This document shows, one piece after another, positions 1 through 64,000 of a stretch of 64,000 nucleotides of DNA. Origin of the DNA: Klebsormidium nitens (lineage: Eukaryota; Plantae; Klebsormidiophyceae); the NCBI GenBank assembly GCA_000708835.1, contig DF237147.1, positions 1 to 64,000 on the forward strand. The letters run 5' to 3'. Under the pieces are notes generated by a model. The model saw nothing but the letters and a program-made list of their open reading frames with translations. It did not search any database and was not told the origin of the DNA. Position numbers and translations under genes: made by a program. The stretch's first letter is position 1, and each line of letters starts with the position of its first letter.

Positions 1-95
1 TCACTTCTAGTTACCATCGAATTACCGTCGACGTCGTGATCCTACAACCCTAGAATCACCCAGAGATTCGGTCCCTAAATGCCCGTATCTCAACA
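1..95 (-). mobile_element. Partial LTR (copia family A), reverse orientation, runs off the left edge; inserted into another copia pol
   Basis: Reverse complement begins TGTTGAGATACGGGCATTTAGGGACCGAATCTCTGGGTGATTCTAGGG, nearly identical to the solo LTR at 6056. Copia RNase H coding sequence resumes at 96 ([19 protein letters not shown]). Confidence 0.85.
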
Positions 96-557
96 ACTCT
101 CATCGCTTATTGCGACGCGGATTACGCGGGTGACGTGGACACAAAGCGGTCCACAACGGGGTACGTCTTCCTGATGTATGGGGGGCCGGTGAGCTGGTCG
201 AGTGGGCTGCAGCCAACGGTGGCAGCCTCGACGGTAAAGGCGGAGTACATGAGCGCAGCGCAATCGGTGAAGGAGGCGCTGTGGTTCCGCAAACTCGGGG
301 GAGACCTGGAATTGGACTTTGGGACGGTCCTGATCTACTGCGACAACCAAGGGCCAATACGGCTCCTCAAGCACCCGATCGCTTCACAGCGGTTGAAGCA
401 CATTGACGTGATTCACCACTTTGCACGGGAGCGTGTGGCACGCAAGGAGGTCGCGTTCGCGTACTGCGGGACGGAGGACATGAAGGCGGACATCATGACC
501 AAGGCGTTGGCACCGGGGAAGTTCAAGAAGTGCAAGAGCGAGATAGGAATTGCATAA
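96..557 (+). pseudogene. Ty1/copia pol C-terminus (RNase H domain), interrupted upstream by the LTR at 1-95
   Basis: [20 protein letters not shown]...SSTVKAEYM...IYCDNQG...[12 protein letters not shown]...[11 protein letters not shown] are typical copia RNase H motifs; stop TAA at 555-557. Confidence 0.95.
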
Positions 558-570
558 GTCATTAGTGTGT

Positions 571-577
571 GGGGGAG
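571..577 (+). other. Polypurine tract (PPT) of the copia element
   Basis: GGGGGAG immediately before the TGTTG LTR start at 578, just downstream of the pol stop. Confidence 0.8.
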
Positions 578-965
578 TGTTGAGATTCGGGCATTTAGTG
601 TGCGCGATCTCTTGGGTGACGTCGACGGGAGTTCGACGATAACCGGTAGTTAGCGGTTGGCGGTTAAATTAGCGGTTGGCGGTTAAATGCGCGCGGGTTA
701 CAGCGTTACACCCGAATGACTTATTGAGTAACCGCCGTAATGAGTAGGTTAGATAATAGCCGTAGATATTCAGATTTGCGCGAGATTTCCGGACTTGCTT
801 ATCCGCGGTCAACTGAGCCTACTAGGCTATCAGTGTACTCCTAGTCTCACAGTGACTCTAGGTAGTGTGACTCTAGGGTAGCGCCGCTAGACTCCGAACA
901 CTCCATATGTATTGTGTGAACTTGATCATTCGATCATTCATTCCAAACAACGCCGTGTTTCAATA
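578..965 (+). mobile_element. 3' LTR of the copia element (family A), ~388 bp
   Basis: Starts TGTTGAGATTCGGGCATTT after the PPT and ends GTGTTTCAATA (terminal CA mutated to TA relative to GTGTTTCAACA at 6407). Shares blocks with 6056-6407 (GGTTAAATGCGCGCGG, CAGCGTTACACCCGAATGACTT, CTACTAGGCTA). Contains a 19-bp tandem duplication TTAGCGGTTGGCGGTTAAA at 650-687. Confidence 0.9.
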
Positions 966-999
966 GTTCTTGAGGCAGGAAGTTTTGATGGCTGACTTG

Positions 1000-3900
1000 A
1001 CAAGGAAGGACCTATAATTGATCACCATTCTGGAGTGCGTGAATCGACACGCTAAATGGCATCCTCACCAGAGTTGTTCTCGTGGTAGTGCATCCGGATG
1101 CAACAGAAGGTCGGGCCAATTTGCACGGTCTTGAACACAACGCTGTTGTCAGCACCTCCCCTTGTCGGCAAATGATGCTGCACTCGAGTGGACCCAAATA
1201 TTCAGAGAATGCTTGGACCATGGCAAGTTCAGCTAGCATGGCTGCAAATCTTCCGAGTTTGGTTCGTCAAGTAGTGTAAACACGTTGCTCAACTTCACGA
1301 GATTCGAAAGACCAAAGTTTGAGCGGCCCTGTCACCTTTCTTCCTTGACACACCACGGATCGTTCCAAGAACGCACTCCTTGAGCGTCGTATTGACTAAT
1401 ACCACTTCAAGTGCGTGCCTCTGCTTTCTCTGAAGCCGTTGCATAGATGTCGGGTAGTAGCAATTTTGACAAGTATCAATCAAAGATCTGGTCAAAAACT
1501 GCTTTGCGTGGGGCTCCTTTCCGAGCTGCTACGTCATTGTGGACAGGAGTACGATCTCTGGACCATTCTGGCTCATTAATCCATTAAAAAGAAGAGCGCA
1601 GAATTTTCAGCTGTTCAAGCTTAACCATCCACCTTAGGCAGAGATGGGAGCGGGGAGCTCTGAAGTCTGATGATGCCCGCCAATCCGTGCTCGAAACGCT
1701 CTATGGGCGCTTTGTTCTGCACCAAGTTGGAAAGGTCGTCAGACACGTATTGTTGATGGCGTCATGCGAGCAGTCCATCTGATGCACGAATTTGTGGGGT
1801 TTGCGACACACTGAAGTATCCGTCGAAGTCTAGCTAGGTACCACCCGCAATCGTCCTTTGTCTCTTTGATTAGAAACGCCGGAGTCTCACTTGTTCAAGT
1901 TGATGGAAATATCTCCCGGTTGGTCGAAATTCCGGATTGGGGTCGCTTTGGCTTGCGCAGCCGCTGAGCAGTACATACGCGTTTTTTCTGTAAACGGTGT
2001 GGATGACCATCACGTCGCTGTCGGTAAGATCTGCTGAGCGTGTGATTATGAGCTGTTTGTACCGAGCCTGTCCTTGATCAGCAAGTTCTCTGATGTCTTG
2101 GCATATCTGCATGGAGAAGCTTTACCAGTCTACAAATCCTGCATAAGTGCCACAGTGAGGTCTGCAATTAAAAGTAATTACTGCTGAGTTCCATGAAGAA
2201 TAGATGCAGAACTTTGACCGTCCCTTGTCGCTCACCTCCGCCGTGAATTCACCCGCATCTCGTGCGTCTTGGAAATGTCCCTGGATTAGGCGAACAATTA
2301 ACAGTCTTGTTTTAATGCCTGCACACGAATGTCATGCGTGAGCTGATCAGATGATCTATGCTTTCGAATCTGTATTTCCGGTGAAAGGAAACGCAGAACT
2401 TGCGCCTTTATGATTCTCAAAATACTTTCGCACCTTCGCCTTTCGTGTCATAGTACTTACACTTCAACTGGGAGGAGTTTCCGGCCTGCACATAATTCTA
2501 CACATGATTGTGCACATGATGATTCTGCAGTGAGGGATTCGTGGGAGACTGCTCACTCGTCGTAGAAGCGTCGAGCTCAGTGATCTCATGCCAAGCTCCG
2601 TAGATCGACATTGTGCTTTAGCACATTCAGCAGAGCGTCAACGTTGTCATCCATGTTCCGTGTTCCATTCAGAGTGACGTCGTCTGCCAGAATTATAAAC
2701 AAGTTGCAAGCCTGCAGACAAAAATGGCCGCACTAGAGCTGTCATGAATTGAGTTTCATAAAAGCTTGAGCAGTTTGTGAGGTGTTTAAGGGACGTGTCG
2801 TTGAAGAGGCGCCAGTTTCTGTGGTGTTCCCATTATTCCTGCTGCGATTCCACATGCGTCATTCAAAACATCAAGACAATTGAGCTCGTGTTTCCAATTC
2901 CTCGCTTTCATTGGCGTGGCTTATAGGAAGCGGCCCGTTTGAAGATACAGATTGCAATGCAACTGAAGAGTAGTTGGATCGTTTGAATGTCAGAATATGA
3001 TCATTTGAAGTTGACCAGACGGATTCCAGCGTTTCGTTCCTCACCGAATTAAAGACTTCCATAAAAGTGTCGTCTGATGAAGAGGCTACTCTGATCCCCG
3101 AAACCAACAGATGTGCAATATACGGATTTTCCCGAGATGAAAGAACACACCTTGATGATGAGCCGTGATGTTGCATTATTGTCGGTCAAGGAGCAAACGT
3201 CATTGACTCTTGATTGGCGTGTGTTGTTAGATGCTTCTATGTCAGCTTCCATCGCAATATTGCTCGACCGCAAAGGTTGTGAGGATGAATTGTAAGTTTT
3301 TCCTCAAGGCAAAAGTCGAATAGAGCGGTAAATTTTCACCTCTGTTGAAATGTCTTCGTTGTCTGCTATAATAAAGCTCTTCCCCCCTGTATAGGGATTT
3401 TGCTTGCAGAACACTCAAACATTGTTTTGCACAGACTTCTGCAGCTTCGAAGCCAAGTTAATTGATTGTGTCTGCGAAGAGACCTCTTCCCAAATACTTT
3501 CTGCTCCTTCTCGAACAGATTTTGATCGCTTATTTGCCCTTGATCTAGCTACAAGTGCGTTGGCTTGCGTTTGCTTTGTCTCCATCCAGCCTGCGTTAAT
3601 CGAGCTGCGGAAACGGATCCATTAGCTCATTCGATGTAAGCCTCGCACCATCGCAATAAGAGCTCGCTTCAAGGTGAAACTCGTGTTAGATTTGGAGTTG
3701 AACCAGGCAAAAAGGGCCCGACAGTGGAGAACATGGTGCTAGCTAATCTAGATTTCTAAGCTATGGTGCTAGGTCCACTAGCACAAATATGCGTTGTGAT
3801 ATGACGTTATTTGCTCATTTGCAGTAGAAAGGAGGCCTGGCAGGCAGGCCGGCGGGCGTACGCTTTCCGTGTGGTCCGAGCTCTGATGACGCTTGAAAGT

Positions 3901-4740
3901 GCAAAACGTAATGCAGAGGCAGAGACGTGCAAAAACATAATGCAGCCACCCTCGCGCGGCCGCGCCGTCGGTATCAGGCTATGTCGCGACAAGGGCCGCG
4001 CGGCCACGTGGTTTTGCCATCTGCGCATGTAGAGCGCCGTGCGCTGGCCAGCTTGATGTTGATGACGTGTCCATAGGATGGCGCTCAAATTGGCATGCAG
4101 CTTTCTATATCCGACTCTGCGTGAACCCAGTGGATTATCGAAGGCAGATAATATACATTGCTAGATAAGATATTTTTGCAACGGTAATCCAGACCACACG
4201 TGTCCCACCTAACTACGCCGGCTAAGGTAGGCGTGAGACTCAGAAGCTACATTGCAACAGTAGTGTGGGTGTAGCGGTAGCCTCATGTTTCACCGGTGGC
4301 CTCAGTGCTCACTTTTGTCATTGATTGCTGTAAGGTACACAATTCTTGTTTTGAGGTTGCACCCATTGCTCTGCTCTGTAAAACACTTTCTATGCTCAAG
4401 TCAGCCACTCACAGCATAGGAATGGCGCCTGTCTGTGGAAGAATTAGGTCGGCGGAGTCCATCGTGCTTGCAAGCGGAAGGCTTCGTGGATGGATGGTTT
4501 GGACAGGCATGTTGAACAGACTTGTTGGGATCGATCACATATTCTGCACCCATGTTAGGAGGACATTCGTACCAGAGCTGCCCGCTGGTGTTGGCCTGGT
4601 GCCGCGCTAGTGTTGGCCAAGTGCCGCGCTGGTGCATTGACGGGCTGTGTTATGGCTGGCGGAGTTGCCTCTGGGCACTGCGCATGTGGTACGATCATGC
4701 TGATGCCCCTGGTGCTCCTGGTCCGGTGTGCTGACTACTG
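1000..4740 (-). pseudogene. Decayed multi-exon gene of unknown family
   Basis: Minus-strand blocks bounded by (T/G)GCAG acceptors and GTGAG/GTAAG donors. Examples: 1891-2106 (72 open codons, ICQDIRELADQGQARYKQLII...), 2557-2711 (LADDVTLNGTRNMDDNVDALLNVLKHNVDLRSL, two in-frame TGA) and a long frame at ~3050-3620 with two stops. Boundaries are approximate. Confidence 0.45.
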
Positions 4741-6010
4741 CTCGGGGAAGCGACTCCCTTGATCAGTGAGTAAGTGCTTTCGTGAGTTGGAGATCTTTGC
4801 GTAGTTGTTGAGAACTCTAGCGTTGCTCTTATATCGAGCTGCTAGCAACAGAGTATACTGAGTAGTTCAGACTGGATGAGATATGCGTCTCACCGCGTGC
4901 ATATATCACATAGAAACAATATCACAGTCTTCGTAGTCTTAGTGTGTCAACATGGCCTTGGTGAAAATCGAGACGTTCACAATTACAAGGGCTCTTTTGT
5001 GCATGTATATGACATAGGAACAATATTCAAAACAACAGGAGATTAGGTGTTAACGATTGCAGTTGCCTAGAAGGTCCTGTATGTGAGGATCCCACATCGA
5101 GCAGCGAAGTGCACTGCTTTTACGAGCGCTTGGGGATCTTTTGATTCTTGGCTTCACTCTCTTTCCCCCTCGGTAACCATTCGTTAATTCTATGTTGTCT
5201 CGCGGTCTGTAGGATGAACTTTGTTGCAATCCTTGCCGGCTCATGGTAATACCAAAGCTTGACCTCTCTAAAATCTAGGCAGATAATAGGCAGATAATAC
5301 CTTTTTCTACCTTCACACGAGCAGCACGGAAAGGAGTCACTCTCTGCGGCATCATCTGAACCGGGGTGCGGTCTAAAGTTTGTCTCAAGAGTTTGTCAGC
5401 TGTTGAGACCTTATGGCCCAACTAACTAAAACCCCTTGTTGTCCTCAATAACCAGGTGCAGAAGGAGAGAAAGGAATCCCTTTCTGCTACATCACCTGAA
5501 TAGGGTGTGGTAGTTTGCGATTACTCTTTCGCCTCGCAACACGGCTGAAGACAAAGTGATAAACACAAAGTTATAAACAACACAACGTAACAAAATCCCT
5601 CCAAACTCTGTTAATCCGTTGATCTTGACTTTTCACTGATAAGATGTCCTCAAGCTCCTTCCTCATCTCCCCTGTGTGTGTTCGCAAGTTTATTCCAAGC
5701 TTCTTTTGCACTTTCAAAAGTTATGAAACAATTTGTGTGTGTGTTTACAACACTCACTTTTGAAAGTGAGTGAAGCCTGAGTCTGTTGAAGCTCTGGCAA
5801 GTGCGGGAAAGATGGCGGCAGGCATGCGAAATGGCGAAGATCCTGCGGTGGGTTCAGCACGCCTAGAAGATGCTCCTGTCAATATCAAAGATTCTGATGA
5901 GGACAGCGATGGTGAAGGGGTGATGAGGGACGAGTGGGTGCGGAACGGGAACGGGGCGTGCTCGCTGTTGGAAGAGATGAGGAGAGCGAGGATGGTGTGG
6001 GGCGGAGGCT

Positions 6011-7148
6011 GGGTATGATGTTGTGGAGCGGGAAGAGGCCTCTGGTGGCGGTGCGCATTGAGATACGGGCATTTAGGTACCGAATCTCTGGGTGATTCTA
6101 GGGTTTTAGGATCACTACGTCGACGGTATTCGACAATAATTAGAAGTTGCAGTTACACGGTTAAATGCGCGCGGATTACAGCGTTACACCCGAATGACTT
6201 GGCGATAACCGTCGATATTGTGTAGGTTCGATAATGGCCGTCGACGTACGGCATAGAGTGAAATTTTCGAACTTACTAGGTGACGGTCCACTAAGCCTAC
6301 TAGGCTAGAGTGTAGACCTAGAGATAGGCCGTGACTCGGAACCCTCCATATACATTGTGTGAACTTGGTTGATTAAATATCACTTCCAACAACGCTGTGT
6401 TTCAACAGTGCGTCTGAAGGTGCAGCTGTTACTACTGTCGGTGACAAGGCAGGGGTTCCGGCTGGCGATACGGGGGAACAAGGGGGCATAGAACCGGAAG
6501 TTGGATTTTAAGGCACGCTTGAGAAGTGGCGCCAGGAGATTGACTTGGGGAGGCGAACACGGTTGCAACAAATCATCCTGGTCCCTCGGGTGATCAAGCA
6601 GAGAAACGACCTAAGAGTGCCCACTGTCAAGTCGGACTAGGAGCCTGCCGCCACTCAGCTGGCATGCGTGCTTCCGCCAAGGATCAAAAAACTCAGGGGG
6701 AAGGAAGTGGAGGTTCCGGGCACCCCCCCTCGCAGAGCGCTGGGCATCACTCAAGGGGTTGTAAACCTGCTGGAAAGCATGGAGGTGCATACCATGGGCC
6801 TGCCGGAGTCAAACGGGTTGAACGAGCTCAGATGGCGGTTGATGGCGCGAGCGCAGCGGTGGTGCGGGATGGTGTTGGACATTGCATTCCAGCTGAAGCA
6901 ATGGTCGATCCTTGATTGGCTGCCAGCCGGGGGGGAGGGGCCGAAGATTGTGCGGGGCATGCCTGTCGACCCGCTGCTGCCCCAAGATGTGCCAGGGGGC
7001 TACTCTAACGAGCTGAGACTCCCGCACGTGTGCTCGCGGCTTGCGATTGTGTTGCTCATAACCGGCATGCGCGAGACGTACAGCCGGCTTGTCCTCTACC
7101 TGGTAGACTGCGCCAGCTTCATCAACATGTCCCAGACTCACGATCATG
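6011..7148 (+). pseudogene. Unidentified broken reading frame (~260 codons) split by the solo LTR
   Basis: Removing 6056-6412 (LTR plus one TSD) gives one frame: YDVVEREEASGGGA|SEGAAVTT...EKWRQEIDLG...LPPRIKKLRG...YSRLVLYLVDCASF. It has only two stops (TAA, TAG) and ends at the N gap. Confidence 0.45.
6056..6407 (+). mobile_element. Solo LTR (copia family A), 352 bp, with 5-bp TSD GTGCG
   Basis: GTGCG at 6051-6055 and 6408-6412. Ends TGTTTCAACA. Starts CATTGAGATACGGGC (TG replaced by CA). Homologous to 1-95 and 578-965. Confidence 0.92.
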
Positions 7149-7168
7149 NNNNNNNNNNNNNNNNNNNN
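7149..7168. other. Assembly gap (20 N)
   Basis: Run of N; sequence on the two sides is unrelated. Confidence 0.99.
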
Positions 7169-8172
7169 CCCAAGTGAGCAAGCACACGACCTTGCAAGCG
7201 CTCCTAGCGGTGGTTGCGGAGCGCGACTTGGAGTTGCACCAATTGGACGTCAAGACGGCGTTCCTCAACGGTAAGCTCGAGGAGGAGATCTACATGAAGC
7301 AACCGGAGGGGTACGAGCAAGGCGGGCCCAACGTGGTTGCCACCTCAAGCGCACCATGTACGGGTTGCGCCAAGCACCGCGTGCGTGGCACACGCGGTTG
7401 AAGAAGGAGCTCGGTAACTTCGAGTTCGTGGCGTCCTTTGCGGATGCGGTGCTCTTCGTGGAAAAGGTGAACGGGGAGCGGGTTTACCTCATCGTTTGGG
7501 TGGACGAGATCCTCGTCGCGGCCCGGGGAGCGGAGCGGATTGCGAAGGTGAAGGCGCACTTGGCGGACAAGTTCGACGTGCGGGACTTGGGGGAGGCGAC
7601 GTACTTCCTCCGGAAGGAGTTGGCGCGCGACCGGGAGGCGCGAACTTTGAAGCTCACCCAAAAGAAGCTCACCGGAGAGCTTGTTGCGCGGCACGGATTG
7701 GCGGGCGCAAGGGCGCGCTCGGTCCCCCTTGGTGCGGGGAAGAAGTTGACGAGAGTGTGAGCCGCTTGACACGGCGAGATTCCCCTATAGCGAGCTCATA
7801 GGAAGCTTGCTCTACTTGAGTGTGTGCACGCGGCCCAACATTACTCAGGCCGTGGGGGCATTGGCGCGCTACACAAGCGCGCCAACGGACGCACATTGGG
7901 CGGCGGCGCTTGAGGTGGGGACCGCGGAGGACGGAATAACCTTTGGGGGGAGCGGTGAGGTCCTTGAGGCGTTTTGCGACACGGACTTTGCGGGAGACGT
8001 TGACACGAAGCGTTCCACGACCGGGTACGTCTTCCTGATGTACGGGGGAGCGGTGCGTTGGTCGAGCCGTCTTCAGCCGACAATTGCGGCGTCGACGGTG
8101 GAAGCAGAGTATATGAGTGCGGGGCAGGCGGTAAAGGAGGCGCTGTGGTTTCGCAAGTTGGCGGGAGACTTG
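7169..8172 (+). pseudogene. Ty1/copia reverse transcriptase-RNase H fragment, frameshifted and 3'-truncated
   Basis: [36 protein letters not shown]; [10 protein letters not shown]; YLIVWVDEIL; FDVRDLGEATYFL; LLYLSVCTRPNI; [19 protein letters not shown]. Spread over three ORF segments with two frameshifts; breaks off at LWFRKLAGDL with no LTR. Confidence 0.95.
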
Positions 8173-8219
8173 AATTCGAATCTTAGTGGAGACAACTTGG
8201 ACGTGAATGCTCAAAAGGG

Positions 8220-8963
8220 TTGCATGTGTGCGTAAGCATATTATGCATAGGGGTTCCATTTACTGACTGGTGGGAAAGAGACGAGCCTGGAAGGAATGAT
8301 GTGATTGGAGAATCCGATCTGCACATTATGTTAAGTTTGACGCACCACCACTTGGGCGACACTGGCGCCCGAGTAATCCAAATGGTAGCGCGTCAACCTT
8401 GATACTACAAACGTCACCTCCGGGACTGGCCCAATCAAAGCGTCCTAGAGCACCTTCGAAGTCCCCGGTAAGACTTCCGGCAGAATCGGACCAAAGATAC
8501 TGGAAAAGGTGAGAAGTTTGGGGACCGAACACAGCCCAAAGACTTTGCGCCGAACACAACACGGACTCCGAAAATAGAGAAACTGAAAAGAGGATTGAGT
8601 CCTAAGGTGCTTGGTCGAATCAAAAAAAAAGAACTAGATCAAATGTAGGAGCAATGAAAAACTATGGGCATCCCCGAAGGCGATCACAAACGCTCTGGCA
8701 GATTTCAACTCGAAGAGGAAGTGGAGTACGAGAAAGCCCAAAAAGAGGGGGAAAAAAGAAAGGAAGCAGAGCTGAAGCTGAAGACAGAGGACGATGAAGG
8801 GCAGAAGTGGGAAACGACAGAGATGGCCCACGGGGTTGGATTAAGTGAAGATTGCGCTCGAGGAAAGTGCGTTGAACCGGGGTTGCCGCCAAGCACGGAT
8901 GCCGAAAAGGGGCCTACTTTGGGAGTCACCGGCGGGGCCGTGGGCGGCGGTTGGCGAAGCTGA
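8220..8963 (+). pseudogene. Degraded charged-rich ORF, probably transposon-derived (gag-like is a guess)
   Basis: One frame of ~245 codons with four stops; IEKLKRGLSPKVLGRI followed by an E/K-rich coiled-coil-like tract. No diagnostic motif recognised. Confidence 0.3.
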
Positions 8964-9644
8964 AGGGCGCGGTCGATTTAAGGGAGCCGGTCGCAGAGCT
9001 AGGGCATGAAGCCGCTCCTCAAGCGCCATTTGCGTTGGTAAGTCGCTTTCGCTTCATGCACGTGCCATCCAAGGCTTTCGCTTCAAGAAAGAAATCCAAT
9101 GCTGACGAACAACTTCGCCCTGAGTGTTGAGATTAAGGTTGGTTGACGGCCAAATTGTGGACATTGAGAACAAAGAGAAGAACTACTTGTAAGACTAAGA
9201 TGAAAGAGAGTGAGGGCTTTACACATTAAGATGAAAGAAGCTGAAGACTTTGGCAGATGAAGAGAGAAGGGTTGAGAGCTTGGCAGATGAAGATGAAAAG
9301 GATTGAGTACCTGATAGATTAAGATGACAGGAGCTATAGCTTCTCCCGAGCAACCTGCTACTTTTAGTGTCATCTAATTTAGAACAATTTCACTCACAAA
9401 CAGACTGACTAAGTTACACTAATATTGTCACTAAAACTAGCAGATTGCTCGGGACTAGCTGTACATGCTTGGCGGATTAAGATAAAAGAAATTGAGCGCT
9501 CGATGGATTAAAATGAAAGGGATTGTGTGCTAGATTGGCAGATAAAAACCAAACAGATTTGGAAGAATTTGGGAGATTAAGGACCTGGAAAAGGTAGATG
9601 CAAAAGATGAAGACCGGATTTGTGTGGACCATTCGATGGTAGTT

Positions 9645-9890
9645 GGTTGGAGTGACAGAAGCTAGGCCGTCGATTATAGTATCCACGTATCTAAGGGCTA
9701 TGGTAGACTTGGACTAGGTTGAAGTAGACCTAGCTACGGGATTGGACTTGACTTGAACCATTGTCATGTGATCGATATTCATACTAAGAGATGCTTGGTG
9801 AGAGTTAAGGCGCTTCTTTTGTGAAGGCGCTTGTTCGTGAGGGTGGTTGAATCCCTCGTAGGTTTCAAGCATGAGCGTGTGATTTTAACA
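9645..9890 (+). mobile_element. Older degenerate LTR (family B)
   Basis: Ends CATGAGCGTGTGATTTTAACA. Its reverse complement aligns to the solo LTR at 10780 (TGTTAAAATCACACGCTCATGCTTG vs TGTTGAAAACATTCACTCATGCTTG; CACAAAAGAAGCGCCTT block). No clean TSD; left end approximate. Confidence 0.5.
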
Positions 9891-9951
9891 TTAGGTCGGT
9901 TAAGCAGTGCTCTCTTGTCATAGCGTTTTTGGAGTAGCTCGCAATTCCGCC

Positions 9952-10453
9952 TGTTAGAATTCGGTGATCATAGTCAGCCGAATTACTATGCGATTAGGGT
10001 TCGCCCGAGTTGGGGTTTGAACTAGTGAACGCCGACGTGCGTGTACGGCGGTTAGACGGTTAAACCGTTAGGCGGTTTGGAGGTTAGGCGGTGGAGAGCG
10101 GCCGTCAGTGTAAGCCGTAGATGAGGATATCGAAGGCTAAGATTGAGTGTGACTGTGAGCTAGGCTAGTGAGCCTAGTAGTGTGTGACTTAGGCTAGTGA
10201 GCCTAGTAGGCTAATGAGCCTAGTGGAACGGGAGAGACCCGTAAGACATATGGTGGTGGAAACCACTATTTTGATACATCATTCTAAGAGAAGTTTGTGA
10301 AGAGAAGGAAGCCGCTTGTGAGGCGCTTCGTGTGTTCCTCTTAGGATGCATGGCTGCCATCAATGAGTGATGAGCTTGGGTGCCGGGCAACACGATAAGA
10401 CTCGATGACGAGTAATTCAAGTAGACTACGACTCCCTACCATGAGTTTCAACA
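9952..10453 (+). mobile_element. Solo LTR (family B), 502 bp, with 5-bp TSD CCGCC
   Basis: TGTTAGAA...TTTCAACA termini; CCGCC at 9947-9951 and 10454-10458; internal quasi-palindromic unit TAGGCTAGTGAGCCTAGTAG repeated three times at ~10161-10226. Confidence 0.88.
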
Positions 10454-10779
10454 CCGCCTCCAACTCCACTCGATTCTTGACGAGTAAGTGGTCGGGGTGT
10501 TTTAACGAACATTCGTTTTGAGGAAAAGATCGGATGGGCTTGCGCCATCTACCCTCGGTCAGAATTTGGTGTCGAGGGGTCGAGGGGCGGATCGGCCCTC
10601 AATTTGTGTGCTGAGACTAGTCAAATTCACCGGTCGAACCACCGTCCACTATTATACATGCTACCTGCGTTGCCACGAGCCTCCCGGTCCAAACTCTCAC
10701 CCGTGCCATTACGACCGGCAGTGGTCACTCTTGAGTGGTCACCCATTTTAATCCAATCTTGATTGGAGTACATGCTAAC

Positions 10780-11087
10780 TGTTGAAAACATTCACTCATG
10801 CTTGTAATAACATAGGGTCGAACTTCACCCTCACATACAAGCTGCTTCACAAAGAAGCGCCTTCCTCTCTTACAAGCATCCCCTAGAATGAGTCAGGTTC
10901 TTTTGATATGAGCTCAAGTCATATAGCCTAGCTCAAGCCTAACTTTAACCAACAAAAGAACCCATCGAACGGCTCACTGTCAAGTAAGAACCTAACATCG
11001 TACGGTCTCTACTAGCCTAGCTAACTTGCTAGTAACCACGGCCTAAAATCAACAATCTGGCCGCCTAACCCACTATCACTTCCAACA
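10780..11087 (-). mobile_element. Solo LTR (family B-related), 308 bp, with 5-bp TSD CTAAC
   Basis: TGTTGAAA...TTCCAACA termini; CTAAC at 10775-10779 and 11088-11092; reverse-complement similarity to 9952-10453 and 9645-9890. Confidence 0.88.
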
Positions 11088-11699
11088 CTAACTTTGAAAC
11101 GACTGCGTCGTTTCGCGAGTCCTGCGCAAAAGGTACTTTTGGCGAAATAAGTGAGCGTTGATTTTTTGAGCGCTGCTTTGGAACATCGCAGTGTCTTGAC
11201 TGTAGAAATCAGGGGACTGTTTGGTGCCAAGCTCGCAGGGACTGATTTTGACACTGTTGTGCAACTTGGCAGATATTTTCGCGCACCATGTGGCAAACAT
11301 CCATTACACGCTTGCATGCGGCGAGTCGAAACCGTATCGCAATGTGTACATGTCGCAGGTTCTGTGTATAAACAAGGCGCAATTGACACTATCAAAACTC
11401 CAACAATTGGTGAGGTTTTTGCGCACCATCGATGCAATTTCTTACGGCCTGATCTTCAACGGCTACTTTGGCCTTATCTTTAGAATTGGATATCACAAAC
11501 CGAATCAACTGACAGTCTCCTGCGGCCTTTAATTAGAGGCGAGGGTCGCGGCGTTTTTCAACAACTAAATGTGTTAGAAACTTGAGGGAACTTGCAGTAG
11601 GACGAAATCATAAGTGACTGTGGCTTCGGACTTTGCCAAGTTCTTGCTCACCTTGTTTGCGTTGCGAGAACCCACATGTCACGTATCGGGATACTGGAT

Positions 11700-13110
11700 T
11701 GCGGAGTTGAGCGCAGAAAAGCGCGAAGCACCGTGGTGGTACCTCGTCGGTACCCTAGTGCGACCTTGGTGCGTACAAGGTAGCACCACGAACGGTACGC
11801 GCTGTCGAAATTTTTTAGCTCGTCGGTACGGTGCAAAACGAATTTGGGCTCCGCGGTACCAGCAGGAAGAAACGGCACTGGTACTCAGTTGCTGCATGAT
11901 TTTTGACATGCAGTTCCGTAAAAACCGGGACTTCTGTGGAAGATTTGTGGCTCTATGCAGATGGCTCCCCGGGGGCTGCTTGCTTATCTGACCGGGCATC
12001 CCTATTTCCTTGAGCTCACGCTCAATCGCGCCCGGTGTCTAATTATTGTACCACCGGGCTGTACGAGGCCACGATGGGACCTACCTCAAACCCAACCTTC
12101 GGAACTTTTTAAAAGTACGGTACCGGTACCTGAGTCGGGTCATACGGAACTCATACCTAGCTAGGAACTCTGGGTACCGGTCGGTTCTGACATTGGCCAT
12201 GCAATGGTTAGGGTACCGGTATCTACCGTAGTTTACCGGGGACATCTACTTGTACAGTATCGTATGTATCTACCGTGGTACGACACCTGTCGCTATGTAC
12301 ACGACCGGACGGTTCATTTTCAAAATTCGTAATCAACGGATTTTTAAATCTGACTCGCCTCGCCGGAAGCCTGACAACCGTCCATTTCCTTAATTTCGGA
12401 TTTCCGGATCTACGCCTAATGTACAACTAGCACGTACATAGCAGTTCTGCTTTAACCTTTGGGTTATGTCAGTCAGGATACCCCCGTGAATGTGGATACT
12501 CCACGAACCCCACAGGTCAGGTTAAACTTGGTTGCAGAGGCCTCGGAACTTGTCAGGTTTGTATGAGCTGAGCTTCCGCTCCCCTTCCGCTGAGCTGGAC
12601 ACATTTGAATTGAGCTCAGAATATCTACTGAGCATCTGAGGAGTGGGCTCCCTGCACTGAGGAGTGGGCTCCCTGCAACTCCTAGCACAAAATAAGGGAC
12701 CGGGGCAAAGCTCTTGATGGGCCCCTGCATTCACATCCTAGCTTTATAAAGCATGTGAAACGATTTTCTCTAGCTCAAAGAGAAATTCCAATGCAATAAA
12801 GAATGCCTTTAGAGGCTAATTGCAACTTTTGGAAGACCCGCATGGATGGACGCATGGCCACTATCGCAGCCATGATTGGGTTCGTTGAGAACGATTCCAA
12901 GGCTTGGAAACCATGGTTGCTTGCAGTCTCTCAGCTCCCTATGCGGAACCCTAAAATTTTACATACAACCAGCAGAGTGCCAGTACGGTCCCACTGTACT
13001 AGCACCGTGGTACCAAGTTGGAGTCATCGCGATACAACTCCAGGATTTTGGAGTTCCGTACGGTGATTATCGTACTGATACCGCAGTGGTACCACGGTGA
13101 CTGTACGCTG
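11700..13110. repeat. GGTACC/GTAC-dense structured region, probably a non-autonomous element remnant
   Basis: About nine GGTACC hexamers in 1.4 kb (counted by eye); 13-bp inverted repeat CACCGTGGTACCA at 13003-13015 and 13087-13099. Confidence 0.5.
12636..12677. repeat. Perfect 21-bp tandem duplication
   Basis: CTGAGGAGTGGGCTCCCTGCA twice. Confidence 0.95.
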
Positions 13111-14872
13111 ACTACGCGGAGTTCAGGCTAGCAGAATCCGCGTACGTGACATGTGCCCCGACCCGGACTGCCTGGCTATAAGAATTGCCCGAACCAAGCT
13201 GCCACCATTCACTTTATTTGTTAATGCAATTCTGATGATAATCATCGGATACGATGCGAGCAGCGGCATATAACGTATTGGGATATAGCATGTCAGGAGA
13301 GTTGGATTCGCCCTCAGCACAAGAGGTGAGAAGGGAATTTGCTGAAGAAACGGCCATGTGTGATTTGGAGAATGGATATGCCGTGCAGACGACGGAGCCG
13401 GCCACCGGTGACGTACGTCACTGGGAGCAGGTGGCCGCTCGACGCATCCGCCCCTGGATCTAGGCTCCGTGGGACGGAGCCCACTCCAAGCATGTGCTGC
13501 CATATCTCAAGCCGCACAAGTTCACGGGCATGTCTTTTGGCAAAGGAATGATCAGAAGGAGGGCCAGAAGAAGCGACCGCGACGATCGAGGAGACGCGCC
13601 GGGTGGAAGTCCCATCCACCAGACTTCCGGCCGGGCCGCTTGTTCAAAACGAATCTGGCGGCGTACGAACGGACCGCGTGGAGCACCGAAGCGATCTAGG
13701 CCCCTTGCCAAGATTACCGTCGGCTGGGGATCACGAGCCGGTCACAACTTACCCTCTTGTGGGGTTCGTTTCTCACTACATCGGCCGCCAAAGCGGACTG
13801 GTGGCATTGTATGGACGCCCGCAGATTCCGCTCAGCATGATTCGGGTTAGCTGGTTAGCCGTACATGCATGGAGCGGATTTTTCGCCACCCATAAATGTG
13901 CACTTCTTGGAAGGAATCCCACGGGGTTTCTTCCAAAGGTGGGCAGACATGTGTGAGTCGGACGAATTATGGAATAGATGTACAAATTATAATCCCGCAA
14001 AATGTACGATAGTGTAGTCGGATAAAACCGAGGCTGTCTCAGCTAGGGATATGGAAGCAAGGGACCACATACCAAGGTGCGCCCCTGGATGGTAAAGTGG
14101 TGACCCTGAACGAAGCTAGCAAAAGTCTCGGCATCGCCAACTGTTACGGCGACTCGATCAAGAAAGACTTGATCAAATCAAATCAAAGATTTGACCTAGG
14201 ATTCGCCATTGGCGTCCTCTGTCGAAGTTCTCAACATCCTGGTGTACCTTTTCTCCCATCCCAGCCCTTCAGCGAATGAACGTTCTGATTTGGATGGATA
14301 GCTAGGAAGGAGGTTTTTAATGACAATGCCGCGATTTCCGCTAGAATCACCGGCTAAATCTGACGCGACTCGGACGCTTTTCCATTGGGAGAAGCTGTCA
14401 CAGCTGTGACGAAAAAGTAAGATTTCGCTGCAACAATTACGGGCACGGCGTGCGTGGTCACGCGGCCGTCTAAAATACGTTGACGCACTGTCGTAGATAA
14501 CATTGAACCCTGAATCTTTGCCGGTCACGAGGAGTTGAGTAGGAACCTCAGTGATCGGCTCTTAGTAGAGGCTTGAGATGATATGCATGAACTTGGACGT
14601 GATCGACGCGGCCCTCTTTTCTAGCCACCGAAATTTGGATGGCAAGGCGCTTCATTTGTCTCTTCTCCGCCATGCTTTGGCCATCTCATGCGGTATTCTC
14701 ATGGTGCTGAGTGTGGAGTAGATTCTTCCTTTTGAAGACTGTAAAGCCCTTATCGAATCAGAGACTAGGTCTTGGGCTCGGATGCCGGAGCTTACAAAAG
14801 CAAGTGATTCGCCGCTAACTTGGGCCAAGATCAAGGACAGTTCGAGATGCAGAACAATGAAGTCACCTACCG

Positions 14873-17800
14873 TTATGGAGTCTTCTTTTCTACTTTTTGC
14901 AGCCTTTCTACGTCATAACTAACGCACACGTCGGCAGCGGTTTTCAACTGTAAAACAAAGAGCGTTTCCTTAATATGCATGGCAAGCATTAGAAATCGTT
15001 CTTCAATCGATCCACATTGCATAAGACAGGCGTGTTGAATCACATCGCCTCAATAATACCTACTCAAAATCACAAAGCGGGGTTCCATAACTTGTTGACG
15101 TAAATTAACCAATGTCTTGACCAACTCTTGAGCATTCAATCAAAGGGCCCCAGAACAATGATCAACTCTTGAGAGTTCGATTAGAACAAATCTCGGAAGC
15201 ACGCCAATGGCAATAGTGATATAAAGGCAAAGTGGACGACGCAAAAGCGACAAGCTTCTAGCACCGCTTAGGGACCACTTTGCGTTCCCAAGCGATCCAT
15301 TCAAATTTGATTCTAAAGGATCTTCAGGTTTCCGTCTAGAGCCATGATTAAGGAGCCACATAGCAAGTTGAGGGGTTAATGATCCCTTTATGCGGTCCTG
15401 CCGTAGGATAACCTAGCCCAAAACCTTAGCGCATTGAGGAGAAATTACTTGACTTAGCGTTCCAAAGAAACACCATCGCTCAATAGCCGTTTAGTCTTGA
15501 TGATGAGAACCTTCTCAAGAGTGCAACAACAAACTGGTCGGCGCCGCCCCCTCACCTGCACCAGGTTGACCACCTGCTTGACCGCCCACCCGGGGGCCGC
15601 CAGCCCGGCCAGCCAGTACACCGCCCCCCGCTCCGTGTGGGCCCACGCGGGGAGCTGCACAGCGCAGCCAGCGTGAGAAGCTGCCCGGGCCACCACTTGA
15701 CGTGGCAACTCCGCACGAGTGAGCTCCGAAGGAGAAAGATGGTACTTCTATGCAGAAGAGTCTAATGCCCGGCATATTTCGTGCTTCAAGGTGCTCTTCG
15801 AGGAGAGGGACCAGCGGGCACTCACCGCAGGCCACCCCCAGTAGAGCGGGTCGTGGAGGAGGTACAAGCACAAGTACAGCACCTGATACGAAGAGCGGCA
15901 AAATGAGGAGCACCGAAACCGGAACAGCTCTGTGTAGCATCCATGGATGAATTAAGTTGAGCAGAGGAGAGATTGTGCTTTCGTCGCTAGAGAGCTCCAA
16001 GCTTGTGTTCAAAGTAGGGCGGACTTCAAGCGTTGGAGACGTATGCAACCTCTCTTTGTACCAGGTCCTCGGACTAGAGGGTAGGCCGCAGTTGAGCTAC
16101 CAAAGATCGCTGTGTTGCGGCGCATCACACGAGGCAGCCCAAGCTTAGCCTGAGGCTTGAGCCACGCTGTTTCGCCAAGCTTCTACAGAAGTCTGCTGGC
16201 CAGCTCTGTGCAGCACGGCCCCCGCAAGCACACCTCCCAGGGCCGCTGGCGGCACTGGGCAGAAGGGAACGAGGGCAAGAGACTGCCGGACCTCCGTCGC
16301 GACCCCAGGCGGTACCGGTCGCGGTCTTGCGGGGGAATCACCCGGGGTGGGCAATCAGAGGGCGGCCGCATGGCGGGCGTGCGGCGGTGGGCGGGCTCAC
16401 CTCCGCCCCGATGCAGCAGTAGCCCATGACGGCGCGGTAGCGGTAGTAGAGGCGCAGCAGGAAAAAGGCGCGCGCGTCCACGTCCTTGTGGCTCGTCTTG
16501 CTCACCAGGAACGTGCTGCACGCGACACACCGCCCGAGGGGGACAGTGAGAGCGAGGAGACACGCGACGGGGACAACGACGGCTCGGCGAGCGCTTCGAG
16601 ATAGACTGGTGGCTCCCTAAGAACCACGATACGAGACTTCGAGCAGATGCAACCTTTCCGAACATTATCTTTATAGCAACGAAACGATCAGACGTCTTGG
16701 CAAACGGATAGGCAACAAACACGAAGCCGCTAGCTCCAACTCCTGGGGCGCAACTGGTGACGAAAGGGAAGAGGAGAAGGAGTTGTCGTAATTAGGTGTG
16801 AGTGCCAGGTGCCAAGGTCATCATGTCCGCATAAGGCGTGTTGTGCGGACGCAGAGGGATCCGCGAAGCTCAGGAAGGCTGCAGGCGTTTTCTGAAATGG
16901 GAGCCTCCCTTATTCATTAGAGACCTGGCGGTCAGTGCCGGCCGCTTCAGATAGTTCCGGTGAGCAGGCAGGCTGCTCGACGGTCTTACCAGTTTAACTT
17001 CTCAGAAGGGTCGAAGAACAGGCAAATCACCACAAAGCGCGCCACGTGCCACTATAGTCTGGTGGCACGTGGCAATTCAAACATTCCAAAATTGCGCAAA
17101 ATGCATCAGCAGCGGGTTAAAGTCCACTATTGTCTGAGATTACCAAGAGCCCCCATCACCACAAAATTGGATCACGGCAGTTTACAGCCTTGAGTCGCTC
17201 AGGATCTCAGGCTCGTTCATTTGAATGGTGACAAGGATTGGAGGATGCGCATTGGCTGGAGGTGGCCAGCCCCGGGCGCTAGTCGACCAACATTTGGGCG
17301 GGCCCACCTGTACATTTGCAGCCAGTGGCTGGCCACGTCCAGGACGAGCAGGCCCAGGCATGCCAGCCAGTAGTCCCTGCACGCACACACAGACAGCAAT
17401 CGCTCAGGGCAGGGCAAACGTCGTCGACTTTCTCTGCGCCAAAGTGGCTCAGCAGTGACGGCAGTATGCCGTTGCAAAGAGCAGCAGTACACACAGCTCG
17501 ACGAGATGTCCACGCCAGTTTTGTTGCAGCCCAACAAGTGCATCGGGAGCAGCTCGAAGCTTGCTGTCGGTGCTATGGAGTACGGGAACCTCGACAGTGT
17601 CCTGCTGGTGCATGCCTCCGCCCACCGTGCTCGTCAGAAGCGCTTAAGAAACCAACGAATGAGCAGCCGCAAGGACGGAATCCAGGACTGTCACCCGCAT
17701 GTGGTAGGTGCGAGGCTGGGCGTGCGCGCTCACTTGTACAGGTGGGACAGCACCAGCAGCAGCCCCGCGGTGCTCACGCGGTCCGTCACCATGTCCAGGA

Positions 17801-19694
17801 CCGCGCCAAAGGTCGAGGCTGCAACGCAGGCAAAGAAGGAATAAGTGAGCCTCGAAACCGACACCTAGCAACTTCTTCACTATCGCTTCCTGTTGAAAAG
17901 GGCTTGTTACAAAGGTGCTCGGCATTGAGCGGTGCAGCCACGAAGTGGTTGGTCATGTGTCTCGTTCAGGTCTTTGAGAAAGGAGCCAAAGAGGATTACA
18001 AATCAGCAATAAGAGATTGGCGTGCACTCAAGATCTTGTCTCACCAGAATTCTGGACCCGCAGCAGTGAGTGCAATTCTAGGCAACTGACCAAATTGATT
18101 TGGGATCTGTGTGGAGCAGAGCAAGAAACACATGCAAGCAAAGAACCGGGCATAGAAGAAACAGAACGGAAAGTAGTTCGGGCATAACATGGCGCAGCCT
18201 GATGGGAGACTTGAACTCGCAGCAACCCGCCCCGCAGCAAGGGCATGAGGCTGGGGGGGGAGAGAGCGTGGGCGTGCTCACTCTGGTTGAGCAGACGCGC
18301 AAAGCGGCCGTCCAGCTCATCGCACACAAAACTGCACCAGCAGCTGTCCACAGCGTCAGCAGGGGCATCCCAGCGCTCGCCGCAGCACTGCCGGTGGTCT
18401 TCCAAGGTGGACTGGACGATTGCAACAAGGCGAGTGACATTCTATGTGCGATCCCATGGAATGACGATATCAGCAGGGGTGTGGAAGGGTGAGCAAGGTG
18501 TCACTCATGATAACGAGGGACTTCCAAGTGCAGCAGTGTGTTCCTCTGTAAACAAACCCAGCTTAGAGCTTGCCGCGTTTAAAAGGAGAGCTCTGCCTGT
18601 AGTGAAGAAAGAACGCAACTTCTTTGGTTCTAAAAGACACTCTCCACAACATCGCTTTGCACATGGACGGAAGATCTACACAGGATCAAAGGAGTGAAGA
18701 AAGTGGGGCCAAAGGTCTGTCCCGGCTCTGCTCAAGCTTTCTGCAAGCTGTCAGCAGGACTGAATGAGGAGGTATGATCAGCCAAAGTGGGCATTCAACG
18801 GAGTGGTTTGGTGACTTTCGTCTCTAAATGTATACTGTCTGCAGCGACATCAGTCCTGAGCTTACCTGAGGAGGTACAGCACGAGGAACAGGCGGCTGTC
18901 CTTGAAAGCGTGGGCGAATGCCACCATGTTCAAAACAACACGCAGATAGCCTGCAGCATCAAGGGAGACACAAAATAACACGTCGGAAGTATGTTAACTA
19001 GTGAGCAGTGAGGTTGCAAGTCAAATCGAGGCAATGAGAACCGACAGCTTCATGTTAGCAGCCAAAGAACAATTGCTCGAGATGACACTCCCCCTTTTCG
19101 ATAAAAACACTTAAGAAAGTTGATCAGCAGAGTTGCCTTATTAAGGACCCACAAGCATTTGAGATGGGTACAGAAAAGATGGTACAATGTGGGGGACTCA
19201 AAAGTCATAAGGGAAAAGTTACTCGGATGTTCCGCTGATGGAGGAAAAATGGAAGAAGTCATTGGACAGGAGGACCGAACGAAGGGATAGTGGTGGGCAC
19301 AAAGCAAGATGCCCTTCCATGAACACCCTGGAACAGCATTCTCGCTGTCGGGACAAGTTGGAAGGTTTGATAGGTCCTAAAAAGCTGCGGGAATCTCCTA
19401 CGGCCATCATAGTGGCCAATGCTTCTTACATCCATGTATGCTAGCAGTCCCAAGGTATTAGGGCACGTATGCAGCACTAAAGCTATGTTGCACCAATTTC
19501 AATTGCCCCTTTAAAGGCGTCCAAAGGCCTCACTTTTGAGAAGCTGCATCTTGCGGCCATACAAGTATGGAAGTGCGGTGCCAGTAACACTCCTGACGTT
19601 TGTTGCTTCAATCAGAAGTGCAGACAGGCAAAGGGAGGAGGTCGATTGTCTCACCGATCAAATTAGGAACATACAGATAGATGGAGAGCGCCAT
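14873..19694 (-). CDS. PIS: Phosphatidylinositol synthase (CDP-alcohol phosphatidyltransferase), 9 exons, 224 aa
   Basis: Exons 19655-19694, 18866-18950, 18282-18331, 17734-17818, 17308-17376, 16401-16515, 15826-15882, 15556-15654, 14873-14947; all GT-AG and in phase (675 nt). Motifs YLYVPNLIGYLR, DELDGRFARLLNQTSTFGAVLDMVTDR, LDVASHWLQMYS, KQVVNLVQLKTAADVCV. Confidence 0.96.
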
Positions 19695-20563
19695 GGCGTG
19701 GCCTCTTTCCCTACTTATAGCAGCGCGGTGTCCTGGACCTCAGCAGAGCTGCTCAGCTGCTCGAACTGTCACCTGTAAAAGCGAAATTACCTAGCGAGAA
19801 GAAAGCTACAAAAAGATTTCAGGCTTTCGAAGACAAATTGCTCCATGAGGTCCTTGGTCCTCGGAGGAACGCTAAATTAAATTTAAAATACAAGCATTTG
19901 GCGCTGGTGACTGGTCCACACTCAAGTCGGAACCCTAAAATCTGGCCTGCTTGGCAAGCATACTAAACCGGCAGTGTGAATGTGTAGGATTCTAGTCAAT
20001 CTATGTGATCTGACCGTCGATATGCGATCGGACGCCTTCAGCGAGTTCCTAATGGTCAAAGAGAGTGACCGTCCGTCATTGCCAGGGCACTGACAGTGAC
20101 TGTGTCAGTGATGGCAGTGAATGAGATACTAATTTTTTGTGCGCGTTCCTCTCACAATTCTGCCTTTCACTGTCATACATTTGGAGCTGATCTCGAGGCC
20201 TTCTCGTTCTATCTAGCTACCTGTGCATGCCAAGCGAGGGCGCCTTGCAAATCGCTTGTGTATGCGCCAATTGTATAGATGGTGCTTAGCACATGCTGCA
20301 TCGGGAGCATATCTCGACCTTGGCTTACGTTGTGAGATTGATGCATCAGGTTTGAGCTATTGCTAATAGAGGGATCGGAGACCGGAGGCTCCTATCAAGC
20401 TTGGAAGGCCATCTTGGAGTTGCACATGAGTAGTTGGTCAAAGAGCGGCGCTTTTGCCCAATCTCAGGAAGGTATCATCCCCAGGAGATGTAGAGCTGTG
20501 GCAGCCAAACATTAAAAAGGGCGGTGCTGCTGCGAGAGGGCCCTTTCTCGGGCTGTGTTTGTG

Positions 20564-22537
20564 ATGGCGCGCCTTGCTCCCGGGGCGGCCCTGCTGGCCC
20601 GGTGCTGTGGCAAGCGGTGCAGCCTGCGCAGCTATCAGCTGCAGGCCCTGGGCCTCACCTTCCTGGCATACACACTGTATCACGCCGCCAGGAAACCCCC
20701 CAGCATCGTCAAGAGCTCCCTGGATCCTGAGAAGGATGTGGCTGCTGCCTCGGCCGCCAGCAACCTTGGCGCAGCGGGCCCTGCAGCCGGATGGCCTCCC
20801 TTCAACAGCGCGGGTGGGAAGGGCCTGCTGGGGGACCTGGACGTGGCCTTCCTGGGTGCGTATGCGGCGGGCATGTTTGTGGCGGGCCACCTGGGGGACC
20901 GCGTGGACCTGCGCCTCTTCCTCTTTGGTGGCATGTTCCTCTCGGGCGCCTTCACCGTCCTGTTTGGTATGGGCTTCTTCTGGGGCGTGCACCGCCTGGC
21001 CTACTTCCTGCTCGTCCAGGTGGCTGCGGGCGCGTTCCAGAGCACCGGGTGGCCCAGCGTGGTGTCCGTGGTGGCCAACTGGCACGGCAGCCAGCGCCTG
21101 GGCTTCATCATGGGCTGCTGGAATGCGCACGTCTCCGTTGGCAACATTCTAGGGTGAGCACTGTCTGCTGCCTCCGCCAGGGGCACGCTTGCTCATCAAG
21201 GCCTCAGGTGCTGCCATCCTGCGGGAACTAGTAATGGACCTCCTCAGGATTGGGCAAGAAGCGGAACGTCCCTGTCCAGCTGTGGTGCATGGCCTCTTGT
21301 GCCCCTTCACCTGCTGTCTGCCCCTGCTGTCTGCCTGCCACGTTGCGCCCTGCTCGCTCCCCTCAAGGGCCTCACGTTGCTCGCTTTGCGGTGCCTGCCG
21401 CAGGTCGCTCATTGCGGCGGAAGTGCTGGACCAGGGGTGGGGCTACAGCTTTGTGGTCCCGGGGCTGCTCCTTATGGCGGGCGGCGTGGTCATGTTCCTC
21501 TTCCTGGTGGTGCACCCCGAGGACGTGGGCCTGCACCTGCCGCGCGAAGCCGTCCCCGACGCAGACACCGCGGATGCCGGGGAGGAGGCCTCCACCCTGC
21601 TGCAAGACCGGCAGGAAGTAGCGGGCGCGGGAGGGGAGAGTGAAGATGCGGGCAGCGTGGCGCACAGCGACATGAAGGGGATCAGCTTCTGGGAGGCGTG
21701 GAGCATCCCGGGGGTGGCGCCATTTGCGGCGTGCCTCTTCTTCACCAAGCTGGTGGCGTACTGCCTCATGTACTGGCTGCCCTTCTACATCCGGCACACC
21801 AGTGAGCGCGCCCGCCCTGCCCCTGGCAGGTCTTCGGCCGGAGGCGTGCAGTGTCCGCTGCCTCGTTGAAGCACAGGCATGTATCCTAATCCAAGTCTAT
21901 GTTTCCAGCAGCACTGCCTCGCAATTCAGGAGTTTGCTCCGGACGCCAGCCTGATTCGGACCCCACTGGTCTTGCAGACATTGGTGGTTCCTACCTGTCT
22001 GACGCCGCGTCCGGGCGGTTGTCCACTTTGTTTGACATTGGCGGGGTGGCGGGCGGCATCCTGGCGGGGTCCCTGTCCGACCACTTTGCGGCGCCTGCAT
22101 CGACGGCGGCCGCGTTCATGTACGCGGCCATCCCGTGCCTGTGGGTGTACTTCCTGTGGGGGCACATCAGCCTGGGGCTTAACATCGTGCTGATGGTCCT
22201 GGCGGGCGTGTGCGTCAACGGCCCATACGCACTCATCACCACGGCTGTCAGCGCAGACCTGGGCAAGAAGGGCTCCCTGAACAACAGCCGGGCTACCGCC
22301 ATCGTGACTGCCATCATTGACGGCAGCGGCTCGGTGGGGGCAGCCATTGGGCCGCTGCTGACTGGTTGGATCTCGCAAGCAGGCAGGGGGCAGGGCTGGA
22401 GGTTCGTGTTCTACATGTTGATGTTGTCTGCCTTGGCTGCAGCGTTGCTTTTGAGTAAGCTTGTGAGGCATGAGTACCGTGAGCGGAGACTGAATCGAAG
22501 CCTTGTCCCTCAAGAGGGGGACCCGCTTGAACAGTAG
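20564..22537 (+). CDS. G3Pp: MFS glycerol-3-phosphate permease / SLC37-like sugar-phosphate exchanger, 3 exons, 515 aa
   Basis: Exons 20564-21153, 21404-21801, 21978-22537 in phase. Motifs [87 protein letters not shown]. Confidence 0.93.
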
Positions 22538-23674
22538 TCCAGTTCGATGCTTTTTCTGACAACGTGGGAGAGATCCTGAACGGTCTGTACAGGAATGTTG
22601 ACAAGGTCTCAATATGGATAATTTTGGATACAGCTGTAACATATCAAAGTCAAATACAGATTCACTGGATGCAACTTGACTAGCTGTGCACCATACTTGT
22701 ACCATGCATACCCGGATTAAGGCCGTATGTCCAATTTGAATCTGTTGATTGTTTGATTCAATTGGCAGATCCTTTGTTGAGCGCCCCTGGATCATCATCT
22801 TATTAAGGTGTAATACGGACATCCATGATCAAGCGGCGATCGACTACTAAACACGTGTCCACTATAGCGAGATCACTGCAGCTGCTTTGCCTTCTCCCTG
22901 CTGCGAAGGTAAGTGGTCAACAGCTCAGTATAAGCTAGTGTAGATGTGCCGCCACGACATAAACACGCCCCATGTTTCATGCACGTACAAAAACTGAAGT
23001 AGGCTGAAGCGCACATTGATTCAAACATTTAGATTGTTTCATGGCATTCATGGCGGCAACAAAGGAGTACTCTCACTTTCCCTTCCCAAGTACGTATATA
23101 TAGTGGCAACATCGACTTTATACGCTAACCTTCGTGAGCTCTTGGAATATTCCGCAAGTTAGCGCTCTAAGATGTCATTTTTGCTCGGTCCGGAGACCAT
23201 GAACTATAACAGTGCTTTTGCTAAACCTGAAACATGTACTTTACACCTTCATGAAGAGATTCAGAGTGCAAACGCTTTCGCTCCTCCTCACGTTTCCTAA
23301 GCGCATCGACTATATGGGATCCGCAAACGTCGGTTGGTCGAGTATACTGGCTATGCTAGGTCTTTGGCGTGCTGCTTGCATACCAGACTGAGAAGCGCCT
23401 CCAGTGGCCACACCCTGCACAACAACCAGAAAGGCTGTAATGAGGTGTAGAATACATAATTGACCGTAAATCAACGACCGCTTGCTAATGAACTCTAATG
23501 TCCATTGCTATGTATTCAACAACAAGAATTAAAACGGACCAGTGAGTTATAGACAAGCAACAAGTGAGTTATAGACACAATGTCAATGAAGGCAAACTCG
23601 TCTTGGCAGAGTATTGAGTCACTTATATGTGCGGACTCAAAAGTAGCCGGCCACATCCCCTCCTCTTCGGGCCA

Positions 23675-25509
23675 TTATCTTTTCGTGGCAGGGCAGCAGC
23701 CAGTGTCAGTGCTCACCACTCCGGCTGGTGGATGCTTGGTGGCTGAGTGGCGGGCCCGGTCAGCCTCGGTGAAGAAAGAGGCCGGGCAGCCAGCGGTGCT
23801 GCAGGGGTGTCGTGCCTCCTTCAGGTGGGCGACCGTTAAGTGCTGCTTGAGTGACCTCCTCTGCAGGCCAGGATAGGACCAGCGTTACACAGTCTCTCAG
23901 CAGTACACCCATTGTCCTGAAGGAGGTGGAGAGAGGGTGTTGCAACCACCATCGGAACGCACCCAAAGCATCACGTGGCACTGGCCCCTGAGACAGCTCC
24001 GTACCAGCCTGAATTGGGCGGTGCAGCCTGGGACTGGGCAAGCCAGCCCGGGTGGCCCCGAGCCAGCCTCCTCGTCTGTTGACGTGGCTGCTCCTGAGCT
24101 GCTGCGGCCTGAATCGCCTGGTCTTGGAGTGGAGCACTCCTGCGCATCTTTGCAGCCTGGACCACGATTTGTGTTTGAAGATGCGCCAATGTTGCTGACG
24201 AGTGGCGCTGCTCGGTTGGCTGTGAAGCCTGCAACCCAAGTCATCAACGGTGAGACCTGAGTGTCGTTCCAAGGCCACACCCTCAGTCTACCAGCATAGT
24301 GCACGCAAGGAACACTGCGCAATGAAGAAACTTTTCTATTGTGCCGAACCACGGGGATACAAGCGAACAGTATTTGTGAGGCCCACTAGACAACTCTTCC
24401 TTGCCACCGCCGCAAATCGCCCCTGCGGAGTTTCAACACTAGAGAAGAAACCTCTTCGCCCTCCCCACTGCCCCGCCAGCAGCTTGTCCCATAGCACTGC
24501 TTGCCGGTGAGGGTGGTCATTGAGCCAGCACAGCGAGGCTAGCGGTCGCCCTTGCCCTCACCGTGCACCGAGGCCTGGTGTGCAGTCAGCAGGCTTCTGA
24601 ACTTGAAGCGTTTGCTGCACCCTGGCTCTTGGCACATGTGGCCACTTGCGTGGCAGGAGCGCGTGTGTTCCCACAGCTGCCGCTTGAACGCCGTCTCAAA
24701 AGTGCACTCAGGCTCTGAGCAGCGGAAGCAGGCCGCCTGGTGGCGCTTGACGTGCGCGCGCAGGTTGTCGGGCAGGCTGCACGTGACGGGGCAGCCGGGG
24801 ATGGGGCAGGGCAGGACCGGCTGGCTGTGGCTCAGCAGGTGGCGGCGCAGGTGGTCCTGCCGCTTGAAGGTGCGCGCGCAGCCAGCGTGGGGACAAGGGA
24901 AGGGCCGCTGCGAAGAGGGTAGATAAGGATTGTAACGACGGGCCAGAATTGGGGCACAGGGTCTGAAACATGGATGATCAGTCAGATTAATAGCCGTCAT
25001 GCCCCTTGCCCCCAGAAGGCCATTGAAGACGAGGCCAAGTAAGCCTGTTGCAACCTCGTAACAAAGCCAAATCATTAATTTGAATGCTTCTGGTCAATAC
25101 TTGAGGCCAGATTGCCAGCTTTTTGAGCATCAGTTCACAAGACATCTTTGTTCTTTACCACTCACGCACCTCAAACTCTGGTCCAAGGAAATTGTGACTG
25201 CAGATTGCAGAGACGTCAGCGCAAAATTATCTCGGGCGCAATAGAGCATCTCACCTGGCCTGTATGGATCACGAGGTGCTGTCGCAGATGTGCTGGCTTT
25301 GAGAAGGCTATGGCGCAGACCTCACAAATGTGCTGCCGTTCCGAGCTGGTCCCCACCTGCTCCTCCTCCGGCTGCTGTTGCTCCAGACGCAGCGAACATG
25401 CTGCTTTGCCACTAGCACCCCGCAGACTCTTCTTGCGCAACCTGCCACTGTCAGTGCCATCCCCACCGTCAGTACTATCCCCACCATCCTCGTGTTTCAC
25501 AGGCCCCAT
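23675..25509 (-). CDS. TFIIIA: C2H2 zinc-finger protein, TFIIIA-like, 4 exons, 7 fingers
   Basis: Exons 25255-25509, 24562-24907, 24005-24228, 23675-23860 in phase. CEVCAIAFSKPAHLRQH...RPFPCPHAGCARTFKRQDHLRRHLLSH...CPIPGC...DNLRAHVKRH matches the plant TFIIIA finger 1-3 pattern. The 3' end could be extended by an alternative exon near 23.3-23.4 kb. Confidence 0.8.
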
Positions 25510-26606
25510 GCTAAATGACAGGAGAAAGCGGGAAATAGAGCATAAGGGGGGCAATCTATCTAAGCAGCTTCCCGCACGAGGATGCTGTGTGTGAGATCAT
25601 CAGAAGCACAAGAAATTGCCGCCCTAACGACAAAGTCGACTTCTTAGCGCCAGCATCCAATTCTCTCAATATCTCTCCCCAGGGTTTTGCTATACCACTC
25701 CTTCGCATACCACTCTAGAGCATACCGCTACCTATACTGAGGCTCACGGGCAGCAAGGCACAAGATCCTCATCCCTCACTCATGCGGGCCGACTTTTGAC
25801 AGCTGCAGCCTGCCAGTGCACAGCTTCACTCAATGAGACTGGACAGGGTTCGGCCTCCCAAGCTTTTTTGAAACAGGACCGTCGATGTAGCCATTACCAA
25901 GGGAGTTCACGCGTATCGACGGCCACAATCGTTGGTCCCACTCAGAATGCCGCATGTCCAAATATCGACGGCCTTGTTTGTGCCGCGTGTCGAGCATAAA
26001 GAGGGGGTTGGAGTCGCTTGAAAATAGAATCTGATGCAACGTCATTTGTTCGTCACTTGTTGATTTTCTAGGGATCGCACGGTCAAGATAACTCCATCGA
26101 TGTATCGAACGGCCATCTGGCGTCCATTCGATGTTTGTGACTTCGTCGTACAAGCGGTCACACCCCCTCTTATATCTGTCTCATCTTCTCTTTTCTTCTC
26201 TTTTCTCTCTTCTTTTCCCAGCTGTATCTCTTGACTGTGAGTGGGACCCCACCTGTGATATAAGCCCTCTGGCGCAGCTTTACCGCGGCAAAGGCTTCAA
26301 GATACTCGCCCTAGTTGGCTAGGAGACAGTAGGAATCAAGACCCCCTTCTCACGTGCCAAGCTGCATCGTGAGGAAACTCCGGAAAAACGTGGGCAAATT
26401 GGCAGTCGAATCTTGCACGCGAGCGCATTCTGTTGGGAACTTATTGGCTCGCGCGTAACATGAGCCAGGTCCAAAATACTTAATATACGCGAACCGTTAT
26501 ATTGATTTCACAGAAAATTCGGCGCGAGGAGTGAACGGTGGCACGCACCAATTCGATGAAGCGACCGGGAAGAATCACCAAGGCGTTCTACCGGACATAA
26601 GTAGTA

Positions 26607-26748
26607 GTTATACCATGAGAGCTCGGCGATATCGATGGTTTCGCGTCGAACGAGAGCTGATATCTCCCCGAGGGCGGAGCCCCGAGGGGGATATCAAGCT
26701 CGAGGTCGACAAGAAACCTTCGATATCGTCGAGCTCGAATGGTATAAC
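26607..26748. repeat. Long imperfect inverted repeat (foldback), ~70-bp arms
   Basis: GTTATACCAT..GAGCTCGGCGATATCGA.GGTTTC..GTCGA..GAGCT.GATATC pairs with GATATC.AGCTC..TCGAC..GAAACC.TCGATATCGTCGAGCTC..ATGGTATAAC. Confidence 0.9.
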
Positions 26749-27426
26749 TCGCTTATCGCTGAGTCCGGACATTGCATCGCCGTCGAACCTGCTAAGAGAT
26801 TCCTGATATACCCCTCCGCGGCGGGGTATATCAGTGATATCTCCCCGCCATGTGATTCGACTTCGAAACATTTCTGATGGCTCCCGGCAAAATGGCTGAG
26901 CGAAAAACCCGGACGGGCGATAAGGTCCTTTTCTTCTCGGGCCGGTTCGGTCTTGGCGGGGCCTCGGACCCGTCCTAGGAGGATACCGCCCGAAGGGCGG
27001 TGTCCCTCCTAGCCCATTTTGATTACAGGAATGGTGCGCAAGACTGAGAAGAGCGATCATATGCTTGTGGCAGAAAAACTTCAAGACCACTGTGAATTGA
27101 ATGCTCGCATGCAAGGCTTGTTAAAGGAAGCTGCGAAGGGTGGGCGCGTGTAGCACAATACGGCACATGCATGCCAGCACACCGTCTGATCAAAGTAACA
27201 TTCGAGAAGAGAACATGATGAAACGATCTCACCTACCAGGAGTCGGCCTACTAGTACTGTCCCTACCTACTACCCAGCTCACTAGAGAAACGTGGAGGAA
27301 GGGGGTCGGAGATACCTAGTGCGTTGCAACTGATACCGTAGTACTAAGAGGAAGGCAGCTCGGTAGGGTTATGCAAGGATCGCCCTCGGCTGAATAGCCA
27401 TTGATTTGTCTCTGCGAGGGCACTCC

Positions 27427-30400
27427 ATGGAAAACGGGGAAGATCGAAACGACTCCCAAGTTCCAGCGGAGGCTGACGACGAGCGGCCCAGCTTCAAGAC
27501 GCGCGAGCAGGTGTATGACCGGATTGGGACCCAGCCGGACCCTGTAGGGGAGGCACCGGGACAGGGGGTGGAGGCGCCAGAGAGGGGCGCAGCCAATGGC
27601 GCTGATGCGCTGGACGCAGAGCGGGAGACGGAGGCCGCGGTGGACCTGCAGAAGCACGGGGCCAAGAGGCCCACCGCCGACACCGACGGGGACGGCAAGG
27701 CCAAGCCGGTGTACCCCAGGCCGCGGCCATCGTCCAAAGTGTGCATCCTGTCCATAGACGGAGGTGAGGGGGTGCCAGCGGCACAGCGCAGCAATGCTGC
27801 GTGGGCATGGGTGGCAGCAACTTGGTTTGCCCCTTCGTGTATCTCATGCTCCCCTAGGGGGTCATCCTGGAGTGGGCATTCTCTTACTGGGCCAATGTGA
27901 TTGGAAGGGTTTTACTGGCGCCGCTGCGCATGCATGATGTGGGGTGGTGTGTGCCCATGTCCAGGCGGCGTGCGCGGCGTTATCCCCAGCAAGATCTTGA
28001 CGCGGCTGGAGCAGATGCTTGCAGAGAAGAGTGGGGACCCTGACGCCAGGGTGGCCGACTACTTTGGTGAGATCACTTCTGTAAGACTACTTTGTACTGT
28101 GGTCAGACTACTTTGGGAAGACCTCTTTTGCACTTTGATCAAACCACTTGGGTAAAACTACTTCAATAAGATCACTCTGTATTCAAGTGAGACTTCTCTG
28201 ATAAGATGGCGCCCAACAACCGGAGGCGGCCAACTACTCCTGTTAGAGAGTCCCTAGGGAGGCACAGCTCCAAAGTCTGGCCCTTGACTGCCCATCAAGT
28301 TCTAGTATACCAGTGTGGCTGGTAGCAGTCAGGCGCGCTACAGTGGCCCAAACAGCATATCTTTTGCTGTGCAATGCTGTCCCCATCCTCCCCCTGCAGT
28401 TCCCTGAGCCTTCTTTGCGCCCCTCTGCAGACCTGGTGGCAGGCACGTCCGCCGGTGGTATTCTGGCGGGTGAGCGTGGCCCTCTCCCAGCTCGTATCCA
28501 CTCCGTGGCCCACCTGCATCTATCCCTGTGGTGCATCCTCGCTGGGCTGTGGACCTTTTTGTGTCTCAAAGTGGACCGCGGTTGCTGTCCTGCCCCTTGC
28601 CGTGTTGGCCCGCCCTGCTGCTTTGATGGTGCAGAGCTATCCAGTGGACTTGTCGCTGTCCGTGCTTCTGACGTGCCGAGTGTGGCTGTCCAGTCACATT
28701 GCTGGCCCCCAACGAGGCGGGGAGGCCAATGTTCAGTGCGGCCGAGGCAGGGACGTTCTTTACGCGTCACGCTGGTACTATTTTCCCGTAAGTTTGCCTT
28801 CATCCATACGGCACGTTGGCTTTGAGTAGGAACAGAGCCAGGGCATCTCCGCGCCAGAAAAGTGGCGGGCAACTGTCGCTAGGCCCCGGTTCGTGGCCGG
28901 TCCTCAGACAATGGAACCGGTTCATGAGAACCAGCTCCGATTGGCGGGAATCGATTCTGTTCTCCATGAGTTGGCCTCAATTCGAGGCCTAGCTCCAGTT
29001 CGTCACCGATTTAATGGAGCGGAATGCTCTGGGTCGGCCCAGTTCCGCCCCTGTTCGAATCCAAGGCACTCTGTGTCGTAACGATTGAAGTAGGTTGCTT
29101 GGATCCGCTTTTCAGACTGTGATGAGTGGTCGTTTCGGGTTCGGTTGTCAGTAAGTGAGGCGCACTGTTTGTTGGGCCACTGTGAACGGGTGCCCTTCTC
29201 TGTGGGGCCTCACTGGGCAAAGAGCTCAGTAACAGTAGCTTCCTCCAGAGGCACTGACTGACTTTGTGTCACTTCAGGCGGAACAAGCACACGGTCAAGG
29301 TCTGGAGGCTCGTCAAGAATGTCTTCCGGCCAGCCTACCGGGTACGCCTGCCTCTCCCCAGGCTTTGACGTGCTGACTGACGTCCCGTGTCGAAGACGAC
29401 CCACGTTACGGCTGGTCATTCTCATTTCGCATGGATGCAAGCGCCGTTCCGGCTGTCTGTCTGTCTGTCTGCCGCACCTGCCTGTCGTTTGCCTAGCCTA
29501 CTTCACCCGTCACGACTCTGCAGCTGACCCCCCCCCATGTTTCTTCCCCAGGCGCGCCCCCTAGAGAAGCTGCTGGCCAGCTACCTGACTACCCCCGCTG
29601 GCAAGACGCTCACCCTCAAGGACATCCTGCGGCCCGTCCTCATCACCACCTACGACGTGAGCCCGGGGCAGCACTGCCAGCGACACGCACTTGCTTCCCA
29701 AGGTGTTGGCATGGGAAGTTCCTTTGTTGGGGCGCTGTGGCGTGCAAACTTGTCAGGCTGAAGGCGATCTCGCTCGACGTATTTCCCTTCGCACACTGTT
29801 CTGCTGCATTGGAGGCACCCCAGTCCGGCCATCCGTATGTCTTTCCCCCGCCTCTCATCGACAAGCCTGTCCTGACGCTGCAGATCCTGCACGCGCGCCC
29901 CTTGTTTTTCTTCTGCCAACGCGCGCGCCTGAGCCCCAGCCACGACTACCTGCTGACGGACGTGTGCCGGGCCACCAGTGCTGCCCCCGCACTGTTCCCC
30001 CCCGCTCGCATTTCCTCGGTGGATCAAAAGAACCGGCGCGTGTGCGTGGACGGGGGCGTCATTGCTAACAACCCGGCCCTGGCGGCGGTGCACCACGTGA
30101 TGGCCAACACGGTGGGGCCCCGCTGCCCCTCCCCTGCCTGTGCCTCACGCGCTCGCGGGAGAGGAAAACAGCTCTTCCTTAGCACCAGTGGCAGTCCGAG
30201 TCAGGTCTTTCATCGTCGTTGCTGTTTCCTGCTTCACCTTGGCGTGTGGCTGCCAATGCTGCATCTCACGCCCTGTGGCCGTTCGTGCAAATCTCTTGAA
30301 ACTGCTGGCAGCGCTCCCCGCCTTCCCCGCTGCCTCCTTGCTGCTCTGTGTGCGCCGGCTTGCCCTGCCCCGTCTGCGTCGAGTGCCTGTGGCTGAGCCA

Positions 30401-31861
30401 TCAATTGACGGGTGCCAGGACCGCGAGCTGCAGGAGGACTTCCCGACGGACGGCCCTGCGCGGCGCAGCTGCCGCGACATGCTGGTGCTCAGCATCGGGG
30501 CGGGCCAGGACGAGACGACGCTCGAGTACGAGCAGACGCGCAAGTGGGGCATGGCCAAGTGGGCCGGCGCACTCCTGGACGTGAGCAGTCGTACTCACAA
30601 CGGGGCAGTACGAACCCAGGCCCCTGCGTCCCTCTTGAAGAAGCACTGTGGTGCAAGTCGGCACAGAGGACGCTAAGGAAGAGGCACACGCACGTGCCGG
30701 CGTGGTGCATGGCGGAGCGTGGCTTTGTTCCTCGCCGTTGTTGATGTCCTCGCCTCTGCTGGTCGCCTGGGGGCCATCGGCCTCCGTTACTCCGTCCTTT
30801 ATGGACCGCCGGGGCCGTTCTTCCCTGCCAGGCTGGCACGGGCTGCCTTTTTAAGCCCCCCGCCTGGGTGTGTTTGCAGGTGATGGTGTTCGGCAACGCC
30901 AACATGACGCACTACCAGCTGTGCATTGCATTCGACTCGGAAGGCGCGCGGGACAATTACCTGCGCATTGAGGTGAGTGCGGCCCATCCCGCGGTGTCCC
31001 CTCAGCCAGGGAGTGCCTGCTGCAGGGTCTAGCTGCATCACTGTGGACGCTTGCAGGGCCAATGGTTTGTGGCTGGGGAGCTCAGGTCCTGATCGTGTTC
31101 TCCCGACGCCCATACATAGTCGTCCAGCCCGCCTCTTTTGTACGCTCCCATATCATGCACGATCTCTTGGCGTCGACTCGATTCTGTGCGTACCCTTTCG
31201 GCTGACGCCAGTGGGTGTGTGTGCTTGTGCAGACGACGCGGTTGCCCAAGCAGTCCAAGGTGAGGCACAGCTGACATATCCACAGGTCCCTCCATGAAGG
31301 CTCAGCAACGGGAAGAGGAACGTGCAACGTGCACCAGAACACGAGGACAAACTCGCACACGACTACACGTCGCCGTAGCTTTGTTTCCAGCGCCTGCTCC
31401 AGCCAAAGGGTTTTCAAGGCGCTGTAGATAATCTTGCAAATCTGGCGTCTTGATTCCCGAAAGAATGCCGGAGACTCTGCTGTTGTTGTCCTTTGAAGCA
31501 CGCCCAGGATTGCGCTGCGGTCCCTTGCATGTGTGACATACCTAGTGGGCCCAGCGTTTCGGTCCAATTGCGGCCGCGCATATGTCTGCCCCCTTTTGCG
31601 CAGGTGCTGGACAACACGCACCCGCGCAACCTGGCCCGGCTGAGCGCGCTGGCGGACGAGTGCCTGACCGAGCGCGCGCGGTACTACGACCCGGAGGTGG
31701 GCCACCTGGTGCCCATGGGGCAGACCAACGAGGAGCGCCTCGACAGGTTCGCGGACCAGCTTGTGGCGGAGCGGCGCGCGCGCCTGCAGCAGCAGCCGCA
31801 CCGCAGCGGGCTCAGCGACGGGGCAACCAACGTGGACGAGGCGCGCGCGTTCGAGCAATGA
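27427..31861 (+). CDS. Patatin-like phospholipase A (pPLA/PLP), 11 exons, 502 aa
   Basis: Exons 27427-27763, 27965-28066, 28431-28469, 28694-28787, 29278-29341, 29552-29656, 29884-30111, 30419-30580, 30880-30972, 31233-31259, 31604-31861 in phase (1509 nt). Oxyanion loop ILSIDGGGVRG, nucleophile GTSAG, RATSAAP, catalytic DGGVIANNP, LSIGAG. Confidence 0.95.
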
Positions 31862-33069
31862 CGCGCGCAGCAACAAAGAGCCGGGCCATCAGCAGCCTGA
31901 GCGACGTCGTGAAGACCTTCATTTGTGGAACGATAGCGGGCGGGGGCCTGCTTTGACCCAATAATTCTGGCATTAGCAGTTCGGTTTATGGGAGAGATCG
32001 GTCACGACAGTGGGCTCGCGGTGCAGGCAGGGCACACGAGCGTGCCCCCGGCCTGTCATACCAGGTGAGCACGGGAAGGGGAGGCAGGCGGGCAGTGTAG
32101 AGAGCAAGCGTAGGGATAGGGCTAGTGCAAGATACCCCTAGAGAGCAGCGAAAGATTTGGTTCAGCTTGAACCGTAGTTCTCAGAAACGACGTTGAGAAC
32201 CTATTGCAGGTGACTCTCTTAGCATGGAACTAAAGCAGATAGAATTTACCCTAGCTGTGAAGGACTAAGAAGTTAGTCGGAGATGAAGGAACGTCAGCCT
32301 TCTTTCGAGGGACATTAAGCTGGAGAGATGAACTCTCTTTGTATACGGTGGGTTCGGATATCTTTATGTATTTTGCTCCATTCACCTAGCCGGGCAGACG
32401 GACTGCGAATGTACCTTAAAGTACATAACGACCCCATGTATATGCTCGCTCAGGGGCACGTGTCAACAGGAGACGCGCGCGCGTGATCGGATGCACAGTT
32501 GATATTCATCACCCGTTGTGAGGCTTTGAAATTTCTAGGGCAGGATTGTGCGCAATTCGACGCAGGTACCGCAAAATAATCATGCGGTGTTGCGAAAGCA
32601 TATAAGCTGATTGCATGCATTGCAGGTTCTGAAGCCTGTCGCTTACTGGAAAGTCTCCTGGACCTATGCAGCCCACCAACCAATGTGGTCGGCCAAGAGC
32701 TACCGGTAGTGAATTGCGAGTTGCGGCTTAATGCCCAAGGGACAACAGCACATGAATGTATCTGGGACTTGTGGTTCTATGCTCGTATACCTGCTTGCTA
32801 AAAGCTCTAAACTAAGACACCTCGTGTGCAACCCATGCTTGGCTCTGCTGCTCTAACTTCTTCGCCAAAGTTTGACAGCCAATAGCACTGAGTGCAAGCA
32901 GTTGTTATTCGCCAGATTGCTCCAAGTCCTACTTCCAAGAATTGTATACAATGGTTGCCTGCGTAGGATACACTTTGTACATGCCTCTTTCCAACCCAAG
33001 GCCCGCCCTCTTTCTATTCCCGACCGCTACCCGTCGACTTCCGCACCTCGATGCGCCTGCGCAACGGGA

Positions 33070-36000
33070 TCACTGCATGCGGCACTGGCTGGCACCGCTG
33101 CTGGGCTCCGCCAGGAAAGCGCGCCCCATGCGCAGCCGCTGCACACCACAGCCACCGACAGGGATGAGATGGAAGGGCGAAACGGAGGGCCTGAGGCATA
33201 GTAGGCGAGAATACAACCGCATAGACGTCGGTGCACCAATTTCGCGCTGTCGTATGATGGGGGCTTACCGCGGCAGTGTCGGTGGTGCGCAGCATGGCCA
33301 GCCGCTCGCGCGGACCCACCAGCAGCAAGTTGCCCACCTGCCCCATCACAGCAGGGACACGTCAGCAGAACAAAATGTGTCGCCAGACTGCCAAAATGAG
33401 CGAGCAACCAACTCTTGCTCCCATGTACCAGCACCCTTTCGCCAGCCCCGCGCACGATGGGGCTGCTCGCGGCGCGCGCTCACCCAGAAGCTGAGGCGCT
33501 CCGGCTGCGAGGTGGGCGGCATGGGCCCCGCCTGCTCCACCATCTCCGCCAAGTCGCGCGACCCGCGCCCATCTGCAGCGGCATTGAAGCAGGGGGTCAG
33601 TGCAGTACGAGAAAGTAACGACGGCACACAAGGCACAAGGCGAGGACGGTGCGGTAGCTTGCACAGTGCGGGCCACGGGGCAGGCCGTAGCAGCGGGCTC
33701 ACATGAGGCGGAGGCCTCCCGGATGCGCTGCACCCACTCGCGCGCCAGAGCTGCCGTCNNNNNNNNNNNNNNNNNNNNNNNNNNNNNNNNNNNNNNNNNN
33801 NNNNNNNNNNNNNNNNNNNNNNNNNNNNNNNNNNNNNNNNNNNNNNNNNNNNNNNNNNNNNNNNNNNNNNNNNNNNNNNNNNNNNNNNNNNNNNNNNNNN
33901 NNNNNNNNNNNNNNNNNNNNNNNNNNNNNNNNNNNNNNNNNNNNNNNNNNNNNNNNNNNNNNNNNNNNNNNNNNNNNNNNNNNNNNNNNNNNNNNNNNNN
34001 NNNNNNNNNNNNNNNNNNNNNNNNNNNNNNNNNNNNNNNNNNNNNNNNNNNNNNNNNNNNNNNNNNNNNNNNNNNNNNNNNNNNNNNNNNNNNNNNNNNN
34101 NNNNNNNNNNNNNNNNNNNNNNNNNNNNNNNNNNNNNNNNNNNNNNNNNNNNNNNNNNNNNNNNNNNNNNNNNNNNNNNNNNNNNNNNNNNNNNNNNNNN
34201 NNNNNNNNNNNNNNNNNNNNNNNNNNNNNNNNNNNNNNNNNNNNNNNNNNNNNNNNNNNNNNNNNNNNNNNNNNNNNNNNNNNNNNNNNNNNNNNNNNNN
34301 NNNNNNNNNNNNNNNNNNNNNNNNNNNNNNNNNNNNNNNNNNNNNNNNNNNNNNNNNNNNNNNNNNNNNNNNNNNNNNNNNNNNNNNNNNNNNNNNNNNN
34401 NNNNNNNNNNNNNNNNNNNNNNNNNNNNNNNNNNNNNNNNNNNNNNNNNNNNNNNNNNNNNNNNNNNNNNCGCTGCACCCACTCGCGCGCCAGAGCTGCC
34501 GTCTCCTCGGCAGCCGCCGCAACCTGCAGCAGGCAAGCAGGCGCGGTCAGCCGCAACCGCGGAGCCTTCAGCAGGCAGGGAAAGAGGAGGGGGAGCGGGA
34601 GCAGCAAGAGAGGGCGCAACCGGGCTGGCCGCACAAGGAGCGGGGGGCTGACCTCGGCCTGCTTGCCCTCGTCGACCGTGTCCTCCACGAATGCGACTTT
34701 CCCAACGCGGTACCCTGCGCACCAGCACACCGCAGTCAAACATACAGCCCGCATTCCGTCGGCCAGTCCGCTTGGCCAAACAAGAGGAAACAGGAACATG
34801 GCGAATAGGGTTGTGTGCTTAACAGCACCGGACTGGCTGGATGCAACGAATGTGTGAGGATGAAGATGACACATGCATTGCAACTGCAAAGTGCATCGTT
34901 GCGCAGACCTCAAGACAACGACTGCGTTAAGTCTGAACCCGACACTGTTGTATCTTGATTCTTTGCAAGGGAGCAACTGAGGAGGACTTCTCCTGTACAC
35001 CGTCGGTACTGACCGTCCTGCTCCCAGTCTTCGATGATCTTGACGCGCTGCCGCCCCTCCACCTGCACGCACCACTCGCATCGTCAGTCCGCGGCTCACA
35101 AGTTGACCAGGCGTGTCTCCAAGAGGGCCCCCAGTCGCTGCCCTCCGCTCTCCAGCACTGGCTGCGCTGTGTGCGTTACTTCGACCCGATAGTGCCTACC
35201 TTTATCAGAGGCCAGAATTAGACGTGGGTAGTGGTGCGGCTCACCTCGAGATAGAAGCGGCCGTCGGGCATGGGCTGGCACCTGCACCACCCACTCACAC
35301 GGTGAGGTGAGCAAAGGGACTGGCCGAGTCGGAACACAACGGCAGAGCGAGGACAGGCAGCGGCAAAGCGGCAGAGGCTCCATGGGGACAAGAAGCTGTG
35401 CGGAGGGGCTTCTGGCGCTCACTCGGTGATTTCGACCTGGCAGCCCATGTCCGCCACGTTGCGCGTCCGGGCATCGTACCCCAACTGCACCCACAGACAC
35501 GCTGGTCAGACTCGCACGCTGCTGAGCGCTCCTACCCCAAGTGCCGGACCGGCCAAAAGCAGGCCGCCTTCGCAGCAGCGGCCAACTCCCAGGCGAGGAC
35601 TGGGCGGGCGTGGCAGGCGCGGAGGTGCGGGCGGCTCACCATGCCGAACATCCTGTTGCCCTCCATGACGCGGCGGGTCATGAGGCGGTAGCGCGGCTCG
35701 AAGATGTTGAGCGCCATCTTCTTGCCGGGGAGCACCACGTCCATCACAAATAGCGGCAAGATCTGCACGCGGGCTCACAGATTGTCAAGCACAACGCCAG
35801 ACCATAGCTCGCCTCACTGCTCGGCGAAACTGCAGGCCTCGTATCAAGATTCTTCATGGGCAGCCTCTAGAAGAAAGGAAGGGGAGTTCCTCAAGTAAGA
35901 ACACAAACAACCAAAACAATCCGGTCGGGCCGACTGTCGAACAGGTACAACGCTGAGCGCAGAAGCGGGCGTCACCTCTGGGGTGGCGGGCTGAGTGATG

Positions 36001-39000
36001 GCCTCCATCTCGGCACGGCGCTCGGCGTACTCGGCCTTGAAGTTCTTCTCAATGACGTTCTTGAGGGTGATGCTGCGCAAGGGGCGAATAGATATGTGTC
36101 AGCGTCGGGTAACCGTAGACGGGACAGGGACGGTCCCAACCTGCCCGGCAGGGCGACTCGGGGGGGAGCCAGGAGGAGGCCTGGACGCAGAGACACGGCG
36201 TAGGTAAAGAATAGAGGCGGCTCCGACAAAAAGGGTGGTCCTCACCTCACGGGATGACTGCGCGGGGTCAAGAAGAGCACCGTGCGACACATGGGGCAGC
36301 GGTTCAGGCCTGCAGCAACCAACGGGCAGCGTGGCGTGAGGCGGTGCGCCAGACGAGGTGGAGCGCTAGGCAGCAGAGCAAGAGGACTCAGCACTAGCGC
36401 TCAACTCCCTTGACCAATCTCCATAACCAATTAATGAACCCCGCAAGCTCCACATGCTGCTGAAGAGCTTATCGGAAACTCAAACCTGTTCAGGCACTTG
36501 AGGCAACTGCCAACGTCAGCAATTAAAGTTGGACCCAGCCGTCCTCTCTGAGCGGACTCGCATCCTTACCGTGGTCCATGGTGCGGGCCAGGCAGTCCTT
36601 GCAAAACGTGTGCCTGGAGAGAGGAACGGTATCAGACAACCAACAGCTGTTAAGCACAACCGCAGCGGTGAGACAAGGGACGCACACAGAGCGGGAAGCT
36701 CCCCAAACAGCACCAGGAATCAAGCAACGACAATCGAGCGGGGACAATAAGACCCCCTGGCGGCCACACGCAGCAGCTGCCCGTCCCTGGATGCCTCACC
36801 CGCAGGACGTTGTGCATGGCTCGTACCTGCAGCCACACACACAGGACAAAGAGAGACTCAGCCCACGAAAGGGGGAGGCCACCTCCTGGACGCCCCTCGG
36901 CAAGAAGTCGCCAATTTTCATTCATGCTTGTCTGCGAGGCATGCTGCAATTGCTGGATCAGGCGCAGGCGGGCGGGGCGGCTCACAGCAGCTTGAGGCAG
37001 AGCGTGCAGTCGAGGTCGTCGCTGTGGGGGATGGCCTGCCGCCGCCGCTTGGCCCCTGGCTCCACCTCCTTGCCCCGCGCGGCCGCGCGCTCGTCCAGCG
37101 CGCGCAGCTCCGCCAGGCCACGCCGCAGCAAAGGACTGCAGAGAGGCGGAAAGGGGAGGGGGCGCAGAGCGTGAGGGAGCATGAGCAGGAAGCAGGCAAG
37201 GCAGGGATGGATGCGCAATGGGCAAGGCACGGCACAGAGTCAAAGAAAGGTTCGTTGTGGGGAAAGGAAAAGGACAGGACTTCATTTTGAATCTGCTTGT
37301 ATGTTCTTAATGTCCAAGAAATTTAAGAAAGCAGAAATTCATACGAACGTCTATCAAGACAATAGGGCTTTCTCCAAAACAAAAAGGGCCATGCACTAAA
37401 AATTTGAGTGTTTGCCTTCAATGATTGAAACCAGTGGCAAAAGGCCCTGGCTCCCAAGTTGATGGAATTCGGATGAGGAAGCCAGGGAGCGGCAAGCCTT
37501 CTGCCAATAAGCAGTGGGCACTGTTTGCTAAGTCCTTACCTGGAGGGATCCAGGTGAAGGCCGTTCAAATACGCCTCCTCCGCTGCGTCATACTGCTCCA
37601 GCTGCAGGGGGCAGCGGGGCATTTGGCTTCTTCAGTCACGCTACTTGATTTGAGTGCAAGCTCAGACGTGCAAAACTGCCGCAAAGTGGACCTTGCCAGA
37701 AGAGTCCACCCATACAGGAACCACAACAAGTGGCGGCCTCAGGGCTGCCCACCCAGCGGGGCTGTCCCGGAGGGAGAGGGAGCGGTTGCCCCTACCAGGA
37801 AGCAGGCGTCTGCGCGGCAGGCAAAAGCGACAGGAGAGTCCGCCTGCAACTCGATGGCGCGGTCGGCGTCCTTGAGCGCCAGCTGCAGTGCCGACAGGCA
37901 GGCACACCATGAGGAATGGGCAGGGCACCCAGGCAATGCTCCCAGGGCAGCGCAACACAAAACCACAGCAGGGGGCAAAGCGGCTGAGCCGAGGGCATGC
38001 ACAAAGTGGCTGCCCTTGTGGCAACTGCACAAGTTGAGATAGTAGGGCGCCAGACCAGCCCTCTTGGCCCAACTAACACGTAGGCAAGTGGTGCATCAGC
38101 AAACGGGCTTGCCTGCGCCAGGGACAGCGGGTCTAGCCCGTACAGTGCCCGGCTCTCGGACTGGGCTGCCGGGATCACTCGCAGCTGGCGGCTGAGCCTG
38201 CACACGCACACACAAGGACCAGTCAGACCCAGCACAAAAGCCCCGATTTCGAGGGGCCATCACACAGTCAAGAGGCGATGTTGACCGGTATATAAAGAAA
38301 GCAGTACTTGATGGTTGTGGCCTGACTGCAAGTTGGCCACATTAGGCGTCGTAACCAGCAGGAGGGGCTTACCGTGCAAACGCGGCAGAGCGGTTTTGCA
38401 GTACCCCATGGGCTTGCTTGGGCCGCAAGCGCAGGGCTAGTGTGTACTCATCGATCGCCTGCACCCAAGAAGGCAGCGTCAGCCAGGGGAGCGGGCAATC
38501 TCAGCCTACGTGGCAAAAGTGCGGGGCGCCGGATGCTCAAGAGCAGGGCCATCAGGCTTGGCGACGCGGCGCCGCTGCAGGCAGGCTCACCTGCTCCGTC
38601 TTGCCTGCCTCAAGGTGCGCATTCCCTTGCTGCCAGGCTGCAGTGAAGTCGGCGACGGCGGCATCCTCCCCCTCCTGCGCCAGGGCAAGGACAGTTACAC
38701 TCAGCGACAGGGCACTGCCAGGGAAGAACACCAGGGGGGAGGTACCAAGCATGGGGGAGGAGCCGTACAGTTGGGCACAAGGGGCACCTCGGTCAGTGTG
38801 CGCAGCAACAGCCGAATGCAGGTACAAGCAGGCATAATGCACTGGAGCTATTCCACACAAGCAACATCATGTCACAACATTATTTTCAGCAGCGCCTCGC
38901 AGAGCCCACCTCCCCTCCACGTTGCGGCGGGTAGCATACGGGAAATGCCGTCTGAGGCCCATCCTCCACCGCACCCCCAGAAGCAACGCTGAGGGGCCCG

Positions 39001-39044
39001 GGCCAAGCGGAACCCACACAATCCTCAGACTCCAGGGAACCCAT
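33070..39044 (-). CDS. LONRF: TPR-RING(C3HC4)-Lon N-terminal domain protein (LONRF-type E3 ligase), 20 exons
   Basis: TPR (AIDEYTLALRLRP..VLQNRSAAFAR; LALKDADRAIEL), RING ([25 protein letters not shown]...CPMCR) and LonN (LPLFVMDVVLPGKKMALNIFEPRYRLMTRR; PDGRFYLEVEGRQR). Exons join in phase if one GC-AG intron is used and the N gap is collapsed. Start codon uncertain. Confidence 0.9.
33759..34470. other. Assembly gap (712 N), probably spurious
   Basis: Identical 33-mer CGCTGCACCCACTCGCGCGCCAGAGCTGCCGTC on both sides (33726-33758 and 34471-34503). Confidence 0.9.
37883..38112 (-). other. GC-AG intron in LONRF
   Basis: Donor CAG|GCAAGC joins LDPLSLAQ to LALKDADRAI in frame. Confidence 0.8.
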
Positions 39045-40049
39045 CTCGCACGGATTCTCGTCTTCCTCACTTCCGAGCTGATCGAAGGCACGACAACTCA
39101 CGGCCACCTCATGGTGAAACGCTCAGGCTCCATGCTGCCGCCGGCGCAAGATCTATCGAGAGCAAACCCACAATGAGCGAAGTTTTGGTACCTGATATGA
39201 CATCATCGTGAAAGCTCTTGGAACAGCCCGCCCCCCATCGTCAAGACGTCATTGAAGACGTGTTTTGCGGGGGGACCAGTCACCAATCGCGTTTCGAGGG
39301 CGTCAGGTCGAAATCAGGCCGGTAATGGATCCTGGTGGCGGAAACAGTTGGCTTAGCTCAAACTAGGTTCGGAGAAGAATGCCTTACATCAATCTTCCTT
39401 GCACCAGGGATTGCTCGACACTTGGCGGACTCTCCAGGGGTCAAATCTTCGGTGAAGGCCTCTCATTCGCCGGAGCCAAGCTGGTCAGGTGGTGAGTGAG
39501 TTCCTCGATGAGACAAAGATGGAGGATGCAGCCGGGGAAATCGACGCTCGAGCCTCTTTCCTTGGATCCTCGAGGCCAACCGGGGCTTCTATATCTCTGT
39601 GGCAGCCGGCTGACACTTCCGGGAAGCCGTGATTTCTTGTCCTCAAGGCTCACAGCAATATCAACCGGGCACGAACCGAAGTCACCGAGGGCGCCCAGTA
39701 CTCCTGCCTCGAGATCCTTGTCGAAGGCTGGCGGTCACGCGTGCACTTGGCAAAACATTCACCGGAAGAGGATCGAAACATTCTGCAGCGAGCTCGCCAC
39801 GACGCCAGCCTGCAACAGTCTGAGTCTGCCAATGCTGGCCAGCGTGAACTCAGAACAGAATTTCGAAGGAGGTGCATGGCGGCGGAAAGGGAAGGCCAGA
39901 GCTACAGCGAGTGCTGAACAGACCGGCGCCCTCCGTGTGGTGGAGACGAGGTGATTGTAGGGCGGCGAGGATCCTGATACAATTCAAGGTTGCCAGATTG
40001 CCGAGATTGCTCAAGCGGAGCTGCCTTGGAACGAGCAGTGTTTTCCGCT

Positions 40050-42228
40050 ATGACGTCGTTGTCTGCGCACCTTCCCAAGGCGTCTGCAGGTGTGACTGCA
40101 TTGAAGAACGCTTCTTCTGGAAGTAGTTTCGTCAAGACAGACGATGTTGCACTATTGAAAGCGCTCGGACCGTTGCGAGGGCACCGCTGGCAGCAGGCGC
40201 GCCCGCCCCCTGTTGCTCAAGCTGCCCTAGCCCCTCAGAGCATGCCCAACTTCTCCCTTCACAATGTCCGCTTGATCGGCGAGGCGTGTGGAGAGACGCC
40301 CAAGTTTCGCCAGATCCGCATGTCATCTGCCTTGCAATTGCCCCCGGCCATCAGCACTGCCATCTGTGAGTCAGTGCCAGGCGCAGGGGCCGGTGTGCCT
40401 GAACGGTGGGGAGTGCCTGGCTGTGCAGCACCGCTTGCGGAGCAGAAGGCGGCCGTGGTTAAGGTGGTTGGAGTGGGATATGGCGGGAGCAAGGCCATCC
40501 AAGCCATGCTGCAGCAGCCAGGCCTTGAGGCCGCAGAGTTCTTTCTGGTGGCAGCAGACTCAGAGTCCACCCTAGACACCGATACCCTGCTGCGAGAGGA
40601 GAACCAGATCATTGTAGGACTCGACAAATTGATGGGTGGCCAGCTCAAGTCACAGGCGGAATTGGAGGACGACCTTGAATCACGTCTGGAAGGGGCAGAT
40701 CTTGTTGTGGTTGTGGCAGGTGAGCGTTATTTCAAAGTGCACAGTGACTGTGGTACTGGTTGGATCTAGACCCTCTGATTGCAAGTTGCGCTGCTGCTCT
40801 TGAGGGGACATGAGTATGAATCTTTCCCCACGATGTCTGACTGTTCCTAACATGCAATTGTGTTTGCCAGGCATGGGTGGGAACACCGGCAGCATCCCGC
40901 CAGTTGTTGCGAAAGTAGCCAGGCGGGTTGGCGCATTGACAGTGGGTCTGGTCACGAAACCATTTGCATTTGAAGGTGAGTGTGGCATTCTCATACAGCT
41001 TGCTTCTGGCCAGATTGTGTATTGTGTGTTGATGCTACAGCCTTGATGTTGGGAAACCATGCACTTCAGTCCAGATTCTGGTACATGGTTAGAGCCCATG
41101 GTCTGACCTGGTTGTTTTTCTGTTGTGTGGCGCAGGCCCCCGGCGCGCTTCCCTAGCTGAGAAGCACGTTGCAATGATGAAGAAGCGTACGGACACGCTG
41201 GTGGTCGTTCCTTGCGACCAGCTGTTAGAGGGCAAGGACTCCGAGTTTGGGGTGCGGGATGCGTTCAAGCTGGTGGATGCGCAGCTGAGGGACGCGGTCA
41301 AGGGCCTTGCCGACATGCTCATTGTGAGGCACAGCAGGGCCCCGGAAAGCTTTGTGCCTCCTCGATTCGGAATTTAAGCACTTGCGCGACTACTGTCAAA
41401 TGTTTGATCCGTGGTCAATGCAAACCCTTATCTAAGTAGCTCACCACCAATGTCTGAACCACGCACTGGCGTACCTCTGAAGCATGCCCAGATGCATTGT
41501 TTGCTCGCGAATATGTTGTTGTTAAGCCGACTCCCTTCTGTGCAGGGTTCTGGCCTGGTGAGCCCCAACCAGGTGGACGTGCAAAGTTTGCTCACGGATG
41601 CGGGGATGGCCCATCTAGGGGTGGGGTGTGCCTCAGGTGGGCATTAATTTCCAGCCTGCATTGACTGCAGCAGGGGGATCAATAGACGCCAGGGCATTCC
41701 TCTCTCCTTCTGGTAGTGCTCCAGGGCCCAGACATATGGAGTGTGTTCTGGATTACAGACTGCGGCATTTAATTTAAGCTGACTGTTAGATCTGTGATGT
41801 TGGTCGTCTGGTTGTCGAATCTGGAGTTCTGCACAGACTTACCTACTTTCTTGTGCTTTTGTGCAGGTCCAGAGCGCGCGTCTGAAGCTGCACATGCTGC
41901 CGTGGCATCTCCTGCTTTGCAGAGAAGTATGGAAACAGCGCAGGGAGTCATGTACAGCATAACAGGAGACGCAAGTCTCCAATTGTATGAAATCGCAGAA
42001 ATTTCAGAGATCATTCATAGTCACGTGGGGGGTTTTGCCCGTGCTAATGTCCTGTTCGCAGCATCAGCAGATGCAAGCATGGCAGGGAGGGTACTTGTTT
42101 CGGTGATCGCAGCAGGCTTGCCCGAACCAAGAATTGTGCCGGTAAATCTGAAGCAGCAAACGGGGGCCAGGTCGCAAGGTGCAAGGTTGTCAAAGCGGAG
42201 TTCAAGTATCCTTTGGAGCAGTCGGTAG
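40050..42228 (+). CDS. Divergent FtsZ homologue with long N-terminal extension (probable plastid transit peptide), 5 exons, 471 aa
   Basis: Exons 40050-40719, 40871-40975, 41136-41323, 41546-41636, 41867-42228 in phase (1416 nt). FtsZ scaffold is colinear: [80 protein letters not shown]. Nucleotide motifs are altered (see findings). Confidence 0.9.
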
Positions 42229-44523
42229 CATTGGCTCATGCTGGTGAGGTTGCACAAACTGTAAAGCTAGCTCGCACGCGCTCGCATAGGTCGGAAGTTT
42301 TGTACTAAACCTGTGTACAATACAACGTTTTTGACAGTTTGACCCGAGTTCAACAAGAGTTTCTTGGTTACCAAGCTCAGTGTGATCATGCAGAGTTGGC
42401 AGCAATATGTTCATGTTGTCGATTGCTTGGGTCGCTGTTACTACGGTGTAAGTCTGCTCATCTATTGGTGATCAAGCAATGACTTGCAGCTTTCATGCAT
42501 ATTTCGACAGTAACATATGCTCCAGTATGCTCCATGGATGCATTCTTTAGTATCTACTCAATTGAGTGCTGGCATTAAATTGCACCGACCATGCAACGAA
42601 GTCGATTGTGTACGCTTGCGATGCTTCGATCATCTTGAGCACTGTCTTCAGCGGAGCCGCAATTTTTGCAACTTCCATACCCTATTAGTCACGTCCAGTT
42701 TAAGAAGTGCGAATGTCCACGGCTACATCCTTTAAGGAGTGAATCTTGCTCTTCTAATTTGAATATAGCGTAAGCTGATATAGCGAAGTGATACGTAAGC
42801 AAGGTGACTGCGATGGTACAGCTCTTTTCAAGCAACCTGCATGCCGGGTTTTAGGTAGAGGGCCGGAAGTTACTTCTTTCCTACATAATGTCGCAGGCTC
42901 AACTATTCTACTCATCTAACTTTTAAAGCTTCCCTCTCTAATACAACTCGGCAGGCTGCTCGCAAAAAACTGTAACTTCTCCTTTATGAACGCCCTTAGC
43001 CACGCAGGATAGTTTGTTGACTCCTACGTTCAGCTTTCTACAGTTGCAAGTCACTTTTTCCAAAGATACTTAAGTAAGTGACTCGTGGTATGAGTAAGTG
43101 ATTCATGGTATACGAGGATCTCTCATGTCTCTTGGCGCAAGTCGCACATCTGCAACTAGGATCCGACTAAGTGTCGGACGTGATTGGACGTTAGGTAACC
43201 TGCTATAGCTTGTTCGAACTAATCGCAAATGTGCAACTTATGCCGTGCCTTGGTGCTGATTCCTCAAGTGACGTTCTCTTTTTCAACGCCGTAGAAGCGA
43301 CCATGGCACATATACATATGGGCATACATCTTTCACAATATTTGAACTTCGACGTGCCAGCTAGGCTGGCTATTGAACTTATTGACCGAAGCTGCATGGG
43401 CGTGCTGGTTGATTCAATCCAAAATTAATTAGCCTAATATGTTCATTGAGCTTCATTGAATATCTCAAAGAATCGTGCTATATTGAAACTTCTAGTTATG
43501 ATATTTGAGAATACCGCTTGCTGGCAGGTTGTTCAATGGCACTAGATTGGCAACTTCTCTGTTGGATGTAAACTGCAGTTTAATTGAAATGCATATAAAG
43601 GTCATGGGTGTCGATGCAAGAAGGTTCCCACAGTGCATGCCTATCATCGACTTATGAGCCTGTGACTGCGCCAGAACAAAGCGGGTTGGCATACCATGGA
43701 GACAGAGCAGGAGATGTTAATTTATGACACATGATCCATAACAAACCTGAGAGCTCGGAAAGCTATGTGTATATAGCTTGAATTTAGGTAGCGAAGCAAC
43801 TTCAGTCGTAGTGCACGCAGCAGCTTCACCGCAAAGAAACTCTGCATATTGTGGGTTCGTTCGAATAATCGACGCACGCAACTGATCGTGTAAACACTAT
43901 GCGGCCAATAAAGTGCACTCAAGCCAGTGAGCTGTCACTTGACAGAAAGTTTCTAGCCCTCAGCATGTGCATGCGTCAGTACTGTCATTGACATATTGAC
44001 GGAGGTAACCGAGGAAACAAAAGTAGAATCTACCACCACTTACACAACCTGTTTTGCTGATCTTCAATCGCTTTGAACACGTGAGTTAGTGACCGACTTT
44101 CTACACTAAACAAAAGTTCGTCACCTACATCCTCTCGCGCTATGTACGTTGCGGTCCAGCTGCCGGTCTAACGCTCCTAATTCGCCCAAACGTTTGCTTC
44201 TCATGGGAGCAAATCTATTCTCCGCGAATACGAACGCTGACAACCCGTGAAGAGCGAAGACCAACGGACAACCCGTGAAAAGCTAACGCAAGCGAAAAGT
44301 CAACAGGTATTTTACTTGGTGAAGGAAAGCCTGCTCCACTCAAACTCGCAAAACCGGCTGCAGACTGGACTGATCCTGACAACGAAGTTTGACGCACCTC
44401 TCGCAATAAGGCCTCATTGTGGACATCCCCTAGCATGCGGTCTTGTGAGTTTTTCACAACCTTTCCTGCAGACTTGCGAAGCAGGGCGCTCCCGTGGACA
44501 TCCGGGAGTAGGGAGCTCGAGCC

Positions 44524-47500
44524 TCACACCCACGCTGGGTTCTTGAGGGCCGTGACCACAGCCTTAACCTGCGCGGCAGTAACGAAGACGGCAAGAACCC
44601 AGTCAAGACGTGGTCACTGCCTGAGCCTCAGGGGGCGGCTGCTTAACGCATCAAAAGTCCTTACTGCGCTGGCGTCGCTTGCTCACTTGGACAACGTCTC
44701 TGGGCGCCGGACGTGGCATGCGGTCCACAATGTGCACTTGCGCAGCTCGAGTACGCGAGCTTACCTGCGTGAAGTTCTCGAGTGCGTACTCGCCGTGCTC
44801 CCGCCCAATCCCGCTCATCTTGTAGCCACCTGCGCAGGGCAAGGGAGTGGCGTGAGACGGTGTACTGAACCAGGATTTGCAACAAACACGCCCTGAATTT
44901 CAGCTCAGCGCATGGTGCGTTTGGTCGCTGCAATGCGGCCTCCAAGCGGGGTGGCTCACCAAAGGGGATGGAGGCATCGAAGTTGTCAAATGTGTTGATC
45001 CACACGGTGCCCACGCGCAGCGCGCGCGAGAGGTAGTGCGCCGTGTCCAGGTTCTTGGTGAAGATGCCCGCCGCCAGGCCGTAGCAGCTGCGGTTCGCGC
45101 GCTCCACCACCTGCACGCCAAGCCCGCCACGAGTCAGAGCGAGCAGCGCCCCGCAGCAGGAAGGTGCCGGCTCCCCTTCCACACAGATGGATCATCGAGA
45201 GTCAAGGCGGATGCTTTGAAAGTCAGGGTAGCCTATTGGAGTCGTGGTGACGTGGGGTCCTGGAAACGACGATTACCAGGCTTCAGGCTAAGCGAACAAG
45301 AATCTTCAATCTGCCGACTGGGAGACAACGAGCAGTCTCAATAGACTGAAAGCCAGAAGCATGACCCAGACTCTTCGACAGCACAGGACAGCATAGCGGG
45401 CCTAGATGTTGGGCGTGCTCACCTCTTCCAGCGTCTTGAACTTGAAGGCGCACATGACGGGCCCGAAGATCTCCTCCTTAGCGATGCTCATGTCGTCCGC
45501 GACGCCTGCCCACACAGCATGGACGAGCGGGTCAGAAGAGGAGCACACGCACCACGGGCACCACAGCGTAAATACAGCTCTGCCAAAACTTCTGAGGAGC
45601 AGATTCAGATGAGAGACATCTCCTTGCCACACGCAGCGTGCTGGAGGGGCCCTCGCCGGGTCCTCCCGTTTTCTGTCAGCTTGCGGTCGCTGTGGTGGCT
45701 GACCCGTGAAGATGGTGGGCTCGATGTAGAAGCCCTTGTCGCCGACGCGCTTGCCGCCGGTGGCGAGCTTGGCGCCCTCCTTCTGGCCGGCCGCGATGTA
45801 GCCCAGGATCTTGGTCATCTGCTCGCCGTCCACCTGCGGGCCCTGCTCGCTCGCCGCCTCGAACGGATCCCCAACCTTGCGCCGCTGCGCGCGCGCCACC
45901 GCCTTCTCCACGTACTGGTCGTAGATGCTCTCGTGCACGAACGTGCGCGACCCCGCGCAGCAGCACTGCCCCTGCACCCACCGCAGCATGCGAAGGTCGG
46001 CCCACGACGCACGGCACGTGAACCTCACCTCGAGATGTCAACCGAGATTTGAGTATAAGCAAGAAATACACCAAGAAGTAAAGAAGCGGCAGACAAACGA
46101 GCAACCTGCAAAAGCTTTTGTCGAAAACGGAATGCAAATTGATTGCTTGTAACCGAATATGCCCGGTTTCCGTGCAAAAATTTCTGACACACAGGTAACT
46201 CTTCGTCTTGTCAGGGCGCGGCTGGCTGCGGGCTTGCCTGGTTGAAGAAAAGCGCAAAGTGCGACAGCTCGACTGCCTCGTCCAGGTCCGCATCCTCGCA
46301 CACAATGAACGGTGACTTGCCGCCCAGCTCCAACGTCACGCGCTGCATGCACAGGCCGCACAGCATCAGGAGCAAGGCCGAGACCCACCCCCGCACACAA
46401 CAACGACGAACCAAGGGTCGTAGGCCCTTGTCAAGCACAGACACCAAAGAAGAGATCGAAAAACCTAGTGGACAGGCTTTGGCAGCGCCATCCCGTGAGC
46501 TATGACCAAACCTGCGTCCTTAGACTCCTTCTGCCAAAATTGCTTACGAGCCTTGAAGGAGATAGGCTCGAGATCTCCCGGGCCTCTTCGTGCGCACCTT
46601 GAGGTTGGTCTCCCCGGCCATGGTCATGATTTTCTGGCCGACTTCCGTGGACCCAGTGAACGCAACCTGCACAGGCAGCGATTGGCCATGTGAACCTTCT
46701 TCAGAGTGAGCTAACAAGATTCTGTGCAAAAAGGACGACATGGGCTTAACCACAAACATGGAATGTATAACGTTGCAAATGACACTTGACTACCAATAAC
46801 TGCACCTGAAAGTGAGCCCCTCCAACTGATGCAATCTCGACAAGCGGCGGCCCTCACCTTGTCCACGTCCAGGTGGCGTGCCAACGCGGCACCCGCAGTC
46901 GGCCCATAGCCGGAGAGGATGTTCAGCACGCCGGGAGGGACGCCAGCCTGCAACACAAGACGCGAGGAACCTGTCATCAGGCCACAGCGCCGAGGAACAC
47001 CTCAAATATACAAGCAGAGGATTCTTCAGTCTGCAACAGGTGGGGCGAAATTAAGGAGTGGGGGTGAGGCTCACCTCCAGCGCCAGCTGTCCTACATAGA
47101 GTGCGGTGAGCGGGGTTTGCTCTGCGCTCTTGAGTACGATGGTGCAGCCGCATGCCAGCGCCGGGGCCACCTTCCAAGCAAACATGGCCAGCGGGACTGC
47201 AGCCAGGAGCAAGGGCCAAGTATTCTACAAGGCGGGAAGGTGACCGTGTGGGAGCTGAAAAGGACAGCCATCACTGCGGACTATGTGTCCAGAGCCTGTG
47301 CTTCAGTGCATGCAAGCCGGCAATTACATCTTTGCAGCGCACCGTTAAGCAAGAGAATCAGACATGTGTCTGGAACTGGCCAAGTACATGAGTTGCGCCA
47401 CCAAGCAGACCAAGAAGGCGAAGGTTCTCAGACTGCTTGTACTCACAATTCCAGGGGATGATGGCGCCTACAACCCCGATGGGCTCGTGTAGAGTGTAGG

Positions 47501-49099
47501 CCAGGAAGGGGCCGTCCGCCTGAACAAAAAGAAGGAATAAGCAGGCGTGACCCCTGGCGCACCCACACAGAGACCCTCAGCAAGGACTTCACTGACCAGC
47601 CTCGCCTCACAAGCAGGAGAACCATGGGCGAGATAGTCACCCCAATAGACCGCACCCATCATATACACTTGCTTGCCAGGGCAACAGAGCTTGTGACTCT
47701 GGAAAGAGCGAATCAAGTTCCGTCCACTAAGTGTCAAGAACCTGAAAGAGGCAATTACAAATACTGTGGATGAACCTGGTCACTCAGCGTTACTATATAA
47801 TGAAAATCAACAAAATTTCACCTGTATCGTCTTGCCCTGGATTTTGTCAGCCCATCCTGCACAAAAGAACCACCAGACCCGTCAGCATTGCACAAGTGCC
47901 TCCTTTTTCCATCTCTTGGAAAGTGCAGTGCTCCAAGGTAATCAGCCATGATTGCTATAGCAGCGGAGCGCCATTCCTGGCTGCAGGCTCCACTGACCTG
48001 CGAAGTACTGGAAGTGCTTGACCACGTGCGGGACGTCCACCGCCCGCGAAATGGAGAGCGGCTTGCCATTGTCCAGTGTCTCCAGCCTGGCCAGCTCATC
48101 CACGTTCTGCTCAATCAGCTCCGCAAGCTTCCAGATGATCTTGCCGCGCTCCTGCACCCCACATCCACGCCTCAGCAAGTGGCTCTACGCGCGCAGTCAT
48201 GAGATACCAATGATGGAAGTGGTCAACAACGTTAAACATATCCCCAAATTCTGCTAACAAAGAAGCGGCCCGACCCTGCCAGGCAAGGGGCACATGATTT
48301 TGCTCACTCTGGCGGGCATCTTTGGCCAGGGCCCCTCATCGAATGCCTTGCGGGCAGCCTTGACCGCAATGTCCACATCCGCAGCGTCCGCTTCGGCCAC
48401 CTCGACAATCACCTCCTCAGACCGGGGGTCAATAGTGGGGAACTTCTTGCCTGCAACCCGAAGGAGGGGGCGTAGAGGAAAAATGATGACAAGCATTGTC
48501 GTGCGACAGCCTCCAAGATTTGCAGTCAAGTCTTACTATACTCAGATACTTTGCAGACTTTGGTGGACTGAAAATCGGAGGCGCATATTGTAAAACTTCA
48601 ACAATTCAAAATTGGGGTGTCAGGGTGTCATACCAATTGCATGCTGCAGCAATTCAGGATTATGAACCAATGAAATGTTGGACAACCAGACCAAGTCTCT
48701 GAGGCATGCAATGTCATAAAGTGCAACCACCGAGCAGATTTGCATGAAGTCTTAGCTCAGCTTATATATATGTACTTGTTGTTGGCTGGGAAGAGTGCGG
48801 GGTTGAATCGCCCAATATTGCAATAAAGTGCCCAGAAAAGTACCCCAGAACAAATCAAGAAGCCCACGACATGGCAAATAATATGGACCCTTTTGTACAG
48901 CACATTGACGAAAGCAGGCAAGCAAGGCTTTCGACCTTCTTCCATTCTGTAATGCCATACACACGCCCAGCATGCATCAAAGCATCCTTCCTGCTGCCCA
49001 TTAGGGGCGCATACCTGACACGGCGTCGACCCACTTGCCATCGATGAGCAGCTGGGTGTACTTGATCTCCGCAGGAGCTCCGTTTTGCGCGGCCACCAT
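44524..49099 (-). CDS. ALDH2: Aldehyde dehydrogenase family 2, 14 exons
   Basis: [76 protein letters not shown] (catalytic Glu), [13 protein letters not shown] (catalytic Cys), [34 protein letters not shown]. Confidence 0.97.
45972..46237 (-). other. GC-AG intron in ALDH2
   Basis: Donor CAG|GCAAGC joins LFFNQ to GQCCCAG; read-through hits an in-frame TGA after 8 codons. Confidence 0.9.
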
Positions 49100-49987
49100 C
49101 GTGCCCGGGCGAGGAAGCGGAACAGCCAAGATTGACCCTGAGGCGTGCCAAATACTGCAACTTCAACTTGCAGTGCAACGGGCGCGGAAGGCACAGGATG
49201 GCAGCCTGAATCAGAAAACAAGTTTTTGGGAGGTCGAGGCGATCGAGTTGGACTCAAACTCTCGAGAGAAGCAGAGAGAGAAAGGAGAGAGAAAGGACTC
49301 GATCATCGCCACGCGGAGGGCCGGGACCGCCCCCGGCGAGAAATCTTGTGTTTCACAACAGCTTTCTTCGAGAAAGCTTCTAGGCAGGTGCACACTGAAG
49401 TGTGCACGCCTTATCCACTCAGACCAAAAGATATCTGGAACCCCCTTACACATGATGTCACTAAGCGACCGTTTGCCCCAGCCGGTCCCCGAGTAGGTCG
49501 CCGGGATCAACGTCAGCATGTCAGACAGTATAACCACGTGGTACGTACACTTGTGGTTGGCCATAACGTACATACCATTTTATCGAGCGACCATTTACCG
49601 GGCCAGATCACGAAATGAGTCGCCAGGTCAAAAGGATCGCGCAATTTGATGGTAGAGCAGGCCATGCATGGATGATGGATCATGGGAGTCACCCAGCCTG
49701 CCAGGCTGGCATCAGGCACTGCTTGCAGGTCAATGCGCGCACGCGCGCGGTCTAGCTGGGCCGCACCTGAGGCTAGCTAGCTGGTGGACAGCCTTCGGAA
49801 TCGGGATCAACCTGGAGCCTGAGGCAGCATGATGCTTCATACCGTATCAGGGCTGTCTAACGTGAACACCTACCTGCCTATCTTCGTGCTCACTGTTTGC
49901 GTCATCTTCCTGCTGCACCACCACCCATCAAGGATGCTGGTGTGAACGTGGGCTGTGGTCCAGGCTCTGGACCGGCAATGATGTAGA

Positions 49988-52900
49988 ATGCGCTTTTGCT
50001 GGGTGACTAAGCTCCCGTGGGGAGTCCGCTCTGTGAGGATGGCTGCGGCCAAGCATTCCACGAGTCTGAATCAGCTGATAGCTTCCCGCTTAGAGTCCAC
50101 AGCAGAGGGGTTGTCGGCATGGCGACTCTCATCCCGAAGTTCAGCAGCCAATGCAATGTACGGCGGCGTTCACTCAGCGTGGAAGCTTCTTGTACCTGGA
50201 TCACCAGCACGGCAGTTGCACCCGCTGGTGAAGGTGATTGGCCGCGGCCTGCAGCGCCGCGAAATGTCCTCTGTCCCCTTCTGTTTGGCAGAGAATAATG
50301 CAGTAGGAACGGGCCCCCTGGCAGTGCCTATTAGCCTGCCATCCACGAGTGCTTTGGAAGGCATGTCTCCAGTTGAGGCTGAACCTCACGAGTATGTGGT
50401 GGTCAACTTCTACCACCTAACCAACATTGCGGATCCCCTGGGGGAAGTTGACAGGCAGGCGGCATTCATGAAGGTGGGTCTCTGCGGAGTGGGGCCTGTC
50501 AGCATCCTTACGCCCCTGTGCCTTGATGCCTCCTTGCCCTGCCCAACAAGGATCATGCGCCACCGTAATCCTGGTAGGGCTAGATATGGCGTCCGGGTTG
50601 CACTCAAGAAGCTGAAGGTGTCTGAATAAACCTTCGACGGGAGGAAGTTTGACACCGAATTCGCATCAACAGCGCGCTCATGAAAATCGTCTTGCCAGGC
50701 GCCGCAGTCTCGCTGTTGCAGTAACAAGTAGCTCCGATCCTGTCCAGGAGCGGGACTTTCGGGGCCGTATCTACATCAGCCACCAGGGCATCAATGCCCA
50801 GTTCAGCAGCCTGGAGGGCGAGGCGCACGAGTATCGTCAGTGGTTGCAGGCAGACCCCCGCTTCCAGGACGTGCCCATTCAGATGGCGCGCGCGCCCGCG
50901 CATGCCTTCCCACGTTTGAAGTTGCGCTACAAACCTGACCTGGTCATGGTGCGGGGGGGGACCAGGCAGCTGCCGCTTACAGAGCCGCACGCCAGGTGAA
51001 GCAGAACAATCGTTTAGCCACTCAAAGTGTCAGAATACTGAGAAATTCGTTTCCTCTTTTACAATGGATGTATCCTTCAACGGTTTTTATGCCTGAACTG
51101 TGGAGAAACGTATGGATCTTGCGGTGCCTTGTTGCCTCTCTCCGACGCGTAACGAAACTTTGATCAACGACCCCCTTCAGTCCGGGTTCCCGTCCTGTCA
51201 TTGTGAATACACTCCTTTTCTCCTGTGCCCTGTCCAGGGCTGTCCCCCTCTCCCCTGCTCAGTGGCGCCGGAAGTTAGACCAGAGGAATGGGGACGCCAG
51301 TCAGCCCCGCAGCGAGGTGGACGAGAGCGGCAGTCCGACGCGGCAACTGCTGCTGCTGGACGTTCGGAACGGGTACGAGTGGGACGTGGGGCACTTCCAA
51401 GGGGCAGCCCGGCCAGAGGTGGACTGCTTCCGAGAGACCGAGTTTGGGCTCGCTGAGGGGGCGACGCCGCAGGTGAAGGTCTTCAGCCATAGCAGTTGAA
51501 GTTCCCTTCCTGTGCCTCTGAATCAATCTTGGTGGTGTGTCATCTCACGTTCTTATGAGACCTGCTCGGCACACGGATCCCACAACCCAATTCCCTTCAG
51601 TACATTCGATGATGTGTATGGCGGCCTCAACGGGGCATCGGCCTTGTTCTGGGGAAGATCTGCCAGGTTGAGCCTGGTCGCAGCAGACCGTCACTGGAGC
51701 TGGGACGCCGCCGCGCTGATTTGTGGGCTCGTGTGTGCAGGACCCACTGGCTGGGGTTGACCCGCAGAGCGTGGACGTCATGATGTACTGCACCGGGGGG
51801 ATCCGTTGCGACGTCTACTCGACCATGCTGCGGTGAGTCCGCAAGATTGGTGCTCTGCATGTGGACGCTGTACCGACCCGAGCATAAAGGACTTGACCGA
51901 GCTCGGAAGTCCTGTTTCAGAGCGGCACGGGGAGCGCTCTTGCCACACTCTTCTATCGATTGTTTCACACGATGCCTTTCGTTGCATATCGAGGACAAGG
52001 TTTATGGTTGGGGGCAAGTCCTGCTTACCTTGCACACTTGTTGAAGGAGACCAGTATTGAACGGCTGTGACTCCTTGCCAGTCCGCCGCAGGCAACAGGG
52101 CTTCCAGAACCTGTACACGCTCCAGGGGGGCGTCGTCAACTATCTGAAGGAGGAGGGGCCCCTTCACTGGAACGGCAACCTGTTTGTCTTTGACTCGCGC
52201 ATGTCGGTCCCGCCTGCTGAGGTCAGCCTGGGGGCCAGCGAGGCCGCCCGCCTGGCTGCCAGAGCGCGGGATGAAAACGGCGCCCAGGAAAGCGGCCAGT
52301 CTGTGTCGGACGCCGCCACGGAGCCGGAAAGAGCGACGGGGCTGCCCTGGGCATCGTGCAGGATCTGCGGAGCGTCAGCCACAGAACCGCGGCACCGCAA
52401 CTGCGCAAATGCAGACTGCAACATGCTATTCCTGTGAGTCACTCTTCGACCTCCCTAAGTTGCTACTATTGTTTGCTCTCCCGTCGTGCTGCGGGGACCT
52501 TTAGCAGTTCTCAGTTGACCCTCTGGCGCTTTCTCGAGACATCCGTATCAAAGAAGCCGTGCACGGCGTCGGTCCTTCCGCCTCGTTCCGCATAATCGCT
52601 TCGAGTGCGACGAGCCATGTCCGCGGTGCTGCTTGAGCTATCTCTGCAACGCTCCGAATTCTTTTTCCGGTCAAGCTCGCGGTTGCCCAGCCCCGACAGG
52701 CCCTCGCGAGCCGCTACCTCTCGCTGCGTGCAGTTGCTGTCCAGCATGCGCGGGGCAGCACCGTGGATGCTGCTCCGCTCTGTGCGCTGCCGGGCCTCGC
52801 CTGCGGCCCTTCCTGCACGAGGCGGGCCAGTACCAACGACTGCACAACTACGACATTGGACGGGCGGCGGCCGGAGGGCCGCTGAGCAAACGAGCAGTCA

Positions 52901-53037
52901 AGCGGAGGCAAGGGGCCGCCAGAAGACACGTAAGACAACCGAACTCACGGTTGGCGTCTACGTCTTGGCCTTGCTCGCTCCGGTATCTGTTTGTCGGATG
53001 CATAAGCAACCGAAAGTGCCCAGCTTCTCTCGGCTAA
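49988..53037 (+). CDS. TrhO/YceA (UPF0176)-type rhodanese-domain protein, probably plastid-targeted, 6 exons
   Basis: Exons 49988-50473, 50748-50995, 51238-51472, 51741-51832, 52092-52433, 52734-53037 in phase. VVNFYHL, RGRIYISHQGINAQ, LLDVRNGYEWDVGHF, MYCTGGIRC, LQGGVVNYL, WNGNLFVFDSR and a C-terminal Cys cluster. Start and last exon end less certain. Confidence 0.88.
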
Positions 53038-54361
53038 GAAAGGCGAAACGCGTCCTCATGCTCGCTTGAAGTCAAGTCAAATAACCTTGAGATTTTGGGC
53101 TGGCAGGCGCTCCGTGTGCTCGAGGCAGCCGGGGAGTACTCTGAGCAGGAGTGGTCCGCGAAGCAGCACGAGTCGAACGACGACGACACTACAGCTGAAA
53201 GCCTTCAGACGCCCGTGCTGCAACAGAGTGCATGAGGATGCAACACGTGTCCCGACTCGGAGCTCGAAGGGCACCGCTAAAAACAGCTTCTGGCGCACGT
53301 TGTCTCTCAGTGTATGTGCCCGAGCTTGATCTTGTTCACATGCTCGAGGATGCTTGCCTCTGAGTCAGGACTGTAAGAGACGCAGTATTGGAGGTTTGGA
53401 TCGAGAGCCAGGGCCCACAAGTGCTTCGCTTGAAAATAAGCACTATGCTCCGCGCTCTTGCATCCAAGCATATGTCGATTGGCTCAACAATTATTGCTAG
53501 CTTTTGATACCCCGAGGGGCAAGACGACCTGGGTCAACTTAACCAGACACACGTGACAAGACCCCCTTGAAGTCAAATGTTTAGCACATTGATTAGAGCT
53601 AGCTAGGGGTTTTTAGTCTGCAAGGATTTGTCAGAAGGGCTCAGCTGCGGACATGAATGTAGACGATGCTATAAGAGCATATTGAGATGAACTTGAAGAA
53701 CGCTAGAAGGTCTACACTATGATATAGGATGTTGCGCAGTGGTGCCATGTCAGCGGCCGCTATAGCAAGTCAATCAGCTCTCGCCGGCCGTCCATGTTCT
53801 AACAGCTCGCTAGTTGGCACGCATTCAGTCTGTATTACGTGTGGAGTTGTGCAAACGAAATGGTGATGCACTGATCCGATGGGGCAGAGGGTCAGAAACC
53901 CCCAAGTAAGTTGGCGGTTGCTCTAATTTTGTCCATGATCGACTGTGATCTCGAAACGTTACAGTTGTCTGTACGTACCAGTTCATGTGTATGTACGACA
54001 TTCATGTATACATGCAATATATCCGGGCCATCTGCAACAAACACACCGCAGTGCAGCTCTGTAGTCGCACATGTGTAAGGATTATAACATACGTCGCCAT
54101 TAATTCACAGAATCTACTTTGACGTATGACTTTGCATGATAGCATGCACTACGTATTCGGGTACATGCATACGTGAGACATATGCAATCGGGTTTGTCAC
54201 CCTTCATGGCTTATCGAGATCCTTCACAATGATGCATGGGCCGTCACGATTAGAAGCACTGATGATGACTAGCAAAACCACGGCAACCCAGAACATGCAC
54301 CTCAAATCTAGATTCGTGCTATCTACAGACGATTGGTTCAACTGAGTCCAAGTCCACTGTA

Positions 54362-56453
54362 CTATACACTAGGTAATTGTACGTCTTTTAGCATCCAAAG
54401 CCCCTCGACTTTATCCACGTCTTGGCCCTTTTGAAGCGCCAAGAAATGCAGGCCTTGGGCCGCCTTCTTGGCCTCCTCCCACGCAACAGCTTCCTGATCA
54501 GTCTGCTTTGACCGCTTATACGTCGCATACCTCCACCTTTGTGCGACTCCAACGTTTAGAATAACACAGCCTCTTTGCTGGTCCACCTCTAAGCAAGCCA
54601 ACTCTAAAGAGGCCATGCGCGCTGCAAAGAAGGAAGAGGAGGTCATTTCCAAACCATGATCTATGAGCAGTTTGATATGTTTTGGGGAACATGACCAGAG
54701 TCTCAACCAAGACAACCTACCTCCTTGCTCACTGTAGGCTCGGAGCGTCAAGTCCGACGTGATCTTCTCAGCAGCACAGTAAGGATGGGGTCAGCTCACC
54801 GGCCACCGCGGGTGCTCTCCTGGTGAAGACCACCAGTCCCGGCACCAACGCATCATCCGGCAGGTCCACCCCGTTGTCCTCCAAGGACAAGACATCCCCA
54901 AATACCCGACGCGACCGCACCGCCGCGGCTTCCTCAAGGAGACCTGCACAAAAGTAAACAACATGTCTTCAAGCTACTTCAGGAGAATCTTAGGGCCAAC
55001 TGGTAGTAACATGCTATGAAATGAGTTATGTTCACTCATACTGCGTTCTTGAGCAGGGCCGCCAAAGATCCACCAAAAAGTCACACAAACGCCTTGTGTG
55101 TCTCCCTAAAGGTACGACGAGTAGAGTGTTAAGGTACCTGCAACTGGCAACTCCACGAACGCCCATCTCTCCCCCACCAGGTCCTCTGGCAGTGGCTCCG
55201 GCTGCGGAGGATCCAACATGAACAGCGGTGTGGCTGAGTCCTGGTATCCTGGCTCCTTAGAGTACACAGTCTCAACACGCTCGTCCAGCCACTTCATCAA
55301 AGTGTTCACCTGCAACCCAGGGGAGGCCATCATTTAGTCGCGACCTCATGCAATCTGATAGCCGTCAGCACATGCCAGAGTAAGCTTCAAGTAAGGAATG
55401 TACAATGGGGCAGCACAAGGGACCTATGTCAAATTTCCATGGAGTGCTTCACACAAATGTCTGCGAGTGGCTCCGACGCTGCCTACCCGCTTGCTTGGGA
55501 CCGCTTTGATGTTCAACTCATCGCATGCCCTAGAAATGATTGTCTGCATCTGGGATCTGCAAGGTTCAGCAAAAATTGATCAGATGACAGAACGGTCATC
55601 AGAAGCCCGCCCAGAGATCAACTAAGCCGCACTGCATTTCAGAAGATGCAATCCATGAAAGTTGGTGCGCGCTGCGCTAAATCTCAGGGCGAGGACTTTA
55701 CAGGGGTCATCTTGGCTTAATATGTTTTCAAGCGCCACTGTGGCATCACAAAGCACAGCAATGCACAAAATTCTTGAGTGCACCAGCCTTCAAATTGGCA
55801 ATCACCATTACCAGAAGTTAGAGTTTGACGGGGAAAGCGCTGGTATGTGCAGCTTACCGAAAGTACTTTATTGTCCGAGGCTTCGGAATGTCAAATTTGT
55901 CCAGGATGTCTTGCAGGGCTTGTCGCAAGCTTCCGCTGTTAATAACATTATTAGGAAAGTACTGGGCATACTCAAACCTGCGGGCGCCGTCACAAATTAG
56001 CAGCTCCCAGACCTTCTTCCCCCTCTCATCTACAATTGGCCGAGAGCAAAAATCTAGTTGCCACTCCGTAATGTCACTCAAGTCCTCGCCCTCATCCTCA
56101 AACTCCTCCTCCCCCTCTTCCGCAGCCCCCCGTGCCGCCTCTTCCTCTGCTGCAGCAGCCACTCCCGTGCTGGGACCAATCACCCTTGCAAACACACCAT
56201 CTTTCCTCCGACCCCTGTGCGAGGAGGTTGACTTCCACTCGCAGTGTCCGCCTATACTCTGTGAGATGCGATTCTGACCCACAAAACTCTCGCGGCCCCG
56301 TCTGCGCTGCCGTGCCCCTGAACAGCAGACTGGGCTGCGCCCAGGATGCAGCACTTGTAATTGACCTCTAGTGGAGGTACTTTGGACCCCACTCAAACTC
56401 CTCTGACAGGGCAATGCAGCGCCGTGCCACCTCTGCAGGAGCACCTCCGCCAT
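54362..56453 (-). CDS. TAB2: Tab2/ATAB2 family chloroplast RNA-binding translation factor, 5 exons
   Basis: Exons 55858-56453, 55487-55556, 55138-55309, 54800-54943, 54362-54621 in phase. [81 protein letters not shown]. Confidence 0.93.
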
Positions 56454-57333
56454 GGGGTCCAAGTTGGCGTCGACCAGGCGTCGACCACAGCACCTGGAAG
56501 GGCAGGAGGCAGGAGGCAGGAGACCGTATGAAGCAGCGCTCTTGTTCTGCTGCCTCCTGACCCCTGCAGTAGAGTCCTGGGCTCTAGCTCCTCCTCCGAG
56601 TCAGAATGATGATGTACGTTTAATATTCCATTTCCTTTCTTTCAAGTTGAAGCCATCTCTGCCGACTATTTCCTGACGTATATACATACCGTCAACCCAG
56701 AAGCTGTAACCCAGGTAGATAGACAAATTAGACCGAATTTGTCGACACTATATCTGGCATGTTGCTCGGTAGATGCTGCAAATTGGTATACTGGTATACT
56801 GTATTTTGCAGCTACCGATCGTTTTTTCTCAAGCACCGATTGCTCGTTCTCCGACGATATCGAGTTTTAACTTACTCTTGAGCCTGGGGCTAGTTCAACC
56901 AAGCTGAAGAAGACATCAATTTAAATTTGGGTCGGGTGACTTTGCGCAGACGGGCCACGGCTGCATCTGTCTGGCAGTGGCATTGCAGCACGATGCAGAG
57001 TGGCAGCAGCAGGTCAGATCAGTCGGATTCTGATCATGCAGGGGGAAGCTGCGCAGCCCTCGAACTTCAAACGCTCCTCATTTGCACCTTCGACGTCCTA
57101 CCATAGGTATCAAGGGGGCCCCAAGCAAGTGACCTTCAATGTGGCACCACTTGCCGCATCAGCGTCGGCTATCCACGGTTTCCATAACTCCAGCCTGGGG
57201 CTTGATCAGAATGAGCTGAATTGCCGGTGGAAGCTTCTCTTGCTGCCATCATGTGTCAATTCTTTTGGCACCACTCACCTCCGGTGCTGCTTCCATAGAG
57301 CCAGGTTGTTCAGGCCCAGCTCTGACTTTCCCT

Positions 57334-60300
57334 ATGGCTTCTTTCAAAGACTACTTGGTTGTGGAGGGTGGCGCTGTCCAAAATGAAGGAGAGTTGCGCC
57401 CAGAGTCGCCAGCTTCGAGGGAATCAGCAGCAGACCGGTCAAAGTTGGACATGGAGACGTCAGTCTCTTTTCAGGTCTATGATGCAGAACCGCAGCTCAC
57501 TCCACCAGATTGGTTCCAAAACCAGGGGGATGCAAACACCACTCCCGAGCTCAGCTTGGTTAACGGGCTGCCTGAAGCTGCAGCACCTGCGATGGAGGAC
57601 GAAGAGGGGGGCTCTCTGTACAACCTCTTAGTCCTGTAAGCTTCTTCCAGGGGTTTCAGATGTTAATTCATTGCTCAAGGAATCTGCCTGAGGGAAGGTA
57701 TTTGCAATTCTGGCACAGGGATTTCTTTCACACTCGCTTAAACTTTGGAAAGAATGCAGCTTTTGGAAAAGGGCTTCCCCTTCTGAAGCTAGCACTTTCA
57801 TGTGCAGGTCCATGGGTTTCTTCTTCATGTTCAGCGCTTACAACACTCTCGGGGTAGGTTGCGCAGTCCACTAATTTGGGTTTTCTCGATTGTCAAATCA
57901 GGGCTAACAATGCACCAGCTACATTGGTGATGGGTGCATCTTGCTTTGACAAACTCTCACTTACAAAACTCACTTCCACCTTGAAAAGCTTGCTTAGTTA
58001 TTGTCATCCCTTCCTTGTGCAGGAATTTGTCACTTCAGTGTTGCCTGATTCGCTGGGTGACAAATCGATGCTGCTCAATAGTTTCGTACAGTCCGTAGCT
58101 GTCTTTGCCGCCCCCGGCGTGGTAGCAACTACCGGCGAGGCACGTTCAATGGCCTTGGGTGGCCTTACCTATGTTGTATATATATCCAGCTTGATAACAG
58201 GCCTGCCAACGGCCGTGCTGACAGCCAGTGCGTTGCTTGGCTTGGGCTCCTCGATTGTGTGGGTTGCGCAGGCAAGCTTTCCTCACCCAACTGATTTTCG
58301 AAGTCATTAGCGAACACCATTTTGAATAGCAAAACATCTTGGTTAAAGCGAATACTTGTCTGAAGCATCATCTGATTAGCCTCTTCTATCTTGCTCAGCG
58401 GCCGAGCCGTTGGGGTTGCTCATTATTTGTTAGGTTGTTGACCAGGGCATCACCATCTGTGCTCACTGCTGACAACTGTTTTGTTTGGCATCAACGCAGG
58501 GGAGCTTTCTGACTCGATGCTGCCCGGCAAAGCTGCGCGGGGCATACAGTGGAGTGTTCTACTGCTTCTATTTCTCTTCCAACATCTTGGGGAACGTGGC
58601 AGCCTACTATGCCTTCAAGCTGTGAGCTAAGCACTAAAAACCAGAAGTAGCAGCTTTTCCATCAAGTCGCATCTTGCGGAGATTGCCGAAATACGAGATT
58701 TTTGGTGAGGATTTTCTGACAAAAAACAGCAAGAGATGAAGTCAGAGATCGATTGAGATGACATGATATTACCTGTAGATGGTGCTTTGAGGAAGTACAG
58801 CTGAAAGACACACGTCCATTCACTGCCCATCTATGTGCGCTCATAAGCTTTAGGTTTTTTTTCATTTAGTGGAGGGAGATCAGGTCACTCACCTTGCACA
58901 CTGTGGCTGTTGTTGCAGGTTGAATCTGCAGACCATGTTCTCCCTGTTTGCGGTGGTTGCCATGCTGGGCGTGCTTGTCCTGCTCCAGCTTGTGGAGTTC
59001 CCGGCCACATTAGCCATAGCAAACCCACAGGAGGAAGAAGAGTCTGCCCTCGACCAATGCAGCGGCAGTGAGAGCGAGGGTGCAGAGTCTGAAAGTGAGC
59101 TTGATTATGCTGAGGAATACGTGGAGGAGGAGCCTGATGTCCAGGCCGGTGAGAGCGCCGAGTCGCTACCTGACAGCAGGCGGGATAACAGCCCGCAGTC
59201 TCGAGTGACCACACTGCTAATCTACAGCCTGCTGGCACCCATGAGCTTCTACACCGGCTTTGAGGTGAGCATCGGTTCAGACAGATCTGTAGCGCATGGA
59301 ACAGATTCTTTTAGAGGTAATCGTGAGAGGTTGAAGGTCATGTAAGTGGACTTTCGAGACGTCATATGTTGCTTTCAAATCCCTTTCCGTTTGTCCTTCT
59401 TCCGTCGCGACCTGGACCAGATCAGAGTTCGTGGTTATCAGAACTTCTTCTAGCTGTGCAATGGACCTGCTTAACTTAGTGACACATGCTTCTTCAGTCC
59501 TGATACGACCATCTGGTGCAGGCTTCGTTCTGGTCGGCCCAGTTCACGAAACTGATTCCTCCCGAGACGATTGGACTGGTGAGTAGAGAACCGCTACGCA
59601 GGCAGCTTTTTCGTCCTGCTGTCACGGTCACTCTCTTGATGTATTTCCGAAGGAAAACATGGCCACTTGGTTGGCATGCCTTGCCAGCTTCCAAGTCGCC
59701 CCTACTCTCGACCTTCAAAGCACACGTTCTGCTTTGGCGGGGTGGTCAAGCTGTTCGGGGCTGTTTACTTTCACGCCCTTCTCTTTCCCTGACTTTTCGC
59801 TCGCCTTCCAGGTCCTTGCTGTGACCGGCATTGGGGAGGTGATTGGCGCTCTGGGGCTCGGCATGGTGTCCGATTGTTTCGGACGGCGGGCTCCCACCTT
59901 TATCGTGGGCTCCCTTATGTTTCTCTACGGGCTCTACCTCTGCATACCCCTCTACGAGGCGGCCAAGCTGGTGAGACTCCGCACAAACAACTGCGCGCGA
60001 CCCCTCCCGGCCGCCCCTTCTGGCCCGCTCACTTGTCATGCTGGTCTCCAGTTGCTGCCTAGTCCCTCAAACGGCTGACGCTCATCTTGCGGTGCCTCCC
60101 AGGATGAGCTCCTCGAGCCCACGCTCCTCGGCGCTCCCGTGGTGGCCTACATCAGCGGCTTTGCGTTTGGGGTGGGCGACGGGGTCTTCAATAGCCACAT
60201 GTGAGCCCAGCGCTGGCCGCATTGATGCATCCCCAGCTCAATCCCTGTCTCTGTCGCGAAAATCTGCACCTCAGCCTTCACTTGGTTGTTGTGTGATAAG

Positions 60301-61321
60301 CTCTTGATTTCTTTCAACGGCGCCACTTGACGACGAAGAGAGCCCCAAGGAGCTTGCAGCGGCTCGCTTTGCGGTCTGGTTATAACGTCCTGATTCCTGA
60401 CACGTGTTGCTTTCTTCTTCACTCAGGTTCACTGTCATCTCGAGCCTCTTCTCTCCCGAGGACTTGGAAGCGTGGGCTCTGTTCAACCTCCTTGGGGTAA
60501 GAGACTCGTTTCTCCGCGACATGCCAGGTTGTCCTGCTTCTGAGCTGCGATTGAATTGAATCGTGTGAGTGCGCACCACTGTTTGCTTCGACACTCATGG
60601 CTCCTTGTTGTTTGCAGACCCTCGGTTCGGCAGCGGCCTTTGCGTACGGCATTGCGAAGCCAATGGATGGACCCGGCAGAAGCTTGACGCAGGTGAGGTG
60701 GCAGGCTCTAGGATCTAACCCTGGTCTTTACTGGCCCTTGCCGTTTCTGTCAGGCACACCGTGCTCGTAAGCGGTGCGGGAAGCTTGAACTTCGGATGGC
60801 GGAACAAGGTTGGAATGTTTTGTCACAAAGAGATGGGCACATCCGTGACTTCTCAAGAAGCTCGGTGCCCGGTCGCAAAGATATTACAGGAACCCCGTAG
60901 CCCACTTCTTCTTTTAGGGGTTGTTCTCGCTAAAGCATCTTGGTCCAAATGATGTTCTCTGTTTACACGCCGTAGCCACCTGGGCATAGGCTTTATATGG
61001 CACACAGATAATTTTGTATGTTGTTATCTATGATCCTTATTCAATGGGCCTTCTCACACAATCGAGCTTGGGGCGCTTGACCTATCACAGCAGTTTCTTT
61101 CGACCGAGCCCGTGGCGGGGGTTCTAACGGCAACTTACCAAGCCTCCTCGCAGTTATCATAAGAACCTTCTAGTTATTAGAAATTGCCAACCTTTGCCTT
61201 GCAGGTTTACACTCAAGCAGGTATTCTTATAATAGGTACGGTCTTGTACGTGGTAGTTGACACGTTACTGGTGCATTGGCAGCGGCAAGAAAGTTCAGAC
61301 GACAACAAGAAAGATAGTTGA
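57334..61321 (+). CDS. UNC93-like / MFSD11-type MFS membrane protein, ~11 exons
   Basis: LSMGFFFMFSAYN, MALGGLTYVVY, LLGLGSSIVWVAQGSFLT, YSGVFY..Y.SSNILGN, an acidic central loop, GLGMVSDCFGRR, FAFGVGDGVFNSH. Last exon 61205-61321 ends in TGA. Confidence 0.82.
58272..58499 (+). other. GC-AG intron in the UNC93-like gene
   Basis: Donor CAG|GCAAGC joins IVWVAQ to GSFLTRCC in frame. Confidence 0.85.
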
Positions 61322-61912
61322 CACGTGTTTCATAATCTTTCAGTCATCTGGTGCAATCTTGCGGTTGCGCTGGCGTGGCTGAATAAACGAGCTGCCGAAG
61401 GAGTCCAATATCTCTTTTAGCAGGCAAGTGCTTGCTTGGATGAACTATGCTTCTATGCAGCTCGGATCTCACAGTTAGCATTAGGACTGAAAACAACGGT
61501 ACATAGCACTTCCCTTCCTGCCCAAACGATTAAGCGAACGGCTGAAATAGCCGGTGGTCTAGGTTGCAAGCATCCGTCCCCATGTGATTGTTTTGCATAG
61601 CGTAGCCATTTAGCAACTTCAATAAGCTGCTTGCTAACCATATAATACTTGCATGCAAAGGAAACAATTGTCACTAAGATGCAGGATCAGACAGGACCGT
61701 CGATTGTTGCATGCTAAAACGTAAAGTAGAATGATTGACCTCGTCGGCAATTAGTTTCTATCTTGAAGGATGTGATCCATGATATTATATAGATTACAAA
61801 TGTCATGCATGCATGGATCGTAACGGACTCTCCTGTCAATGCACGCGAGCCATTGAATTGCCTGCATGGTCAGCGCCATTTTGTATGGCTCTCGGTTCGC
61901 AATGCATCCAAT

Positions 61913-61952
61913 TAATGTCAGTTTAACATGTCTAATGTCAGTTTAACATGTC
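61913..61952. repeat. Perfect 20-bp tandem duplication
   Basis: TAATGTCAGTTTAACATGTC twice. Confidence 0.95.
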
Positions 61953-62556
61953 CGACAGGTCGGATATACATATACGACCTTGTCTATTTCTGCCAGTCAA
62001 TGATGACCATGTCCGCGACATGAACCACTTAGTATACATACTAGGTACATATTCCCATGTCAGTGTGAGGCTAATTCTTATCATATTGTGGATCTAGGTA
62101 TACAGGCTTTGACCTCATGCTTCGTGGCTGCTTATCTAGATTTGATAAAACAAATAGCATTGCGTGCGGACGCCTCAGCCTGGTTGCACGCATCCTGGGT
62201 CACGCCTTTGTGGTTCAACAAGGTTATTGATTGGTTGCAGACTCGTCCTACTTGACTGGGTAAGAGCGTAGGAGGGCTGGCGCAGCCACACTCATTCAAA
62301 TCATTTAACAAAATAGAATCTGTACTGCAGGAGCGGGATACTAGTGCAGGCTTGCTGTCTGCAATGACGGCACTCAACCTTTCTGCAAGTCTGGGCTTAC
62401 AGAAACACAGCTTATCCACAGCTTATCAATCAAAATCCAGCCTGACATCTGTACCCATGACCACCACCTTAATCAACGCTTCAAGTCACGACTCGAGGTA
62501 ATCAATGACTATACTGCTTGCTGCAAAATTCACAGTGGACATACTGCTTGTGGATA

Positions 62557-63168
62557 TCACTTTCGTTGGATGTGCTCTCTTTGTTTTTCTGCAGCTTGCA
62601 ATGCTGTAACTACGGAAGGCACTTGTTCAGGACTGCTTGCTCTGCGTTCTGCTTCAATAGCTGTCACCTTGTTATCTGCGCAGAAGTCCAAAGAAACTCT
62701 TGCTCGTTAAAAGTGGGTTGCTCACTTGTTCCCCTTCAATCACTCTCAAACAGGCACAAAGGAAGCTTTTGGTCATTGCAGCGAGTGCTTTAGACTGGGC
62801 AGCCGTGACCTCATGTTTTGAAAACTTTCCCTCATCCTCAGAGTAGTAGATTGATTGCTGACAAATCTGATTTCCGACCATCTCAAGGTATCCTTTGTCC
62901 TGCAGAAGTTCAGCCACAAAACATGGGAGCTGCAACGAAGTTTTGTGATTTGAACCACAAGTGCATCTGTCAGAGCCTCAGTGAGCTGAAGATATGTCAA
63001 AATTTTGATGCATGGCCGCTTACAGAAACCCGTTTTGATCATGAACAGCTCCATCGAAGCCCCCACAACGAAGCACACGGCTGCCAGCTTCGCCTGAAAA
63101 CGCCAATCAATCCCTGATCGTCGCCCCAGGCCATGAACAGCTGTGGCATTGGAGCTCGCAGACATCAT
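62557..63168 (-). CDS. Small single-TM protein, SMIM4/UQCC5 (UPF0640)-like, 2 exons, ~87 aa
   Basis: Exons 63024-63168 and 62557-62675 (GTAAG...GCAG, in phase) give FQAKLAAVCFVVGASMELFMIKTGFYNKVTAIEAERR, the F(V/I)xGAxMExFMIKTGFY pattern of this family. Confidence 0.7.
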
Positions 63169-64000
63169 TCGGCTCCTATCTCGACGTATTGCCACTGTCA
63201 CTATGGTGCGGATTCACTAGCTAGGTCGGCGTTCATTGATGAACTACTGCAGTTTCATCATTGTATGTTCGACGCAAAAACATGGAAACCAAAGATGGAC
63301 TTTTGACTAAGTAGATGATCAACACTTTGGGGATTAGTTACATAGATGACGTTGGCTCTATTCTGTTGTCAGAGAATCAAGGAAGCACTGTCGAATTCAA
63401 GAGAGCTTACACAGCGTCTCCTTTCCGTTTCCTCCAGTTGCTCATCCCCCAAGGATAGCTCTACTTCTGTCAAGTTCTGATGAGATTTGTGCCGGCCAGT
63501 TCCCAACCAGCTTCTGAAAAATACCGCGCGCGCGCGCGCTAAACGTTTGCTACGCACAAAAACCGTCAAGCTTCACCATTTCTGCAACGTTTTTCTAAAC
63601 GTTTGCCGTTTCTGTAATTAGTATACCATTACCGACTGTCGTGCTGCCAAACCATTACCGTTTGTAGGGCCTCAATATAACTTACCCACAGAAGTCTGTA
63701 GTCCTGAGCTGATCGTCCTGAAAGTTGAACAGCGAGCAAGCAGATGGAGTCCTGCATGCTGCCTCCGTGGAGCGACATTTCGGATCGATGTAGGAACATG
63801 TGTTACGCCCTCAGCCGATTTGGATGCTCTACTTAGAACCATGAAGCCAGGGGAGCAGCTGTGCTACACCCGGCTTCTTCACCTCAGCCTGCACGAAGAG
63901 CATGTCGTGTCTCGCAAGCGCTGGCATGCAACCATTGGTCAGCAAGTTGGGGGCCGCAGGAGCAGGAAGATCAGCTGGCTACTGCCGCAGGTGCCCATTG

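Follow-up and report, generated by a model that had tools for sequence, protein, structure and literature searches.

Results

A five-exon FtsZ-family gene in Klebsormidium nitens

The window analyzed here comprises 64,000 nucleotides of K. nitens contig DF237147.1 (positions 1 to 64,000). An FtsZ-family gene lies on its forward strand at 40050-42228, with five exons, 471 codons plus a stop codon, and zero internal stops. The gene model and its transcript have the following parts:

39865..40049 (+), 5' leader, from RNA contig coverage; contigs start at 39865-39908 in four runs
39875-39916, upstream open reading frame of 13 codons inside the 5' leader, from the sequence
40050..40719 (+), exon 1: start codon, N-terminal extension, FtsZ strand S1 to helix H3, and loops T1 to T3; junction confirmed by RNA
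40720..40870 (+), intron 1: GT..AG, phase 1, splitting the Gly codon of AG^MGG; absent from the spliced contigs of runs X1, X7, X10, and X11
40871..40975 (+), exon 2: T4 tubulin-signature region and strand S5
40976..41135 (+), intron 2: GT..AG, phase 1, from RNA contigs
41136..41323 (+), exon 3: T5 (PFAFEG kept), T6, and helix H7
41324..41545 (+), intron 3: GT..AG, phase 0, from RNA contigs
41546..41636 (+), exon 4: T7 loop and helix H8
41637..41866 (+), intron 4: GT..AG, phase 1, from RNA contigs
41867..42228 (+), exon 5: FtsZ C-terminal domain, short linker, C-terminal peptide, and stop codon (42226-42228)
42229..42374 (+), 3' UTR; contig 3' ends at 42334-42374 across the four runs

In RNA contigs from four public runs belonging to four studies, all four predicted GT..AG introns were spliced out exactly, and word depth was 22-300 for the spliced form versus 3-13 for contigs covering introns. 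The RNA ends approximately 150 nt past the stop codon, so that the gene has no MORN exons. The next gene encodes an aldehyde dehydrogenase and lies on the opposite strand. An exact look-up of the exon-1 open reading frame product among annotated proteins returned no match, and a word search with the longest open reading frame, covering proteins of at most 453 amino acids, returned exon-1 fragments only.

An earlier note on this DNA, made from the letters alone, had described an uninterrupted five-exon reading frame colinear with FtsZ and a Ser/Ala-rich N-terminal extension of about 130 amino acids. Spliced RNA and structure matches that follow in order bear out the former, and the latter is present, with ~133 amino acids in exon 1. 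The note had also allowed for a gene that is not expressed; correctly spliced RNA was found in all four studies.

Domain and structure matches to FtsZ

Database searches were run exon by exon, and the exons were joined only for MAFFT alignments, column counts, and trees. In these single-exon searches, exon 5 matched Pfam FtsZ_C (PF12327) with 56.8 bits (gathering cut-off 27; E 2.8e-15), exon 2 gave a weak match to Pfam Tubulin (PF00091) with 19.4 bits (gathering cut-off 33), and there was no Pfam match for exon 1 or exon 3. Solved FtsZ structures align with exon 1 (amino acids 134-223) at E 1e-6 and, colinear with that match, with exon 5 at E 3e-11. Judged by these alignments, the FtsZ homology of the gene is far above chance. 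The encoded protein keeps 80 of 136 near-invariant FtsZ columns and, by its colinear homology, is predicted to keep the FtsZ fold. A look-up of exon 5 in the Protein Atlas returned generic FtsZ_C clusters only.

FtsZ_C was the only domain found in exon 5, and no MORN repeats were detected by Pfam in any exon. The DIPxFL-type C-terminal core motif by which FtsZ2 binds ARC6, (D/E)(I/V)PxFL(R/K), is absent from the 471-amino acid protein. Pfam, the transcript end, and the sequence of the tail thus agree with the earlier claim that both MORN repeats and the core motif are lacking.

Replacements in the GTP pocket and the T7 loop

As the canonical reference, we used the 239 cyanobacterial or plastid FtsZ rows of the alignment. 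The altered motifs of the K. nitens protein are as follows:

40470-40496 (+), T1 loop GVGYGGSKA: canonical G (239/239) replaced by Y and N (239/239) by K
40551-40559 (+), T2 loop AAD in place of NTD: N and T each 239/239 in canonical rows
40617-40640 (+), T3 region GLDKLMGG: nine-residue deletion, with the gamma-phosphate loop GLGAGGNP gone
40871-40896 (+), T4 signature GMGGNTGSI in place of GMGGGTG(S/T)GA: third Gly (239/239) replaced by Asn
41210-41218 (+), T6 motif PCD in place of PND: canonical N 239/239
41273-41281 (+), H7 motif VDA in place of ADD/ADE: second, guanine-recognizing acid gone
41561-41578 (+), T7 motif SPNQVD where canonical rows have NVDFAD, whose N, D, F, A, and D are each 239/239

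Besides the replacements of N and T by A, T2 carries a Q-to-E replacement at a position whose canonical state is likewise found in 239/239 rows. The T3 deletion corresponds to alignment columns 399-407, which are empty in 3/3 rows of the family formed by the K. nitens gene and its orthologs. In T4, the tubulin signature GGGTG(S/T)G is replaced by GGNTG-S, with a one-residue deletion. The H7 acid occupies alignment column 519, which is acidic (D or E) in 235 of the 239 canonical rows; the three family rows have A, A, and S there. T7 is changed at N, D, F, and A in the K. nitens protein, and the synergy loop NxDFxD is represented by SPNQVD, SANQMD, and DANLSE in three orthologs. The ribose-binding T5 motif PFxFEG..R is retained.

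All family members carry the same altered motifs in T1, T2, T4, and T6, including GVGYGGSKA of T1 in four taxa and an invariant AAD at T2; T7 drifts. The alterations of GGGGxN, NTD, T3, the tubulin signature, the PND position (PCD), and T7 that the earlier note had listed are all present at the places it gave, and the loss of the H7 acid (VDA) is a refinement added to that list. From these replacements, GTP binding and GTPase activity are predicted to be lost. T1 and T4 contact phosphates through backbone amides, and both loops are strictly conserved within the family, so that some nucleotide may still bind.

Orthologs and purifying selection

Colinear orthologs are present in three related algal contigs (L002, L001, and P0002), two of them at full length. 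A search of 1.84 billion representatives recovered only this small clade of close relatives, followed by Chara braunii CBR_g44487, and the range thus comprises four closely related genomes plus Chara. Two scans of metagenome contigs, with exon-5 and N-domain alignments, yielded no further family members.

For the K. nitens gene, overall dN/dS was 0.12 against L002 (dS 0.47) and 0.18 against L001, where dS is saturated; in exons 2-4 it was 0.03-0.06. Exon 2 is 91-97% identical among orthologs, and the reading frame is intact in three full-length family members despite the saturated dS against L001. The comparison among orthologs that the earlier note had proposed gives no sign of neutral evolution, with overall values of 0.12-0.18. 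The paralog is intact, expressed, and under strong purifying selection, and the pocket replacements are fixed within the family.

N-terminal extension and C-terminal peptide

Three features lie outside the FtsZ domains:

40050..40244 (+), probable chloroplast transit peptide, amino acids 1-65: Ser/Thr/Ala-rich, no acidic residue before position 31
40245..40328 (+), conserved block of the N-terminal extension, amino acids 66-93, beginning PNFSLHNVR: no known domain (none in Pfam)
42193..42225 (+), family-specific 11-residue C-terminal peptide: consensus [KR]R[ST]SS[IV][LM]WS[ST]R

Amino acids 1-65 are poorly conserved among orthologs, and their composition makes plastid targeting of the paralog probable. 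Within the block of amino acids 66-93, a stretch of 11 residues is invariant among the K. nitens, L002, and L001 sequences. The C-terminal peptide is kept in the same three, and the linker preceding it diverges. In streptophyte algae, FtsZ1 ends in a short peptide, basic and aromatic, that binds membranes (PMC11285052).

Phylogeny and relationship to Chara CBR_g44487

In the tree, the family is sister to Chara CBR_g44487 with support of 97/94, a join of two long branches that was flagged by the tool. The family and CBR_g44487 have 11 identical derived states in common at columns conserved to at least 95%, compared with a maximum of 5 in the 239 control rows; these residues are located in helix H7 and the C-terminal domain. 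CBR_g44487 is also the best non-self match of the exon-5 profile, with 92.6 bits versus 57-73 for other single FtsZ matches. Introns 3 and 4 coincide in alignment column and phase with introns of CBR_g44487 and of a grass FtsZ2-1, which argues against a recent bacterial transfer.

CBR_g44487 is an uncharacterized hypothetical protein, a partly degenerate FtsZ. Like the family, it has a degenerate T3, lacks the catalytic Asp of T7, and has neither MORN repeats nor a core motif. Unlike the family, it has near-canonical T1 (GVGGAGCN), T2 (NTD), and T4 (GGGTGG) loops, retains the Asn and the first Asp of T7, and carries a different N-terminal extension and C terminus in a 50-kb gene with nine annotated introns. 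Its gene model is without the T5-H7 exons as a consequence of assembly gaps.

None of four alternative placements was rejected by the AU test. A union of the family with Chara and the FtsZ3-like rows (Mesostigma, Sphagnum, and Spirogloea, none of them explicitly named FtsZ3) gave p 0.26 at a cost of 4.7 lnL, and unions with FtsZ1-like and FtsZ2 sequences gave p 0.47 and p 0.46, respectively. The free tree places the family outside the FtsZ3-like rows, and in leave-one-out trees both long branches, that of the family and that of Chara, join an unresolved backbone. The family probably derives from an intron-bearing plastid FtsZ gene and has common ancestry with CBR_g44487.

Discussion

A candidate regulator of the Z ring

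The current account of chloroplast division comprises the GTP-hydrolyzing FtsZ1, FtsZ2, and FtsZ3 together with ARC3, Min proteins, ARC6, and PARC6. Based on the sequence comparisons presented here, we consider it somewhat probable that the K. nitens gene encodes a functional, nuclear-encoded plastid-type FtsZ paralog that retains the fold, is devoid of GTP hydrolysis and, very probably, of guanine-specific nucleotide binding, and acts as a regulator of Z-ring filaments. Since it has been conserved by evolution despite the lost GTP residues, the paralog is probably a regulator of the division ring and not one of its building blocks.

Following import into the chloroplast by way of the Ser/Thr/Ala-rich N terminus acting as a transit peptide, the surfaces that are still conserved would bind to FtsZ1/FtsZ2 filaments. 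There, T7 would be unable to activate hydrolysis in the adjacent subunit, and the paralog's own pocket would be without T3 and the base-recognizing Asn and Asp; together, these defects would result in a non-hydrolyzing, non-extendable contact. Such a contact could cap or stabilize filaments, against treadmilling. C-terminal peptides of FtsZ1 and FtsZ2 provide docking sites for a partner or the envelope membrane, and the basic and aromatic C-terminal peptide of the paralog might do the same. The cap, poison, or scaffold action proposed in the earlier note is likewise a putative mechanism.

A further-reaching proposal, which we advance tentatively, is that the family and CBR_g44487 together form a fourth FtsZ lineage of streptophytes, of old origin, in which the T3/T7 hydrolysis machinery was lost first (the state in Chara) and the whole guanine pocket later, in Klebsormidiophyceae. 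Its members would act as substoichiometric cappers or stabilizers that tune Z-ring treadmilling, distinct from ARC3 and the Min system. A family of cytoskeletal GTPases would then have lost catalysis in steps, Chara marking the intermediate and the K. nitens family the end state.

If correct, a natural GTPase-dead FtsZ under strong selection would constitute a new class of Z-ring regulator and would correspond, in nature, to the capper and T7 mutants employed in studies of filament polarity and treadmilling. We found no description of a pseudo-GTPase FtsZ in algae in the literature searched. Klebsormidium is positioned near the streptophyte base, and its chloroplast division is peptidoglycan-dependent. 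The role of the paralog is directly testable in Klebsormidium.

Alternative interpretations

The gene could instead be the Klebsormidium ortholog of the described FtsZ3, evolving fast but still assembling together with FtsZ2 into the Z ring as a GTP-dependent subunit, in the manner of moss FtsZ3. We regard this as unlikely. FtsZ3 is a third plastid FtsZ lineage limited to early-diverging streptophytes, and it has been reported from streptophyte algae, bryophytes, and lycophytes (PMC13650779; PMC10030945). A clade with Chara and the FtsZ3-like rows is not rejected by the AU test (p 0.26), VVVP and GALT are common to these rows and the family, and the Mesostigma row matches the family in PCD and in having Ala where T2 normally has Thr. 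In addition, the Chara and Sphagnum genes have one intron position in common (column 524, phase 0). However, uniting the family with FtsZ1-like sequences (p 0.47) or with FtsZ2 (p 0.46) gives a fit that is no worse. Moss FtsZ3 has a functional GTPase domain and an ARC6-binding C-terminal peptide (PMC13274647), whereas the K. nitens paralog has lost the pocket residues, T3, and T7 and does not end in VPEFLRRR. The FtsZ3-like rows keep T4 and T7, keep T1 except in Mesostigma (GVGNGGCN), and end in VPE[FI]LRR, all of which the K. nitens protein lacks, its different tail ending in the family's own 11-residue peptide.

Less probable still is recruitment to a job outside division, for example, as a cytosolic, mitochondrial, or plastid-skeleton scaffold. 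The conserved block of amino acids 66-93 and the new C-terminal peptide point to newly acquired partners, which could accord with such a role. The composition of the N terminus is, however, of the transit peptide type, no positive evidence for a non-division role was obtained, and to our knowledge every FtsZ paralog of the green lineage acts in plastids.

ARC3, in which an FtsZ-like domain is joined to MORN repeats, is an inhibitor of FtsZ assembly (PMC8964177; PMC13650779). A non-GTPase Z-ring inhibitor of this type, or an intermediate toward ARC3 in which the MORN domain was lost or never gained, would embody the same concept: both proteins are FtsZ-derived, have degenerate GTP motifs, lack the FtsZ2 core motif, and are presumed to regulate rather than to polymerize. 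We nevertheless consider this very unlikely. ARC3 has a middle domain and MORN repeats, whereas the K. nitens paralog has neither and, unlike ARC3, is recognizably FtsZ along its whole length. The lack of MORN matches in Pfam, the RNA end ~150 nt past the stop codon with an aldehyde dehydrogenase gene next on the other strand, and the closest relative, a Chara FtsZ likewise without MORN repeats, speak against it. Membership in ARC3 was rejected on architecture (no MORN repeats, transcript end at ~42374, and 471 amino acids), and the suggestion of an ARC3-like evolutionary intermediate in the earlier note found no support, the nearest relative being the partly degenerate FtsZ of Chara and not ARC3.

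A decaying or neutral duplicate, that is, an expressed pseudogene, could be suspected from the many invariant catalytic residues gone, the variable T7, and the narrow taxonomic range, but it is hardly credible and was rejected on dN/dS (0.12-0.18 overall, 0.03-0.06 in the core) and on correct splicing in four studies, along with intact frames and substituted motifs that are identical across taxa.

Comparison with FtsZ1, FtsZ2, and engineered FtsZ mutants

The pseudo-GTPase candidate described here differs from the published K. nitens FtsZ proteins. FtsZ1 (GAQ85535.1) has GGGGGN, NTD, GLGTGG, GGGTGSG, PND, and NVDFAD and the tail SSTRSKGNLW, and FtsZ2 has canonical GGGG(G/S)N, NTD, and GGGTGSG. 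Neither GYGGSK nor ILWSSR is present in the published K. nitens FtsZ1/FtsZ2 data set, and identity with either protein was ruled out, both being canonical at the GTP motifs. The family nonetheless resembles FtsZ1 and FtsZ2 in its colinearity with the FtsZ fold, two of its intron positions match a grass FtsZ2-1, and its C-terminal peptide, which is short, basic, and aromatic, is similar to the tail by which FtsZ1 binds membranes.

In bacterial FtsZ, engineered capper and T7 (D212-type) mutants have one competent and one disabled polymer interface, or a T7 loop unable to trigger hydrolysis. By analogy, the K. nitens paralog may be viewed as their natural counterpart; they are laboratory point mutants, whereas the paralog is natural and selected and carries many changes on what would be both faces of the subunit.

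Gene structure and expression of the divergent FtsZ

The divergent FtsZ gene at window 40050-42228 was noticed earlier, from the sequence alone, as an intact FtsZ homologue that has lost its motifs. RNA splicing and an alignment to 239 canonical FtsZ proteins confirm this observation and, judged by its sequence, the gene is an FtsZ-derived pseudo-GTPase. Reading of the ORF and splice sites gave the following model.

40050-40719, + strand, exon 1
40871-40975, + strand, exon 2
41136-41323, + strand, exon 3
41546-41636, + strand, exon 4
41867-42228, + strand, exon 5

Joined, the exons comprise 471 codons and no internal stop. Three introns are in phase 1, each splitting a Gly codon, and intron 3 is in phase 0. 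RNA contigs from four public runs, each belonging to a different study, were aligned to window 39600-43100. Runs filed under two organism codes both contain this stretch, and for each code one run matched it without differences. In each run, one contig omits exactly the four predicted GT..AG introns; these contigs start at ~39865-39908 and end at 42334-42374. A real mRNA thus exists, and its splicing is as predicted in the earlier note; this bears out the uninterrupted five-exon ORF of that note and contradicts a lack of expression, which it had named as grounds for rejection. Word depth was 22-300 for the spliced form versus 3-13 for intron-covering contigs. The same runs also contain low-depth contigs across introns 3 and 4, at window 41295-41575 and 41609-41893; these represent pre-mRNA, intron retention or DNA traces. 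An upstream ORF of 13 codons (MAAEREGQSYSEC) lies at window 39875-39916 in the RNA-covered 5' leader, before the main ATG at 40050.

The transcript ends ~150 nt past the stop codon, and the next gene downstream is on the opposite strand.

~44600-48500, - strand, multi-exon aldehyde dehydrogenase gene

No MORN exons were found downstream of the divergent FtsZ, neither at the transcript end nor before this neighbor, and the reported absence of MORN repeats thus holds. An aldehyde dehydrogenase neighbor (Pfam Aldedh ORFs) also follows the orthologue on L002, a contig of a related alga. Elsewhere in the window, long X runs in ORF translations mark an assembly gap at ~33700-34500.

Homology to FtsZ and replacement of nucleotide-pocket residues

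Exons were searched one at a time for homology and joined to build alignments, column statistics and trees. The search with exon 5 hit Pfam FtsZ_C (56.8 bits, E 2.8e-15) and solved FtsZ structures (E 3e-11), the latter colinear with a match of exon 1 residues 134-223 to solved FtsZ structures (E 1e-6). Exon 2, as a single-exon query, gave a weak match to the Tubulin/FtsZ GTPase model (19.4 bits, under the cut-off). In an alignment to 239 canonical FtsZ proteins of cyanobacteria and plastids, the divergent FtsZ retains 80 of the 136 columns conserved at ≥95%, and its residue losses cluster in the nucleotide pocket and the T7 loop. The T5 motif PFxFEG..R on the ribose side is unaltered. All motif details of the earlier note were correct by this alignment, to which we add the loss of an H7 acid and the conservation of a C-terminal peptide.

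Table. Motifs of the divergent FtsZ. The canonical state of replaced residues is present in 239/239 rows unless stated otherwise.
T1: GVGYGGSKA; G to Y, N to K (canonical 239/239)
T2: AAD; N to A, T to A, next Q to E (canonical 239/239)
T3: nine-residue deletion; GLGAGGNP gone
T4: GGNTG-S; G to N and a one-residue deletion (canonical 239/239)
T6: PCD; N to C (canonical 239/239)
H7: VDA; second acid (D or E in 235/239 rows) to A or S within the family
T7: SPNQVD; N, D, F and A replaced, final Asp retained

Orthologues and selection

Word searching with the exon-1 ORF as query recovered three fragments from related organisms (83, 65 and 48% identity), all three containing GVGYGGSKA. Two of their source contigs, L002 and L001, each contain a whole, intact, colinear five-exon gene of 471 and 474 codons, respectively. 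By the Nei-Gojobori method, dN/dS between the window gene and L002 was 0.12 across all exons (dS 0.47) and 0.03 in exons 2-4 (dS 0.59); against L001 it was 0.18 across all exons, with dS saturated. Intact orthologues and dN/dS values of 0.12-0.18 argue strongly against a pseudogene, including the young, neutrally evolving one considered in the earlier note.

The altered T1, T2, T3, T4 and T6 regions do not differ among family members, but T7 varies (SPNQVD, SANQMD, DANLSE). The pocket side is therefore strongly constrained in its new form, whereas the catalytic T7 sequence is not. Also conserved are an N-extension block, PNFSLHNVR... (aa 66-93), and the final 11 residues, [KR]R[ST]SS[IV][LM]WS[ST]R. 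Ser, Thr and Ala abound among residues 1-60, and the earliest acidic residue is at position 31. This composition is compatible with a chloroplast transit peptide, from which we infer plastid targeting.

Relatives and phylogenetic position

Because the claim partly depends on relatives being absent, an exhaustive HMMER search was run with an exon-5 profile from three taxa against 1.84 billion representatives. It matched 3745 proteins at E ≤0.001, of which only the L001 exon-5 ORF fell below 1e-30. The second match was a gene model from Closterium that carries a tandem pair of canonical FtsZ units, and its score sums two matched stretches. The third was Chara braunii CBR_g44487 (P0006, 581 aa) at 92.6 bits; other FtsZ matches reached 57-73 bits. 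Two scans of metagenome contigs yielded no further family members. The known range is narrow, comprising Klebsormidium-like algae and a less derived Chara relative. In Closterium spp. five gene models (P0005, with P0405-P0408 as cluster members) encode 729-861 aa; the one examined, P0005, encodes a single protein with a tandem pair of complete canonical FtsZ2-type units, which is either a genuine double-FtsZ fusion or the product of merging tandem genes.

CBR_g44487 is likewise partly degenerate: T1 is GVGGAGCN, T3 is unrecognizable, T4 is nearly canonical, and T7 (NVDFTAL) lacks the catalytic Asp. The gene spans 50 kb with nine annotated introns. Its annotated model jumps the T5-H7 exons (L003 31804-43027, BFEA01000591.1), and N gaps lie at L003 36450-39198 and 40424-40597, so that the absence of these exons is probably an artefact of the assembly.

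In an IQ-TREE phylogeny, the stem of the divergent family measures 3.8 substitutions per site, and the family joins the Chara protein (support 97/94), a join flagged as long branches meeting. In leave-one-out trees lacking either partner, the other attaches to the backbone. The join has independent support at ≥95% conserved columns, where 11 derived residues are identical between the family and Chara, all in the H7 end and C-terminal domain; the corresponding count is 2 for a divergent FtsZ of Mesostigma and 4 for FtsZ of chlorarachniophytes, and the highest in 239 control rows is 5. AU tests did not reject union of the pair with FtsZ3-like (p 0.26), FtsZ1-like (0.47), FtsZ2 (0.46) or non-cyanobacterial FtsZ (0.15), and descent from FtsZ3 may apply.

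Intron positions provide a rare-change character for ancestry. Introns 3 (phase 0) and 4 (phase 1) of the divergent gene match introns of the Chara gene and a grass FtsZ2-1 in column and phase; of the Chara positions, four recur in FtsZ2-1 and one in an FtsZ3-like gene of Sphagnum. These shared positions argue against a recent bacterial acquisition and indicate descent from an old intron-bearing nuclear plastid-type FtsZ.

Possible function

In FtsZ, the T6 Asn and H7 Asp recognize guanine, and T3 is the gamma-phosphate loop. Guanine-specific binding by the divergent FtsZ is unlikely because these residues, the T3 loop and invariant Gly and Asn residues of T1 and T4 are lost. With the T7 Asn and Asp gone, the protein is predicted to be unable to stimulate hydrolysis in the subunit below. 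If it still docks on FtsZ1/FtsZ2 filaments, it would form non-hydrolysing, non-extendable contacts, amounting to filament capping or stabilization, and its C-terminal peptide could tether it to the envelope or a partner.

Expression, splicing, selection and an FtsZ-family sequence with a rebuilt pocket are established. The earlier interpretation is supported in part, namely for an intact, expressed and selected FtsZ with pocket and T7 residues replaced. We consider a functional non-catalytic FtsZ paralogue quite probable; for the specific model of a plastid Z-ring regulator, we see the chances as evenly balanced.

Comparison with known FtsZ-family proteins

The literature searched yielded no account of an algal FtsZ paralogue that is GTPase-dead. 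An et al. 2024 (PMC11285052) print canonical K. nitens FtsZ1 (GAQ85535.1) and FtsZ2 sequences in their supplement; that data set contains neither GYGGSK nor ILWSSR, nor the Chara string GGAGCN. By this sequence comparison, the divergent gene is additional to the published FtsZ1 and FtsZ2.

According to PMC13274647, the GTPase domain of FtsZ3 works and its C-terminal peptide binds ARC6. FtsZ3-like rows of our alignment keep T4 and T7, keep T1 except in the Mesostigma row, and all end in VPE[FI]LRR. By contrast, the divergent FtsZ has neither canonical T1, T4 and T7 nor this tail. The Mesostigma viride protein (P0103, 643 aa) has altered T1 (GVGNGGCN), T2 (NAD), T3 (GKGAGGD) and T6 (PCD), intact T4 and T7 and the tail VPEFLRR, and groups with FtsZ3-looking Sphagnum and Spirogloea proteins. 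By definition, ARC3 combines MORN repeats with an FtsZ-like domain (PMC8964177), and the divergent FtsZ differs in lacking MORN. Its conserved basic, aromatic C-terminal peptide is similar to the short tails by which streptophyte-algal FtsZ1 binds membranes.
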